The notes under the pieces were generated by a model. It did not search any database and was not told the DNA's origin. It saw nothing but the letters and a program-made list of their open reading frames with translations. Positions 1 through 64,000 of a stretch of DNA of 64,000 nucleotides are shown here, piece by piece. Source of the DNA: a virus; IMG/VR virus record IMGVR_UViG_3300045988_167906; one strand, given 5' to 3'. Each line of letters starts with the position of its first letter. Position 1 is the first letter of the stretch. A program made the translations under genes and the position numbers.

Positions 1-365
1 AGAGGTATAAGAGCGGCTATCAGGTAGCTACTAATGGCGTCGAGGTCATCAGTCCTGAAATGGCAATACAGGCGGTTCGAGAGTTTAAGGGCACATGCGG
101 CATTTGGCTTGAAAATGGCAGATACTACATTGACATTTCCAAACGAGTTTCCACAAAACGCGAGGCGGTTGAAATTGGCAAGAAATGTAATCAGCTTTCG
201 ATTTACAGATGGCGTGGTAATCCGGCTTGCCTTTACATTTAATTCCATATGGGGCTGGAAATCAGCCCCATTTTTCTATCTTTTGGAAATGAATATTTAT
301 ACATTTCAAAATGAATATTCATTTTCTTTAATTCATTATCACTTTAATCAAATGAATTGCCTCGC

Positions 366-413
366 CGGGGCGTGGCGAAATTGCTATATCCACAGCAGGC
401 TCGCCACGCCCCG
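366..413 (+). terminator. GC-rich hairpin (13-bp stem cggggcgtggcga / tcgccacgccccg) in the non-coding leader at the window start
   Basis: Perfect inverted repeat seen in the sequence, followed by a T-rich stretch. Same style as the intergenic hairpins at 2149, 4324, 5465 and 9549. Confidence 0.4.
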
Positions 414-577
414 CATTTTCCATTTAATACCAATTCCGAATATTTCCAGTCAAATTTTACCATATCTGACATTATGTTCCATTTCCCATATCCTACCAGC
501 TTATAACATATAATTCCATACCATTTATTTCCAGAATCTTTGTGCATATTGACGAATAAAAAAATTTGACTTTCCTA

Positions 578-606
578 TTGACATTTGCCATAGGGTGTGC
601 TAATAT
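578..606 (+). promoter_or_regulatory. sigma70-like promoter (TTGACA-17-TAATAT) followed by conserved leader AATTGTTCCAAGGG
   Basis: Canonical -35/-10 hexamers with 17-nt spacing upstream of the first gene. Confidence 0.55.
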
Positions 607-654
607 ATAATTGTTCCAAGGGAACAGATAAAAAATGAAATGGAGATACAAAAA

Positions 655-816
655 ATGACTACTGAAAGAATCGCTGAACTGCTGAACGAATGGATTGATA
701 ATGACCATGATTTCAGTGCGGAATCCATCAATGACTTCTGCAACACATATGCCCGCAACTACGACGAGTATATGGGTCTGTGGTACACAGTCTGCGGTTG
801 CATCGAGGAGGACTAA
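655..816 (+). CDS. hypothetical early protein (53 aa)
   Basis: ATG preceded by GGAGA RBS. Ends TAA. Below the 60-aa cutoff of the six-frame track. Confidence 0.45.
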   Translation: MTTERIAELLNEWIDNDHDFSAESINDFCNTYARNYDEYMGLWYTVCGCIEED

Positions 817-820
817 CATC

Positions 821-961
821 ATGTTTGAATTTGAAATGTACAACGTCAACACGGGTGAAACGGAAACTGCATATGGCTACTCCCTAGCAGACGCTAGGGA
901 GAGAAGCCCAAAGTATGAGAGCCGCGAATGGGTTTGTCTAATGTCTACTTATATTGATTAA
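821..961 (+). CDS. hypothetical early protein (46 aa)
   Basis: ATG immediately after the preceding stop. Listed ORF 695-961 is a frame-fused over-extension. Confidence 0.4.
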   Translation: MFEFEMYNVNTGETETAYGYSLADARERSPKYESREWVCLMSTYID

Positions 962-968
962 GGGGGAA

Positions 969-1163
969 ATGAAAATGAAAATGTCTGAATTTGCAAACAA
1001 CATTCTTGATAAGAAAATGCTGATTGAACTTATTAAACACCTTCCTTCTTGTGAAGCCTGTCCTTTTCAGAAGGCTTGTGAGAAAGCGGTTATTGATAAT
1101 CCGGATGAATCTTGCGAACAGTTCCTTAACCGTTGGATTGAAGATGATAGGAATGAGGGCTAA
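969..1163 (+). CDS. hypothetical early protein
   Basis: AAGGGGG RBS then ATG. Confidence 0.45.
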   Translation: MKMKMSEFANNILDKKMLIELIKHLPSCEACPFQKACEKAVIDNPDESCEQFLNRWIEDDRNEG

Positions 1164-1193
1164 AAAGCCCTCTTCCAAAAGGAGGAAATTAAA

Positions 1194-1517
1194 ATGGATA
1201 TTACAAAATTGCAAGTCAGTCAGCATATCAAGGAAGACCGGCTAGACAGATATGTTGAAATTCAAATGAATACCGGACTTGGCGAACCTGTTGCAAAATT
1301 CAAATATGAGGACAAATGGCAGATTATTACAAGCACAGGAGTGATTTTGATTACAGATAGCCGGATGGAATTTCTAATCACATTATATTATGTCAACATG
1401 GACAAAGCAACTGCAATTTTCAGACGAAACGGGCAGATGAAAATGCCGAAAGTGGTATATGAAGCAATTCAGAAGAACATGGCAAAAAAGCTAATTAAAC
1501 ATAGAAAGGAAAAATAA
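1194..1517 (+). CDS. hypothetical early protein (107 aa)
   Basis: AAGGAGG RBS. Confidence 0.5.
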   Translation: MDITKLQVSQHIKEDRLDRYVEIQMNTGLGEPVAKFKYEDKWQIITSTGVILITDSRMEFLITLYYVNMDKATAIFRRNGQMKMPKVVYEAIQKNMAKKLIKHRKEK

Positions 1518-1519
1518 AA

Positions 1520-1750
1520 ATGAAAATCGAATTTGCACAGAAAAAAGAATTTAGACATTTCGCTTCCTTGGAAGTTGGAACTGTTTTCCGCGACCCAAGG
1601 ACAGACACAATTCATATGAAAACAGAATGTATTGACAATGAGGGCGATGAAATTAACGCAATTGATTTAGCTACCGGAGAATTTGACTGTTTCCCTGATG
1701 ATGCAAAAGTCTACGCCGTAGAAGCTACACTGAATATTAAGGAGTGGTAA
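1520..1750 (+). CDS. hypothetical early protein (76 aa)
   Basis: Tightly packed after the previous stop. Confidence 0.45.
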   Translation: MKIEFAQKKEFRHFASLEVGTVFRDPRTDTIHMKTECIDNEGDEINAIDLATGEFDCFPDDAKVYAVEATLNIKEW

Positions 1751-1962
1751 AAATGGAAGGAGATAAGACGTGGAAATATCTGGTAATTAACTTCTTCCCC
1801 ACAAAAGACTGGCCGCGTCTGTTTTTTGTAGATGCCTCGTGCCGTTCAGAAGCTGAATCCCATATTCAGAAGCACTGTGGAAAAGACTATATGTTAGTCG
1901 AAAATGATGAACCTATCGCAAGAGTTCTTGACGCTTCCGAAATTCCGCATTATAAATTCTAA
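1744..1962 (+). CDS. hypothetical early protein (start may be ATG 1753)
   Basis: Overlapping start typical of phage operons. Confidence 0.4.
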   Translation: MVKMEGDKTWKYLVINFFPTKDWPRLFFVDASCRSEAESHIQKHCGKDYMLVENDEPIARVLDASEIPHYKF

Positions 1963-2148
1963 AATCAATTTGAGTTTCCTCCCATATTTTGGGAGGAAAT
2001 TCTTATTTGAAAATTATAGAAAAAAATAATATAATTTTTTATATAAAAAAAATAATTTTTATTTCTGTTTCAATTCTATAATTTTCCAGTCGAAAAATCA
2101 AATGCGGAAAATTTTGGCAATCCCATAATTTGGGAATTCATTTGAGCC

Positions 2149-2170
2149 AGCCGCGATCCAACGCCGCGGC
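2149..2170 (+). terminator. intergenic hairpin ccagccgcg-atccaacg-ccgcggctgg, one of a conserved family
   Basis: Family members at 4324, 5465, 7762 and 9549 all carry a CCAACG/CCACG loop and are followed by an AT-rich spacer plus a promoter. Confidence 0.5.
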
Positions 2171-2291
2171 TGGAATTTCGCGAATTAAAGTGCTAACGTA
2201 AAAAAGTTTTCCAAATCCTTCCAGCCCAGCCCTTGGAAATTTTTCCCAAAATCTTTGTGTAATTTGACGAAAGTATTTTCCATTTTATGTC

Positions 2292-2320
2292 TTGACATTT
2301 GGCTTGCCCTGTGCTATACT
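2292..2320 (+). promoter_or_regulatory. sigma70-like promoter TTGACA-17-TATACT
   Basis: Hexamers seen in sequence. Confidence 0.55.
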
Positions 2321-2353
2321 ATAAACAATCCAAGAGGAAAGGAACTGATTAAA

Positions 2354-2521
2354 ATGACTGACCGCGAAGCCCTCGACCAAATTCTGGAACATCTGAATGG
2401 GAACTTGCAATCTATTGTTGCTGATGAATCAACATATGTCGAAATTGAGAACGCCTGTTTAGGCGAAGACATTATGTTTGAATTTGACAAAAATGGAAAT
2501 ATTTTGTCAATCGGTTCTTGA
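2354..2521 (+). CDS. hypothetical protein (55 aa)
   Basis: AAGAGGAAAGGA RBS. Confidence 0.4.
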   Translation: MTDREALDQILEHLNGNLQSIVADESTYVEIENACLGEDIMFEFDKNGNILSIGS

Positions 2522-2535
2522 AAGGAGAATCTGAT

Positions 2536-2919
2536 ATGAAAGTCTATATGGCTGGTGCGTTCTTCCGTCCTGAAACAAAATCAAGAATTGATTCATATGC
2601 GGCTGGTTTCCGGCGGCTTGGGTATGATGTATTTGTGCCACAAGAACATACAGTCCCGAACGCTTGGGAGATGTCGCAAGAGGATTGGGCAAGGGAAGTT
2701 TTCAAAATGGATATTGCCGCCATTCAAGAATGTGACATGGTGTTTGTTGTATATGATGGTCTGTATTCTGATTCTGGAACAGCTTGGGAAATCGGATATG
2801 CTTATGCTCTTGGGAAAAATATCCAAATGAGTGTAAATAATGGTGTAAAAGATATGTCTATTATGCCATTTGCAAGTGCTTGGGCTATTGAAAACTATAA
2901 AAATATTAAATTAGTTTGA
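2536..2919 (+). CDS. nucleoside 2-deoxyribosyltransferase-like protein (PF05014-like)
   Basis: MAGAFFRPE ... DSGTAWEIGYAYALGK matches the conserved deoxyribosyltransferase/Rcl core motif. Assignment is from family knowledge. Confidence 0.6.
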   Translation: MKVYMAGAFFRPETKSRIDSYAAGFRRLGYDVFVPQEHTVPNAWEMSQEDWAREVFKMDIAAIQECDMVFVVYDGLYSDSGTAWEIGYAYALGKNIQMSVNNGVKDMSIMPFASAWAIENYKNIKLV

Positions 2920-2928
2920 AAAAAACAC

Positions 2929-2957
2929 TTGACAAATTTGGTTGAACCTGTTATAAT
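2929..2957 (+). promoter_or_regulatory. sigma70-like promoter TTGACA-17-TATAAT
   Basis: Hexamers seen in sequence. Confidence 0.55.
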
Positions 2958-2990
2958 AAAGATACTCCAAAAGAGAAAGGAAATGATAAA

Positions 2991-3464
2991 ATGATTAAGG
3001 AATTATGTTTCGATCTTGATGGAACTCTGGTTGACCTCTATGGTGTGGAAGATTGGCTTGATAAAATTCGAGCCTATGACCCTACACCCTATCAGACCGC
3101 CGAACCGCTGGTTGATATGGCAGAACTTGCTTGTCTGCTCCGTAGCTTGCAGAACTGCGGTATCAATGTCGCAGTTATCACTTGGCTGTCAAAAGAGCCG
3201 AACAAGCAGTATGATGATGAAGTCAGAAAAGCAAAACGAGCTTGGCTGAAAGAATATGGTTTTCCATTTGACAGTCTGCGATGTGTAGCTTATGGAACGC
3301 CGAAGCATAAGGTTGAAGCCGCAAGACTTGCTGATGATGAAGAAGCCCTGATTTTTGATGATGATGCAAGAGTCCGCAGGGATTGGGACTTGGGCGGAGC
3401 AATCGACCCGACTAAGGTTGACATTCTGGAAGTATTGAAAGAAATTTTGAATGGGCTGGAATAA
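2991..3464 (+). CDS. HAD-superfamily hydrolase, 5'(3')-deoxyribonucleotidase-like
   Basis: N-terminal DLDGTL (HAD motif I) and later acidic motifs. Confidence 0.55.
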   Translation: MIKELCFDLDGTLVDLYGVEDWLDKIRAYDPTPYQTAEPLVDMAELACLLRSLQNCGINVAVITWLSKEPNKQYDDEVRKAKRAWLKEYGFPFDSLRCVAYGTPKHKVEAARLADDEEALIFDDDARVRRDWDLGGAIDPTKVDILEVLKEILNGLE

Positions 3465-3488
3465 TCCAGCCCATAAGGGGAAAATGAA

Positions 3489-3707
3489 ATGAATGATATT
3501 CTTAAAGAGCTTACAGACTTGGCAAACCAGATTGGAAAATTAGCTGGAAAAATTTACTGTGAAAAAAAGAATATCTCAAATCCTTATGATTTTACAAACG
3601 CACAAGAATTAAGTGATAAACTGTTTGAAATTCATTCTGATTTACAAAATGACTGTTATACTTTGGCTGTTGCCATTTGGGGAGACGATGAAGATGATGA
3701 TTCCTAA
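3489..3707 (+). CDS. hypothetical protein (72 aa)
   Basis: RBS GGGGAAAATGAAATG. Confidence 0.45.
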   Translation: MNDILKELTDLANQIGKLAGKIYCEKKNISNPYDFTNAQELSDKLFEIHSDLQNDCYTLAVAIWGDDEDDDS

Positions 3708-3882
3708 AAAAATTACTGTCAAATATTCAGGCTATGATGAAAAAAGAGTATATTATAACAATGAATTAGATTTTCGCACAGAACGTGATGCCGATTCATT
3801 TATTTTAGACATGAAAAGACTTATGTTCGGAGTAAAGACCTACACAAAAATTATTACTTGGGGAGAAGAATCAAATGAATGA
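3697..3882 (+). CDS. hypothetical protein (~61 aa)
   Basis: Overlapping start ATGATGA. Confidence 0.4.
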   Translation: MIPKKITVKYSGYDEKRVYYNNELDFRTERDADSFILDMKRLMFGVKTYTKIITWGEESNE

Positions 3883-3960
3883 CGAACAGCTTGACATTTT
3901 GCTTGAAGAAGCAACGGACATTAAAATTTTAATTGCCTTGGGCTGAAAGGATGGATAAAA

Positions 3961-4248
3961 ATGGAAACAAAATTTATTTGGGTAGTTCATTTTGAAGAAG
4001 CAGATTTCAACGACTTGGACTGTGCATTCGACAGTTTTGAAATGGCGAAAGAAGCAGTCCAGACAATTTTTGACAAAGTTTCCGCAGTAAATCCTGCTTG
4101 GCAGAATCTGATGCTGGATGATGAAGATATCGAAGATGAATGGGCTGTTTTCAGTTTTGATTATATCGGAGAAGATGCCAAATTCTTGCTGAAACCAAAT
4201 GTTGGTATTACAGTTTTTCCTTGTCCTCTCAATTCACTTCCTATTTGA
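3961..4248 (+). CDS. hypothetical acidic protein (95 aa)
   Basis: RBS AAGGATGG. Confidence 0.45.
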   Translation: METKFIWVVHFEEADFNDLDCAFDSFEMAKEAVQTIFDKVSAVNPAWQNLMLDDEDIEDEWAVFSFDYIGEDAKFLLKPNVGITVFPCPLNSLPI

Positions 4249-4410
4249 AAAATTTGGGAATCCAGATTTTGGATTCCCATTTTCTTACTTGTCTATTGGA
4301 ATTAAATGGAAATTCTATTTGAGCCTGCCGCGAACCAACGCCGCGGCAGGCATTTTAGATTTTCAGCATTTTCACCAATTTTTCGCCCGGAAATTTGTGC
4401 AAAATGACAG

Positions 4411-4439
4411 TTGACTTTTCTCCCGATACCTGTTATACT
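4411..4439 (+). promoter_or_regulatory. sigma70-like promoter TTGACT-17-TATACT plus AATTGTTCCAAGAG leader
   Basis: Hexamers seen in sequence. Confidence 0.55.
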
Positions 4440-4478
4440 ATAATTGTTCCAAGAGATAATAAGTAAGGAGAATAAACT

Positions 4479-4892
4479 ATGAAAAATCTGTATTGGAAAC
4501 GCATTTACATGAAAATGAATGATGGTCAAGAGTCTATTCTGAATTGGGACCCGCAACTTGTCTATCGCCCCGAACCGCCTGAAAATGAAGTATTGACAAT
4601 TAAAAACACAACAGACCTTGCTGTAGCTATTTGCAGTAATTATGTTAATGGTTTTATCAAGCGTGGAACTTTTGACAGAAGAATCAAAAAATTCCATATC
4701 GAGAATATGAGATACTGGAAAGGCGAAGAATACAAGCCCGAAAAAATCAGTTTCCCTGTTTCACGTGAAACAATTTATAAGCCAGTTGATTATGACATGA
4801 GTTTCAAGAAGTTGTCGGGAGAATTGTCCGCAGAAGATTTTATTCGTTGGATGAAAGACAATGGAATGAACACTTGCCCGATTATGAAATAA
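4479..4892 (+). CDS. hypothetical protein (137 aa)
   Basis: RBS AAGGAG. Confidence 0.5.
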   Translation: MKNLYWKRIYMKMNDGQESILNWDPQLVYRPEPPENEVLTIKNTTDLAVAICSNYVNGFIKRGTFDRRIKKFHIENMRYWKGEEYKPEKISFPVSRETIYKPVDYDMSFKKLSGELSAEDFIRWMKDNGMNTCPIMK

Positions 4893-4899
4893 ATTAGGG

Positions 4900-4928
4900 G
4901 TTGACAAACAACCCCTAATGTGATACAA
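4900..4928 (+). promoter_or_regulatory. sigma70-like promoter TTGACA-17-TACAAT inside the terminator hairpin aggggttg/caacccct
   Basis: Hexamers seen in sequence. Confidence 0.5.
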
Positions 4929-4959
4929 TAGATTTATCAAAAGAAAGGAATTGATAAAA

Positions 4960-5412
4960 ATGAAAGCAACTGGCATTATTCGCAGAATTGATGACCTTGG
5001 ACGTGTTGTTATTCCGAAAGAAATCCGCCGTAACTTGAAGATTCGCGAGGGAGACCCTCTTGAAATCTTTATTGAAGATGATAACTGCGTTTGCTTTAAG
5101 AGGTATTCGGTGCTTGGTTCGCTGACCGAAGATGCTATGCGAATTGCTATTAAAATGGCGTCGAATTCCGGTCTGCGTCCCATCGCAATCTATGATACTA
5201 CCGTGAAACTGCAGGGCATGGAAAACTTTCCAGCTTATGTTCCAACCCAGTGGGAATTTAAAAGAAAGCCGTTTGTTTTCAATAACACTTATGGCGTTTA
5301 CCCGATTTGTGCGGACGGCGAGCTTGTGGGTTATACAGTTTGCGACCGGCAGGACATGGGTTGCGAAATGGACATGATTGCCCGCTACCTCAACCTTATG
5401 TCTGAATGTTAA
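4960..5412 (+). CDS. AbrB/SpoVT-family transcriptional regulator (N-terminal swapped-hairpin domain) with a ~100-aa C-terminal extension
   Basis: MKATGIIRRIDDLGRVVIPKEIRRNLKIREGDPLEIFIED closely matches the AbrB N-domain (MKSTGIVRKVDELGRVVIPIELRRTLGI...). This family is Firmicutes-typical. Confidence 0.75.
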   Translation: MKATGIIRRIDDLGRVVIPKEIRRNLKIREGDPLEIFIEDDNCVCFKRYSVLGSLTEDAMRIAIKMASNSGLRPIAIYDTTVKLQGMENFPAYVPTQWEFKRKPFVFNNTYGVYPICADGELVGYTVCDRQDMGCEMDMIARYLNLMSEC

Positions 5413-5414
5413 AA

Positions 5415-5453
5415 AAATAATACAAGAGGCTTGACAAAATAAGCCTCTTGTAT
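5415..5453 (+). terminator. 14-bp-stem hairpin aatacaagaggctt/aagcctcttgtatt followed by a T run
   Basis: Perfect inverted repeat then TTTTTTGAG. Confidence 0.6.
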
Positions 5454-5551
5454 TATTTTTTGAGCCTCGCGGCCACGGTCCAGCCGCGAGGATTTTTAGA
5501 TTTTTGGCACATTGCACAATTTTTTACTCACAAATTTGGTTATTCTGCCAA

Positions 5552-5580
5552 TAGACAAAAATCCTGAAATCGTGTATAAT
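5552..5580 (+). promoter_or_regulatory. sigma70-like promoter (TAGACA-17-TATAAT) plus GAAAGGAATTGATA initiation motif
   Basis: Hexamers seen in sequence. Confidence 0.5.
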
Positions 5581-5612
5581 TAAGATACAAATTAAGAAAG
5601 GAATTGATAAAA

Positions 5613-5924
5613 ATGATTATGAACGCCGCTATTGTTAAAGCAATGAATTTGCAGGACTTGAACGACTACATAAATAACAAGAAGCCGGAAGAATTACAGA
5701 CCTTAATTGCATTAGCCAAGGAAAGAATTAACCAGTTAGACCAAGAGAAAGAAGCAAAATACATGGCCGCAATCATCAAGTCTGTTCAGGATTATCTGGA
5801 TAATGTTGGAGATTTGACATTCCATGTTGAGTATGAAGACGAAGATGGCCAGGACGCGGCTACTGACATCACCGTAGACAATCTGAATCCGCCTGCTGGT
5901 GGCAATGGAATCATTTATATTTAA
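5613..5924 (+). CDS. hypothetical protein (104 aa)
   Basis: Conserved GAAAGGAATTGATAAAAATG initiation context. Confidence 0.5.
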   Translation: MIMNAAIVKAMNLQDLNDYINNKKPEELQTLIALAKERINQLDQEKEAKYMAAIIKSVQDYLDNVGDLTFHVEYEDEDGQDAATDITVDNLNPPAGGNGIIYI

Positions 5925-5936
5925 GGAGTGATACAA

Positions 5937-6251
5937 ATGCTTACAAATCCGGGTTTTTATTTTGCTTGGTTAGTTTTAACCATTCTTCCTTTAATGATCG
6001 CCATTGTTGCCCCTGAAACTTGGCATGGTAGAGTTGTTGCTGTTCTGATTGCGATTGCTATTGGTTTTGGCGTTGCAACTCTATTGTACAAAGAACAAGA
6101 AAGCAATCATGACCGCTGGAATAATGGTTATTGTGAATGTGGCGGTCAGTATCAATTTTCAAGTGCTACAAATTATCGCGGTTCAAAAGATTATTACTAT
6201 ACTTGCGATAGTTGTGGACACACAGAAGAATTTTCTTCAATCATGAAATAA
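5937..6251 (+). CDS. small membrane protein with C-terminal Cys4 zinc ribbon
   Basis: Two hydrophobic segments, then CECGG...CDSCGH. Confidence 0.5.
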   Translation: MLTNPGFYFAWLVLTILPLMIAIVAPETWHGRVVAVLIAIAIGFGVATLLYKEQESNHDRWNNGYCECGGQYQFSSATNYRGSKDYYYTCDSCGHTEEFSSIMK

Positions 6252-6255
6252 AAAA

Positions 6256-6300
6256 TGCCGGTTGGGAAAAAAATTATAAAAAAAAATTCCCAACCGGCTT
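6256..6300 (+). terminator. hairpin gccggttgggaa...ttcccaaccggc (12-bp stem)
   Basis: Perfect inverted repeat after the stop. Confidence 0.55.
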
Positions 6301-6357
6301 GACAAATTAAAAAAAATTTGATATAATAATAGTACCAAAAGGAAAGGAATTGATACT

Positions 6358-6519
6358 ATGATAGCATTGATGAAATACGAATGTGGGTTAAGATTCACAG
6401 GACTTGTTTTTGAAGATGAAGAAACAGCGGAAAAATACATGAAAGAGCATTGGATAAATCCAAAAGAAGTAAAGTTAGTACCAGCAACTGGATATTTCAA
6501 AAATGGTGAAATTAAGTGA
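6358..6519 (+). CDS. hypothetical protein (53 aa)
   Basis: GGAAAGGAATTGATACTATG context. Confidence 0.4.
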   Translation: MIALMKYECGLRFTGLVFEDEETAEKYMKEHWINPKEVKLVPATGYFKNGEIK

Positions 6520-6534
6520 AAGGAATTGATAAAC

Positions 6535-6945
6535 ATGACTGAAATTACAACCTATGAGTGCGACTTCTGCGGGCAGGTGTTCAACGATGAAGAAGAATGT
6601 ATTCATCACGAATGGAAATGCAGATACGAAGATTTATGTAAATCTGAAAATTGCGAGCCGTTGACGCTGTTCGACCTTGAAGGCAAGGAAATTGAGGGAT
6701 TTAATTATCCTAAATGTGATGAAATTGGGGCGGTGGAAATTCATTCTTATGCCCAAGCACAATTCATCAATGATTATTTTGATGAAATGGGCTATGAAGT
6801 TCCCATTAAAATTGTCATGGGACTGATTGACTACTATGGTCTGTGGTATTATGACCCTGAATACCATTATGGCGAGTGGCGGTCTTATGAAGAAGTTCTT
6901 GAAGATATTCAGGAAATTGGCAAGAAATTTAATCAAGGGGCTTGA
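6535..6945 (+). CDS. hypothetical protein with N-terminal CxxC...HHxxxC zinc-finger-like motif
   Basis: TYECDFCGQVFNDEEECIHHEWKC. Confidence 0.5.
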   Translation: MTEITTYECDFCGQVFNDEEECIHHEWKCRYEDLCKSENCEPLTLFDLEGKEIEGFNYPKCDEIGAVEIHSYAQAQFINDYFDEMGYEVPIKIVMGLIDYYGLWYYDPEYHYGEWRSYEEVLEDIQEIGKKFNQGA

Positions 6946-7000
6946 CAAGCCCCTTGACCTGTGATATAATTGATTTATCAAAAGGAAAGGAAATGATACA

Positions 7001-7276
7001 ATGAATTATCAGGTTATTTTCATGGACAATGAAGGAACTGTTCAAACGGGTATCTGGAATCAGGACAGAGATGAAATTATCTGCGGCTGTTGTGGTGCAA
7101 CAATCGAATCGGGCGATTTTGTCCTGCTTCACATCTATGATGAATGGTTGAACATCACCGATGAAATCTGCGGGGATGACGGAGAAATTCTCAATGAGAT
7201 TGAAGAAAAGGTCGATAGACTAACTACCTCTGAAATTGAGGCAATTCTTGATGGAAAGAAGGATTTTAACGAATGA
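7001..7276 (+). CDS. hypothetical protein (91 aa)
   Basis: GGAAAGGAAATGATACAATG context. Confidence 0.45.
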   Translation: MNYQVIFMDNEGTVQTGIWNQDRDEIICGCCGATIESGDFVLLHIYDEWLNITDEICGDDGEILNEIEEKVDRLTTSEIEAILDGKKDFNE

Positions 7277-7422
7277 GAGGAAAGAGATTTAACAAGGGCG
7301 GTTATACCGCCCAAGTCATCCAGTGGGATGATACAGACGCCTTGTGGATTTGCCAATACTCTTGGGGCGAATACTTCTATGAAGATGATGAATTTATCAG
7401 GGAAAATCTGGTGGAGGATTGA
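7273..7422 (+). CDS. hypothetical protein (49 aa)
   Basis: ATGA overlap with the upstream gene. Below track cutoff. Confidence 0.35.
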   Translation: MRGKRFNKGGYTAQVIQWDDTDALWICQYSWGEYFYEDDEFIRENLVED

Positions 7423-7424
7423 AA

Positions 7425-7745
7425 ATGGCTTTTTTTATTAAGGTTATTATGGCTTGGTTTAGAAGAAATGAAATGCCAGTTGTAATTTATGGTGCAGATG
7501 GTCTTCCCGTTACAAGTTATAATACCACGGTAAAAGATTACTGGTTTCCAAAAAATTTAGGAGAAGCATCAAAAATTGAAAATGGCTGGTATTGTTATCC
7601 ATTGAATGCCAATGGTGAATACTGTGGTTGTATTTGCTGGGAATGGTGGGAAGATGATGATGATTTTGAACAGCCAGACATTTATGATGTTTTGAACATC
7701 TGTAATCTTCTGGAAATTGCTTGCGGTTTGGATGAAAATTCCTAA
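7425..7745 (+). CDS. hypothetical protein (Cys/Trp-rich C-terminus)
   Basis: RBS GGAGGATTGAAAATG. Confidence 0.45.
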   Translation: MAFFIKVIMAWFRRNEMPVVIYGADGLPVTSYNTTVKDYWFPKNLGEASKIENGWYCYPLNANGEYCGCICWEWWEDDDDFEQPDIYDVLNICNLLEIACGLDENS

Positions 7746-7895
7746 AAAAAATGGGCGGTTCGTTTGAGCCGCCCAATTACCAACGCAATTGGGCGGCATT
7801 TTAATTTTTAAGCATTTTGCACAATTTTTTCATGCAAATTTTGTGCAATTTGCCAATAGACAAGAATCCTGAAACATGGTATAATTCATAATGTC

Positions 7896-7995
7896 AAGAG
7901 GGAACAGCAACTAAAAGTGCTTGGCATCATTAGCCGGGCTACACAACTTCCGCGGTTCGTGTGTAAAAAAAATAAAATTCCCTCTTGACAATCCC
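7896..7995 (+). ncRNA. candidate small structured RNA between two promoters (long-range 11-bp inverted repeat tcaagagggaa ... ttccctcttga)
   Basis: Promoter 7857-7885 fires into a ~100-nt region with no ORF or RBS. The ends pair, there is an internal CCGCGG element, and an A-run closes the stem. Confidence 0.3.
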
Positions 7996-8013
7996 CACCT
8001 GATGTGCTATAAT
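7985..8013 (+). promoter_or_regulatory. sigma70-like promoter TTGACA-17-TATAAT
   Basis: Hexamers seen in sequence. Confidence 0.55.
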
Positions 8014-8063
8014 TAAGTCAACAAGTGAAGGAAACACTTAAAAACCAGAAAGGAATTGATACC

Positions 8064-8450
8064 ATGGAAAAGATTAAAGCCCCCACCCGCAAGGAAATGT
8101 TCACCCGCGTTTCTGATTTCCTCGCAGAACATGAAGCAGATACTGCCCTGATTGATTTTGTCAATCACCAGATTGAGCTTCTGGACAGCAAGAAGGAAAA
8201 CAAGAAGCAGGCCAAAGAGCAGGAAGAAAACGCCGCCTACTCTGATGCAATCTATGAGCAGATGGCATTCGAGCGTAAGTACAGCGTCGCAGAGCTGATG
8301 AAGGAGCTTCCGGCTGTCAGCGATTGGAACGCCAACCATGAAACCGAGCTGTCGGTTCAGAAGCTCGCAAGTCTGTTGAAGCCGCTTGTCGATGGTGGCA
8401 AGGTCATTAAGACCACGGAGAAGCGTCGCGTGTTCTACACCAAGGCGTGA
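8064..8450 (+). CDS. paralog family A member 1 (C-terminal DGGKVIKTTEKRRVFYTKA)
   Basis: Paralogous to 10903-11280 and 39816-40211, sharing the conserved C-terminal motif. Confidence 0.55.
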   Translation: MEKIKAPTRKEMFTRVSDFLAEHEADTALIDFVNHQIELLDSKKENKKQAKEQEENAAYSDAIYEQMAFERKYSVAELMKELPAVSDWNANHETELSVQKLASLLKPLVDGGKVIKTTEKRRVFYTKA

Positions 8451-8458
8451 TAAACCAA

Positions 8459-8484
8459 GGGGGGGCGGAGAAATCCGCCCCACT
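8459..8484 (+). terminator. hairpin ggggcgga-gaaa-tccgcccc
   Basis: Inverted repeat. Confidence 0.5.
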
Positions 8485-8499
8485 AATTAAGGAGAGCCT

Positions 8500-8898
8500 A
8501 TGAGAGAATTGACTGAAAAGGAATGGGCAAAAGTCGATAATCTTGTTGACAAGCTGGAATGTTCGATTGATGAAGCAGTTGACATTCTGGACGCCGACAA
8601 AGCTATTGACCGTAATCAAAAGGTTGATTTTGATTTAAGTCCAGAAGAACATAAGCAAGCAATGAAACTTGCTAATGTCAAAGAGCATACGGTCAAGAAA
8701 AGCAATGTGTACCGCCCGCGTAAGCCTAATGAAATTAAAGGTGCGATTATCGCCGGTTTGTCAAAATATTTGGCAGAAATGGCAGATTTTGAAGTGTTGG
8801 ATGAAGAAATCACCAACAAAGAGCGGACGATAATGTTTACAAGTGGCGGCGAACGGTTTGAATTGACCCTTATCCAGAAAAGAAAGCCGAAAAGTTAA
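8500..8898 (+). CDS. paralog family B member 1 (basic C-terminus ...ERFELTLIQKRKPKS)
   Basis: Paralogous to 11373-11735. Confidence 0.5.
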   Translation: MRELTEKEWAKVDNLVDKLECSIDEAVDILDADKAIDRNQKVDFDLSPEEHKQAMKLANVKEHTVKKSNVYRPRKPNEIKGAIIAGLSKYLAEMADFEVLDEEITNKERTIMFTSGGERFELTLIQKRKPKS

Positions 8899-8954
8899 AG
8901 AAAATGGGGATTTTTCCCCATTTTCTTCCAAAAAAATTGAAAAAGGTGATAAAA

Positions 8955-9521
8955 ATGGCAAAAAATCCCACGTATTCTGATTATGTTTCGTCCAACGATT
9001 TTGAGGGTGCAAAGGAAAGATTTGACAATGCAAACAAGCGTTGGAAATCTCATTGGTTTGAAGCTTGCGAAGAAATTTTCAACGCTTGCAAAGATTGGGC
9101 AAAAAAGTATATTCTGGACAAGGTAAATCAAGCAATCCTTATCATTGGTGAGTTTGTTACCAAGAGACGGCCAAAAGAAGAAGGAACAAGTAACACCTAC
9201 CTAATCAAAATGTTTGATGAAGCAGGCAAATGGGTTTTTACAAAAATTGGTAAGGCTAATATAATTGCAAAGAGGATGCAAGGGCTTCTTAAACGTGAAT
9301 ACAAAAGAGGCGGCAGGGTAAAGATTTCTAACATTGAAATTGTAAAGTCTTACCAGTTGCCGAATGATGACCTTGCCCAAGTTCTGGAAAACCTGATGAG
9401 AGCTTATTTCAGAAAAACTCGGAAATTTATTCCAAACGATAGGTTCGAGGCGTTTGAACCGACTGCCGAAGATTTACAAGTTTTTGAAAATAATTACAAT
9501 TTGGTAATGGCGAACGCATAG
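8955..9521 (+). CDS. hypothetical protein (~188 aa)
   Basis: RBS AAAAGGTGATAAAAATG. Confidence 0.5.
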   Translation: MAKNPTYSDYVSSNDFEGAKERFDNANKRWKSHWFEACEEIFNACKDWAKKYILDKVNQAILIIGEFVTKRRPKEEGTSNTYLIKMFDEAGKWVFTKIGKANIIAKRMQGLLKREYKRGGRVKISNIEIVKSYQLPNDDLAQVLENLMRAYFRKTRKFIPNDRFEAFEPTAEDLQVFENNYNLVMANA

Positions 9522-9725
9522 GGGCAGAAATGCCCCTTTTTATTTTGAGCTGCCCGGCCACGACCTAGCCGGGCAGAATTTCCAATATTTACCAGTTTTA
9601 CCAATTTTTTTACCAAAACCCTGCTTCATTTGATTAAAGTATTAAATCCTTAAAGTGCCGCACTTTACCACATTAAAGTGTTAAAGCGTGCATAAATATT
9701 CATTGAAAATGAATAAATATTCTTC

Positions 9726-9754
9726 TTGACATTTTGGGCAAGGTGTGATAATAT
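9726..9754 (+). promoter_or_regulatory. sigma70-like promoter TTGACA / TAATAT
   Basis: Hexamers seen in sequence. Confidence 0.5.
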
Positions 9755-9816
9755 ATAAGAGCAATGAGGGAGCGATGGCAAACCCTGATTGACATTATTA
9801 AAAGGATGGAAACCCT

Positions 9817-10674
9817 ATGACTAAACTTGATAAGCGTCGAAAGTATTACCTGATTCTGGATTGTGAGACGGCTACCTTGCCGTATGCCGCAAAGTTTCCC
9901 GCAGATATGAAGAAGAATGTAGCAATCGCCAAGCCGCTGATTTATGATTTGGGATGGCAGATTGTGGATATTCGGGGCAAGGTCTACAAGCGTGCGTCCT
10001 ATCTCATTTCTGAGATTTTCAGTGTTCCCGCCGTTTTCAATACTGCATATTATGCAAGCAAGCGTCCGATTTATCTTGACCGTCTAAAAGCCGGAGAAAT
10101 CAAGCTGACGGACTGGAATACGGCTGTCGCAGAACTGATTGAAGATTTGGACGCTGTTGTAGCTGTTGGAGCATATAACAGTATGTTCGACTTTAAGAAG
10201 GCTATTCCATTCACTGACCTGTATGTTTCCAAGCTGTACTCGCCTGATTTCTTTGAATGGGAATCTTATCAGAATGAACGATGTGAAGCAATCGCCCATG
10301 GAAGCAAGCCCCATTTGCAGAAAGAGTTTGAACCTGATATTTTCCGCTTCCATGGCAAGGCGTATCCGCTGTTTGACCTGTGGGGCTTGTCTTGTGAACA
10401 TCTGTTGAATAATCCTGACTATAAGCAGATGTGCTATGATAATGAGTGGAGAACGGCAAGCGGCAAATATTATCCGACTAACGCGGAAAAGGCATTTGCC
10501 TATTGTTTCCAGCAGGAAGATTTTGAAGAAGCACATACTGCAATCGAGGACGCAATCATTGAATCCATGCTGTTTGCCCTCATTGGAGAAAAGACCAAGC
10601 ACAAGTTTGAGATGGGTATTGAATATTTCCCCTACAAAAAGTTGGGAAGATTTGACAGTGATTGGGAGCTGTAA
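9817..10674 (+). CDS. DEDD-family (DnaQ-like) 3'-5' exonuclease
   Basis: YLILDCETA (Exo I D-x-E) and HTAIEDA (Exo III H-x-A-x-x-D). Confidence 0.65.
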   Translation: MTKLDKRRKYYLILDCETATLPYAAKFPADMKKNVAIAKPLIYDLGWQIVDIRGKVYKRASYLISEIFSVPAVFNTAYYASKRPIYLDRLKAGEIKLTDWNTAVAELIEDLDAVVAVGAYNSMFDFKKAIPFTDLYVSKLYSPDFFEWESYQNERCEAIAHGSKPHLQKEFEPDIFRFHGKAYPLFDLWGLSCEHLLNNPDYKQMCYDNEWRTASGKYYPTNAEKAFAYCFQQEDFEEAHTAIEDAIIESMLFALIGEKTKHKFEMGIEYFPYKKLGRFDSDWEL

Positions 10675-10802
10675 AAGGCTCCCATCCCTCCCAAAATTTT
10701 CATAGCTACGGTATTGAAATTGCCATTCTGACAAATACTTCCAGCGTTCTGCGATACTTCATTCAAGTCGAAAAAAAATCGTGGAAAATTCAAAATAAGG
10801 TA

Positions 10803-10831
10803 TTGACAAATCAATAGGTTTGTGATACAAT
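10803..10831 (+). promoter_or_regulatory. sigma70-like promoter TTGACA-17-TACAAT plus AATTGTTCCAAGAG leader
   Basis: Hexamers seen in sequence. Confidence 0.55.
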
Positions 10832-10902
10832 ATAATTGTTCCAAGAGAGGAACACAAAACAAATAAGGGTTGCGACCTACCGCTAGAAAGGAATTGATAA
10901 TT

Positions 10903-11280
10903 ATGGAAAAGAAGATTACCTATGCTCAGGCTCTGAACACCGTTCTGAACAATGAGAACATCATCCTTGCATCTGATGTGCGGGAGAAGCTGGAAGCTCT
11001 GCTTGCTTCTGTCTCCAAGAAGTCCGGCGAGAGAAAGGAAACTGCACAGCAGGTGGAGAACGCCGAGATGGTGGAGCGGATTTATCAGGAGATGGAAGCC
11101 AACCGCACCTACTCTATTGCCGAACTGATTAAGGAACTGCCGGTTGTGGCTGACTTCAATGCCAACCATGAGAATGATATGTCCACGCAGAGAATGGCGA
11201 ATCTGCTCAGAACCCTCGTGGAAGATGGCAAGGTTATCAAGACTACTGAAAAGCGGCGTGTCTATTACACCAAGGCATAA
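10903..11280 (+). CDS. paralog family A member 2 (...DGKVIKTTEKRRVYYTKA)
   Basis: Same C-terminal motif as 8064-8450. Confidence 0.55.
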   Translation: MEKKITYAQALNTVLNNENIILASDVREKLEALLASVSKKSGERKETAQQVENAEMVERIYQEMEANRTYSIAELIKELPVVADFNANHENDMSTQRMANLLRTLVEDGKVIKTTEKRRVYYTKA

Positions 11281-11372
11281 GTGAAAAAGAAGTAAGGGGA
11301 GTTTTCTCCCCTTACTTCTCCCAGCTAATTCCAGATAGTTCCCAGCAAAGAAAATTCTAATAGGACGGTAAA

Positions 11373-11735
11373 ATGTCAATGACCGCTGAAAAGTTGGCAA
11401 ATTCGCTTAAAATTTCCATTGAAGAAGCTAACCAAGTTTTGGAAATGGATAAGCGAATTGATAGGGGCGAAAAGTTGTTTGAGTTGCCGCCGGAGTTTGA
11501 AGCAGGAGCGAAAAAGGCAAGACGTGCTGACCGGAAGAAAGTGGAAAATGTAAAACGGGAACGCAAACCTGATGAAGATAAAAGGGAGCTAATCCAGTAT
11601 TTGGAAAGTTCCTTGGAAGATGCCTACCCTGATTTAGATTTGGGTAATATTACCATTACAAATCCAGAACGAGAAATGGAATTTATTTACAATGGAATTA
11701 AATACCGGTTGACCCTGATGCGTCCAAGGAAATAA
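11373..11735 (+). CDS. paralog family B member 2 (...KYRLTLMRPRK)
   Basis: Paralog of 8500-8898. Confidence 0.5.
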   Translation: MSMTAEKLANSLKISIEEANQVLEMDKRIDRGEKLFELPPEFEAGAKKARRADRKKVENVKRERKPDEDKRELIQYLESSLEDAYPDLDLGNITITNPEREMEFIYNGIKYRLTLMRPRK

Positions 11736-12033
11736 TTGGAATGGGATTTTCTCCCATTCCAATTTTTGGAATTATAATTGGAAAATTTTTCCAAGGAAAA
11801 TATTGGAACAGATGGTAATTTCAGCCGGTCGTCACTGGCAGTGATGACCGGAATTCTAGAAAAACTTACCATATGGCAATTTTTTGCTCAATCTAGCGGC
11901 CTCTCATATGCCGCATGTTTTTCCCGAAACTGGTTCGCTTCGCTCACTATATTTGCAATTTTTAAAAAAATATTTTATAATATATATACAGAATAAAGAG
12001 TTCTGAAAATCTTTATAAAGAGGTAATATACAT

Positions 12034-12429
12034 ATGTATGATTTTTATGATCGTCTGATGAAGGGTGAATCCGCAGAGGATATTGCCAAGAGCATCACTG
12101 ATGAACTGAACAAGGCACAGGCCAAGAGAACAGAAGAGTTGAAGGCTCAGGCTGAAAAGTCCAAGAGAGATCAGACAATGGCCGCGGATGCAGAGGCTAT
12201 CTGCACTGGCTTGGCGAAGTTTGCAAAGGATTATTATGGTTATGACATTGAGGTTAAGCCGGAAGACCTGATGAAGGTTTTTGATATGGCTGATAAGATT
12301 GGTCGTGCCATTGAGGACCTTGGTAAGACGGTTGAGAAGCCTGCTGAAAAAGTAAAGGCCAAGGTATACAAGGTCAATGGCTCTGCTGATGAAGTCATTG
12401 ATAAGTTCCTTGATATGATGGGGTGGTGA
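12034..12429 (+). CDS. hypothetical protein (131 aa), last gene of the early block
   Basis: Followed by terminator hairpin aaaagggc/gcccttttc. Confidence 0.5.
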   Translation: MYDFYDRLMKGESAEDIAKSITDELNKAQAKRTEELKAQAEKSKRDQTMAADAEAICTGLAKFAKDYYGYDIEVKPEDLMKVFDMADKIGRAIEDLGKTVEKPAEKVKAKVYKVNGSADEVIDKFLDMMGW

Positions 12430-12814
12430 GGAAAAGGGCTTATGCCCTTTTCTTTTTAGCCTAAAATGGAAATTTTTGGAAAGTCAAATTTGACTTTTAT
12501 AAAAAAATATGATATAATATTAAAAAAAGATATAATTGCATTAGGGTAGAGATTATTTGTTGTCGGTCGATATAGCAATAATAGGGGTGCCACTGGTGCA
12601 GTAGGGCCACACCCACTTCCTCATTTTAATATAATTTTAATATAATTTAGCTTAATTTGGCATTATTTTAATACAATTTAATACTATTTTTAGTAATTTA
12701 ATTCAATTCTTTAAATAATTTAATCTTTAATAATTGACCTTCAATTTTCTGCATAACCAATTTCTTTAACTTTATATTTAATTTTCATTTTCTTTACACT
12801 CTCTACCCTATCTT

Positions 12815-12848
12815 TTTTACCCAGATATTATTTTTATCTGGGTTTTTT
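12815..12848. terminator. bidirectional terminator hairpin acccagatatt...atctgggt with T-run on + and A-run on -
   Basis: Perfect 8-bp stem flanked by oligo-T/oligo-A. It sits exactly at the end of the minus-strand GIY-YIG gene. Confidence 0.55.
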
Positions 12849-13191
12849 ATGTTTCATGATACCTATACGGCTATAATCTACCAGCTATATTTCCAATAGG
12901 CTAATACAATGTAATGAGTGCAAGCTCCATATCCTCTATATCTCTACGTTCTAACTATCTCTCTACTTTTACATCTTTAGTTTTAATCAATGGCTTATAT
13001 TCAACTACATCGCCTTTCTAAATAAGCTTATACACATATAATTCTTTACTATTTGTTCTCAATTTAATCTAATGTTCCTTAAACCGCTTCTCAAAATCCT
13101 ATGTACTACCTATATAATATAAACGCCCATTGACATAAATACCATATACTCCACCTTCAGTCATTTTCTTTAATGCTTTCTTACCCATCAT
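12847..13191 (-). CDS. GIY-YIG nuclease-domain protein (114 aa) containing six in-frame TAG codons
   Basis: Minus-strand translation gives MMGKKALKKMTEGGVYGIYVNGRLYYIGST(Q)DFEKRFKEH(Q)IKL.... This is a clean GIY-YIG motif only when TAG is read as an amino acid. The ORF ends TAA at the terminator. Confidence 0.7.
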
Positions 13192-13284
13192 CTATTCATA
13201 CTCTTCCTATGTGCATACCATATCAAATACCTTATTCTTAAATTCCCAGAATGGTTTATTTAATTTATCCTAATGCGGTCTAAT

Positions 13285-13437
13285 TATCTACATATAGTTA
13301 TTCTATACTACCCATACTCTCTTAAACCCTTTAGCAGAAGGATAATTCTTAATAGGCCCATCTAACTTCTCTATAATCTGTACTAATTCATCGTAATTCT
13401 TTATATTAGCACTAAATCCAAACTTATCAATTTTCAT
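13285..13437 (-). CDS. hypothetical small protein with one in-frame TAG
   Basis: ATG after an RBS. Low confidence. Confidence 0.25.
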
Positions 13438-13529
13438 TTCGTTTTTTCCTTTCAATTTTTGATTTCATTTTTCAATTCATTTCTTTACTGCCACAAGGTC
13501 AATACTGCCATTCAGGAACACACCCCGTT

Positions 13530-13790
13530 ATGTCCTATTTTCCCCGAAGGGGTAAATGGGACATTTTGTCTGTCCCAATGAGACATTTTGATAAAAATGG
13601 GACATTGGGACGGGACATCTTCTTTACTTCGCTTATGTCCCATATGTCCCAATGTCCCATTTTACTTAAAATTTTAAATAAAACATCCAGTGCTTATGTC
13701 CTAATGTCCCATTTTATCTATGATATTCCATTTAAAATGGGACATTTTTCATGTCCCATTTTTTTGAGACATTTATTTGCTTGTGTCTCA
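13530..13790. repeat. iteron-like cluster: at least 10 copies of ATGGGACAT / ATGTCCCAT (plus degenerate variants) in both orientations within ~260 bp
   Basis: Directly counted in sequence. Non-coding, between minus-strand genes. Confidence 0.7.
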
Positions 13791-14288
13791 AAAATTAAAC
13801 TCATCTTTCTAATTAACGAATGTTCCTTTTAACACTTTATCACTAATTTTCTTTATGCCTTCAGCATCCCCTATACCTTCACGACGACTTAATGTTTTTC
13901 TATTAACTGTTATATTATATAACTCCTAACACATATTTATTACATCATTCTACGTAGGTTTTTTATTCTTCTTTTTAGTTGCTTCAACTACAGCATTTAA
14001 CATCTACCCATCAGTAATTTTTTCTTTTTCTCCGCCTTTAGCCCCTGAAGCAGCCTTTTGTTCACTAACCTCTTTAGATTTATCAATAGTAAGTTTCATA
14101 GACTATAACAACATCATAATAACTCCATAGTCTTTATCATTCTCATCAGGTTCAATACCATACAATCCATAGTTAGTTAATGCACTATATAATTTATATT
14201 TTAATTCTACATCTTCATTCTATTCAATAGTTTCTCTCATATTAGCCCAGAAGGTAAATTTATCTTTATTCGGCTTTTCAACTGCCAT
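13788..14288 (-). CDS. hypothetical protein (166 aa) with six in-frame TAG codons, ends TGA
   Basis: A 501-nt minus-strand frame free of TAA/TGA in AT-rich DNA. RBS AAGGAGG precedes the ATG. Translation MAVEKPNKDKFTFWANMRETIE(Q)NEDVELKYKLYSALTNYGLYGIEPDEN... Confidence 0.55.
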
Positions 14289-14294
14289 AAATAA

Positions 14295-14453
14295 TTACCT
14301 CCTTTGAGCTTCAACAAAATCCCTCATAAAATCATCATCAACCTTAAATATCCAACAATTATACTCCGGGTATTTAGGATTGGGCATAGTCTATATAGGG
14401 AAATGACCATTCTCCACCAGCTTTTCCATAACAGCTAATGAATAAATAATCAT
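14295..14453 (-). CDS. hypothetical small protein (52 aa) with one in-frame TAG
   Basis: TAG read-through makes the ORF end at TAA just where the next gene's RBS (AAGGAGG) begins. Confidence 0.45.
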
Positions 14454-14483
14454 ATTTTTATTTTGTTCTTTGTTCACTTTGTA

Positions 14484-14636
14484 TTACTTCTCCTTATCCA
14501 TATATTCTTTAATGGCTTTTCTAATCAATTGCGAAACACTCATATCATTTTCTTTACAGAATTCATCAATACGTGCCTTCTCTTCATCCTTAACACGAGT
14601 TGCAATATTATGATAGCCTTCACGTTTACTTGGCAT
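14484..14636 (-). CDS. ribbon-helix-helix (CopG/Arc-like) DNA-binding protein (50 aa)
   Basis: MPSKREGYHNIATRVKDEEKARIDEFCKENDMSVSQLIRKAIKEYMDKEK is an RHH pattern. RBS GAAAAGGAGAA. Confidence 0.6.
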   Translation of the reverse strand: MPSKREGYHNIATRVKDEEKARIDEFCKENDMSVSQLIRKAIKEYMDKEK

Positions 14637-14788
14637 ATATATTCTCCTTTTCTTTTATTAATCTACTATATATAAAAATATAAATAATATCTTTAACCGC
14701 GGTGGCCCAAAAAATTTTAAGTAATTTATAACAAGTTTAATTGATATAAGTTGAAATAAAAATATACCTATTGGTTTTATAAATAGTG

Positions 14789-14825
14789 GAAAAATATAAA
14801 AAAATTTGATAAAATATATATAAGA
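14789..14825 (+). promoter_or_regulatory. conserved phage middle/late promoter motif (AAAATATAAAAAAATTTGATAAAATATATATAAG)
   Basis: One of about 20 occurrences of TTTTATAAAAAAATATTATAAAATATATATA-like elements ~25-40 nt upstream of gene starts. Confidence 0.5.
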
Positions 14826-14851
14826 TAAAAGATAAGAAAGGAAAATCTTAA

Positions 14852-15319
14852 ATGCCAAATTATCGTGAACAGAATGGCGAAGTTGGTAGCTACAACAACT
14901 TAAAAGTCTGGGTCCTTAATGGTAATGAGTTCCAAAAGAAGCTACTCACCAAGGGCGGACTTAATGCTACTACTATCTACTGCCTTAAAGAATATGATCC
15001 CTATCACAAGCTGCTGCCCGACTGCATGTACGCCTATATGATTAACCCTAATGACCGCGACAACCTCTACTGCCTTGGCACTATGGGCAATTATGGAAAA
15101 GTGAATTTCAAGAAAAATATTGCCGCGTGCGAAAAATTCTCACTTGCCCCTAAGCCTACTCCTAAAACCACATTTGAAGTAGATACTACTAATTATGGTA
15201 ACGCCCCTACTCTTGCAACCATCAATGATATCCTTGCCGATATTCAAAAATGGAATACACAAATTAATTATGCCGACTATACTAAAACAGTAGATAAATA
15301 TTTGGAGGCTCTTACATGA
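14852..15319 (+). CDS. hypothetical protein (155 aa)
   Basis: RBS GAAAGGAAAATCTTAAATG. Confidence 0.5.
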   Translation: MPNYREQNGEVGSYNNLKVWVLNGNEFQKKLLTKGGLNATTIYCLKEYDPYHKLLPDCMYAYMINPNDRDNLYCLGTMGNYGKVNFKKNIAACEKFSLAPKPTPKTTFEVDTTNYGNAPTLATINDILADIQKWNTQINYADYTKTVDKYLEALT

Positions 15320-15525
15320 AAAAGTTTATGTAGTTTGTCCTAGGCGATAATAATATATTTTTCTATGCCGTTAATGATATTGTAAACGTAAAATTCTATA
15401 CTCAAAATGAATTAAATAATGAATTAACTATGGAACTTACAACTAAATCTAACGGCATTGAAACATTTACATTTGATAACATAAGAGACTATCAAGACGC
15501 TATAGACGCATTTAATGACCTATGA
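15316..15525 (+). CDS. hypothetical protein (69 aa) with in-frame TAG at codon 6
   Basis: GGAGG RBS, ATGA overlap with the upstream gene. Open only if TAG is sense. Confidence 0.45.
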
Positions 15526-15818
15526 TTAATCCATATTTCACATTTACAACAGATAATAAAAATTTCTGCTGTTATAAAACATCAGCCATCCTCTATATTA
15601 GTTTTTACACTGACTCAAATGAAAAATATAGAATGCAAATCCAAACAACAGAAAATACTGCATTAGATACTATTGCCCCTTATACATTTAAAAGCAAAAA
15701 ATATTGGGATGCTGCACAAGATAAATGGATGGACATTATGCGGGCCGCACGCAATGAAGCAGCAAATAATACCAATATGAAATATTATGGTAACTATGGA
15801 GATGTTGACCCATGGTAA
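15522..15818 (+). CDS. hypothetical protein (98 aa)
   Basis: ATGA overlap. Confidence 0.45.
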   Translation: MINPYFTFTTDNKNFCCYKTSAILYISFYTDSNEKYRMQIQTTENTALDTIAPYTFKSKKYWDAAQDKWMDIMRAARNEAANNTNMKYYGNYGDVDPW

Positions 15819-16012
15819 AAATCTACACAGGCCTGCAACGCCAAAAGCATGTCAAGACGACAAACATTCGCACAATCCGTTTCTACCCTACTGAACGCAC
15901 CATTAATCTCTACTATTGGAATAATCAAAAAGAAACTATCAAATTTGATGATGAAGATTACTGCCGTGCCGCATATAAAAAACTACACGAATATATTGCT
16001 TATCCGTTTTAA
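15812..16012 (+). CDS. hypothetical protein (66 aa)
   Basis: Overlapping start. Confidence 0.4.
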   Translation: MVKIYTGLQRQKHVKTTNIRTIRFYPTERTINLYYWNNQKETIKFDDEDYCRAAYKKLHEYIAYPF

Positions 16013-16067
16013 TTGAAAAATAAATAAAAATATTATAAAATATATATATAAATGATAGGAGAAAAAA

Positions 16068-16358
16068 ATGGATAAAAATTTATTCGCTAAATTAACTACT
16101 CTTACATCAGAAGCAGAAGTCAATAAAGAGCGTCGGGCAACTGAAAAGGCAGAACAAATCATCGCAAATAACACACCGGCCATGCTGCAAGCGGCAACAA
16201 ATGGTGCTTATGCTTATACCATTGTCATTTCTCCCGATGATACTCCCTCGTCGAACAATTATACCGTTAAGAAACTTCAAGAAATTCTTAATTCTAATAA
16301 CTTTACAACTCAATATTTCCAAGATAATACAATGATTGTTAGGTGGCGTGACGCATGA
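16068..16358 (+). CDS. hypothetical protein (96 aa)
   Basis: Late promoter at 16018-16052 plus RBS AGGAGAAAAAAATG. Confidence 0.5.
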   Translation: MDKNLFAKLTTLTSEAEVNKERRATEKAEQIIANNTPAMLQAATNGAYAYTIVISPDDTPSSNNYTVKKLQEILNSNNFTTQYFQDNTMIVRWRDA

Positions 16359-16630
16359 ACCTTGATGAATACCTTGATCGTGCAACTGAAATGCGAAACG
16401 AGATTGCCGCATATGATGAGAAGATAGTACGCCTTTTGGACGAAAGAGTTCAATTGGCAAAAAACTTGGTAGAACTTAAAAAAGAACATTCTCGTCCGGC
16501 ATATACACCAATAGTAGAAGAAAAGAAGATAGAATATTTAAGCACTCTAACTTCTTATCCAGATTTGATTAAGATGTTATGGCCTATGATTATGGGTTAT
16601 AGCCGCATCCCCTATAACGAAAGGATTTAA
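16355..16630 (+). CDS. chorismate mutase (AroQ, type II)-like protein (91 aa)
   Basis: EMRNEIAAYDEKIVRLLDERVQLAKNLVELKKE...PIVEEKKIEYL follows the AroQ R/D/LL/ER/K...P-x-x-E pattern. Confidence 0.5.
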   Translation: MNLDEYLDRATEMRNEIAAYDEKIVRLLDERVQLAKNLVELKKEHSRPAYTPIVEEKKIEYLSTLTSYPDLIKMLWPMIMGYSRIPYNERI

Positions 16631-16631
16631 T

Positions 16632-16787
16632 TATGAAAATGAAAAACAATGTCTCCGGTAAGACTTACACGATCGCACAAATCTTCCGAGACGATAGCGG
16701 ATATTTCCGTGTCCTTTACTTTGATCCCGAAGCAAATAGATGGCTAACCGAAAGCCTCAACTTCTTTACTCCAGTAGAAAACTAACT
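16632..16787 (+). CDS. hypothetical protein (51 aa)
   Basis: Tightly coupled. Confidence 0.35.
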
Positions 16788-16812
16788 AAAATTAAGAAAG
16801 GAATAGACGTAA

Positions 16813-18222
16813 ATGTATAATGTATATGTTTGTAAAGTAAAAAACATTAGACCTGCGGAGAATGCTAATCGTCTGAATGCCTGTGAAGTATTTGGTATTA
16901 CTACCATTGTTGATAAATCCGTGAATGAAAATGACCTCTACGTCTATTTCCCCACGGATGGTCAAATTAGTGAAGAGTTTGGTAAGGCAAATGACCTCTT
17001 CCGCCGCAAGGATGAGAATGGTAATCCGGCGGGCGGTTTCATTGACCCTGTGAAGCGTAATATTGGTGCAATTCGTCTTCGCGGTAATAAGTCCGAAGGT
17101 CTTATCCTTCCACTTACTTGCCTTACACCTTTTGGTGACATCAGTAATCTGGCCGAAGGTGATATTGTATCTACCTTCAATGGTCATGTAATCGCCGAGA
17201 AGTATGTGCCGATGCATAAGCCCAGAGTTTCAGAGTCTACTGCACGCGGCGAACACAACCATAAGTCTGCAAAGAAATGCCGCATTAAGTATCCATTCTT
17301 CGCAGAACATATTGATACTCCCCAGCTTCGTTTTAATATGGATATGTTTAAGCCGGGCGACATTATCTGCTTGACCGAGAAGGTCCATGGTACCAGTTCT
17401 CGAAACGCATATCAGACTGCAATTGTTGGCGAAAACGGTTTCTTCCTTACCAAGCTTATTGCACATAGCAACTGGCTGCCGAAGAAGTGGCGTATGTCCG
17501 CACAGTCTCACCTTACCCCTAAAACTGAAATGCGTTATCTGATTGGTACTCGCCGCACTGTCCTTACTAACAATAGCACCGGCGGCTTTTATGACAATGA
17601 TGACTTCCGTAAGGCTTGGGGCGAGCGTTTCAAGGGTAAGCTTCTGCCTAATGAGGAATGCTTCGGTGAAATTGCAGGCTTCTACAAAGATAATTATGGC
17701 GGTGCAGTTCCTATCATGTCTCGTGGAGATAATACTAAAACAAAAGATAAGCAATTTATTAAGCAGTATGGTAAGACTACCACTTTCTCTTATGGATGTA
17801 CTGAAACTGGTTATTACACTTATGGTGATGGTACTCATGAAGAAAGACCGCTTAACCGCTATTTTGTTTACCGTATGACTTATACTACTCCTGAAGGTGT
17901 AGTAATTGAATATCCTTGGGACCTTGTTAAGCAGCGTGCAGAACAGATGGGTTTTGAAACTGTGCCTGAACTGGAACGTTTCATCTACACCACTGAAGAG
18001 GATTTCCTCGCACGGATTGCCAAGTATGAGGATATTCCTTCTACGATTGATTCTTCTCATGTAATTGAAGGTGTAGTTATTCGCAAGATGAATGGTACAC
18101 GTTTCGACGTTGCAAAAGATAAATCTTATAATTTTAAGGTACTTGAGAATCTAATTAAGGTTGATGCCGAAGTGCCGGACATGGAAGAAATTGAAGAAGA
18201 AATGACTCTGGAGGATAATTAA
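16813..18222 (+). CDS. ATP-dependent RNA ligase (Rnl2-like nucleotidyltransferase)
   Basis: Motif I LTEKVHGTS (KxHG) as in T4 Rnl2 EKIHGTN, and a large C-terminal domain. No in-frame TAG. Confidence 0.6.
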   Translation: MYNVYVCKVKNIRPAENANRLNACEVFGITTIVDKSVNENDLYVYFPTDGQISEEFGKANDLFRRKDENGNPAGGFIDPVKRNIGAIRLRGNKSEGLILPLTCLTPFGDISNLAEGDIVSTFNGHVIAEKYVPMHKPRVSESTARGEHNHKSAKKCRIKYPFFAEHIDTPQLRFNMDMFKPGDIICLTEKVHGTSSRNAYQTAIVGENGFFLTKLIAHSNWLPKKWRMSAQSHLTPKTEMRYLIGTRRTVLTNNSTGGFYDNDDFRKAWGERFKGKLLPNEECFGEIAGFYKDNYGGAVPIMSRGDNTKTKDKQFIKQYGKTTTFSYGCTETGYYTYGDGTHEERPLNRYFVYRMTYTTPEGVVIEYPWDLVKQRAEQMGFETVPELERFIYTTEEDFLARIAKYEDIPSTIDSSHVIEGVVIRKMNGTRFDVAKDKSYNFKVLENLIKVDAEVPDMEEIEEEMTLEDN

Positions 18223-18445
18223 TGATTATTGGAATGATTTGCGTCTTAATTGGTGCAATTGTAGGAATTGTATTAGCGAGGGCTACTGATTAATGGGACT
18301 ATTTTTCTTAACCATTTTTATTTGTCTTATCTTTTATGCTCTTGGCAGTTTATATAATGATTAAAATACTTATTTTTGGTTTTATAATCATTGCATTCGT
18401 AATGTATTTATTTTGTAAAACAAACGATTTATAAGGAGAATTAAT

Positions 18446-18748
18446 ATGAGAAGTAGAAGTGGTAGTGTCGCAGTAATTCTTGTTGTAATTATTCTTGTAC
18501 TTGGCCTTTTGGTTCTTACTTTCAGTGGTGCGAATTTCCAACGTACCATCAAGAGTTGGAGAAGTAATTACACGGGCGGCCTTTATCGTATTGTGTCTGT
18601 CTATGATTACAATGGTAATCTCTTGCGGGAATATGGTCCGGCAATGATTGACATTAGCGAGTCAGAAAATGAAACATTCTTTGATTATAATGGTAATCGT
18701 ATTGTAATTCATAACGCTATTGTAATCGTTGAAGAAGTAAATAAATAA
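18446..18748 (+). CDS. membrane-anchored hypothetical protein
   Basis: N-terminal TM helix. Confidence 0.45.
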   Translation: MRSRSGSVAVILVVIILVLGLLVLTFSGANFQRTIKSWRSNYTGGLYRIVSVYDYNGNLLREYGPAMIDISESENETFFDYNGNRIVIHNAIVIVEEVNK

Positions 18749-18835
18749 TCAAAGAGCCAGAGCAAATCTGGCTCTTTTATTTTTATAAAAAAATTTGTTA
18801 AAATATATATATAAAAATGAGGGAGAAAATAAATT

Positions 18836-19168
18836 ATGAAGTATGTTGCTTATGATTATTTTGATAATTTCTATCCTGGCATTCTTGGTATTTGCAATAC
18901 CGAAGCTGATGTGCAGGAACTGATTCTTGCCGCCGCCGAAGAAGAAGCATATAGGGCATTCCTTGATGATTATTATTATGATGAAACTGGATTTACAGTA
19001 GAACCTGGTGAAAACCCTATGGAAGTTTATCTCAATGATAAAATTCTTGACTGGAAAGAGTATAATAAATTTAGATTTCCATTTGATGATAAAAATATTT
19101 CTTTCTATGGTTGGACTCTTCTTATGGCTAGTGAATATTATAACTATTCTATCGGAGAGGAGTATTAA
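18836..19168 (+). CDS. tandem paralog 1 of 3 (MKY... acidic small proteins)
   Basis: Shares N-terminal MKY(x)...C(N/D)T(E/R)AD(x)EELILA with the next two genes. Confidence 0.5.
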   Translation: MKYVAYDYFDNFYPGILGICNTEADVQELILAAAEEEAYRAFLDDYYYDETGFTVEPGENPMEVYLNDKILDWKEYNKFRFPFDDKNISFYGWTLLMASEYYNYSIGEEY

Positions 19169-19444
19169 ATGAAATATTTAATTTCTGAAATTGATGATGA
19201 TGCTTGTTGCGAAATCCCTCGATATATTTGCAACACTCGGGCAGACGCCGAAGAACTTATTCTTGCAATAACTGAAGAAGATGTATATAATCAAGCAATG
19301 TACGATGGCGTAGATGATTTCTTTACTTATAGTTTTGCTTTCAGAAGATCCCGCCATCCAGAAGTGAAATGTAAAACTCATTATGGCACAGCTCTTTGGT
19401 TTATGAGTGGTCGATTTATTATTGAAGAATTAGGAGAATATTAA
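19169..19444 (+). CDS. tandem paralog 2 of 3
   Basis: As for 18836-19168. Confidence 0.5.
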   Translation: MKYLISEIDDDACCEIPRYICNTRADAEELILAITEEDVYNQAMYDGVDDFFTYSFAFRRSRHPEVKCKTHYGTALWFMSGRFIIEELGEY

Positions 19445-19720
19445 ATGAAATATATTGTTTGGAATAGCTGTAATGATGATTTAATTTGCTGTGATAACCG
19501 AATTTCTGCCGAAGAACTTGTTCTATCTATCGCCGAGGAAGAAGCATTTATCGAATATAATTATGGCATTAACAAACTTGATGATGCCGATACTCTTGAA
19601 GAATATACAGATACATTACGTGATTGGTGGAAGAAATATCAATGTAGTAATGAATGCATTGCTCTTTTCTTTGGCGGAATTAATTACTACATTAGAGCTA
19701 TTCCAAGTTTGGAGGATTAA
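19445..19720 (+). CDS. tandem paralog 3 of 3
   Basis: As for 18836-19168. Confidence 0.5.
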   Translation: MKYIVWNSCNDDLICCDNRISAEELVLSIAEEEAFIEYNYGINKLDDADTLEEYTDTLRDWWKKYQCSNECIALFFGGINYYIRAIPSLED

Positions 19721-19722
19721 AT

Positions 19723-19953
19723 ATGTATTTTAGATATAAAGTAAACTGGAATTTTGATGACAAGTCAAAAGATGAGACAGGACTTGTGTATTCTGATAAT
19801 GACGTTGATGAAGGATATACTGATGCTATGGAAAAGATCTGTCAGTATTTTGATAGCATCAATAAAGTAGAGCTTGAAGCATTCGCTCCTGATGATTGTC
19901 TTGAAGTAAGTGCCGAAGCACTTGATGCAATTCAGGAGAATGTGCTGTGGTAA
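19723..19953 (+). CDS. hypothetical protein (76 aa)
   Basis: RBS GGAGGATTAAATATG. Confidence 0.45.
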   Translation: MYFRYKVNWNFDDKSKDETGLVYSDNDVDEGYTDAMEKICQYFDSINKVELEAFAPDDCLEVSAEALDAIQENVLW

Positions 19954-20162
19954 ATTTGCGTCGATGCGGCAGATGCGGCTATCGTGTTCAAGGCCAATGC
20001 CGCATCGTCTCTGGCTTACGTGTCGATGATGAAGACCCAGGCTGCAAATTCTTCTGCTCTAACCCGCCGCATTGTACCAGGTGCGGCACTATCCTTCAAA
20101 ATAATCAAGTCCTTATTGTGGATGACAAAATCTATTGTAAAAATTGTGGGAGTAATATATGA
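19947..20162 (+). CDS. zinc-ribbon protein (two CxxC pairs at each end)
   Basis: CGRCGYRV...CTRCG...CKNCG. Confidence 0.5.
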   Translation: MVNLRRCGRCGYRVQGQCRIVSGLRVDDEDPGCKFFCSNPPHCTRCGTILQNNQVLIVDDKIYCKNCGSNI

Positions 20163-20365
20163 TTTATAAAATTAAAGCTGAAGGATATCCATATCCTATT
20201 CATGTTAATACTGCTGTTATTCCTATTATGTATATCATTAAAATTGAAAAAAATTTGTACGAATTAACAATGGTTGAATCTTTATCAAAAAGGTATAAAC
20301 TTACTATTAATGCTCTCGAAAACCGCGATTTTATTGAATTTATGGGAGGAAAAGTAGAAAAATGA
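20159..20365 (+). CDS. hypothetical protein (68 aa)
   Basis: ATGA overlap. Confidence 0.4.
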   Translation: MIYKIKAEGYPYPIHVNTAVIPIMYIIKIEKNLYELTMVESLSKRYKLTINALENRDFIEFMGGKVEK

Positions 20366-20859
20366 TTTTTTTCTTGATCGCCATAGCTATCACTATTGTT
20401 TATAGTATTCAGCAGTATATTAAATATTATAATTTTTCAAAAATTTGGAAGTGGTTTAAGTCCGAATTTCTATGGGCAGCCGTTTGTACTTGTATGGTCG
20501 CTATCGCTATCAGTGGACTATTAGCTGTTATTTATTGTGATAGTCCCAGTGGCAAAGAACATTCAGTAACTAAAATAGAAAATTATCATGAACTTAAGCC
20601 TATGTCAGAAGGTACTTATATCCAATGGGGTAGCGACAATTCCGCAATTGTTCTTTTAGATAATGGTTATTATCAGACATATAAGCTTGATAATAGTTCA
20701 GTATTTATTAAGACCTGTGCCGATGGCGAAGTACCTAATGTAAAAACAATTAATTATACAAAATATAATGATTATCGTCAATGGCTCTGTCTCTGGAATG
20801 CCCTTAGTAATGAAACATTTATTACACTTCCTCCTGGAGTTTATAAACCTATTACATAA
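20362..20859 (+). CDS. membrane protein (2 N-terminal TM helices)
   Basis: Hydrophobic N-terminus. Confidence 0.5.
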   Translation: MIFFLIAIAITIVYSIQQYIKYYNFSKIWKWFKSEFLWAAVCTCMVAIAISGLLAVIYCDSPSGKEHSVTKIENYHELKPMSEGTYIQWGSDNSAIVLLDNGYYQTYKLDNSSVFIKTCADGEVPNVKTINYTKYNDYRQWLCLWNALSNETFITLPPGVYKPIT

Positions 20860-20952
20860 GCCGATTGGTTAACGCCATTCGGCTTCTTTTATTTTTATAA
20901 AAAAATATTGTAAAATATATATAAAGAAATGAGAAATAAAAAAATTAACAAG

Positions 20953-21318
20953 GAGGCATATATCATGAGTGTTGAATATGAAGCGTTTGTCGGTCGTGGT
21001 TTTATGTTTGGTGAAGACGGAACTCCTACTTTCAGAGAATATTGCGAACGAGTAAAGATTGACCCGAATGAAGCATTTGAAATTCTTCAAGAAGATGACC
21101 TTGTAATTTCTGATTGCTATGGCTATGATTGGCTGGATCATATCTTTTTTGGTTATCGTCTTTTTAGTATTGACCTTGATTCATCATTCAATTATAATCG
21201 TCTTAACCATTTTGAAATTGATGTAAATAAAGAACATGAAATGGAAAAAAAGTTTAATGAAGTATTTGGTGAATATCCGCCAATTTTTAGTAGCTATATT
21301 GTAGAGAGGGCATATTAA
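20953..21318 (+). CDS. hypothetical protein
   Basis: Late promoter 20889-20925, RBS AAGGAGG. Confidence 0.5.
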   Translation, partial: EAYIMSVEYEAFVGRGFMFGEDGTPTFREYCERVKIDPNEAFEILQEDDLVISDCYGYDWLDHIFFGYRLFSIDLDSSFNYNRLNHFEIDVNKEHEMEKKFNEVFGEYPPIFSSYIVERAY

Positions 21319-21650
21319 TGGATGGCTTAATTATTATTAATCATTTGCCGCTTGATGAAGGCAATTATGATTTTATGGATACATATAATTTTATTGCCTT
21401 AACGCCTCAGCTTACTTGGCAAGAAACATTCCAAGAGATTGAAGAAGTGCGGCGGACGGTTGTGGAGGATGTAGCAGATGACCTTATCTATTATATCCAG
21501 AAGCAAATCTATGAAACAAGTCTTGAAGCGGCAGAACAGTGGTTCCTATACGAAACGTCTTGCCTGCTTGGGCAAGGTAAATTGGCATTTATGTCTTATG
21601 TAGACAAATTTATTGAATTTATTTATGTGGAGGGTGTGAAACAATGGTAA
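21318..21650 (+). CDS. hypothetical protein (110 aa)
   Basis: Stop/start overlap. Confidence 0.45.
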   Translation: MDGLIIINHLPLDEGNYDFMDTYNFIALTPQLTWQETFQEIEEVRRTVVEDVADDLIYYIQKQIYETSLEAAEQWFLYETSCLLGQGKLAFMSYVDKFIEFIYVEGVKQW

Positions 21651-21979
21651 TAACTGACGAGGATAAATTGATTATTGAAGGGGTAATTGGTCCCAAAGAT
21701 AGTGCGAGTAGAGTTATTTATAAGGCATTGAAATCTATTCCTGATAGTGCTATGATGGTACAGGCAAATCTGACTAATACTCATAGTATTTGGATTGTAC
21801 GTGAAGGTATGGTACAAACAATTAAAATTGCACTTGATAGATGCAGCTGTCATAAGGATATTGATTATACTGTTATTGATAATCCGCCTTATTACGATGC
21901 AATTTTTGTTGTAATTAAAGACCCAGTAGATTATTCTAAGGGTATGTATCAGTATAGAATTAAGGAGTGGAAAAAGTAA
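21644..21979 (+). CDS. hypothetical protein (111 aa)
   Basis: Overlap. Confidence 0.45.
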   Translation: MVITDEDKLIIEGVIGPKDSASRVIYKALKSIPDSAMMVQANLTNTHSIWIVREGMVQTIKIALDRCSCHKDIDYTVIDNPPYYDAIFVVIKDPVDYSKGMYQYRIKEWKK

Positions 21980-22320
21980 TGGATAAGAATTGTAAATATT
22001 GGAATAGTTCTCATAGCTCCAACAGTAAGAACAATCTGAAACGTAAGATTATTCATCGTATCAAGAAGATGAATAAGAATTTGCACGATGATCCTCTGTG
22101 GCAGGGCAGATTTGAAATCCGTTGTGACGATATTTTTCATGCAACTTATGAAGATGGCAGCGGCAATTATGCCATTGTATATCTAACTATTTGGGATAAA
22201 GAAAAGAAACTACTTGGCAGTAAAAGATTTGATGACCTTGATTTTACTATGTTCAATGGGTATCATTTCTGGGAATGGGTAAATCAATTCGTTTGTGATT
22301 GCAATATGGAGGATAAATAA
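21979..22320 (+). CDS. hypothetical protein
   Basis: RBS AAGGAG. Confidence 0.45.
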   Translation: MDKNCKYWNSSHSSNSKNNLKRKIIHRIKKMNKNLHDDPLWQGRFEIRCDDIFHATYEDGSGNYAIVYLTIWDKEKKLLGSKRFDDLDFTMFNGYHFWEWVNQFVCDCNMEDK

Positions 22321-22782
22321 ATGACTATTGTGGCTTTTGTTATTGGCATTATTCTTATTATTGTTGGTGTCATGCTTAATTTAAGATATGGCTCTTATGA
22401 AGAAAAAGGCGTAGGCTGGGTAGTAGTTGGCGGCATCCTTGCATTTTTTGCAGCTGTTGGCATTATCGTTTGTGCTCTATCAATTAGTAAAGTGCCTGAA
22501 TACAATAAGAAAATTGAAGTATATGAAACTGAAATGCAAACCATCCAAGTGACAATTAATGATGTAGTCGCTAATTATCTTGACCACGAAAAAGATACAT
22601 ATGCTGCATTGACTCCTGAAAATGCTATTATCTTCGCATCTATTTATCCTGAATTGTCCAGTAGTGAATTAGTTAAACGGCAGTTGGAAATTTACAATAA
22701 TTATCTAGTGAGCATTAAGAATTGTAAACTTGCCCTTGCAGAAGTATCTACGGCAAAGTGGTGGTTGTATTTTGGTCATTAA
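22321..22782 (+). CDS. membrane protein
   Basis: Two TM helices. Confidence 0.5.
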   Translation: MTIVAFVIGIILIIVGVMLNLRYGSYEEKGVGWVVVGGILAFFAAVGIIVCALSISKVPEYNKKIEVYETEMQTIQVTINDVVANYLDHEKDTYAALTPENAIIFASIYPELSSSELVKRQLEIYNNYLVSIKNCKLALAEVSTAKWWLYFGH

Positions 22783-22973
22783 ATTAATGTTGGCAATTAT
22801 CCATTCTACAATAGACCCGCTATGGTTTCTCATTCCGGGTCTAATTCTATTAGGAGTAGCTATTTATTTACGTTTACATTTAGAAGATTAAATTTTATAT
22901 AGAACTATTTTCTAAATATATTATACAAAAAAATTTTAATTATGTCAAACCATTTTGGGCAAAGGAGGACAAT

Positions 22974-23414
22974 ATGTCATAGGACTATTTATATGAATTT
23001 TGGTCGCCAGAAGGCGATTATAAGAAAGTGTGTGCAACACCTGCCGAAGCACGAAGATATGATATCACTGGCAGCATGTTAATGGATGTAGCTTGTGATT
23101 GCTATGAGAAACATTCAGATAAGTATCGCGATGTAGCTGATGTATTGAGTCAGTGTTATTATACTAAAACTTTAATTACAGATGAAGCTTGTTATAAAAA
23201 GGATAAAGATTGTTTTAGACTTACAGGTTATACTCCTTATGGAGAATATAGCACTTGGCTTATTGCTAATGGTTCTAATAGTGTAGAGCAATTTGAGCAT
23301 TGGATGAAAGAAGAACTAACAGCTGATTGGTGGCCGGAGCATCGTGATGAATACGATGATAAGGAAGATTTCTATAACGCTTGTTATTGTGTAATAGAAA
23401 AAATTGAAAAATAA
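22974..23414 (+). CDS. hypothetical Cys-rich protein (146 aa) with in-frame TAG at codon 3
   Basis: AGGAGG RBS precedes ATG 22974, and TAG at 22980 is in frame with listed ORF 23028-23414. Confidence 0.45.
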
Positions 23415-23460
23415 AAAATAATATTATATAATATTTATATAATAAAGGAGGAAATATTAT

Positions 23461-25584
23461 ATGAGTTATTTATTTACCAGTGAAAGCGTTTTTGCCGGTC
23501 ATCCTGATAAGGTTTGTGATTAGGTAAGTGATGCTATTCTGGATTATGTCCTCCAGCTTGATCCTGATGCACGAGTAGCTTGTGAATGTACTATTAGCCC
23601 AGGCATCTTCCATATTATGGGAGAGATCACAGCTAAAACAGAACAATCTATTCCTTATCAGGAAATTGCAAGAGAGACTTTAAGATTTATTGGTTATGAC
23701 AATGATGAAGCAGGATTTAACTGCGACACTTGTTCATATATTATTAATGTAGTAAATCAATCCCCTGACATCGCTGCGGGTGTTGATAGGGATGGTGCTG
23801 GCGACCAAGGCATGATGTTTGGTTATGCAACCAATGAAACAGAAAATTATATGCCTATCGCTCAGCAACTTGCTAACAATATCTCGGTCATTATGTTTAG
23901 TAAGTATAAAAATGATTTGCTACCTTGGGCATTACCTGACGGCAAATGCCAGATAACTGTCCAATACGATGATGATGGCAACTTTGAAGGGGTAGATACA
24001 ATTGTCGTATCGGCCCAACACAAAGACAAGTATAGTATTAAGGAAATAACGCCCGATATTACGAACATTTGTAATATTGCCCTTCAAGGTTATGCCATTA
24101 AAAAAGATTGTAAATTTTATATTAACCCAACAGGTAAGTTTGTGAAGGGCGGTCCCCAGGCTGATACTGGATTAACAGGACGTAAAATCGTTGTAGATAC
24201 ATATGGTGGCTACGCTCCGCATGGTGGTGGATGCGTAAATGGAGATACAGAATTTTTAACCCTTAATGGGTGGAAAAAAATCTCTGAATTTTCTTCAGAT
24301 GATAAAGTAGCTCAATGGGATGATGGCAAGATTTCATTTGTTAATGGTGAATTTGTAAGGCTACCTAAAACTAAAATGTATCATATTGCTACTAATAAAT
24401 CATTGGATATGATATTATCTGATAATCATAATGTTCTCTATAAAACATCTAAAGGAAATTATCAGAAGAAAACTTGTCAAGAAATTTTAGACTATTATTA
24501 TAAAAATAATGGGTTTAGAAGTATTCAAATCCCTATTTATTTTACTTATGATTTTAAGGATAATCCTGGCCTTGATTTAACTGATGATGAAATTAGACTT
24601 CAAGTAGCATTTTGTGCAGATGGTACTATTCTAAAAGAGAATTCAGGATGGACTGGAAGAATTAGAGTTAAAAAGAAATATAAAAAAGAGGCATTAAGAA
24701 AACTATTCGCTTCAACAGGACTTGATTATAAGGAAACCCCAGATAATGATTGTAGTATTTTTTGGTATAAGCCTTCCTTCGTAAATAAAAAAATGAATGA
24801 ATGTTTATCTAAATGCAATTTGCATCAAGCTCAAATAATTGCTGATGAAGTAATTAAATGGGATGGAGATAGAGATTGTGTTTTTAGAACCACACATAAA
24901 GATGAAGCCGATTTTATTCAATTTATTTTTATGGCAGTTTATGGCACATCTTCTCATTTTTCTATTGATGATAGAATAGGTGAAACATTCAGTGAAAATT
25001 ATACTCGTAGAAGTATTTGTTATGAAGTAAGACAAGGTAAATATAAATATTCTACTCCATTCAGAACTTCAGGTTCTTCAATTGCCAATCTAACTATTGA
25101 AGATTATGAAGATAATGATCCTTGGATGTATTGTATTAATGTACCTTCTCATAATCTTGTATTAAGATATAATAATCGAGTTTTTATTACAGGCAATTGT
25201 TTTAGCGGCAAAGACCCCAGTAAGGTAGACCGTAGTGGTGCATATATGGCACGCTATGTAGCTAAAAATCTTGTAGCTTCTGGCGTTTGTGATAAATGTA
25301 TGATTCAAGTTGCTTATATCATTGGACAGACAGAACCTGCATCTATTGATATTAATTGTTTTGGCACAGAAAAGAAACCTATTGCTGAAATTCTTGATGC
25401 AGTTAATCAGACATTTGATTTTGCACCGCGTAGTATTATTCATAAATTTGATTTAAAGCATACTCGCTATTTACCCTATGCTTGTTTTGGTCATTTTGGT
25501 CGTATTGAATGCAATAGTCCTTGGGAACAACTTGATAAAGTAGACGAATTAAAAACAATTTTTGATTTTGAAAAGGAGAACTAA
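23461..25584 (+). CDS. metK: S-adenosylmethionine synthetase (MetK) interrupted by a 322-aa intein; TAG codon at the conserved Gln
   Basis: MSYLFTSESVFAGHPDKVCD(TAG)VSDAILD aligns with E. coli MetK [34 protein letters not shown] and (after the intein) CFSGKDPSKVDRSGAYMARYVAKN are the other MetK signature motifs. Confidence 0.85.
24232..25197 (+). mobile_element. intein inserted in the MetK HGGG|AFSGKD P-loop (starts Cys, ends Asn, +1 Cys)
   Basis: MetK homology is continuous across the deletion of 24232-25197. The insert begins CVNGDTEFLTLNGW and ends ...RVFITGN followed by CFSGKD. Confidence 0.7.
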
Positions 25585-25673
25585 TATGGACCCCGTAATT
25601 ATTCTTGTTATTGCTATTGGCATCATTGGTGGATTGTATTTTTATAACTATAAGAAAGGAACCAAGTATTAAT

Positions 25674-25907
25674 ATGATTTATTGCCTTGTTCCAAAAGAT
25701 GAACTAAAAGATTTGCTCTATGATAGTTTGAAGCTTCAAGCATTAGAGGTTTCAGGAGTGGACAACTGGACTTGGTACGGAGATTCTATTAGAGATTTTA
25801 TTGATGCTGCCAAGGCAGACTATAATGTTCCAGAAGATGATGATGATTTCGACATTGGCGATATGGCTGATGTAGATGTTGAAGGTTATAGAACAGTGGA
25901 GGAATAA
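25674..25907 (+). CDS. hypothetical acidic protein
   Basis: ATG 25674. A 28-aa TM micro-ORF (25586-25672) precedes it. Confidence 0.4.
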   Translation: MIYCLVPKDELKDLLYDSLKLQALEVSGVDNWTWYGDSIRDFIDAAKADYNVPEDDDDFDIGDMADVDVEGYRTVEE

Positions 25908-25909
25908 TT

Positions 25910-26320
25910 ATGTTATTGTATTTGTTGGCTATTGTTGTTTGCGTAGTTTGTTTTATCATTGGAAAAATTTTAAGTGATAATTTTAGTGATTGGAGTGTTC
26001 TTCCATTCACAGTAGGTTTTATGACGGCTCTTGTAGTATTTATTAGCACTATTGTTTTTATCAGTCAAGGAGTCAGAGAACCTATTGACCGTGCAAATAT
26101 TGAAGCCGAACGTGATGTTATTGTTTATCAGGTAGAACATCATGATAGTTTTCTTGAGACTTCAAGAGTTGGTGTAAATGAATTGTATTATACTCAAGTA
26201 AAAGAGTTTAATGAGAAAGTACGTTTTCACCAGTTTTATAGGAGTAATCCTTGGACAAGCTGGTATGAGCAGCCATTTTGGTCAGAAATTGAATTGATTG
26301 ATTATACAGAGGAGTCTTGA
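25910..26320 (+). CDS. membrane protein
   Basis: Two TM helices. Confidence 0.5.
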   Translation: MLLYLLAIVVCVVCFIIGKILSDNFSDWSVLPFTVGFMTALVVFISTIVFISQGVREPIDRANIEAERDVIVYQVEHHDSFLETSRVGVNELYYTQVKEFNEKVRFHQFYRSNPWTSWYEQPFWSEIELIDYTEES

Positions 26321-26413
26321 TAAGAGACTCCTCTTTTATTTTTATAAAAAAATATTATAAAATATATATATAAAGAAATGAGAGATATAAAGAATTTTAA
26401 AGGAGACGATACT

Positions 26414-26572
26414 ATGGACAAGATTAGAAACGAAGAAGTTGTCAATGCTTATAATAAGGTCGTTGATCTCTGTGTAAGTAATTATGAGTATATTGACAAT
26501 GATGAAGCGGAAGAAATTGACATGGCTCTTGATATTCTTTATAAGCAGCTTTTTGAGGAGGGTGACAGATAA
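26414..26572 (+). CDS. hypothetical protein (52 aa)
   Basis: Late promoter 26338-26375, RBS AAAGGAG. Confidence 0.4.
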   Translation: MDKIRNEEVVNAYNKVVDLCVSNYEYIDNDEAEEIDMALDILYKQLFEEGDR

Positions 26573-27282
26573 TGGCTCTTGTTGCTAAGTCTTATCAGGA
26601 TTTGGAAATTGTTCGTGATACTTATATTGAAAATGGCAAGCGTTATTGTGATGTGCGGACCAAGGATGGCAAGATTAAGAAGGTTAAGAGCTACACCCAG
26701 TCAGAGTATGACCGCTATTATCCTCCTGTGAAAGTTATTAAACCTGGCAATCGTAAGCATATTCTTGGTTTTGATAATGGTTATATTACTCTATTTAAGG
26801 GTAATACTTATGAAAATCTTGAATGGTTTGAACGCTCTAATGCTCGTTTCCACACTATGTTTAAGTGGTATGTTGTTTCTACAGAAGAAGTTCCTGCCGA
26901 TGTGCCGGAAGGTATTACGCCAGTGCAGCTGCCTTGGGAGCTCGTAGGTAATGACGACGGCACTCTGAAAGATGCAGTAGTTATTAATAAGGTAGTTGAA
27001 AACCTTATTTATGATGAAGGCAATAGCCGCTATCAGGGTGAAGTTGGGGACAAGATTGAGCGTGATGTAAAAGTAATTAAAAACATTGAAGCAGAAAATT
27101 ATTATGGTGTTAACCATATTATGACATTCATTGATGCCAATGAGAATCTGTACTGTTGGAGTACAGCTGCCAAGAATTGGGAAATTGGTAAGGAACTTAC
27201 CATTAAGGGAACTATTAAGTCTCTTGGAACTTACCAGAAGCAGAAAATTACTTATTTGACGAGGTGTAGTGAAGTTGGATAA
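26572..27282 (+). CDS. hypothetical protein (236 aa)
   Basis: ATGG overlap. Confidence 0.5.
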   Translation: MALVAKSYQDLEIVRDTYIENGKRYCDVRTKDGKIKKVKSYTQSEYDRYYPPVKVIKPGNRKHILGFDNGYITLFKGNTYENLEWFERSNARFHTMFKWYVVSTEEVPADVPEGITPVQLPWELVGNDDGTLKDAVVINKVVENLIYDEGNSRYQGEVGDKIERDVKVIKNIEAENYYGVNHIMTFIDANENLYCWSTAAKNWEIGKELTIKGTIKSLGTYQKQKITYLTRCSEVG

Positions 27283-27550
27283 TTGGATGGACGTATTTGA
27301 TGCATATGCTGAAGAAGTTTATCAGCATATGATTGTTGAAAAGCATTCTAATGCTCTTAAATATGGTAAGATTGCTATTGATTTACAGAGTGAAGAGAAT
27401 GGAAACTATTATCGTTTGCGTATAATCCTTTGGGATGATATAGTTTATGCAGATTGGATGCGTAATGGAATAGTTATTTTTTGTGAGCCGATTTCTGACA
27501 AGAAAAGTTATAATGAAAGGATTGAAATGAGTAATTGGAATTTGACATGA
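27269..27550 (+). CDS. hypothetical protein
   Basis: Overlap. Confidence 0.4.
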   Translation: MKLDNWMDVFDAYAEEVYQHMIVEKHSNALKYGKIAIDLQSEENGNYYRLRIILWDDIVYADWMRNGIVIFCEPISDKKSYNERIEMSNWNLT

Positions 27551-27963
27551 GCAAGGTAATGTCTGGTCCAGGCAATCCTTTTGTATTTAATCAGATGGAT
27601 TTTTTAATGGGTCGTATTAAGAAAGAAGACACATTAAATAAATACCATATGCTTCTTAAATCAGGCAGAGTTATTCTTGAAGACTATTGGTGTTGGCATG
27701 GTCATGAATGGTATAAAGCATTAGTTAAATGTCTTAATGATTTTTATATTGTAATTATATCAGAAATAGATGTAATTAGTATAGAAAGAATAGAAAATCC
27801 AACAGTAGATTCTATCTATATGGAATATATATTGGCAAGCAGAATGAGAGGAGATGAAGTTGATGGCGACTCTATATATGATGTGCGGCTTGAGTGCAAA
27901 TGGAAAGACTACATTCGCGAAATCCTTCGCAAAGATGAATCACATCCGGTATGTAAACCCTGA
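27535..27963 (+). CDS. hypothetical protein
   Basis: Overlap. Confidence 0.4.
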   Translation: MEFDMSKVMSGPGNPFVFNQMDFLMGRIKKEDTLNKYHMLLKSGRVILEDYWCWHGHEWYKALVKCLNDFYIVIISEIDVISIERIENPTVDSIYMEYILASRMRGDEVDGDSIYDVRLECKWKDYIREILRKDESHPVCKP

Positions 27964-28399
27964 TGAATTGTATGCTGTCTTTAATGGTGATGAATGCAAC
28001 CGTAGTCATAAGTTCGAAGTTTGGCAGACATTGTATCAGATTGTACATTGTGCAGAACTGGACAATGCAGATATTATCATTGATACTAACTGTTTGACTC
28101 TTGGACAGAGAGAAGAAATCAGAAGCCGTTTCCCCCATTTCGATAACTATCAGCTTATGGTTATTATTGCTAGCGTAGAAAATTCAAAGGAATGGAACTC
28201 CCAGAGACATAGAGTAGTGCCGCAGCAGGAGCTTGAACGGCAGGCACGTATTGTAGACTGGCCTAATTTGACTGACCATTATAATGGTTGGAATAATATT
28301 AGATATTATTATAATGATGGCTCTCTGTTTACTAAATATCGTGAAATTTATGATGGTGAAGACCATGACTTGCGGCAGGAGAAGGAGGATAATAAGTAA
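27854..28399 (+). CDS. P-loop kinase (polynucleotide-kinase-like NTPase domain)
   Basis: Walker A GLSANGKTT, Walker-B-like IIIDTN. RBS GAGAGGAG. Confidence 0.5.
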   Translation: MKLMATLYMMCGLSANGKTTFAKSFAKMNHIRYVNPDELYAVFNGDECNRSHKFEVWQTLYQIVHCAELDNADIIIDTNCLTLGQREEIRSRFPHFDNYQLMVIIASVENSKEWNSQRHRVVPQQELERQARIVDWPNLTDHYNGWNNIRYYYNDGSLFTKYREIYDGEDHDLRQEKEDNK

Positions 28400-28998
28400 T
28401 GTTTTTAATTGTTTTAGGTATTTTTATTGTATTTGCTATTATCTGTTTTACAGTATTTAGTTATTTCAAAGACTGGGAAAATTATAAGGGTTTTAAAGAA
28501 GGAGCTATTAAATGGCATGAAAAAACTGTTGAGCTTACCTTCGATGAAGTAATGAAATACTCTGCTATTAAACCTGATAAATGGTGTGTTACTGGTAATA
28601 GCATTTCTTATAAGACTGGTAAGCGTACTCGTAATGGTGGCGAAAATAATTTTTATGTGTATTTTAGTTCTTATAAGGAATATCGTAAATTTATCCAATG
28701 GTGGGAAAATAAAAAGATTAAAGCAAAACAAGAAGACGAATTGCTTAAAGGTCTTGAATTCTGCGATCTTATGAAAAAAGATTGTCAAGCCCTTAAAGAA
28801 GAAAGCCAAGAGGCAATTCGTAAGGCGGCGATTAATAGTGCCAAGCTTATTAAGCAAACGGTTGAAAATGATGCTGAACTTAAACATATTTATAAGTGTG
28901 TAGTTAATGAAGATGGCACTGTTGAACTTGTTAAATATGATTATACTGCAACTGCACAATTGAGTAAACAGCCGGAAGGTTCTATTACTTGTTCATAA
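28399..28998 (+). CDS. hypothetical membrane-anchored protein
   Basis: N-terminal TM. Confidence 0.45.
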   Translation: MFLIVLGIFIVFAIICFTVFSYFKDWENYKGFKEGAIKWHEKTVELTFDEVMKYSAIKPDKWCVTGNSISYKTGKRTRNGGENNFYVYFSSYKEYRKFIQWWENKKIKAKQEDELLKGLEFCDLMKKDCQALKEESQEAIRKAAINSAKLIKQTVENDAELKHIYKCVVNEDGTVELVKYDYTATAQLSKQPEGSITCS

Positions 28999-29058
28999 AT
29001 TTGAAAAAAATAAAAAAATATTATATAATATTTATATAAAAGATAAGGAGTAATTAAT

Positions 29059-29283
29059 ATGTTTGGTTTTGATGATAGCTATTTTTTGTTCATGAATGAA
29101 GCAGAGGGTACTGGAATGGTAAACACTCGTACTGGATGTATTAATACTCTGGTACGTAAGATGCAAGAAAGTCCTCGATGGTATGTTGAGGAAAATTTTA
29201 ATATTATGTGTGAAGAGTGCGGGATTGAGGATATTACACCTGCCGAAGAAGATATGGTATGGGAGATGTATAGCCGAGGATGA
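29059..29283 (+). CDS. hypothetical protein
   Basis: RBS AAGGAG. Confidence 0.45.
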   Translation: MFGFDDSYFLFMNEAEGTGMVNTRTGCINTLVRKMQESPRWYVEENFNIMCEECGIEDITPAEEDMVWEMYSRG

Positions 29284-30860
29284 AAGTTTATTTAAAAGAC
29301 ATATGGCCGATGGACAAGAAAAGAACTTATAGTCCAGTTTATGATGCTAAGGTTTATGATAAAGAAGCTTGGGAAAAACTATTAGAAGATTTTAACGAGA
29401 ATGTTAAAGTAGGAACTTATAGCAAATTACCTTATGCTGATTGGAGAGTTCTTCATCTGATGGATGGAGATTACAAGGTAGTCTGGTTTGAAATTGATAA
29501 TGTATATCTGGCTCCTACGGTAGCTCATATTCAGGAATTTAAATATTTAAAAGATTCAGATAATTTTAGAATGGTAGGTACTGATAAGAAGTATGATACT
29601 TCTGAGGCTTATTCATTTGGTGCATATTTGGCTGATATGCTATTCTATGATTATTTTGATTGTATGGAAACTACTGGAAAGACAGATGATTATAGATTAT
29701 TTGGCTTGAATAATTTAGGAGCATATGGTTCAGAGGATAGTATCGGTTGGCGTGCTATTAATTGGGCACTTAATCCCGCGGTGGAGGGTACAACTGGTCA
29801 AGTGATTTTTAGTGATGTAAAAAAAGATATAAAGAAACTCAATTGCGAGTTTAATAAAACTACTGAAATTATTAATAATTGTTATAATAAAATTAACGAA
29901 AATACTGAATGGCTTAATAAAGTATATGAAGATGTAGATAGAGTAAAAAATACCGCATTTTCTGATACGGCAACTATTAATGTTAGCCCTATTGATCCAG
30001 CTAAACTGGATACTAAAGATGCAACAGCTTCTACTGCTTCTGTTAGTATAGATTGGGGATATCGTCCAACCGCTTCTACAGCTAGTTCTATTATTGGTGG
30101 AGGCGTTGCGGAAAATACTATTAAAATTGGCAATGATGGTTCATATGCAACAACTATTTCAATTGATAGTGGTTTAACTAGCCGTCTTGATACAATGGAA
30201 GAAAGAATTAATAAACTTGAAACAAACAATGATGATGTGAAAGGTAAAGGAAATAATATGAAGATGTTTAATTTTGATTTTGGTCCGATTAAGGATAATG
30301 ATGCTGTCCGTATGTCGCCGTATGGTCTGGCTGTTAAGAATGTTAATGGCACTTATCAGGCATATGATAAGAAGAACGGCGAAATTATGGATGTTGATAT
30401 TTTCAACTTTAAAGCTGATAATATGTTCTTCAAGATGCCTGTTGGTATTGACGCTATTGAAGCTGGCGATGTAATTATTTTCAACAGACGTCCGTGCTTT
30501 GTCTTTGGTTTCTCTGAGCAGGGTGATGTAATTGCAATTGATATTGCAATGGGTGAGAAGAAGACTATTATGCCGACACGTAGTCCTTTCGGTTTTAATT
30601 TCATTACGAAGGTTGTGTCTCTGGCTGATGGCATGCTTGGCGGTACTCCTTCTGCTGAAAATCCCTTCGGTAATATGTGGATGTTTGCAATGATGGATGA
30701 TAAGTCCTCTATGAAAGATATGCTGCCGATGATGATGCTGATGAATGGCAATGCCGGCGGCACAATGGACCCGATGATGCTGTACTTCATGATGAAGGAC
30801 GGCAAGGGTGATGATGAAAGTATGCTTCCTCTTCTTCTTATGATGAATATGAAGAAGTAA
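29280..30860 (+). CDS. large hypothetical protein with Met-rich C-terminus (possible virion protein)
   Basis: 526 aa, no TAG. Confidence 0.5.
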   Translation: MKVYLKDIWPMDKKRTYSPVYDAKVYDKEAWEKLLEDFNENVKVGTYSKLPYADWRVLHLMDGDYKVVWFEIDNVYLAPTVAHIQEFKYLKDSDNFRMVGTDKKYDTSEAYSFGAYLADMLFYDYFDCMETTGKTDDYRLFGLNNLGAYGSEDSIGWRAINWALNPAVEGTTGQVIFSDVKKDIKKLNCEFNKTTEIINNCYNKINENTEWLNKVYEDVDRVKNTAFSDTATINVSPIDPAKLDTKDATASTASVSIDWGYRPTASTASSIIGGGVAENTIKIGNDGSYATTISIDSGLTSRLDTMEERINKLETNNDDVKGKGNNMKMFNFDFGPIKDNDAVRMSPYGLAVKNVNGTYQAYDKKNGEIMDVDIFNFKADNMFFKMPVGIDAIEAGDVIIFNRRPCFVFGFSEQGDVIAIDIAMGEKKTIMPTRSPFGFNFITKVVSLADGMLGGTPSAENPFGNMWMFAMMDDKSSMKDMLPMMMLMNGNAGGTMDPMMLYFMMKDGKGDDESMLPLLLMMNMKK

Positions 30861-31006
30861 GGTTAGTATAGATATTTCTAAATATTTGCCAGTTTAGAAA
30901 ATCACTTCCTTTACGAAATAGACCTCGGTTATCCGGGGTCTATTTTATTTTTATAAAAAAATATAATAAAATATATATATAAATTAAAAGGAAAAGGTGA
31001 ATTAAA

Positions 31007-32671
31007 ATGACAGATTTGAGGACTCTTATTCCAGAAGAAGAAAAGAACCTGCTGCACGATTATATTAAAGAGTACCTTCATTCTGATAATTACTGTACAG
31101 TAGATGAAATTAATCATCTTCTGCGGTTTTGGGCTGTCGAAAAGCCCGACCTGTATAAGCTGTTGGGCAACAACCTGATGGTTAAAGACCATATTGCTTA
31201 TCAGGCATCTGAAGAGGATTTGATGGATAAGTTCAGTGAAATGTATGAAGAAATTTATAATAATCCTGAATTAGCAAACGTTAAAAAATTCATTGACTCT
31301 TACGAGCAGATTACTAATATTTATTATTCTTGGATGGATGCCACTCTTGATAAGGATGAACGTGTTAATTGTTGTAGCATGATTGAGCATTGCCTTGATA
31401 GTGAATCTCTCGTAGCCAATAAAAATGTGTATATGTTTGATTGGGGTCGCAAATCTGTTACTATTCGCCGTGGTCCGCATGCAGATACTTCAAAGCCGCT
31501 TGAACTGAAGAGTGATATGAAGTTGATGCGAATGATGGCTAAAATTGTCGATTGGTTTGAGCTGGACAAAGAAGCATTTGAACAGTTCCGTATTCTTCAT
31601 TCGCGTGTTTTGAATGATCGTATGATTAATGCTAATATTACATTGTCTATTCATCCGCTTGACTATCTTACTATGAGTGACAATGCTTGTGATTGGGAGA
31701 GCTGTATGAACTGGTATCAGGGTGGCGATTATCGTCTTGGTACTGTTGAAATGATGAACTCCCCTGTTATCCTTGAAGCATATGTTGAGTCTGAGCATCC
31801 TTATTGTCCTATTGATCGTGATAATAGAACTTGGAGCAATAAGCGTTGGCGGTGTCTTTATATTGTTAATAAGGATATTATCACTGAAATCAAACAGTAT
31901 CCTTATAATAACATTTATCTGCGTGACTATGTGCTGAATAAGATTAAGCAGTTGGCTGAACAGAATATGGGCTGGCATTATGATGATAAAATGTATGAGG
32001 TTTGGCAGAACCAGAATAATGATACTGATTTTGGTCAGGTTTATATCCGCATGAGGACCGGAGCTATGTATAATGATTATTATGATAATCATTATGCTTA
32101 TATCAATCCAGAAGTCAAAGAAGTAGAAGTTTGTTATTCTGGTGTAGCTGAATGTATGTGTTGCGGCAAAGGCTACGAAGCTGACCCGAGTGGAAATGTA
32201 GATGCATTTGTAGAATGTGATAAAGTCGTATGTGCAACCTGCGAAGGCAAAGTCCAGTGCGATGATTGCGGTGCTTGGATTGATAGTGAAGATGCTTGGT
32301 TTTGTAGTGAAGATGGTGCAACTTATTGTAGTTGGTGTGCAGAGGGCCGCACCCAGGTTTGTAGCTGCTGCGGAGAAACTAAATGGCTTGATTATGATTT
32401 CAAGAAGCAGGCTCTTCCATATATGTTTGAAGTAAAAACTCCTAATGGTAAGCATCGTCGAGATATTGGAAATCCGATTGATGTCTGTGATGATTGCTAT
32501 GAAGATTATTGTTTCGATGATGTACCAAAGGAACCAGACTTGTGGGGAGATTTTCAATATATTGATGTTGACAAGGTAGATAAGAAGGTATGGGAGCCAT
32601 TTCTGTCCCTTGAAAGAATTGCTGATGCCAAGGTGCGGCTAAAGGCAACTTACCCTGATGATTATGTTTAG
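31007..32671 (+). CDS. paralog family C member 1 (HPLDYLTMSDN...WESCMNW...YR.GT.EMMNSP core plus C-terminal multi-CxxC zinc-ribbon array)
   Basis: Paralogous to 38101-39744 and 42339-43664. Ends at a TAG, so the true end may be 32725. Confidence 0.55.
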   Translation: MTDLRTLIPEEEKNLLHDYIKEYLHSDNYCTVDEINHLLRFWAVEKPDLYKLLGNNLMVKDHIAYQASEEDLMDKFSEMYEEIYNNPELANVKKFIDSYEQITNIYYSWMDATLDKDERVNCCSMIEHCLDSESLVANKNVYMFDWGRKSVTIRRGPHADTSKPLELKSDMKLMRMMAKIVDWFELDKEAFEQFRILHSRVLNDRMINANITLSIHPLDYLTMSDNACDWESCMNWYQGGDYRLGTVEMMNSPVILEAYVESEHPYCPIDRDNRTWSNKRWRCLYIVNKDIITEIKQYPYNNIYLRDYVLNKIKQLAEQNMGWHYDDKMYEVWQNQNNDTDFGQVYIRMRTGAMYNDYYDNHYAYINPEVKEVEVCYSGVAECMCCGKGYEADPSGNVDAFVECDKVVCATCEGKVQCDDCGAWIDSEDAWFCSEDGATYCSWCAEGRTQVCSCCGETKWLDYDFKKQALPYMFEVKTPNGKHRRDIGNPIDVCDDCYEDYCFDDVPKEPDLWGDFQYIDVDKVDKKVWEPFLSLERIADAKVRLKATYPDDYV

Positions 32672-32750
32672 TTTAAATTCTTGCCAAAATTGAATACTCG
32701 AAAATTTATAAAAAATTTGATATAATATATATAGAAAGGATGGGAGAGAT

Positions 32751-33194
32751 ATGGAACGCATTTATAAATTGACTTATGGTTCTGACTATGAAGAACAGAA
32801 ACTTGGTTATCTTACAGAAGATAAGCTGAATGATTATCTTGAAGAGTTGTTTCATTCAACTCTGATGAAAGATAGTATTCATAGTCATTTTGAAACTCTC
32901 CGAGCAGAAAAGATTAGATATGCAACCAAGCGTTATAATGCTATTCAGGATATGAATAAATATCTTCCCATCCTTCAGGAAGGCAAAGCAAGTCCTGAAT
33001 ATAGGAATGCCAAGAAAGAATATAAGAAATATGAACGCATTATCATTGATTGTAAATGGCAAATGAAGAAAGCGGATATGCTGCTTGAGGAATGCAAGAA
33101 ATGGACGGCAGTTGATTGGCTTCATTGGGCTGATTATAATTGGGAGCCGATTGAACTTAATGTAATCAGACAAGTTAATGAGGAGGATTGCTAA
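32751..33194 (+). CDS. hypothetical protein, tandem paralog of the next gene
   Basis: Shared YK(L/V)...YLTEDKL..YL...NWEPI pattern. Confidence 0.45.
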   Translation: MERIYKLTYGSDYEEQKLGYLTEDKLNDYLEELFHSTLMKDSIHSHFETLRAEKIRYATKRYNAIQDMNKYLPILQEGKASPEYRNAKKEYKKYERIIIDCKWQMKKADMLLEECKKWTAVDWLHWADYNWEPIELNVIRQVNEEDC

Positions 33195-33652
33195 TGACAA
33201 TTTATAAGGTAAGCCGCGGCAATGCTTGGGATGAATATGACATTGCTTATCTTACAGAAGATAAGTTGGAAGAATATCTCAATGCTGTTTACAATAGCTC
33301 TTGGATGGAACAGCATAAGCATAATCATCTTGATGGTATCAATGAGACAGAGAAAGATTACAAAGAAAGTTTTGATAGATATATTCAAAGCTGTAATTTC
33401 TATCTTCATGCTCCAAAACATGGACAGTTAAGTAAAGAAGCTTCTAAAAATAATTTCAATCAGTGTGAACGAAAAATTATAGAAACACGCAATAGACTTC
33501 AGCAAATCCAAGAGATTAAAGAAGAAGTAGTCAATTGGAGCAAGGAAGATTGGCTGCATCACGCACATTATAATTGGGAACCTATCCGAATTAATGATAT
33601 GGAAAATCTTGAAAGACCTGATGATGACAGAACAAGTGAGGATTGGATGTAA
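33188..33652 (+). CDS. hypothetical protein, tandem paralog of the previous gene
   Basis: As for 32751-33194. Confidence 0.45.
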   Translation: MLMTIYKVSRGNAWDEYDIAYLTEDKLEEYLNAVYNSSWMEQHKHNHLDGINETEKDYKESFDRYIQSCNFYLHAPKHGQLSKEASKNNFNQCERKIIETRNRLQQIQEIKEEVVNWSKEDWLHHAHYNWEPIRINDMENLERPDDDRTSEDWM

Positions 33653-33885
33653 TGGAAAAGAAAAAGATTGTAATTAAAGTTTTGAGTGAGTGCGGTACTC
33701 TGACCGCAAAACAGATTTCTGCATTTGCTAAACGTAAGTATGATTTTGACATTACACCACAGGGTGCCTCGGGTGTAATGCGTGGTCTCATTGGTCAAGG
33801 CTTGGCTGGTAGTTCTAAGGATGAAAATAACCATACAAGATATTGGCTTAATACTTGCTCTTGGAAGGATATGTCAGATGTTTAA
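33643..33885 (+). CDS. hypothetical protein
   Basis: Overlap. Confidence 0.4.
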   Translation: MDVMEKKKIVIKVLSECGTLTAKQISAFAKRKYDFDITPQGASGVMRGLIGQGLAGSSKDENNHTRYWLNTCSWKDMSDV

Positions 33886-34108
33886 AAAATGTATTGTAAC
33901 TATTCTATTAGTTGTAACTGTTGGATTACTTCTTATTTCGTCTTGGAAATATACTTCTAATAAAATTCGTATTTTTCCTAATACCTTTGGTTCTCAGGGT
34001 GTTGAAATTCAGAAACGTGATGGTTATAAAATTAATACAATGCATCCTTATGAAATGATTGAAACAGAAGATGGATATGATTTAATTATTCATTTTATTA
34101 AGGAGTAA
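33878..34108 (+). CDS. membrane-anchored small protein
   Basis: N-terminal TM. Confidence 0.4.
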   Translation: MFKKCIVTILLVVTVGLLLISSWKYTSNKIRIFPNTFGSQGVEIQKRDGYKINTMHPYEMIETEDGYDLIIHFIKE

Positions 34109-34109
34109 T

Positions 34110-34280
34110 ATGGCTGAATGTAAATATTTTAGTTATGAAGATACGACTCCTTGGCACGGTGATGTGTTTGATCATCCTGATTATAAGTATTATTGTTTAA
34201 AGAATGAAAAGAAAAAAGAAATTTTTTCTTGGACTTGTTCAAAATGCCCTTATTATAAGGAGAAGAAAAATGATTCATAA
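34110..34280 (+). CDS. small Cys-rich protein (56 aa)
   Basis: RBS AGGAG. Confidence 0.35.
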   Translation: MAECKYFSYEDTTPWHGDVFDHPDYKYYCLKNEKKKEIFSWTCSKCPYYKEKKNDS

Positions 34281-34542
34281 AATGATTGCATGCTCAGAAG
34301 AATGTCTCCGCTTGGCCTGTTGTAATGTTTGTAAATATGTTATTCTAGATTATTTTTTTGAGAAAGATAAAGATGGAAATATGCAGATTGTAAATGGTGG
34401 ACCATATGGTTGTTCTCTCCATAAAGATAGTGACCATCAAATGATTGCTGAAAGTTATGGCTATTGTCCAGATTTCCATTGCAGAAATGCTACTGAGGAA
34501 AATGAATACAAATGGGTTGTAAAGGAGACTATTGATGACTGA
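34270..34542 (+). CDS. Cys-rich hypothetical protein
   Basis: In frame with listed ORF 34204. Confidence 0.4.
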   Translation: MIHKMIACSEECLRLACCNVCKYVILDYFFEKDKDGNMQIVNGGPYGCSLHKDSDHQMIAESYGYCPDFHCRNATEENEYKWVVKETIDD

Positions 34543-34783
34543 ATATAAATGTAAAGTATATCTGGTTCCGCCGCAGATAGGTTGGCATGGATTTAGTCTA
34601 GTTGCTGCCCTTGATGCTGAATATGCTAATCAAATTATTCGGAAAGCCGCTGGAGAGAGTAGATATTATTGGGGCTATTCACACGTGCGAGAGTATGATG
34701 CTATTGATAATGTTTATTCTGATACTATTGGATTTGTATATGAAGGGATTTTTGAAGACGATGAATATAGCAGAATTGATTAA
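34532..34783 (+). CDS. hypothetical protein
   Basis: Overlap. Confidence 0.4.
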   Translation: MMTEYKCKVYLVPPQIGWHGFSLVAALDAEYANQIIRKAAGESRYYWGYSHVREYDAIDNVYSDTIGFVYEGIFEDDEYSRID

Positions 34784-35000
34784 ACTGGTTGAAAAAACTG
34801 ATTGGAATAAATATCAGAAAGAAGATATTCTTGATTCGGTTAAAGAGCATCCTGAACTTCTGGATATGACACCTGTTCAGCTTCGTACCAGAGCCAGAGA
34901 TTTGGATTGGGATGCTGATGGATATATGAATAAGGTTAATAGCCTTGAAAATGAAGCGGCTTTGACCAGAGATTTAATTGAAATTATGTATGGAGAGTGA
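34761..35000 (+). CDS. hypothetical protein
   Basis: ATG 34761. Confidence 0.4.
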   Translation: MNIAELIKLVEKTDWNKYQKEDILDSVKEHPELLDMTPVQLRTRARDLDWDADGYMNKVNSLENEAALTRDLIEIMYGE

Positions 35001-35005
35001 TAATT

Positions 35006-35812
35006 ATGAATTACCATTCAGATAAATGGGTTATGGATAAGGTAGAAACTCATTTAGAAGCAGCTAATATTAGAAGCGAAAATTGGGTTAGTTTAATGGC
35101 TTATGGTAGCCAGAATTATGGTCTTGATACTCAAAATTCTGATGTAGATACCCGCCTTATTGTTCTTCCTTCATTTGAAGATATTGTATTGAATAAGAAG
35201 CCGGTATCTTATACCAAGATTCTTTCTAATGATGAACACATTGATTTTAAAGATATTCGTTTGTTCATTGATTGTTTGAAGAAACAGAATATGGCTTATC
35301 TTGAATGTATCTTCACGCCTTATAAAATGGCATCAAGTACGTATTGGAATGAGTGGCAGGCACTGCTTAATGAGCGTGAAGCTATTGCACGCTATAATCC
35401 TTACAAGGCAGTTAAGACAATGAAGGGTATTGCTATGGAAAAATACCATGCAATGGAACATAGATATCCTACTAAGGCCCATCTGATTGATACATATGGT
35501 TATGATAGCAAGCAGCTTATGCATCTGCTTCGTATTGAAAGATACCTTGGACGTTATATTGATGGTGTTAAATATGCAGATTGTCTTCAAGCCCCAATGG
35601 GTGATTATCTTCTTGATGTAAAAAATTATCATTATAATCTTGAAACTGCACGAATTGTAGCCAATACTGCTATTAGTAATATTACAAGAGTAGCTGATGA
35701 TTATTGTTCTAAGACCAAGGATGAAGGTAATGAAGAGCTTGAAGATTTTATGAATAAGATTGTTTATCTTATTATGAAAAAAAGAATTGTAAAGGAAATG
35801 TTAAATGTCTGA
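35006..35812 (+). CDS. nucleotidyltransferase (Pol-beta superfamily minimal NTase fold)
   Basis: YGSQNYGLDTQNSDVDTRL matches the G[GS]-x9-13-D-x-D motif. Confidence 0.5.
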   Translation: MNYHSDKWVMDKVETHLEAANIRSENWVSLMAYGSQNYGLDTQNSDVDTRLIVLPSFEDIVLNKKPVSYTKILSNDEHIDFKDIRLFIDCLKKQNMAYLECIFTPYKMASSTYWNEWQALLNEREAIARYNPYKAVKTMKGIAMEKYHAMEHRYPTKAHLIDTYGYDSKQLMHLLRIERYLGRYIDGVKYADCLQAPMGDYLLDVKNYHYNLETARIVANTAISNITRVADDYCSKTKDEGNEELEDFMNKIVYLIMKKRIVKEMLNV

Positions 35813-35996
35813 AGATAATATGACTATTGAAATTGATAGTCGAGATATTGAAGAAATTGAAAATAATTTTGATGATCTTGGTAAATGGCTGACTGAACAT
35901 TTTACCAGATTTGGTGCTCAAGCTGTTGTGCTTAGTGCAGTTATAGAAAAAGTAGAAGAATTAAAGGAAGAGTTGGCTAAAGAAGAAAATACGTAA
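35805..35996 (+). CDS. hypothetical acidic protein
   Basis: Overlap. Confidence 0.4.
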   Translation: MSEDNMTIEIDSRDIEEIENNFDDLGKWLTEHFTRFGAQAVVLSAVIEKVEELKEELAKEENT

Positions 35997-36009
35997 GGAG
36001 GGAACTTCA

Positions 36010-36789
36010 ATGTTCAAGGACTGGGTTGTCCGAGGCGATTGTCATGGCGATTTTACATGGCTTAACGCAAGAATGTTTAGAATTTTAAATCCAAAAGACT
36101 ACGCAATTATTATCCTTGGTGACGTAGGTTTCAATAGTGGCAATACATTCCGGGATGATATGAAGAAAAAGTATGCAAGCCAGTTTGGATATTCTATCTA
36201 TTGCGTGCGTGGTAACCATGAGGTACGTCCTGAGAATGTTGAAGGTATGGAACGCATTTGGGATAGTAATGTTCAAGCTAACGTATGGTATGAGCCGGCC
36301 TACCCTTTGATTAAATATTTTGATAATTATGGGGTTTATTATCTTAAAACAGAAGATAGAGAATATCGCACGTTGGTCATCTGCGGGGCTTACTCTGTTG
36401 ATAAATATTACCGTCTTAAAAATAATCTGCTCTGGTGGGAAGATGAGCAGTTGACTGATGCAGAGAAGTCAGAAGTAGAGAGACTTATTCGGCAGACTAA
36501 CAAGCATTTTGACCTTGTGCTCTCGCACACTTGCCCTTATTCTCTTAGGCCAGTTGATAAATTTCTTTCAGTAGTAGACCAATCTACTGTAGATACATCT
36601 ATGGAAGAGTGGCTTGAAACTATTAAGAATATGATTACATATGATGTATGGCTTAGTGGGCATTATCATGTTGACCGATTTATCAATAAGCATAATATTC
36701 TCTATTTTAATTGCATTGACTCATTAGAGGATATTTTTCTCTGGCATGATAAAATGGATGATACTGTAAATAACATTGACCGCATCTAA
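36010..36789 (+). CDS. calcineurin-like metallophosphoesterase (lambda-phosphatase family)
   Basis: GDCHGD, GDVGFN and RGNHE motifs. Confidence 0.65.
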   Translation: MFKDWVVRGDCHGDFTWLNARMFRILNPKDYAIIILGDVGFNSGNTFRDDMKKKYASQFGYSIYCVRGNHEVRPENVEGMERIWDSNVQANVWYEPAYPLIKYFDNYGVYYLKTEDREYRTLVICGAYSVDKYYRLKNNLLWWEDEQLTDAEKSEVERLIRQTNKHFDLVLSHTCPYSLRPVDKFLSVVDQSTVDTSMEEWLETIKNMITYDVWLSGHYHVDRFINKHNILYFNCIDSLEDIFLWHDKMDDTVNNIDRI

Positions 36790-36882
36790 ACGGTCAATTC
36801 TTTTTAGCTATTAAATTTGACTTTTCATATAAAATATAGTATTATTTACTAGCTATTTATTTTATATTAAAGGAGAATTAAT

Positions 36883-37470
36883 ATGCGAAAATTCTTAAAT
36901 GTCATTCTTGTAATCGCTATGGTTGCTTTAATGATGATGCCAGTAAATGCTTTTAACGTAATAAGTTATAGTGTTGATGGCGGAAGCAGGTCAGAAATCG
37001 AATACGGTCCTACAGAATATTGTAATTGCGGAATCGACCATACTAATAAACCCTTTGAATGGTGGACTGATATTACATCTACTGATAGTCCTCAATGGGA
37101 TTTAATTCATAATTATTTAACTATTTAGGAGAACGGCACATTAGCTACTGATGATGGCTATACTGCTTGTGCTCTTGGAAGGTACTTCGGTAAGATTGGT
37201 TCAAAATGGATTTTTATTTGTGAAGATGGTTCAGAAATTAAGGTAGTTAAAGCTGATGAAAAGCAAGACCGCCATACAAAAAATTGGGATTTAATTCACG
37301 GTATTATTTGTGATGAATTAATTGAGCTTGTTGTAGATAGTAAGATTAGTCAAACTTGCCCAACTGGCAATTTCAAAGACCTTGAAGGTTTTGAAGGTAA
37401 TATAATTGGGTGGAAAGAAGTTCTTAATAATGAATTACCTGATTTGTTAAAAGGAACAATTTATAAATAA
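36883..37470 (+). CDS. secreted hypothetical protein (signal peptide) extended through an in-frame TAG at 37126
   Basis: N-terminal MRKFLNVILVIAMVALMMMPVNA. The frame stays open through TAG until TAA 37468. The motif WDLIH recurs before and after the TAG. Confidence 0.5.
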
Positions 37471-37496
37471 AATAATATTAAATGAGGTAATATAAA

Positions 37497-37997
37497 ATGA
37501 GCGTAGTTGCCGCAAAGGTATATGATAATAATATTCAAATGTCTGCGGACAGTATTTTAACTAATGGATGGGAAAAAGACCCTAACACTAACTTTACTAA
37601 AATTATTTCTTTAAATGATATGATTGTCGGTAGCGTTGGTAATGCGGATGAATGTAGTCTTATGTGGCTGTATATGGAAAATCATCAACCACTTAATGCT
37701 ACAGAAAGAGAAATTCTTAATTATTTTACTGAATTTGGTAAATGGAAAGGCGAGATTTCTAATACTCGTGAGATTAGGAATAGTTATTTAATGGCTTTTG
37801 GAGGTCATCTTTTTCAGATTTGTGGATACTTAGTTAGAGAAATTAAAGATTATTATGCTATCGGTGCTGGCGCTCCTTATGCTTTGACAGCACTTCATCT
37901 TGGACATGATTCAGAAGAAGCTGTTAAAGTTTCTTGTGCTATGTGTTGCTTCGTTTGTGAACCTATTGTGACATATAATCAGAAAAAAGATAATTAA
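37497..37997 (+). CDS. HslV / proteasome-beta-like Ntn-hydrolase peptidase
   Basis: ...AIGAGAPYALTALHLG matches HslV IAIGSGGPYAQAAARAL, and the N-terminal small-residue nucleophile region matches too. Confidence 0.45.
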   Translation: MSVVAAKVYDNNIQMSADSILTNGWEKDPNTNFTKIISLNDMIVGSVGNADECSLMWLYMENHQPLNATEREILNYFTEFGKWKGEISNTREIRNSYLMAFGGHLFQICGYLVREIKDYYAIGAGAPYALTALHLGHDSEEAVKVSCAMCCFVCEPIVTYNQKKDN

Positions 37998-38100
37998 ACA
38001 TAGATAAAAAGGGATAAAGATTTGATTCTTTATCCCTTTTTTATTTTTATAAAAAAATATTATAAAATATTTATAGAAAAAATAAAGGGAGTAAATAATC

Positions 38101-39744
38101 ATGACACCTTATGAAGCATTGACTGCACAAGATAAGGAATATATTACTGAATATATTGAAACATGGGGTGGCGTTAATTCCCCAATTAAACTCAAAGCAT
38201 CTCTTGATTATATCCTTCGAGAATGGAATAAGAGTAAACAAACTCTATTTAATATTTTTGGCGAAAAGTTAATGTTGGAGAAGGAAATCCAGGTTGAAGA
38301 TGGAGATAACAAAAAAGTAAGAGAAGTTAATGAGTATCTCTATAGCACTAATCCTGGTATCAATTTTATTACAAATCTTTGTAGATTATTTGAATCTGAT
38401 ACTACTTATTTTGAAAATACTTATGCAACAAGGCATGCGATATATAATTTAACTCAAGCTTATCAACTTTTTACTAATAGAGTTGTTAAAGGATTTACTT
38501 ATCACAATAAAGATGGTAAAGTAGTTAAAGTTCCAGAAGGAGCTAAGGTAATGAAAGTTCTTCAGAAAATGGCTAAAGAATTTGATTTGCCTGATTTTGA
38601 AATTTTTCGCAATCATGTTTCACGTATTACTGAAGTACGTAAATCTAAAATTAAATTTACTTTATCTATTCATCCCTTGGATTATATGACTATGAGCGAT
38701 AATATAAATGGTTGGGAAAGTTGTATGAACTGGACTCAAGGGCCAGGCTCTTACCGTGCAGGCACTATTGAAATGATGAATAGTCCATTAGTTGTTGTAG
38801 CATATATTACTACTAAACCTTATTATCCAGCAAATACTTCAATTGAGTGGACTTCCAAAAGTTGGAGAGAATTGATTATTGTTCATCCAAAAGCTATTTG
38901 TTCTGTAAAATCTTATCCTTATTACAATATTGCATTTGATAAAGCTCTTGTTAATTGGCTTGCTAATTTGGTTGAAGAAAAAACTGAATGGCGTTATAAC
39001 AGAAAAAAGCCACAAGAAAGTTTAGATAGTTGTTCCTATATCGAAGCTTGGCAAGATAAAGAAGATAAGGATAATCGTTTCCTGTTGGATTTTGAAACAA
39101 ATGAAATGTATAATGATTTTGGTAATACAGAAAATTATGGAATTTTTTCAATTAATCCACCAGACAATAAATATCGTACATTCGCAATTAATTATTCTGG
39201 TTTAATGACTTGTATGTGTTGTGGCGAAAATGGTTATTGGTCTGATGACACTGAAATGGTGGTTTGTGAAGATTGTGATCCACCCACTTATTGTTATTGC
39301 TGTGGTGAACGAGTTAACGTAAATGATGCAATTGAAGTAGATGGTGAATGGATTTGTGAAGATTGTTATCATGATTTACATAGATGCTTATGTTGCGAGG
39401 ACGTTCATTTTGATGAAGATTTCACTCCCGTATTCATTGGACATATTGACAATCAAACTATTAATATTGATTATGATGAGCATTATATTTGTAATGAATG
39501 TCTTGCCAATAAAGAATATTTAAAGTATCTAGGAGATACTGATATTAGAGCTGAAACAATTCGATTGGATGGCGGTCCTTATTATGGTATGGTGGCTCTC
39601 TTAATTGAAGAAGATGATTTAAATGTAGAGGCTAAAAAGATAATTTCTAATGATCCTTATTCTACTATAATTACTGATTATACTTATGCTATTCGTCGTT
39701 ATCCTGAGCGTTTTTATAGTTACAATAAGTCAATTGCGATTTAA
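38101..39744 (+). CDS. paralog family C member 2
   Basis: SIHPLDYMTMSDN...WESCMNWTQG...YRAGTIEMMNSP plus CMCCGENGY...CEDCD zinc ribbons. Confidence 0.55.
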   Translation: MTPYEALTAQDKEYITEYIETWGGVNSPIKLKASLDYILREWNKSKQTLFNIFGEKLMLEKEIQVEDGDNKKVREVNEYLYSTNPGINFITNLCRLFESDTTYFENTYATRHAIYNLTQAYQLFTNRVVKGFTYHNKDGKVVKVPEGAKVMKVLQKMAKEFDLPDFEIFRNHVSRITEVRKSKIKFTLSIHPLDYMTMSDNINGWESCMNWTQGPGSYRAGTIEMMNSPLVVVAYITTKPYYPANTSIEWTSKSWRELIIVHPKAICSVKSYPYYNIAFDKALVNWLANLVEEKTEWRYNRKKPQESLDSCSYIEAWQDKEDKDNRFLLDFETNEMYNDFGNTENYGIFSINPPDNKYRTFAINYSGLMTCMCCGENGYWSDDTEMVVCEDCDPPTYCYCCGERVNVNDAIEVDGEWICEDCYHDLHRCLCCEDVHFDEDFTPVFIGHIDNQTINIDYDEHYICNECLANKEYLKYLGDTDIRAETIRLDGGPYYGMVALLIEEDDLNVEAKKIISNDPYSTIITDYTYAIRRYPERFYSYNKSIAI

Positions 39745-39815
39745 TTGAAATTTTTAAAATAAAATAATATAATATATACATAAAATAAAGGAAAAATAAA
39801 AGGAGTTATTAAATT

Positions 39816-40211
39816 ATGGAAAAGAAGTTTACAAAGCGTGAGCTGTATGATGCTCTGATTGGCAAGCTGTGTGGTGAAGAGGTCGAAGTTGATGCACAGA
39901 CTCTGGTCGATTTTTGTCAGGCAGAGATTGATCGTATTGATCAGCGTAACGCCAAGGACCGTGAGAAGCGTGAAGCTAAGAAGGCAGAGCCTGATGTTGC
40001 ACGCGAGAAGGTGTTTGCCGCAGTTGATGAGCAGTTCCGTACTGCCGATGTGATTCATGATACTATTGATGATGAAGAGATTACCCTTGGCAAGGTTCGT
40101 CATCGTCTGGCAGGTCTTGTCCGCGATGGTCTGGTGAAGAAGCAGGAGATGAAGGTCCCCGGCGGCGAGGGTGAGAAGACGCGGCACGCCATGTGCTACG
40201 CGAGAGCTTAA
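39816..40211 (+). CDS. paralog family A member 3 (divergent C-terminus)
   Basis: Begins MEKKFTKRELYDAL like the other A members. Confidence 0.5.
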   Translation: MEKKFTKRELYDALIGKLCGEEVEVDAQTLVDFCQAEIDRIDQRNAKDREKREAKKAEPDVAREKVFAAVDEQFRTADVIHDTIDDEEITLGKVRHRLAGLVRDGLVKKQEMKVPGGEGEKTRHAMCYARA

Positions 40212-40377
40212 TAAATGAAGGGTCGGGAAACCGACCCTTTTGTTTTGCCATTTTAAGGTGCTGCTCCGGCCAAGGTCAGGCGTCTATACCGAACATCCAA
40301 ATTGAAAGGCGTTTTAAGAATTTTTTTGACTAAATGCTAATAATATGGTAAAATAATATAAAAAGGAGTAGATAAAA

Positions 40378-41205
40378 ATGAAAGTTTGTTTAAGACATAA
40401 TCAAGAAGAACAGTATCTCCAAAAGGCAGATTAGATTGAAGTTAAATGGGCATATATTGATCAACTTCTTGATTTGGTAGAGAAATATCCTGATAAAGAT
40501 TTTATTATAGATGCTCCAAAAGGCAAACCAATGGATTGGAAAAGTATAGCCGCATGCAAGGCCGGCCTGCATTAGGGTCATACCTTCTATATTCGGCTGC
40601 ATGATCTAAATCCTTTGCTTACATTACGCTGGATGGAGAAATACGATTTTAAATTTTTTTATAGTGAACCGGCAAAAACATATTATGAGCTGTATAATCT
40701 AAAAAAATTAGGTGTATCATATGCTTATATTGATGCTCCCATTTTCTTTGATTTAAATGAAGTAAAAAAAATAGATATTCCATTAAGACTTGTGCCAAAT
40801 CGGGCATATATTCAAGGGCATATTCCACAACTGAGTGGCTTACATGGCACTTGGGTCCGTCCGGAAAAACTTGATATTTATGAACCATATTTTGATGTTT
40901 GTGAATTTGAAAATGATGGACCTACGCAAGAACGAGCCTTTTACCGCATTTATTTTGAAGATAAGTCTTGGCCGAATGACATGAATTCATTAATTTTTGG
41001 TCTTAATACTAATATTGATGATAGATTAGTATATGAAGGTCTTGATGAAATGCGTCTTAATTGTAAACAAGTATGTGAAACACCTAAGCCCTATTGTCAA
41101 ATGTGTGATAAAGTATTATATTTCGAACGGGCCGGACGTCAATGGGCCAAGGAGTACATTGCTGAACATGAGGGAGAAGACCAAGAACAGATAAGCCCTA
41201 ATTGA
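40378..41205 (+). CDS. hypothetical protein (275 aa) containing two in-frame TAGs
   Basis: AAAAGGAG RBS precedes ATG 40378. TAGs at 40432 and 40573 are in frame with listed ORF 40615-41205. Confidence 0.5.
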
Positions 41206-41259
41206 TTATTTAATAAAATTATTATATAATATTTATATAATAATAGAAGGGAATAAGAA

Positions 41260-42258
41260 ATGGGTAAAAAAGTTTTAGTTCCTGATTTTACTGAAAATTG
41301 TAGAGGGCTTTTGGAAGGGCTATTCAAGATTAGTGAAGTAGGTCTTTTAAAAGCTCTTGGTGATTTTGTATCTAATAAATATTCTAATGTAGAAATTACA
41401 GAAGATTATGTATACGCTGAAGGCAATATTCCTGTAATGCTTATCGCACACGTAGATACTGTATTTAGACAGCCAATTCGTCAATTTACTTATAATGAGA
41501 AAAGAGCTGTTTATAAAGGCAAGGAAGGTCTTGGAGCAGACGATAGAGCAGGTGTTTTTGCGATTATTCAAATTTTGCGTAAGAAGTATAGACCTTATGT
41601 CCTTTTTACAACAGATGAAGAAATGGGCGGTTATGGTGCCCATATGTTCATTGAAGCACATCCAGTAGCCCCAGATATTAAATATATGATTGAGCTGGAT
41701 AGAGCTGGTGAAAAAGATTGTGTTTTCTATGAATGTGAAAATTTTACATTTGTAGATTATGTTGAAAGTTTTGGTTTTAGGCAAGCAATTGGATCATTTA
41801 CAGATATTAGTATTATTATGCCTGAATGGGAAATTGCCGGAGTAAATTTATCAGTTGGCTATCATCATGAACATACTCAAAATGAAGATTTACATATTAG
41901 AACATTGTATAATACAATTAATAAAGTATGTAAAATGCTTGATGATATCGAAAATGCAGATAAATATAAGTTTATTCCTAGTAAGGAATATCTTCAGTGG
42001 ATTACATTAACTAATAAATATCATATGCCTTATGATTTTGATGATGATAAACTTCTTAATTGTAGTTTTTGTAATCAGTTGTATTATGAGTGGGAAGATT
42101 TTCCTCTTGATATTGATGGAGTAAAAGTTCATGTATGTCCTGAATGTTTGGCCCTTGATCCTAATATTCATCAATGTGAAAAGTGCTATAATTTATTTTA
42201 TTCAAATAATATGAGAGAAAGAGTATGTGATAAATGTCGAGTCCCTGTTGTAATTTAA
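41260..42258 (+). CDS. M20/M28-family zinc metallopeptidase-like protein with C-terminal zinc-ribbon tail
   Basis: IAHVDTV, GADDRAGV, TTDEEMGG resemble M20 (ArgE/DapE/PepT) metal-binding motifs. C-terminal CxxC x4. Confidence 0.5.
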   Translation: MGKKVLVPDFTENCRGLLEGLFKISEVGLLKALGDFVSNKYSNVEITEDYVYAEGNIPVMLIAHVDTVFRQPIRQFTYNEKRAVYKGKEGLGADDRAGVFAIIQILRKKYRPYVLFTTDEEMGGYGAHMFIEAHPVAPDIKYMIELDRAGEKDCVFYECENFTFVDYVESFGFRQAIGSFTDISIIMPEWEIAGVNLSVGYHHEHTQNEDLHIRTLYNTINKVCKMLDDIENADKYKFIPSKEYLQWITLTNKYHMPYDFDDDKLLNCSFCNQLYYEWEDFPLDIDGVKVHVCPECLALDPNIHQCEKCYNLFYSNNMRERVCDKCRVPVVI

Positions 42259-42338
42259 ATGAAATTAAAGAACAAGTAAAGAAGGTTATTGCCTATTCAT
42301 AGGGGCTGGACATTAACCTTTTAAATATTGATAAATTA

Positions 42339-43664
42339 ATGAATGATTGGGAAGAGAATAAATGCAAATTTTATAGTAGGCTTCCTGGTAATAAATTAAT
42401 TTATCAAAGCCATACACCTATTACAATGTCTATTTCAGAAGATGATAAAAAAGCTGAATTAGATTGTTTTATTGATAATATTCGTTGGCGTTATGGCTTA
42501 TTTGAATTAAGAGATTTTGTTGAAAATAATAGAAAAAATTTTTATAATAATATTTTAAATGAAGATTATTCAATGAATAATGGAACTGTTATTCCAAAAG
42601 GAATGAAAATAATTAAAGCATTTAAATATTTTGTAGAAGATAAGGAAATTCTTACTGAAATACAAGATAAAGCTAGTATGCTTATTCAAAATACAAAAAT
42701 TAGTGGATATTTTTGTATGTCAGTTCATCCATTGGATTATCTTAGTTTGAGTGAAAATACACATAATTGGCGGTCATGCCATGCCCTTGATGGAGAATAC
42801 CGTGCTGGTAATTTATCTTATATGGCAGATAATTGTACAATTATATGCTATATTAAGAGTGAACATGATGCGGTTTTACCTAGATTCCCAGATGATGTAC
42901 CATGGGCAGATAAGAAGTGGCGTATGCTTCTTCATGTATCTGATGATGACACTATGGTTATTTCAGGTCGGCATTATCCTTATGAAAGTAAAGGATTGCA
43001 AGATTTTGCTCTTGAGTTATATGAAACATTTTTCGGGCAAGGATACCGTTTTACTGATTGGTGTCATGAAAAATATAATACATTTACAATAAATGATAAA
43101 ATCTTTTCTAATGATAGCCGTTTATTGCCTACTGGATATGTAATGACTCCAGATATTAAGGTTATTGTTGACCCAAAAAATCCTTTACATTACAATGACC
43201 CTCTTCATTCTACTGTATATGACTATTGGTTCAGTATTGCTTATAGTGAACCTTATTGGCATGAAGAAGGTATTCCGCAAGATAAATTAATTCTTCCAAG
43301 AACTCGTACCACTACTAAAGTTAATATAGGACATGATGTAAAATGCTGTATTTGTGGTAAAAATGATTGTGTTTTAACAGATACGATGCTTTGTATTGAT
43401 TGTGAACTTAAATATGGTACAGAAGAAACAGAAGATTTTACTTTCTGTAGAGAGTGCGGTAGACGTATTTATATTCCTGAAGCAATATCATTAGATGATG
43501 ATGATGGTTATGTATGTCGCAATTGCGGAGATAATTATTAGATATGTGATAATTGTAATATGTATTATGATAAAAAAGATTTAATTTATGATGAAGAAAA
43601 CAATGCTTACTACTGTGAAGCTTGTTATGATGAAATTTTATTTGATAGGGAGAATAATGAATAA
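42339..43664 (+). CDS. paralog family C member 3, extended through TAG 43539
   Basis: VHPLDYLSLSEN...W.SC...YRAG core. Read-through adds CDNCNMYY...CEACYDE, another CxxC pair like its paralogs. Confidence 0.55.
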
Positions 43665-43972
43665 TGGCAAAAGGTAGTATTGCTAAAGATGCTGTTGTAG
43701 AAAAAATTGCAGAAGCATTTGGCGAAGATTTCCTCGGATCTTATGATAAAAAGTATTATGTGCGAGCTAAAGAAAATGGACAATATATTCAGATTGCAAT
43801 TAGTCTGACTTGTCCAAAAACTCCAGTTGAATCTTTTGGTTCTATGGATTTTGGTAATAATGAACTTAATTTTGAAGATGGAGCAACAATTCAGCCTGCG
43901 AAAAAGGCTACAGAAATTAGTCCAGAAGAAGAAGAAAATTTAAAAGCTTTAATTGAAAAGCTTGGTTTGTAA
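43664..43972 (+). CDS. hypothetical protein (102 aa)
   Basis: Followed by terminator gagaaagtca/tgactttctc. Confidence 0.45.
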   Translation: MAKGSIAKDAVVEKIAEAFGEDFLGSYDKKYYVRAKENGQYIQIAISLTCPKTPVESFGSMDFGNNELNFEDGATIQPAKKATEISPEEEENLKALIEKLGL

Positions 43973-44079
43973 GAGAAAGTCAAATTGACTTTCTCTTATT
44001 TTTATGTTATAATTATTTATATAGGGCATATTATATTAATTAAATAATTAAATTTCTTATATAAGAAAGGAATAAAAAT

Positions 44080-44361
44080 ATGAAGAAGATTATAATTCCT
44101 CAAGAAGAAGTAAATTATCTTTAGAAATTAAATTATGAAATTGAAGCTAGAAAAAATTTATGTCAATTTTTAATTAGACAAAATATTAGAAATAAAGCTT
44201 TTGATGATTATCATAATGAGTATATAGAATTATTTGCTGAATATGAATTAGCTAAATTAGAATTAGAAAATAATTATATTAAACCAGTAATTGGAAATCA
44301 AACTTGTAATTGGAATTTAGATTTTTAGACAAACGAGGTAAATATTGATGTTATTTCCTAA
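44080..44361 (+). CDS. small protein (93 aa, two in-frame TAGs) preceding the radical-SAM gene
   Basis: RBS AAAGGAATAAAAATATG. Open to TAA only with TAG as sense. Confidence 0.4.
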
Positions 44362-45688
44362 GATAGTTAATATTCCTGAAGAATTTTCTGATTTTATAAG
44401 TCGTTTATATTCTAATGATTGCTTAAATTCTTAGGCTGTATTTACATTAACTTTTTAGGTTACAGATGATTGTTGTCTAAATTGTGTTTATTGTTATCAA
44501 GGACATAAAGGAAAACATAAATTATCCTTTAATACAGCTAAATAGATGATTGATTAGATACTAACAAGAGACAGTAAAGTTATTAATTATATTGACTCTT
44601 ATAAAATACCAGGAGTAGTAATAGAATTTATAGGTGGAGAGCCATTTTTAGAAATTGAATTAATTGATTAGATTACTGATTATTTTATTAATAAAATGAT
44701 TGAATTGCGGCATCCTTGGGCCACTAAATATAAAATTTCAATTAGTTCTAATGGTATTTTATATTTTGAACCAAAAGTACAAGAGTATATTAAAAAAAAT
44801 AATGAAAATTTAAGTTTATCAATTTCTATTGATGGAAATAAAAAATTACATGATGCTTGTAGAGTTTTCCCTGATGGTAGTGGTAGTTATGATAAAGCAT
44901 TGTCCGCCGCATTACATTATAGCCATAATTATAACAAATGGATCGGGAGTAAAATGACTATCTCTCCATTTAATATAGATTATTTATATGACGCTGTTTT
45001 AGAAATGATAAACAATGGTTATAGTCAAATCAATCTAAATTGTGTGTATGAAAAAGGTTGGGAACTTAACCATGCCACTACATTATATTATTAGTTAAAA
45101 AAAATTGCTGATTATTTATTAAATAATGATTTGTGGGATAAAGTTTATTTATCTATTTTTTATATTAATGATGGAAGTAAAAATTTATCTAATGATAATT
45201 GGTGCGGCGGGAATGGTCGTATGTTAGCCTTAAATTGGAAAGGTAAATATTATCCCTGTTTACGTTATATGGAAGATAGCATAAGTAATCAGCCAGAATA
45301 TTATATTGGAGATATTTATTAGGGAATAGGCCAAGATAATTTAACCATCAATAGATTAAAAGATTTATCTGAAATAACAGTTATTAGTCAATCTCCTCAA
45401 AAATGTTTAGATTGTGAAATTTCTGGAGGATGCTCTTGGTGTACAGCTTATAATTATCAAGAAACAGGTAATGTTAATAAAAGAGTTACTTATATTTGTG
45501 ATATGCATTATGCTATAGTTCTAGCTTCTTTATATTATTTAAATTCTATTTTAAAAAAAATAAACTCGAATAAACGATTTAAATTTAATGGAGATATGGA
45601 AAAAGCATTAAAAATTATCTCTTAGGATGAATATAATATAATAAAGGAGGCAATGACAAATGAAAATAGGCACGACAATAACTTCTGA
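44348..45688 (+). CDS. radical SAM / SPASM-domain peptide-modifying enzyme (anSME/sactisynthase-like) containing eight in-frame TAG codons
   Basis: DDCCLNCVYCYQ (CxxxCxxC), FIGGEPFL (GGE SAM motif), C-terminal CGGNGRMLALNWKGKYYPC...CLDCEISGGCSWC (SPASM). Listed ORFs 44696-45094 and 45131-45322 are two fragments of this single frame. Confidence 0.8.
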
Positions 45689-46310
45689 TAGATTCAATGA
45701 ATTAAAGAAAAAAATAAAGGCTGAATGTTTACGTCGTAAATATATAGGTAGTGTAAGTTCATATGGAGGGACTTCTTATGATTATACTACTTAGCCTAAT
45801 AATGGAAAAGTTATTTCAAAAGAACATATAACAAAACTGGTAGAACCTATGGCGGCAATAAATATTGAAAATCAGAATGAAAATATAAATGTTATTAAAG
45901 ATGATGATTTAAGTACATTAGAGGCAAAAATTACAGCTTATCAAGCTATGGGATTAACTGATTCGAATACTGGATGTTCAGCTTATTGCACTGGATTATG
46001 TTCTACTAGTTGTAGTGAAAGTTGTGGAGTACAATGTCAGGGAACTTGTTTAGGCAGTTGTAAGAATACTTGCCAAGGAGGCTGCCAAAACACTTGCAGA
46101 GGCGGATGTCGAAGCAGTTGTAGTGGCAGTTGTGATGGATGCAGTGGTTCTTGCTCAGGTGGATGCCAGACTGGGTGTAGCGGATGCAGCGGTAGCTGTA
46201 CAAGACATTGTGCTAACGATTGTACTGGATTGTGTGGAGGAAGTTGTTCTGGATTATGCACAAGTTGTACTGGCACATGTAGTGGAACTGGTAGGAATGA
46301 ACCATTATAA
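45660..46310 (+). CDS. RiPP-like precursor: ~105-aa leader plus ~110-aa core of 35 cysteines in (C-x3)/(C-x2) repeats; one in-frame TAG
   Basis: AGGAGG RBS then ATG 45660, in frame (through TAG 45792) with listed ORF 45849-46310. Core is CSAYCTGLCSTSCSESCGVQCQGTCLGSCKNTC..., ends TAA. Confidence 0.65.
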
Positions 46311-46428
46311 TTTAAAAACATTTATTGAAAATATATATAATTGTAAAATATATTATATGTATCTTATACAAAATAATATTTTATTTTGTATAAGTGATTA
46401 TAAAAATATAAACTTTCAAAAATATGAT

Positions 46429-46998
46429 ATGGATATTTAGATTTTATCTATTTATGAATATTTATTTCAAAAGTATATTTTACATAAAGATATATTAAAA
46501 CAATATAAAGGTATAGAATTATATAAAATTATGGAAATTCAAGATAAAATTTTTATTAATAGATATAAATTATTATTGTAGATTATTAATAATAATTATA
46601 ATTTTGATAATTAGTTAATATACACTGATTTTAATAATTTTAATTTTGAACAAAATATTAGTTATATAAATTATTGTTTAAAATTACTATTTAATAATTT
46701 TAAAAAAATAGATAAACAATTTTGGAAAATTTTAGATTAGATTTATTTTTTAATTAATGGTAAAACTAATTTATTTTTATTGTTGGGAAATTTTTATTTG
46801 AATAAAAGTAATTTATAGCAATTTACTGAAGAAATAAAAAAAATTCCTGGAATTAAAGAATAGCTCTCTTTTAGTTATACAGCTTTAAATTTAGCTATTG
46901 AAATTGATAAAGTTGCAGAAAATAAAAATTATCTTAATGAATTAATTGAAATTATTGATAATCATTCACAAGAAAAAATTTATAAATTTGATATTTAA
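46429..46998 (+). CDS. hypothetical protein (189 aa) with six in-frame TAGs in extremely AT-rich DNA
   Basis: A 570-nt frame free of TAA/TGA despite ~85 percent AT. Ends TAA. Confidence 0.45.
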
Positions 46999-47267
46999 TA
47001 AAAATTAATATATAATATATATACAAAATAAAGAAAATAAAGACTTTAACAGCAAAGAAATGGACAGTAAATCCGTCGCGAATGCTACGCAGGTTCGAAT
47101 CCTGCCCTCCCCACCACTATATGGCGGAGGTAGGGAAGCGGTTAAACCCAGCGGAACCAAACCAAATAAGTCTTGTTTGAATAAAATAATTATTTGATTT
47201 TTAATAAAAAATATTATATAATATTTATATGAAAAGAGAAAGGCTTTTACAGCAACTTAAACTTTTT

Positions 47268-47342
47268 TCCGTGGTCGAATAACTGGATAATTCATCAGAG
47301 TTAATTCTGAAAATAAGGATTCAAATTCCTTCCTTGGAGCCA
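47268..47342 (+). tRNA. tRNA-like gene with non-canonical 6-8 nt anticodon loop centred on TTAA; CCA encoded
   Basis: Acceptor tccgtgg/ccttgga (6 of 7), D stem gaat/attc, anticodon stem tcaga/tctga with loop gttaat, T arm aagga-ttcaaat-tcctt, discriminator G plus CCA. Late promoter directly upstream. Confidence 0.4.
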
Positions 47343-47433
47343 AGTATAAAAAGTCTTGGGTAAATTTCTTAATTTGAAAAAATTAAAAAAATATAATATA
47401 ATATATAAGTAATCAATAAGAAATTAAATAAAT

Positions 47434-47582
47434 GCTCTCGTAGCTCAATTGGTCAGAGCCGGCGACTTATCCAAAATTAGTTTAAATGGTAAAATAGTTT
47501 ATGCGCAAGAAAGATGTAAGTTCAAATCTAACATTTTGGGCCAAATCGCCAGATGTGGGTTCAAATCCCGACGGGAGCACCA
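47434..47582 (+). tRNA. tRNA interrupted by a ~78-nt insertion after the anticodon loop; the insertion itself has tRNA-like ends (ccaaaat...attttgg-g-cca, 47471-47543)
   Basis: Outer acceptor gctctcg/cgggagc plus A plus CCA, D arm gctc-aattggtca-gagc, anticodon stem ggcga/tcgcc split by the insert, T arm with ttcaaat. Confidence 0.4.
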
Positions 47583-47608
47583 TATTCCAATAGAAAGGAA
47601 TTAAAATA

Positions 47609-47848
47609 ATGAAGTTGACAAATATTAAGCAGGTTGAAGATTTTATTTCAGCAGTTAATCGTGCTCATAGTAATGTATGGCTGGTTAGTCCGCAGGGCGA
47701 TAGATACAATATGAAATCTGCACTTTCACAGTATATTGCACTTGGTGCATTACTTGGTCAGCATGGCGATGAACTGGAACTTTTTTGTGATAGTAAGCAA
47801 GATGAAGGTTTATTTATTGAATTTTTTGTTCGTCATTCTGAAGTTTAA
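47609..47848 (+). CDS. hypothetical protein (79 aa)
   Basis: GAAAGGAATTAAAATAATG initiation motif. Confidence 0.45.
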   Translation: MKLTNIKQVEDFISAVNRAHSNVWLVSPQGDRYNMKSALSQYIALGALLGQHGDELELFCDSKQDEGLFIEFFVRHSEV

Positions 47849-47903
47849 TAAATTTGATTTTTAATAAAAATATTATTATATTATATAGAGAGTGAGGGAA
47901 AGA

Positions 47904-48863
47904 ATGACTATTATTGAATTATTTGCGGGAATTGGGACATAGATTTCAGCTTTGGTTAAAATTGATCCAAATATTAGATCAATAGGTATTAGCGAAATTG
48001 ATGAACGACCATTGAAAGCATATAAAGTTTTGAATGGTGAATATAATAATTTTGGTGATATCACAAAAATTGATATTTTACCCTATGCAGATATTTGGAC
48101 TTATTCTTTCCCTTGTACTGATTTATCTATTGCAGGGAAGCAAGAAGGTTTTCAAGGAAAAAATTCTTCATTAATTTATGAGGTATATCGTCTCTTGCTT
48201 TCTTCTCCAAAGCCAAAAATTCTTTTAATGGAAAATGTGGCCAATATTTGTAATAATACTTTTATGCCAAAATTTCAAGAGTGGATTAATAGTTTAGCTG
48301 AATTAGGTTATGTATCTAGCTGGAAGAAAATAAAAGCTTATGAATATGGCGGAGCAACTATTAGAGATCGTGTATTCATGGTTTCAGTAATTTCTCCTTT
48401 AAAAAAGTTTATTTTCCCTTTAGCTGAAAATGTTAAAACTACTTTAAAAGATTTTTTAGAGCCAATTAACGAAGAATATTTCATTGATAGTTATGATGGC
48501 CCAAGTGATATTACTACACCATATTATAATGGAGCTAAAAAACTCTGTGATTATAAAAATGGTGGTCAAGGAAATCGAATTTATTCTATATTTGGGCAAG
48601 GAGTTACATTAACTGCTTCTGGTGGAGGAAAAGCCGGATCAAGCGGTGGTTTGTATCTTCGTAATAATAGTATTTATAAACTTACTCCAATTGAGATTTG
48701 TAAAATAATGGGTTGGACTAAAGCAGAAGCAGAAAAGATTTGTTCTGTTTTAACCCCTAGAGAAGTGGGTTTTTGCTTGGGCAATGCCATTGATAGAAAT
48801 GTGTTAATTCATATTTTTAAAGGGATAAAGGAACAATATTATGATGAATTGGGAGAAAAGTGA
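47904..48863 (+). CDS. DNA (cytosine-5)-methyltransferase; TAG at codon 13
   Basis: Motif I ELFAGIGT (upstream of the TAG), motif IV FPCTDLSIAGKQEG (PC motif), motif VI LMENV. Confidence 0.75.
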
Positions 48864-49467
48864 AAAGAAAGCATTTGAATGGTTTAAAAATAACTATGAT
48901 AATGATGCGATTTATCAAGGACGTAATGATTCTACTATTTCAGATATTTATTCTCCTTTATATAATTGCTATATTGAAGTAAAAGATATTACTAATGGTG
49001 CTCGATGCGGGCAATTTACTAAAAGTACCATCAGTAATAACCCATATGCTGAAGCTATTTATTTGGGTAAAAATGATGAAGAAACTTGTATAAATTTTGT
49101 AAAAGAGCATTATAGAGCTAAACGAGTAGGAGCTTTTATCATTATTAATAATAATAATATTTCTCTTGTGGCTTTTGATGATTTTTTTAATAATTATACT
49201 TTTGAAATTCAAAAACCTTATTGCAAAAGAAGCGGCACTTCATCGGCTCCAATTAAAGATAAAGAAACTCTTTTAAAATTTAATACAGCATTTTATCAAG
49301 AAAATAATAAAGTTTTTTGTTCTGATCAAAATTTATTTGGTACTTATTGTTCAATATTTAATCCTTTTGATTATTTTATCAGTAAAACAACTGGTGAATT
49401 AAGAAAAAGAAGTAATACTAATAATATGACTTGGCATATTGTAATTAAAGAAAAATTGAAAAATTGA
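48841..49467 (+). CDS. hypothetical protein overlapping the MTase stop (candidate cognate endonuclease or Vsr-like partner)
   Basis: ATGATGA overlap with the MTase. No recognisable motif. Confidence 0.4.
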   Translation: MMNWEKSEKKAFEWFKNNYDNDAIYQGRNDSTISDIYSPLYNCYIEVKDITNGARCGQFTKSTISNNPYAEAIYLGKNDEETCINFVKEHYRAKRVGAFIIINNNNISLVAFDDFFNNYTFEIQKPYCKRSGTSSAPIKDKETLLKFNTAFYQENNKVFCSDQNLFGTYCSIFNPFDYFISKTTGELRKRSNTNNMTWHIVIKEKLKN

Positions 49468-49529
49468 AAAATTGAAAAATTAAAAAAAATATTATAAAAT
49501 ATATATACAAAATAAATGAGAAATAAATT

Positions 49530-49606
49530 CTCATTTGTATGGGACAGTAGCTTACGAGGTCGGAGCATTGGTCTGAAAAACCAAAGGATGGAGGCTCGAT
49601 ACCTCC
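49530..49606 (+). tRNA. tRNA-Phe (GAA)
   Basis: Acceptor gggacag/ctgtccc, anticodon loop ctGAAaa, CCA encoded. Late promoter motif at 49480-49515. Confidence 0.8.
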
Positions 49607-49616
49607 CTGTCCCACC

Positions 49617-49690
49617 AATTGGTCTTACACATGGGGTTTCCGATTTGAACTAGGCAGATTAGTCACCTGCCGTTGGCAATAGACCAATTA
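49617..49690 (+). ncRNA. structured RNA candidate bounded by an 8-bp inverted repeat (attggtct / agaccaat) with internal hairpin ggcag-attagtcac-ctgcc
   Basis: No ORF. Co-transcribed position inside the tRNA array. Confidence 0.25.
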
Positions 49691-49835
49691 AAAATAAACT
49701 GAGGCAAAGGGAAATCGGGTAGTTATGATGAACTTCATAATGAAATCCTCTTGTAATCAAGCTAATTGGGAGAGAGGTAGCACGGGAACGGGGAGAAGCG
49801 TGCTATAAAAGGTGAAATACTTCTTTCCACCATAA

Positions 49836-49900
49836 GCCGGTGTAGCCGAATGGCATAGGCGAATGGAATTGAACTGAAAATTTTTTGGTTCAATTCCATT
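49836..49900 (+). pseudogene. 5' part of a tRNA gene (acceptor gccggtg, D arm gcc-gaatggcata-ggc, then a 13-bp perfect hairpin) whose 3' part lies at 50773-50800
   Basis: gccggtg pairs with caccggt of the downstream T-arm/acceptor/CCA fragment. The HNH ORF lies between them. Confidence 0.35.
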
Positions 49901-49947
49901 AATGAATAATTTTTAATTTCTAATATATTATGAAAGGAGAGATTGTT

Positions 49948-50760
49948 ATGGCTCGTTCAGATATTTTAGAAAAAGAAAAAGAAATTCGTTAGTGGATAAA
50001 CGAAGAAAAATCTAAACGTTATATATGTGAATAGTTGCATTGTAAACCTGAAACTTTAAATTCTTATTTGGAGAAAATGAATATTGAATATAAGGGATAG
50101 CCTTATAAAAAAGGATAGAATAAAAATCCTCGATGTTATAAGCCAGCTATTTATTATATTGATAATCATAAGTATATTAGCTCTTCTGTTTTAAGACAAA
50201 AATTAGTAAAAGATGGATTGAAAAAAGACAAATGTGAAATTTGTGGTATTTCTATGTGGCAAGGAATTAAATTACCTTTAGAATTACATCATAAAAATGG
50301 AAACCATTTTGATAATGATTTAAATAATCTACAAATTTTATGTCCTAATTGTCATTCAATTCAAAATGGAAATAGTGGAGCAAATATCGGTAAATACGCG
50401 GGATTGCTGGAATAGGTAGACAACTCATCTTTAGACGGTGAGGCCGACAGGTGTGAGGGTCCGAGTCCCTCATCCCGCACCAATCATATTCAAAAGAAAA
50501 ATTATTGTTGTGATTGTGGAAAAGAGATATGTTTAAAAGCTATTAGATGTAAATCTTGTGCATCTAAATTTAGACAAAATTCTAAATCTCCAGATAGAGA
50601 AATTTTAAAAGAATTAATTAGAACTACACCATTTGTAACTATAGGGAAAATGTATGAAGTTTCTGATAATGCTGTCAGAAAATGGTGTAAAAATTATGAT
50701 TTACCTTATTAGTCATTAAAAATTAAAAAAATTTCTGATGAAGATTGGAAAAATATTTAA
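49948..50760 (+). CDS. HNH homing endonuclease with N- and C-terminal HTH-like domains; six in-frame TAGs
   Basis: CEICG...ELHHKNGNHFDNDLNNLQILCPNCH is an HNH motif. A single 813-nt frame runs from the AAAGGAG RBS through six TAGs to TAA. Listed ORF 50218-50415 is an internal fragment. Confidence 0.65.
50398..50482 (+). other. tRNA-like element (gcgggat...atcccgc-A-CCA, T arm gaggg-tccgagt-ccctc) embedded in frame inside the HNH ORF
   Basis: A 7-bp perfect acceptor pairing, T arm and CCA are all present. D and anticodon arms do not fold. Confidence 0.3.
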
Positions 50761-50772
50761 TATATAAGGTGT

Positions 50773-50800
50773 GAAGGTTCGAATCCTTTCACCGGTACCA
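50773..50800 (+). pseudogene. 3' tRNA fragment (T arm gaagg-ttcgaat-ccttt, acceptor caccggt, A, CCA) immediately after the HNH gene
   Basis: See 49836-49900. Confidence 0.4.
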
Positions 50801-51293
50801 ACAGTGAAGTAGTAGCTATACTCATTATAATCAAGGCTCGGTGGTTGGTGGCTCCATCGTTATGTAAATAAGCCATATGTATATTACTTCTTGGTGTAAT
50901 GGAAGCATACTGCCTGAAAGAGGCGGAGGTATTGGTTCGATCCCGATAGAAGGAGTAATTAAAGCTAGGAAATGATAATCGCCTAAATAAATAAAGGATT
51001 ATTATTAAAGGTTATTTAGATTAAGGAAGCGGTTGAAGTTATTACTTACTTGATTATAAAATAACATGACCGCAAGACGAGTGTTTGAAGCTTGTCTATA
51101 AACAAATTCTTCATATGTTGTCTTTTTATACTTTCTCTTTGGTTGTTTCTTGACATATAAGTAAAAACGGAAAGGGAGTTAAAGGTTTAGCTATAAAACC
51201 GGTTTGTTTTTAATAAGATTTTTAAAATTAGGTGACAAAATCTTATTTGAGTGACGCTGCTCAGGAGGGTCCGGAACCTCTGAAATGCGATAT

Positions 51294-51370
51294 GCGGTTG
51301 TAGCTCAGTTGGTAGCAGCATTTGCCTTTTAAGCAAAGGGTCGGGAGTTCGAGCCTCCCCAACCGCACCA
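51294..51370 (+). tRNA. tRNA-Lys (TTT)
   Basis: Acceptor gcggttg/caaccgc, anticodon loop ctTTTaa, T arm gggag-ttcgagc-ctccc, CCA encoded. Confidence 0.8.
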
Positions 51371-51740
51371 GGTCAAGTTTGAGAAATTTCATAAAGCATC
51401 GCTGACGTTAAATGGCACTTATATGAAAACGCGTAAGTAATATAAGATAGCAAAATTCTCGTAGTTCATCCTATTAGAGAATCTTAAAGAGTAATGGCAA
51501 GGTCATATCGCGGGAGACCGTGCGTATGAGATACCAATAAAGGTAGCACATCTTGTGTTGAACAAGATAAAAGATGGAAAGGATACCTGCCATACTTGGA
51601 CGGTAAAAGAAGGCGTTGAATGTAATCGAAAAATATTCCGTTGGTTCTTAGGGGAGCGACGTAACAGTGAAACCCGAGGTTTGAGTTACCTTGTCCAAAC
51701 GCTATGTATAGTCAAAGTCTAGGCAACAAGGTTTTAATTT

Positions 51741-51817
51741 GCGGGATTAGCTCAGCTGGTTAGAGCGTTTGGTTTACACCCAAGAGGTCATTGGTTCAAA
51801 TCCAATATTCCGCACCA
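51741..51817 (+). tRNA. tRNA-Val (TAC) copy 1
   Basis: gcgggat/attccgc, loop ttTACac, T arm attgg-ttcaaat-ccaat, CCA encoded. Confidence 0.85.
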
Positions 51818-51820
51818 TAA

Positions 51821-51858
51821 GCAGGGCAACGCGGGTTCGATCCCCGCCTGGCGCACCA
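51821..51858 (+). other. tRNA 3'-half-like element (T arm gcggg-ttcgatc-cccgc, acceptor ctggcgc, A, CCA) with no matching 5' half
   Basis: Directly abuts tRNA-Val copy 1. Confidence 0.4.
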
Positions 51859-52064
51859 TTTGAGTTAAAAAGTATAAATCTTATAAACTCCCTGTAAAAT
51901 CAGGCGGACAGATGGACCGATAGTACCATTATTGTGGAAGTCAGGCAGGTCCATTTTACTGGGCTTACTGTAAAAGCCAGTTTAATACACCCTCCATACC
52001 CAATGAGGAATTTTTATAAAGGTCTATTTAATTTTTCTTGGTAGTTTAGTTAAATAGACTGTAT

Positions 52065-52141
52065 GCGGGATTAGCTCAGTTGGTTAGAGCGTTTGGTTTA
52101 CACCCAAGAGGTCATTGGTTCGAATCCAATATCCTGCACCA
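52065..52141 (+). tRNA. tRNA-Val (TAC) copy 2
   Basis: Near-identical to copy 1 (three substitutions). Confidence 0.85.
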
Positions 52142-52206
52142 ATAAATTTGAAAATTTAAAAAAAATATTATATAATATATATATAATAATAAAGGAGATA
52201 TTTGAA

Positions 52207-52374
52207 ATGGCAACTACTAAGAAACCTGCAATTAAAATGGACAGCACAGAGTTGAACGAGTATCTTCTGTTCCGCCGTCGTAGATCAATTGTGCCTGCCA
52301 AGAAAGGTAAGGGCATGGAATATGATAGAGCGAAGGAAAAAGAAAAATCTGAAAAAATGATTTCTGATGAATAA
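52207..52374 (+). CDS. small basic protein (55 aa)
   Basis: Late promoter 52150-52190, RBS AAGGAG. Confidence 0.4.
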   Translation: MATTKKPAIKMDSTELNEYLLFRRRRSIVPAKKGKGMEYDRAKEKEKSEKMISDE

Positions 52375-52378
52375 ATAT

Positions 52379-52451
52379 GCTCCCATCGACAAGTGGTCTA
52401 AGTCACCAGCCTTTCACGCTGGAGTCGCCGGTTCAAATCCGGCTGGGAGTA
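52379..52451 (+). tRNA. tRNA-Glu (TTC)
   Basis: gctccca/tgggagt, 3-bp D stem, loop ctTTCac, T arm gccgg-ttcaaat-ccggc. No encoded CCA. Confidence 0.7.
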
Positions 52452-52535
52452 GAGATACAAATTCTACAACCTTCACGCGGTGTATCTTGTTTTAACTAAT
52501 GTAGAATAAAGTAAATAAAAAGGAGCTGTTTAATT

Positions 52536-53159
52536 ATGGCATACATTTATTAGATTATTAATGATATAAATTAGAAAATTTATGTTGGTAAAACTGAATT
52601 TTCTATTGAAAAACGTTTTAAAGAACATTGTAAAGATGCTTTTAGAGAGCGCAATGAAAAACGTCCATTATATTCAGCAATGCGAAAATATGGAGTAGAA
52701 CATTTTCATATTGAACTAATTGAAGAAACTGATGATGCTAATAATCGAGAAACTTATTGGATTGAAAAATTAGGTTCTTTTAAATGGGGATATAATGCTA
52801 CAATAGGCGGAGATGGTAAAAAGTATCTTGATTATGATTTAATTATTGCTTCTTATCAAGAAATTAAAAATATTGAAGAAACTGCTCGTAAATTAGGAAT
52901 TTCTTCTGATAGTGTAGAAAGAATTCTTAAAGAAAAAAAAGAAAAAATTTATTCTCAACAAGAAGTTAATTTAGTTAAATCAGGTAAAAAAGTTGCTCAA
53001 TGTGATAAAAAAACTGGAAAAATTTTAAATATATTTCCATCTATTGGAAGTGCAGGTAGAGCTATTAATAAACCTGATATTACTCATATAAGCGCTGTAT
53101 GTTTAGGTAAAAGACAAAGTGCTTATGGTTATAAATGGAAATTTATTGAAAATAATTAA
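52536..53159 (+). CDS. GIY-YIG homing endonuclease (I-TevI/Seg-like) with two in-frame TAGs
   Basis: MAYIY(TAG)IINDIN(TAG)KIYVGKTEFSIEKRFKEH matches the I-TevI N-terminus GIYQIKNTLNNKVYVGSA...KRWKRH, with the first TAG falling on the Q of GIYQI. C-terminal ...AYGYKWKF tail. Confidence 0.75.
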
Positions 53160-53173
53160 AATTATTCTTATAT

Positions 53174-53250
53174 GGTGCTATAGTTCAGTTGGCTAGAATG
53201 TCGGACTGTCTCTCCGAAGGTCAGGGGTTCGAGTCCCCTTAGCATCGCCA
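53174..53250 (+). tRNA. tRNA-Asp (GTC)
   Basis: D arm tagttcagttggctagaat as in bacterial tRNA-Asp, loop ctGTCtc, T arm agggg-ttcgagt-cccct, CCA encoded. Confidence 0.75.
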
Positions 53251-53282
53251 TTCGTTTTCTCGATATAAGCGATTTTGTTACA

Positions 53283-53345
53283 TAGAACTTGATAGAGCGT
53301 TCTATTAATCTGGTTAGATTAAGTTTTATAACTATCATATTTGGG
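53283..53345 (+). repeat. ~65-bp double-hairpin element (tagaac...gttcta; ttaatct...agattaa), repeated at 54432-54510
   Basis: Two near-identical copies, each immediately upstream of a tRNA. Confidence 0.5.
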
Positions 53346-53418
53346 GCACGGGACTGCATGGAGTGGTCGTCTCCCTTGCAAGGAGAAAAGCAGATGAGTT
53401 CGATTCTCATGTGTTCCA
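53343..53418 (+). tRNA. tRNA-Ala (TGC), with G3:U70
   Basis: ggggcac/gtgttcc gives a G3:U70 pair, anticodon arm tctcc-ctTGCaa-ggaga, T arm atgag-ttcgatt-ctcat. No CCA. Confidence 0.55.
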
Positions 53419-53557
53419 GTCATCTAAGATCCACAACCGCCACGAGGTAGATGATGGGTAATGCTAATAGTGGACAAAAATAAAAATCGGGCAAAGTTAA
53501 TTAAACTCCTCAAAAATTTTGCTAAATATAATAGAAGGAAAAAAGGAGTTGAATTAA

Positions 53558-54190
53558 ATGCCTAGAAAATTAACTCAAGAAGAATTTGAACAAAGAGTTT
53601 ATAAATGTGTAGGGGATAAATATTTTGTTATAAGTGAATATAAAGGAAAATCTAAACCAATAGATTTAAAATGCAATATTCATGATATTGTTTTTCAAGC
53701 ATCCGCAGAATGTTTTATGCGAGGTCCAAAAGAAGTAAGATGCTCTTGCCCTAAATGTTCAGAAGAAAAGAAAAATGAAAAATTTTCTGCAAATAGAACT
53801 GAATTAGAATGTGCTTATTGTGGAAAGAAATTTATTCGTCCAAATTCTAAATTGAATAATTCAAAAAGTGGAATATATTTTTGCTGTAGAGAACATAAAG
53901 ATTTAGCTCAACGGATAGAGTTTGGTTTGAAAGAAATTCAACCAAATCATTATGGAAATAATATTGAAAGTATATATACTTATCGTAAAAATGCTTTTAA
54001 ATATTATCCTCATAAATGTGCTATCTGTGGTTGGGATGAAGATAAAGATATTTTAGAAGTTCATCATATTAATGAAAATAGAGAACACAATGAATTAGAG
54101 AATTTAATCATATTATGTCCTATTTGTCATAAAAAATTAACTTCTCATAAATATAAATTAATTAATAGGGAAAAAATTATTTCTTATTAA
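53558..54190 (+). CDS. HNH homing endonuclease
   Basis: C-terminal CAICGWDEDKDILEVHHINENREHNELENLIILCPICH. Confidence 0.7.
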   Translation: MPRKLTQEEFEQRVYKCVGDKYFVISEYKGKSKPIDLKCNIHDIVFQASAECFMRGPKEVRCSCPKCSEEKKNEKFSANRTELECAYCGKKFIRPNSKLNNSKSGIYFCCREHKDLAQRIEFGLKEIQPNHYGNNIESIYTYRKNAFKYYPHKCAICGWDEDKDILEVHHINENREHNELENLIILCPICHKKLTSHKYKLINREKIISY

Positions 54191-54213
54191 TTTATGAAAA
54201 ATTTATAATATTT

Positions 54214-54256
54214 GGAGCTTGAGGCAAAGCGAGTTCGACTCTCGCAAGTTCCACCA
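54214..54256 (+). other. tRNA minihelix (acceptor ggagctt/aagttcc, T arm gcgag-ttcgact-ctcgc, A, CCA) lacking D and anticodon arms
   Basis: 43 nt. Folds as an acceptor/T coaxial stack only. Confidence 0.4.
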
Positions 54257-54328
54257 TTAAGTGTGATATATTCCAAACACGTAGGGTGGTAAGCACACGG
54301 GTTTTCTAGAAGCCTTCCCTATGAATAT

Positions 54329-54404
54329 GGATGCATAGCTCAGTTGGTAGAGCAATTGACTGTTAATCAATGGGTCGGAGGATCATACCCTTCTGCATCC
54401 GCCA
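54329..54404 (+). tRNA. tRNA-Asn (GTT)
   Basis: ggatgca/tgcatcc, loop ctGTTaa, CCA encoded. Confidence 0.8.
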
Positions 54405-54508
54405 CCGCACTCGCGGAAAACATACAACTCAACTGGTGCATAGAACTTGATGGAGCGTTCTATTAGTCTGATGCCTGCATTAGATTAAGTTTTATAACCA
54501 TCATATTT

Positions 54509-54582
54509 GGGGACATAGTTTATGGTAGGAAAACGTTGAATTTAATTCAAAGTCGAGGGTGCGATTCCCTCTGGCTCCACCA
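54509..54582 (+). tRNA. type-I tRNA with anticodon loop aT-TTA-At (anticodon UUA); nonsense-suppressor candidate
   Basis: Acceptor ggggaca/tggctcc (6 of 7), D arm gttt-atggtagga-aaac, anticodon stem tga(a)/(t)tca, T arm gaggg-tgcgatt-ccctc, discriminator A, CCA encoded. Confidence 0.5.
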
Positions 54583-54716
54583 TTTATGAAAGACAATACA
54601 GCAATTATAAATTTGCTTTGGGAGCCGTGTGTTGTAGGTTCGAGTCCTACTGTCTGGTTGAAGATCGGATATAGCGTAATTGGTAGCGCAACGTATAAAA
54701 ATTGTCTTGTTAATAT

Positions 54717-54792
54717 TGCGGGATCGTCAAGTGGTTAAGACACCAGCCTCATAAACTGGTTATCGTGGGTTCGAATCCCACTCCCGCAACCA
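54717..54792 (+). tRNA. tRNA-Met/fMet/Ile2 (CAT)
   Basis: tgcggga/tcccgca, anticodon loop ctCATaa, T arm gtggg-ttcgaat-cccac, CCA encoded. Preceded by a degenerate 5' tRNA half at 54665-54716. Confidence 0.65.
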
Positions 54793-54916
54793 TATGAAAA
54801 GCCCACACAGCAATTTTTAATAAGGTTAAATAAGAAATTCTGCAAAAATTTTTTAGAGTTGGTTCAAATCCAGCAAATGATTTTAGGGCTTTGTTAAAAT
54901 TGTTAAGGAGAAAATA

Positions 54917-55102
54917 ATGAAGTTCAATCCAGGAGATAAGGTCTGGTGTAAGAAGTATGGCAAGGGTAAGTGCCGCAAGACTGATGATAAGGACAATTTC
55001 ATGACTTATCTTTTCAGATTTTATGATGGTACTCTGATTTGGATGCCAAAACGTCAGGCTGAACATTTTGTAAGAGTTCGTTCCACCGAGGCCACGGTGT
55101 GA
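54917..55102 (+). CDS. hypothetical small protein (61 aa)
   Basis: RBS AAGGAG. Confidence 0.4.
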   Translation: MKFNPGDKVWCKKYGKGKCRKTDDKDNFMTYLFRFYDGTLIWMPKRQAEHFVRVRSTEATV

Positions 55103-55261
55103 ATATAAAGTCCGGTTATAGGAAATCCTGTCATTAGGCGGCAGGCTACCGGTAATCCTTTCTTATATATTTAAATATGTAAGGAACAAAAACTATACAA
55201 TAGATAGAGTTTTTACGCCTTGGCGCAATGCTTGTTTTTTACTATCTATTTTTTTATATTC

Positions 55262-55348
55262 GGAGTCGTGGGATAATGGTATTCCAATGGATTGCTAATC
55301 CATCCTACCTCTTGGGTAGTCCGCGTTCGAGTCGCGGCGATTCCGCCA
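55262..55348 (+). tRNA. tRNA-Ser (GCT), type II
   Basis: ggagtcg/cgattcc, 3-bp D stem, loop ttGCTaa, long variable arm ctacc-tctt-gggtag, T arm ccgcg-ttcgagt-cgcgg, CCA encoded. Confidence 0.8.
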
Positions 55349-55354
55349 TTATAT

Positions 55355-55442
55355 GTAGGAGTGCCAGAGTGGTCGATTGGGTTAGTCTCCAAAACTAATT
55401 GTAGCTGCACATCCAGGGTTCGAATCCCTTGCTCCTATGCCA
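55355..55442 (+). tRNA. type-II tRNA (Ser/Leu-like architecture) with apparent anticodon CCA
   Basis: Acceptor pairing, 3-bp D stem, anticodon arm ttagt-ctCCAaa-actaa, ~15-nt variable arm, T arm with ttcgaat, CCA present. Confidence 0.5.
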
Positions 55443-55715
55443 TACGTATTAAGACTCATTTTCAGCAAACTTTTGCCTGTAAAGGCTCTACAATACTTAT
55501 TTATTACTAATAGATGAAAAAGTATAATAAAGAAAATAAAGTATATTTTGAAAAGTTTTTTCTTTTTAGCTAGTTTAGTAAACTAAATTTCGCATTTTTT
55601 CTTCTGGCTTTTCAATGAGTCTTGTTTATTAAAATAATTGGTATCGCTAAGCTTTATGGTAATTGTGGTGTATTTAAATCATAGATAGTTAAGGGTCTAT
55701 AGCCAATTATGGTAT

Positions 55716-55804
55716 GCGGAATTAACTTGCCCGGCGGTAAGCCTTGTCTTGAAAACAAGTGGTCCTGTGACAGGGATGGGGATCGACACCTCAGTTCCGC
55801 GCCA
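55716..55804 (+). tRNA. tRNA-Ser (TGA)-like, type II; D arm degenerate
   Basis: gcggaat/gttccgc, anticodon arm cttgt-ctTGAaa-acaag, long variable arm, T arm tgggg-atcgaca-cctca, G plus CCA. Confidence 0.45.
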
Positions 55805-55850
55805 CTCGTTTCAAATTCGTTCATTGCATTTCATCCTTTCTATAAAGATG

Positions 55851-55888
55851 GACTGATTAGATTAATCAGTCCATCTTTTTTTTTATAT
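55851..55888 (+). terminator. strong rho-independent terminator (13-bp stem gatggactgatta/taatcagtccatc plus T9) closing the tRNA array
   Basis: Perfect hairpin plus TTTTTTTTT. Confidence 0.8.
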
Positions 55889-56167
55889 ATTTTAAAGACA
55901 GTAGGTTATAAGTTGCTCTGGCCGGCTTGGACCATTAAAACCAAATGCTTAAATTAAAATTCCATTTAAGAAATTTTCGGTCCAACAGGTATAGAGCAAT
56001 ATAAAATAATTTTAAATATGAAAGGAGAAGGACAATATGAAAATGTTTATTCTTTCATATAAGGGCGGCAAAGATGGCGGCGATATTGACAAAGAAGATA
56101 CTTCCAAGTCAACAGGCGGCTGGGATGGCGGCTCTATAGATGATGATTAAAGAAAGGAGAACACGAG

Positions 56168-57229
56168 ATGGCTGAAATTATTAAGTTAAGACGCGGTAAA
56201 TCAACTAGTTGGTCTAAAAAGAATATAGTCCTGGCAGCTGGTGAAATCGGCGTAGAACTTAATACACATTAGATTAAAGTCGGCGATGGTTCAACCCCTT
56301 GGAATGAACTATCTTATGTAGGCGGAACTAAAGTTGTTAATGTTCAAGAATACACTGATAATCCAGCAGTTGTAGATGGCGTGCCTTATCAATCTATTGA
56401 TGTAGCATTTATGAAGGCTCCAGCAGGAAGTACAATTCGTCTTAATGCTAACTTTGATAACAGTGTTTCTATTGATAAAGCATTGACTATTGAATTAAAT
56501 GGTAATGATATTATTAATAATGAAAAAACTCCAATAGATATCAAAGCAAACGGCGATTTAACTATTAAGGGCCAAGGTACTATTGAATGTAATAAGAATG
56601 AAAATGCCGCAGTTTTTAATAATGGTAATATTACTATTAATAATGGTAAATTACAACGTACTACTGATGTATCAGGTAATGGTTATTATACTGCTGTTAA
56701 TCATGGCACTATGACAATCAATGGCGGCATGTTTATGAGTGGTGGCGAATTTTCCAGTATGATTGAAAATGGCTATTGGGATTATCACGCTGGTAATACT
56801 ACTAATGGCTATGTTCAAGGTCAAAATGCTGAAGCACCTACATTAACTATTAATGATGGTACATTTGCTGGCGGTTTATATGCTATAAAAAATGACGATA
56901 ATGCTATTTTAAATATTAATGGCGGCACATTCTATAATACTATTCTTGCTAATGGTAAGTCAATGACTATCACTGATGGGTATTTTGAAAATAGTAAGCC
57001 AAGTCAAGGCGAATATAATTTTTATCTTCGTAAATTAAGTGAAGATTTAAATCCTCAAAATACATATATTAGTGGCGGTACATTTATTACTGCACAAGAT
57101 AAGAATTTCAAGGTTGAGGGCGATCCTCATATTGAAATTAGTGGTGGTCGTTTTAATAGAGAATTAGATCCTTCTTATTTGGCTCCTGGCTATAGACAAA
57201 TACTTGTCAATGGCTTCTATACTGTCTAG
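56168..57229 (+). CDS. tailspike / tail-fibre protein with right-handed beta-helix repeats; TAG at 56279
   Basis: N-terminal anchor MAEIIKLRRGKSTSWSKKN...LNTH(TAG)IKVGDGSTPWNELSYVGG shared with 57245, 57783, 61719 and 63467. Downstream N-x-x-G / INGG repeats. Confidence 0.65.
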
Positions 57230-57244
57230 AAGGAGGAATAATCT

Positions 57245-57760
57245 ATGGCTGATATCATCAAGTTCAAAAGAGGTCGATCAACTACATGGCGCGAAAAAAA
57301 CTTATTACTTAAGGATGGCGAACCTGGATTTGAATTAGATACTCATAAACTGAAAATTGGTGATGGTAAAACCTTATGGAATGATTTACCATATATCGGT
57401 GGCGAAAGTGGTACAATTGATCTTCCTGATAATGTAATGGAATTTTTAGGCACAGTTGATACACTTCCAGCTACTGCTGAAGATGGAGAAATGTGTATTT
57501 ATGATGGTAAATTATATATTTATGATGGTAAATGGACAACTACAGAAACTTCTTCTTCAGCACAAAATTCTTTCAATTCTTTAGTAGATGCAATTAACTA
57601 TATCACTTAGCATAATTGTGTTGGTCAAATTGTATCTATCTTTTAGAATAATAAATGGTTGCCTTATATTGTAGATGTAAATAATGATCTTGTACCTATT
57701 CAATATGGAGAAGATAGTTATAATATTCTCAATGGCGGCGACGCAAATACTCTTAATTAA
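57245..57760 (+). CDS. tail-fibre protein (short), extended through two TAGs
   Basis: MADIIKFKRGRSTTWREKN...LKIGDGKTLWNDLPYIGG. Read-through restores C-terminal ...LNGGDANTLN, matching ...LNGGNASTLI at the end of 59028-61670. Confidence 0.6.
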
Positions 57761-57782
57761 TTTTATAGGAGGAAAATGATTT

Positions 57783-59003
57783 ATGGCTGATAAAACTCTT
57801 AATACTCGTATTCAAGTATTAAATGATACTGCTGAAGCTCTTGAAAAAAAGAGTACTGCCGTCCCTCTTAAAGGCGAAATCGTTTATGACCAAACTAATC
57901 GCAAGATGAAGATTGGTGATGGCACTACTGCCTTGGGCAATTTAAAGTTTGTTGGCGGCGATGAAGCTCAAAATTTTGAAGCTACTCCAAAAAATGAGGA
58001 AACTGATGTTCAGGCTATTACTCGTGTTGTAGCTTCCGCAGAACTTCATAATGGCGATACTGCTATTGTAAAGCGTGCTATTACTGGCGATAAGATTTCT
58101 TATACTGCCTATGTATATGACGGCGAATGGAAGGCCATGGATGGCAACTATCGTGCTGATAATGTTTATTTTGATGATGACATTACTTATACCGTTGCTA
58201 TTGGTACTCTTTCTAAGCCTTCGGGTTCTGCTAAATTCGCGGCAAAAGGCAAGAGTGTTGAATATGTTCTGTCCAAGTTAATGGCACAGGAAGCTAACTC
58301 ATCCAAGACTAATCCTGCTGTTAGTTTCAGCGCACAGGGTGGTTTTGGCACATTTGAGATTGGTACTAAGAAGAATCTGACATATACAGCGGCACTATCT
58401 GCTGGTGGTTATACTTATGGCCCACCTACTGGTATTACGGCTCAGAGTTGGAATGTAAAATGCACTGGTATTGATGAAGCTAAGGCTACTGCAACAGGTA
58501 CTTTTGAAAATGTCATTGCTGAAGCGACACCTAAGAAGATTACTGCTACTGCTACTTATGGCGAAGGTAGTATTCCTGTGACCAATCTTGGTAATCCTTA
58601 TCCTGCTGGTAAGATTACTGCTGGTTCTGCTTCTAAAGATAGTGATAGTTTAGTTGGCGTTCGTCATATGTTCTATGGTGTTGTTAAGTCTGCTGATTTT
58701 GAACTTAACTCTGCTAATATTCGTAGCTTAAAGCATGAAACCGCTGCTAAAAAGACCATTGGCACATTTACTGCTGGTGAAGGCACGGTTAAGGTTATCG
58801 TTGCTTGCCCTGCGGGTCACAATGTGACTAAAGTTACTCTTCCTTCTGCTATGGGTGCTGATGCTACTGCTGACTTCGTAAAGCAGGCTGGCACTGTCGC
58901 TGTTGAAGGCGCTGAGGGCTACACTTCTGCTCCTTACACTGTTTGGGTTTTTGAGCCTGCTTCTATTCCAAGCACTCAGAGCTACAGTATTGTAATTGGT
59001 TAA
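57783..59003 (+). CDS. tail-fibre protein
   Basis: MADKTLNTRIQVLNDT...KIGDGTTALGNLKFVGG N-terminal anchor. Confidence 0.6.
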   Translation: MADKTLNTRIQVLNDTAEALEKKSTAVPLKGEIVYDQTNRKMKIGDGTTALGNLKFVGGDEAQNFEATPKNEETDVQAITRVVASAELHNGDTAIVKRAITGDKISYTAYVYDGEWKAMDGNYRADNVYFDDDITYTVAIGTLSKPSGSAKFAAKGKSVEYVLSKLMAQEANSSKTNPAVSFSAQGGFGTFEIGTKKNLTYTAALSAGGYTYGPPTGITAQSWNVKCTGIDEAKATATGTFENVIAEATPKKITATATYGEGSIPVTNLGNPYPAGKITAGSASKDSDSLVGVRHMFYGVVKSADFELNSANIRSLKHETAAKKTIGTFTAGEGTVKVIVACPAGHNVTKVTLPSAMGADATADFVKQAGTVAVEGAEGYTSAPYTVWVFEPASIPSTQSYSIVIG

Positions 59004-59027
59004 TTTATAAAGGAGGAATAAATTGTT

Positions 59028-61670
59028 ATGGCATTAATTAAAAAAGATGGTAATTTCATGGGCCTCCCCATGAATATTCAACGTGGTAACCCCATTCCTC
59101 TTGACGATAGTTCTGTATATTATGACAGAGCTACGATGGAAACTTATGCTAAATCTGGCGTAACTGCTTATGTTGGTCAGATTATTACATTAGTCGATGA
59201 AACTAATAAATCTTGCGAAGCTTATATGATCAGCAACGAAGCTGGCACTCTTGTTAAGCTTGCTTCTACTACTGCTTCTGGTGATCTTGCTTCTGATGTT
59301 TCTACATTACAAGGTAAAGTTGCTTCTCTTATTGAGAAGGTCGGTGCAGCCAAGGAAGGCGAAACCGCAGCAACTGGCTTATACGCATTAATTGAAGCAG
59401 CTCAAAAGCAAGCAGATAAGGGTGTTACTGATGCAAAGACTGCTGATGGTAAGGCTGTTGCAGCACAGAAAGACGTAGATGCCCTTGAAACTATTGTTGG
59501 TGCTGATGATACTGCTGGTCTTCGTAAACGTATTAAGACTAATGAAGATGCTATTGGTGTTCTAAAGGGCACTGGTGAAGGTTCAGTCGCGAAGGCTGTT
59601 AATGATGCTATTGATGCATTTGCTACCAAGGCTACTGATAATGGTACTATTGATACCTTCAAGGAATTAGTCGATTGGGTCGCAACCCATCCAGAAATTG
59701 TTAATGGTTTAACTGGCGATATTAATAAATTAAAAGCTATTCTTAAAGGATTTGGTACTGCTGAAGGTCAATCTCCTGAAGTAAAGGCTTATATTGATGG
59801 CGCTATTAAGGCTCTTAAGATTGAGGATTATGCTAAGGCTGCTGATTTAACTACTCTTGCCGGACGCGTGAGTGTAGTTGAAAAACTTCCTGCAGCTGGT
59901 ATTACTGCTGAAGATATTGAAAAGTGGAACGCAAAGCAAAATGCTGGTAATTTTGTTGATCAATCTGCTTACGATACTAAAGTAGCAGCTCTTGAAAAAG
60001 CTGATAACGATAATGCAACTGCTATTGCTGCTGTGAAAAAGACGGCTGATGCTGCTGTTGTTGCTAATACCGCAATTACTGGTGCTACGGCTACTAAGAT
60101 TACCTATGATGCTAAAGGTCTTGTAACTAAGGGTGAAAATCTTGCCGTTTCTGACATTCCTGCTCTTGGCATTTCCAAGATTGATGGTCTTCAAGGTGCT
60201 CTTGATGCTAAGCAGAATAATTTAACATTTGAGGGTGCTTATAATGCTGGCACTAACAAAGTTGCTACTGAAAGCACTGTTAATACTGCTGTTGATAATT
60301 TAATTCATACTCTTGGCGGCGAAGATGGTAAGACTGATATTGATACCAAGGATAGCAATACCATCCATGGTACAAAGATGTATGCAGATGAAGTCGGTAA
60401 GACTACTCTTGCTTCTGCTAAAACTTATGCTGATGGTTTAGTTGGCGATACTTCTGCCATTGGTAAGAAAGTTGCCGCTCTTGAAGGTAAGGTTGATGTT
60501 GATAGCGTAAGTGGTGCAATTGATACAGCTAAGACCGAAGCTATTAATACTGCAGGTACTAATGCTGATACTAAAATTGCAACTGCTAAAACCGCTATTC
60601 TTGGTGAAGGACATACTGGCACTGTAAAAGAAGCTTATGAACTTGCTGCTTCTAAGACTACAATGAAAGAAGTCGAAGCCAAGGGTTATGCAGTTAAGAC
60701 TGAAGTTGACACTGCTGTTGCTGATGCAAAGAAAGCTAGCACTAATGCTCAAACTTCTGTTAATGCATTAAGCGATAAAGTTGGTACTGTCCCAGCAGAT
60801 AAGACAATTGTTCAGATGATTGCTGATGCCCAAGCAGCTGCTACTTATGATGATAGCACTGTTAAGGCAAGTATCAAAGCTAATGCTGATGCTATTACTA
60901 AGTTAAATGGCACTGATACTGTTGAAGGCTCTGTGGCTAAAACAGTTAAGGATGCAGTTGCTGCTGAACAGGCACGTGCAGAAGGTAAAGAACAAGCAAA
61001 TGCTACTGCTATTGCTAGTGTCAAATCTCGTGTTGATACCTTCCTTGCCGATGCAGATCTTACTACTAATGCTGTTGACACCTTAAAAGAATTACAAGAT
61101 TATATTACAAATCATGGTACTGAAGCTGCGGGCTGGACTGCTAAGATTAGTGCGAATGAAGCAGCTATTAAAACTGAAGAAACTCGTGCCAAGGGTGAAG
61201 AAACAAAGCTTAATACTGCAATTACCGATGAAGCTGCTCGTGCAAAGGGTATTGAAAGTGGCTTAGCTACTCGTCTTACTACTCTTGAAGGTGCTGATAC
61301 TGTTGAAGGCTCTGTAGCTAAGACAGTTAAGGATGCAGTCGATGCTCTCGATATCACTCAGTACGCAAAAGATGCTGATGTTGTTAAGAAGGAAACTGGT
61401 AAGAGCTTAATTGCTGATACCAAGATTACTAAACTTGATGGTATTGCTGAAGGTGCTCAAGTTAACGTAATTGAAAAGATTACAGTTAATGGTACAGAAC
61501 AGACTCCTACTAAGAAGACAATAGCTCTTGAAAGCTATAAGGGTGATGGCACTTCTATTGAGAATAATGCTAATCATACTCTTAGCGTAAAGGCAGTTTC
61601 TACTGATCTTCTTGAATAGGGTACACTTACCCTTGTTCTTAATGGTGGTAACGCTAGTACTTTAATTTAA
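59028..61670 (+). CDS. long Ala/Thr/Lys-rich fibrous tail-fibre protein (880 aa) extended through TAG 61617
   Basis: Coiled-coil-like composition. The post-TAG tail GTLTLVLNGGNASTLI matches the C-terminus of 57245-57760. Confidence 0.6.
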
Positions 61671-61718
61671 TAAATCATAAGGGGAGAGAAATCTCCCCTT
61701 TCTATTAGGAGGATTGGA

Positions 61719-62060
61719 ATGGCTGATAAAACTTTAAATATTCGTATTAAGTCTAAATACGATACACTTGCTAATTGGACTGCAAACAAATCAAAAGTTT
61801 TACTTGCCGGTGAAGTGGGATTTTGTTATGTACCAGCACTTACATCTGGTACAACAACCACAGCTCCTACTGTATTATTTAAAGTTGGCGATGGTACGAC
61901 CACATGGGAAAACCTACCTTGGGGTGCAGGGCTTGGAGCAGATGTTCCGGCATGGGCTAAGGCACCTACAAAGCCATCCTATACTCTTGATGAAATAGGC
62001 GCTAACCCTGATGCCAACTATGTAATTTTTGATTGCGGTTCTTCAACTGTAAATATATAA
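61719..62060 (+). CDS. tail-fibre N-terminal-anchor paralog (113 aa)
   Basis: MADKTLNIRIKSKYDT...KVGDGTTTWENLPWG. Terminator follows. Confidence 0.55.
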   Translation: MADKTLNIRIKSKYDTLANWTANKSKVLLAGEVGFCYVPALTSGTTTTAPTVLFKVGDGTTTWENLPWGAGLGADVPAWAKAPTKPSYTLDEIGANPDANYVIFDCGSSTVNI

Positions 62061-62178
62061 CAATAAAGACTCCAAAATGGAGTCTTTATTTTTTTTTATC
62101 TGGACTAATTTAAATAATTTAATATTTTTATTTTTTATATAATTTTAGAATAAGAAACATTGAAAGGAGGAACTTTCA

Positions 62179-63321
62179 TTGGCAGATAAACAATTAAAAT
62201 CTTTGAAAATGCCAGGCTTAGAAGATCGATACCTTGTTAAACTAACTGTTAATGAATTATAGGATTTATTAACTCATATAGAATTCAATGGTGGGATAGC
62301 TTATCAAAATGATTTATTTAGTGGCAATTATAAAGATTTAAATAACGCTCCAAAGACTGAAGAAATTGTATTTAGAAATGAATTAAAAAGTGAACTAGCT
62401 AAATTAGAATATGTAACATTAGATGATTTAAAAAATCATACTAAAATGTTAGAAGCAAAATTTAATGGTAATGAAGAAAATGATTTAAGTGAAACCTGGA
62501 TTATTCATAAAGCCCCATCTTTCTATTTTAAAAGTAATATTGAATTTGTTTCTAATGGAATAACTTATTCTTCTATAGAATATAAAAAAAATACTTAGCC
62601 CAAGAAAGATGGTATTATTCTTGAAGATATGTTATATTATGATACCACTTGTGTTGGTCATAATCCTCAAGATAATTCTACTATTAATTACAAAGAAATA
62701 TCTTGGGAAAATTAGGCTTATAATACAATTACATTTACCAAAGAAAAGCCAACAGGTGATTTATTAAGATGGCTACAAGAAGATGGAACAATTAAAGGGC
62801 CTAATACATTTCAAGGACTATTTAATTATGTAAATAATTAGGATAATGAAACTTTAAAAAAGGCTAAAACGTATATAAATGATGTCATGAATAATTATCA
62901 TGCTCCAATAGCTGGTGAAAATACATTAGGTATAGTTATGGGCGGCGGAACTGGTATCGGTATTGATGAAAATGGTAGATTATATGCAACAGGAGAAATT
63001 ATAGCTGATGCAAATATCTTATGGTCTAAGATAGTAGAAAAACCTACTACTTTAGAAGCAATCAGCAAAGATGCAATGTGTCGAGCTATTATAAATAGTT
63101 TACCATCTAGCAGCTAGTCAGGTAATTATGCTGATTTATTAAATAAACCAGATTTATCTAAATATGCTTTAAAAACAGACATATCTGAATACACATTACC
63201 AACTGCCTCAACTTCTACTCTTGGCGGCGTAAAAATAGATAATAGTACAATTGGTATTAGTGATGGATTTATTTATGTAAAAAATACTAATTCAGCCGTT
63301 TGGACTAAATGGACAGGATAA
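62179..63321 (+). CDS. tail-fibre-like protein with five in-frame TAGs (TTG start; alternative ATG at 62209)
   Basis: AAAGGAGG RBS. An 1143-nt frame open only with TAG as sense. C-terminus GGVKIDNSTIGISDGFIYVKN. Confidence 0.5.
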
Positions 63322-63466
63322 GTTTGAAATTGATAACTTATTTATTATAATCTTTACTCTTTTGAAAATAGATGATTGAGAAAGATATTTAATATAGGGA
63401 AATAAATATCTTGAACTATTTTCAAGATATTTATTTCCCTATATTTTTGTTTAAGGAGGAAATATA

Positions 63467-64000
63467 ATGGCAAATAATACATTCCAAGGCCGTATGATTT
63501 AGAAGCATGATACAAAAGCTAATTGGGATAAAGCAACTAATTTTGTCCCCTTAAAAGGCGAAATTATTATATATGATGATTTAAAGAAAATAAAAATAGG
63601 TGATGGAGCTACTAAAGTAGGAAATCTGGTTTTTATTAATGACTTAGATACTATAAATGGAAAATATTTACCTCTTGCTGGCGGTACTATGACTGGTAAT
63701 ATTAATATTAATAATAAAACAATTACTAATTTAAAAACTCCAACAGCCGATACAGAAGCCGCAAATAAAAAATATGTAGATGACTAGGTTGCCGCTAATG
63801 ACCATATAGTAAATAGATTTACATTTACTGCAACAGCAGGTTAGTCTACATTTACTATTCCATTTGATTTTGAAGACAGTAGCGCCCTTACTCTCTATTA
63901 TAATGGTGTAATGATGAAAGAAACAGACAACTACACAGTATCTGGTAAAGTAATTACTCTTGCTGGATTCACAGCCGAAGCTGGTGATTATCTTACTGTA
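63467..64000 (+). CDS. tail-fibre protein, 5' part (continues past window end); three in-frame TAGs
   Basis: ...KIGDGATKVGNLVFIND...LPLAGGTMTGNININNKTITNLKTPTADTEAANKKYVDD is the classic tail-fibre motif. Confidence 0.6.

Follow-up and report, generated by a model that had tools for sequence, protein, structure and literature searches.

Which tRNA reads TAG in a phage that uses this codon as sense? A TAG suppressor tRNA has been detected in only ~40% of TAG-recoded phages, and it has been proposed that non-canonical tRNAs are being missed (Borges et al., 10.1101/2021.08.26.457843). The 64,000-nt stretch of gut-phage DNA analysed here, which we call the window, raises this question through two of its genes. 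A preliminary description, made from the sequence alone, held that TAG is decoded as sense in the window while TAA serves as a stop, that no tRNA with a CUA anticodon is recognisable among its tRNAs, and that two tRNA-like genes, at positions 54509-54582 and 47268-47342, have loops centred on TTAA. It left two explanations: either the decoder lies outside the window, or these two tRNAs, modified or restricted by context, decode TAG. We have examined both genes, with emphasis on the first one, in the window and in related phage genomes.

TAG encodes glutamine in the window phage

The window (~25-42% G+C) encodes, among other proteins, an RNA ligase, a MetK/PhoH-like protein and tail fibres, and contains a tRNA array with HNH endonucleases encoded inside it. 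A megablast of 24 kb against GenBank phages produced no match, and the protein search for annotated relatives returned only distant MetK homologs. When TAG is read as sense, fragments join into long ORFs, tail-fibre genes included, and homology continues through the TAG codons. Thus, the ORF of a radical-SAM peptide maturase (44342-45688) contains 8 in-frame TAGs with homology continuous across them, and the ORF of a GIY-YIG protein (12847-13464, minus strand) contains 11. A set of 79 non-overlapping ORFs contained 95 in-frame TAG codons, found in 38 of the ORFs, and ended at TAA in 56 cases and at TGA in 23. Both statements about the code made in the preliminary description are therefore sustained: TAG is decoded as sense, and TAA is not only a stop but the main one. 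TAA or TGA is the stop, and TAG specifies glutamine in this phage, because TAG columns of the maturase align to Q in its homologs (118 of 120 at column 66 and 81 of 120 at column 137; at column 280, E was present in 66 and Q in 51 of the 120). Genuine protein alignments from ~25 related loci contained no in-frame TAA or TGA aligned to a sense codon. Alignments that seemed to show TAA as a sense codon all came from spurious ORFs in the non-coding array or from the edges of alignments.

ARAGORN with default settings called 14 tRNAs in the window, located between 49.5 and 55.4 kb, and Rfam identified another two, of which one lies at 54509-54579 and the other, which is interrupted, at 47434-47579. 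A tRNA with a CUA anticodon was found in the window neither by ARAGORN (default, with introns allowed, or relaxed) nor by Rfam, in agreement with what had been described. Several candidates for a hidden suppressor were discarded. The gene at 47434-47582 is an interrupted tRNA-Ile(UAU), according to its loop (CUUAU and AA on either side of an insert) and its positional counterpart in the related locus L001. Likewise, the ARAGORN intron calls Stop(tta), SeC(tca) and Gln(ttg) correspond to insert-carrying Val(UAC), Glu(UUC), Lys(UUU) and Leu(UAA) genes.

The 54509 gene encodes a tRNA with a shortened anticodon arm

The gene at 54509-54582 (plus strand) is a genuine tRNA gene, although a non-canonical one, with a UUA anticodon and an encoded CCA. 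Positions 54509-54579, which the CCA extends to 54582, matched the Rfam tRNA family (RF00005) with 48.5 bits against a gathering score of 29, and the homologs in loci L003 and L004 reached 52.3 bits; ARAGORN did not call the gene by default. The acceptor stem is formed by GGGGACA and UGGCUCC, followed by A73 and the encoded CCA, and includes a G3·U70 pair and an A5·G68 mismatch. The D arm, GUUU-AUGGUAGGA-AAAC, is preceded by UA and followed by G26. The variable loop is AGUC and the T arm GAGGG-UGCGAUU-CCCUC. In other alleles the T loop is UGCAAUU, and position 55 is G in all of them, so that the T loop departs from the U54-U55-C56-R57-A58 pattern.

The most unusual part of the molecule is the anticodon arm, UUGAAUUUAAUUCAA, which is a perfect palindrome (UUGAA-UUUAA-UUCAA) with a length of 15 nt instead of the standard 17 nt, and which thus cannot hold a 5-bp stem together with a 7-nt loop. 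TTA occupies its centre, between T (U33) and A (A37). This arm can be drawn in three ways. The alignment to the Rfam model gives 5 bp and a 5-nt loop (-1.0 kcal/mol); opening the closing A-U pair leaves the 7-nt loop A32-U33-UUA-A37-U38 on a stem of 4 bp flanked by G26·A44 (-0.2 kcal/mol); and free folding produces 6 bp and a UUA triloop (-1.8 kcal/mol). In contrast, the minimum was 5 bp and 7 nt for all the canonical arms tested, including that of the tRNA(CUA) of this phage family. The gene had been presented as a well-formed type-I tRNA with a UUA anticodon and a canonical 7-nt loop on a 4-bp stem. The tRNA nature and the anticodon stand, given the Rfam score and the arrangement U33-UUA-A37, whereas "well-formed" and "canonical" are too strong in view of the 15-nt arm, the lack of a default ARAGORN call, G55 and A5·G68. 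The 7-nt loop is possible, but only with the A-U closing pair open.

A canonical tRNA(CUA) is encoded outside the window in sibling genomes

We searched outward from the window by walking IMG/VR contigs of sibling genomes. On contig 164919 (locus L159) we found a second tRNA cluster, composed of Thr(UGU), Pro(UGG), Gln(UUG), Tyr(GUA), a ROOL RNA (320 bits) and Sup(CUA). This tRNA(CUA), located at 19550-19624 of L159 (Rfam tRNA, 49.2 bits), has a 5-bp anticodon stem, the loop CUCUAAA, a U1·U72 mismatch, G73 and CCA. An exact scan for its anticodon arm retrieved three IMG/VR contigs, 164919, 152007 and 3300029858_000001, and all three also carry the 54509 gene, which is identical in 152007 and 164919 and is a chimera fused to tRNA-Met in 3300029858_000001. 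Contig 169451, which is the one remaining IMG/VR contig with the 54509 gene, gave no match in the exact arm scan. The distance between the 54509 gene and Sup(CUA) on contig 164919, calculated from the fetched ranges, is ~27 kb, which would place Sup(CUA) ~17-20 kb past the right end of the window. Since it was seen in siblings that are 88-98% identical to the window (contig 152007) and not in the window's own genome, we infer its presence there by synteny. These findings support a decoder outside the window, as had been suggested: relaxed ARAGORN searches, recommended at the time to look for Sup-CUA, revealed none inside the window, and the gene appeared in the second cluster of the sibling contigs.

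In sister clades, the array at the same locus comprises at least 23 tRNAs, among which Val-Sup(CUA)-Tyr forms a fixed block. The loop CUCUAAA is common to all 16 distinct CUA tRNAs of the family, and nearly all of them have a mismatched 1·72 position and G73. Scans with the D-arm and 3′-flank patterns of the sister-clade Sup(CUA) gave no match in contigs of the window type, in which the gene was found by walking only. The region to the left of the window, where portal-like and terminase-like genes are located, showed no tRNAs up to ~105 kb of contig 152007, and ~83 kb of this genome type fell outside the walk. A search for Sup(CUA) in the L001 contig or the Hadza lineage, made through a neighbouring protein, retrieved fragments and more distant relatives only, and no CUA tRNA was called in L166 or L167.

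Taken together with the acceptor sequence, these results indicate that the 54509 tRNA does not make TAG sense, and that the canonical Gln-type tRNA(CUA) serves this codon in the genome type. We base this conclusion on the following. First, TAG corresponds to glutamine, not alanine, and the acceptor of 54509 is of the alanine type. Second, siblings with the 54509 gene have the canonical Gln-type tRNA(CUA). Third, the TAG-recoded loci L001 and L008 cleanly lack the 54509 gene, while its flanks on both sides are intact in them; L001 is the closest relative, with 97% identity in the maturase and 8 in-frame TAGs in that gene, so that the tRNA does not accompany in-frame TAG everywhere. Also, where the Sup(CUA) tRNAs have CUA in a 7-nt loop, a weak or mismatched 1·72 position and G73, the 54509 tRNA has UUA at the centre of its arm, a strong G1-C72 pair and A73.

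The acceptor stem of the 54509 tRNA is of the alanine type

AlaRS recognises its substrate through G1-C72, G2-C71, G3·U70, G4-C69 and A73, and does not inspect the anticodon. Direct reading of the 54509 acceptor revealed the complete set, followed by CCA, and the pairs are invariant except for one allele with G2·U71. When we compared 312 distinct tRNAs predicted in the fetched loci, the nearest one to 54509 was a tRNA-Ala(UGC), whose variable loop, T arm and 3′ acceptor strand coincide with those of the L003 allele at ~27 of 31 positions (manual count). The tRNA-Ala(UGC) of the window itself, called by ARAGORN at 53342-53419 (plus strand; no encoded CCA), was used as a comparator and shows the acceptor GGGGCAC/GUGUUCC, with G3·U70 and A73. 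Note that G3·U70 is not strictly alanine-specific in these phages, because some of their Val, Glu and Gly tRNAs have it as well, among them the second tRNA-Val of the window (52065-52141). In addition, the combination of U34-U35 with A73 might draw in LysRS or GlnRS, as in ochre suppressors. Overall, the 54509 gene probably encodes an alanine-accepting accessory tRNA, which would be at most a weak suppressor of UAA/UAG.

The 54509 gene is conserved in its stems and variable in its presence

Exact-pattern scans and locus fetches located the 54509 gene in 21 further contigs of 2-214 kb, which derive from human gut samples. The 22 contigs contain seven alleles, six of them intact and one a chimera with the 3′ end of a tRNA-Met; the copy in L011 is of this chimeric, broken kind. 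In the six intact alleles, 120 out of 120 stem cells were paired, and every stem substitution kept pairing. Pair 4 of the anticodon stem appears as A-U, G·U or G-C, pair 1 of the T stem as G-C, G·U or A-U, and two stem pairs vary at both of their positions. No variation was seen in the loop UUUAA, its closing A-U pair, G3·U70 and A5·G68, and substitutions outside the stems affected the D loop, position 26 and position 57 of the T loop. In a shuffle control, the observed covariation score was reached in 61 out of 500 cases; with alleles that are 96% identical, these statistics have little power. The allele pattern is compatible with selection acting on the cloverleaf. With regard to the alternatives that had been raised for this gene should a canonical Sup(CUA) be found elsewhere, as is now the case in the genome type, its conservation argues against a pseudogene, and it is not a tRNA-Leu(UAA).

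A conserved leader and a YrlA-like RNA flank the 54509 tRNA

The region directly 5′ of the 54509 tRNA (54405-54508, plus strand) was recognised by its core pattern and conservation as a leader element. It begins with the hairpin CCGC-ACUC-GCGG, continues with AUAGAAC...GUUCUAU and with UAGUCUGAUGC/GCAUUAGAUUA, and ends in ...TTTTATAACCATCATATTT. A second copy precedes the tRNA-Ala(UGC) of the window, and a search with its 27-nt core (53281-53307) found the pattern twice in the window, against 0 expected. The element is near-identical in L001, L003, L004, L008 and L068, and in L001 the leader of 54509 (~100 nt) is also located upstream of tRNA-Ala. The cassette formed by the leader and the tRNA is ~90-100% identical between lineages whose proteins are ~65% identical.

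Directly 3′ of the tRNA, at 54590-54716 (plus strand), we found a permuted tRNA-like RNA that matched the Rfam YrlA family with 29.1 bits. Its parts are a helix that closes the structure (AAGACAAU/AUUGUCUU), the hairpin AGCAA/UUGCU, a T arm, an acceptor-like hairpin closed by a loop, and a D arm. This YrlA-like RNA is present with or without the 54509 gene and is conserved with covariation in L001, L003, L008 and Enterococcus phage UTI-EfS3, where the match extends over the full model with 45.9 bits. The Rfam family tmRNA_permuted also gave a match, of 23.7 bits, over the T arm of 54509, its CCA and the downstream GGAGCCG. We rejected a permuted tmRNA at this position, given that the complementarity is lost in L003 and L008 (GGGUGCC) and that its 3′ part belongs to the separate YrlA-like RNA, which occurs without the tRNA.

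Possible functions of the 54509 tRNA

Our best explanation, in which, taken as a whole, we place middling confidence, is that the 54509 gene encodes an accessory tRNA, unusual in its build, that selection maintains although it is dispensable, and that is charged with alanine and weakly decodes stop codons. The RNA would be processed from the array and then aminoacylated by AlaRS without reading of the anticodon. Pairing of the charged tRNA with UAA, or through U34 wobble with UAG, would be inefficient. Decoding is expected to be weak for several reasons: the stem lacks one pair, a Watson-Crick A-U pair joins positions 32 and 38, folding of the arm can continue to 6 bp and a UUA triloop, and the loop is without the usual motifs for A37 modification (A36-A37-A38 or U36-A37). 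The 54509 tRNA would then act as a weak, non-essential, alanine-inserting ochre/amber suppressor carried by a mobile leader-plus-tRNA cassette, and its inefficiency would explain why it is tolerated by a phage that ends most of its genes in TAA. Three observations weigh against this explanation: a tRNA cognate to the main stop should be harmful if active, we found no in-frame TAA that would gain from it, and G55 together with the short arm may make the molecule a poor substrate for the ribosome, which favours a non-decoding role. Although in-frame UAA used as sense was absent from the ~25 related loci, low-level read-through is compatible with their sequences.

The possibility of a non-decoding role is a serious rival, which we nevertheless regard as less probable. 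According to it, the 54509 product is a tRNA mimic, that is, an RNA with the shape of a tRNA, processed by RNase P and ended by CCA, whose anticodon arm is closed (5-6 bp and a loop of 3-5 nt) and which works off the ribosome. With the same tentative standing, such a mimic might act as a decoy for, or a ligand of, a host tRNA-targeting nuclease, AlaRS or an RNA-repair enzyme, or else as processing punctuation like the YrlA-like mimic located downstream. The triloop structure is indeed the minimum of the arm, Rfam prefers the 5-bp stem with a 5-nt loop, and the palindrome is maintained in every allele; however, the states of the arm differ by less than 2 kcal/mol, and U33 and a purine at 37 flank a triplet that is exactly cognate to a stop codon. 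The replacement of the near-universal U55 by G, the richness of the array in non-decoding tRNA-like RNAs and the fact that no in-frame TAA requires decoding are in line with a mimic, whereas the conservation of the full AlaRS determinants and of the encoded CCA goes beyond the needs of structural punctuation. Also, no candidate binding partner for such a mimic was identified.

It is conceivable, although we consider it rather improbable, that the phage employs two stop-reading tRNAs: a Gln-tRNA(CUA) that recodes TAG and an Ala-charged tRNA(UUA) that provides tunable, low-level read-through of UAA. If this were true, UAA would be an ambiguous stop, and the consequence might be C-terminally extended protein variants, or the relief of ribosomes that wait at UAA late in infection, when RF1 is outcompeted. 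In that case, the 54509 tRNA would be the first alanine-type ochre suppressor from nature and also the first example of a virus using a truly shortened, not merely unpinned, anticodon stem.

Less plausible still is that the gene is a decaying or neutral passenger, made of the 3′ half of a tRNA-Ala and an AT-rich 5′ half, and spread together with the leader cassette by recombination or homing endonucleases. The presence/absence polymorphism with clean boundaries, the chimera of L011 and the many tRNA fragments beside HNH and GIY-YIG genes agree with such a history, and the high identity of the cassette between lineages with divergent proteins suggests recent transfer and not long-term constraint. 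Against these points, and despite the weak covariation statistics, the six intact alleles keep every stem pair, with wobble intermediates, and no allele other than the single chimera has a disrupted anticodon loop.

Finally, we return to the idea that the 54509 tRNA, alone or with the 47268 gene, decodes TAG as glutamine through a U34·G wobble and is kept off TAA by modification or context. In its favour, GlnRS recognises U35, and neither the window nor the homologous array in its clade contains a CUA tRNA. Apart from the frequency with which TAG suppressors escape detection in recoded phages, it can also be argued for this idea that tRNAs with a 4-bp anticodon stem function in bacteria and that short stems promote the reading of stop codons (PMC13092985). 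Yet the coexisting canonical tRNA(CUA), the clean absence from L001 and L008, the alanine-type acceptor and the AAA-anticodon relatives of the 47268 gene (see below) largely refute it, and we judge it very unlikely.

Relationship to known stop-reading tRNAs

The 54509 tRNA is a variant within the phage tRNAs with stop anticodons. Like the Gln-type Sup(CUA) of phages with code 15, it is located in a tRNA array of a TAG-to-Gln gut phage and has an anticodon cognate to a stop; it differs in its UUA anticodon, its arm of 15 nt instead of 17, its G1-C72, G3·U70 and A73, and in being dispensable among recoded relatives. With the 4-bp-stem tRNAs (tRNA-Trp(CCA) of Blastocrithidia/Condylostoma, and the bacterial ones of Fakih et al. 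2026) it shares four Watson-Crick pairs with a 7-nt loop and its occurrence in a lineage with a reassigned stop. In the published 4-bp-stem tRNAs, pair 27-43 is unpinned within an otherwise 17-nt arm, and a sense anticodon reads a near-cognate stop (PMC13092985). In contrast, two nucleotides are physically missing from the 54509 arm, its anticodon is fully cognate to UAA, and nothing ties it to the reassigned codon. It therefore falls outside that class as defined (Kachale 2023; Fakih 2026; definition in PMC13092985), its arm being of 15 nt, with G26·A44 flanking a true 4-bp stem.

Classical ochre suppressors (E. coli supB, supC and supG) and the Sup-TTA tRNAs of phages share the UUA anticodon, which should decode UAA as well as UAG, the latter through wobble. 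Annotation has assigned putative Sup-TTA tRNAs to phages with the standard code, for example to Klebsiella phage phiKp24, where, as in the window phage, TAA is the main stop despite the Sup-TTA (PMC8386662). The classical suppressors derive from Gln, Tyr or Lys tRNAs with normal arms by a single-base change in the anticodon, whereas the 54509 tRNA combines an alanine-type acceptor with a shortened arm and exists as a natural series of conserved alleles. As for tRNA-Ala, the resemblance comprises the acceptor identity set, CCA, the T arm and 3′ strand (to the tRNA-Ala(UGC) of the family) and the upstream leader; the differences are the anticodon, which is UUA and not UGC or GGC, the unrelated D and anticodon arms, and the A5·G68 mismatch.

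This case illustrates that deducing a non-canonical decoder from a missing CUA tRNA can mislead, as an ordinary Sup(CUA) sits outside the window. On the other hand, the 54509 alleles unite the AlaRS identity set with a stop-cognate anticodon and with a stem that is physically shortened, and so offer a natural test of the influence of stem length, of the 32-38 pair and of anticodon-independent charging on the reading of stop codons. The molecule could also be a scaffold for engineered suppressors.

The 47268 gene belongs to a family with AAA anticodons

The second tRNA-like gene (47268-47342, plus strand) was delimited by an alignment of covarying stems. It has U1-A72, G73, CCA, an anticodon stem UCAGA/UCUGA and the 6-nt loop GUUAAU, which becomes an 8-nt loop if the stem is drawn with 4 bp, so that the range of 6-8 nt given in the preliminary description was correct. 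The orthologs contain a 7-nt loop, GUAAAAU, with the anticodon AAA. Their acceptor, D and T stems covary across L001, L003, L004 and L008, and the stem UCAGA/UCUGA is invariant. One loop base has been lost from the gene in the window and in L001, and L001 has lost the CCA as well. Rfam gave no tRNA match for 47268-47342 even at E ≤ 10, and ARAGORN reported the gene only at -ps80, as a tRNA-??? with a 2-nt anticodon. Because of its U1-A72 and G73 we considered the gene as a Gln-type suppressor, and we discarded this option on account of the AAA anticodon of the orthologs, the absence of CCA in L001 and the Rfam result. We conclude that it is a conserved tRNA-like gene, an indel variant of a family with AAA anticodons, and not a reader of stop codons.

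The array that surrounds both genes includes further unusual elements. Among them are tRNA-framed inserts in anticodon loops, YrlA-like RNAs, matches to theta-like ribozymes, a family represented at 50884 whose loops are not conserved, and minihelix-framed inserts, and many tRNA fragments adjoin HNH and GIY-YIG genes. With its anticodon-loop inserts, YrlA-like mimics and theta-like ribozymes, and the ROOL RNA in siblings, this array may merit more attention than the 54509 gene itself.

Introns and tRNA-shaped inserts in anticodon loops

An interrupted tRNA-Ile(UAU) gene was located at 47434-47582 of the window, where a 73-nt insert (47471-47543) splits the anticodon loop between nucleotides 36 and 37 (CUUAU/insert/AA). 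The insert is itself tRNA-shaped, with a 7-bp acceptor-like stem (CCAAAAU/AUUUUGG), a D-like arm, a T arm (loop UUCAAAU), the discriminator G and CCA. Counterparts of the interrupted gene were found in two loci fetched from related contigs (L012:2670-2818 and L068:6564-6715; here and below, L numbers denote such loci, with local coordinates). Our literature search did not find such an arrangement described. The window encodes an RNA ligase (16813-18222). Cleavage by RNase P, combined with a second cut on the 3′ side, would give 3′-OH and 5′-P ends fit for ligation, which we put forward only as an idea.

We found four more, unrelated inserts in anticodon loops of tRNAs of relatives, which are framed in the same way, that is, by a 5′ acceptor strand, a T arm, a 3′ acceptor strand, any nucleotide and CCA. 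These inserts, which enter the loop after nucleotide 34, 35 or 36, interrupt a tRNA-Glu(UUC) (58 nt; L003:19633-19768, also in L004-L006, L008 and L023), a tRNA-Ile(UAU) (∼70 nt; L003:13658-13803), a tRNA-Lys(UUU) (735 nt; L011:2504-3313, also in L022) and a tRNA-Tyr(GUA) (∼480 nt, holding an ORF; L158, ∼19112-19700). ARAGORN mislabels the insert-bearing tRNAs as SeC(tca), Gln(ttg) or Stop(tta). The framed inserts have the look of a class of introns or mobile elements that reside in phage tRNA genes and are framed by tRNA minihelices. In addition, a class-II tRNA-Leu(UAA) of L166 (5111-5485), also present in L167, carries an intron of ∼286 nt in its anticodon loop, which by its position is reminiscent of the classical group I intron of cyanobacterial and plastid tRNA-Leu(UAA).

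Permuted tRNA-like RNAs and ROOL RNA

A permuted tRNA-like RNA is encoded at 54590-54716 of the window, with similar cassettes at 47040-47175 and 54797-54897 and two such RNAs in L173 (2507-2620 and 2329-2436). Their layout comprises a closing helix, an ACAGCAA hairpin, a T arm, a loop-closed acceptor hairpin and a D arm, and they are kept, with covariation, in all the relatives. They also share 73% identity over 120 nt with unannotated DNA of Enterococcus Herelleviridae phages of roughly 150 kb, located where their tRNA arrays end. The Rfam YrlA (Y RNA-like) model scored 29 bits in the window and, over the full model, 45.9 bits in phage UTI-EfS3, below the gathering score of 69.

The second tRNA cluster of sibling genomes contains a full-length ROOL RNA (Rfam RF03087, 320 bits; L159:18064-18657, contig IMGVR_UViG_3300045988_164919; also in the tail of L158), flanked by tRNA-Tyr on one side and the Sup(CUA) tRNA on the other, about 16-17 kb beyond the right end of the window.

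Possible turnover and unusual members of the tRNA array

Homing-endonuclease genes, represented in the window by HNH ORFs at 49924-50760 and 53558-54190, adjoin orphan tRNA 3′ fragments that consist of T arm, acceptor strand and CCA (∼50765-50802, 51818-51858 and 54214-54256). The last of these fragments is the 3′ end of a tRNA-Ala of the type found in L001, the closest relative; in the window, a diverged tRNA-Ala (53342-53419) and an HNH gene have taken its place. This arrangement suggests an endonuclease-driven turnover of tRNA genes in the array.

Weak matches to the HDV-F-prausnitzii ribozyme, both below the gathering score, start exactly where tRNA-Glu(UUC) and tRNA-Ala(UGC) end (52452-52506, 19.4 bits, and 53419-53486, 24.5 bits, respectively), and these are the two tRNAs of the array that lack an encoded CCA. 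Theta ribozymes are known to adjoin gut-phage tRNAs, and the arrangement in the window agrees with their published placement (PMC10879173).

Seven nucleotides after tRNA-Ser(GCU) (55262-55348), an 88-nt tRNA with a Trp anticodon, CCA, is built on a class-II body (55355-55442) with a long variable arm and a 6-bp anticodon stem, scores 33.8 bits with the Rfam tRNA model versus 38.8 bits with a tRNA-Sec-like one, and is kept in many relatives. Joined to a Trp anticodon, a serine-type body would be similar to an allo-tRNA and would imply identity switching. The second copy of tRNA-Val(UAC) (52065-52141) has a G3·U70 acceptor, whereas the first (at 51741) has G3-C70; the second copy may have a dual Val/Ala identity, and its G3·U70 calls for caution against taking this pair as strictly alanine-specific in these phages. 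Lastly, a tRNA-like family (50884-50956 of the window, L001:15511-15581 and L003:15009-15079) has a conserved body and non-conserved “anticodon” loops without U33 (UGAAAGA, UGAAGGG and UGGCGUA), labelled by ARAGORN as Phe(AAA), Leu(AAG) and Arg(GCG), respectively. This RNA is probably a non-decoding tRNA-like molecule.

A recoded radical-SAM maturase

At 44342-46310, the window also holds two adjacent genes, the first of which, with 8 in-frame TAGs, encodes a radical-SAM peptide maturase that belongs to the CXXX-repeat target family. The second is the predicted gene for its CXXX-repeat substrate (in L001, Pfam tSAM_targ_Cxxx_rpt). Maturase and substrate would make up an auxiliary RiPP-like system whose expression is confined to the recoded state.
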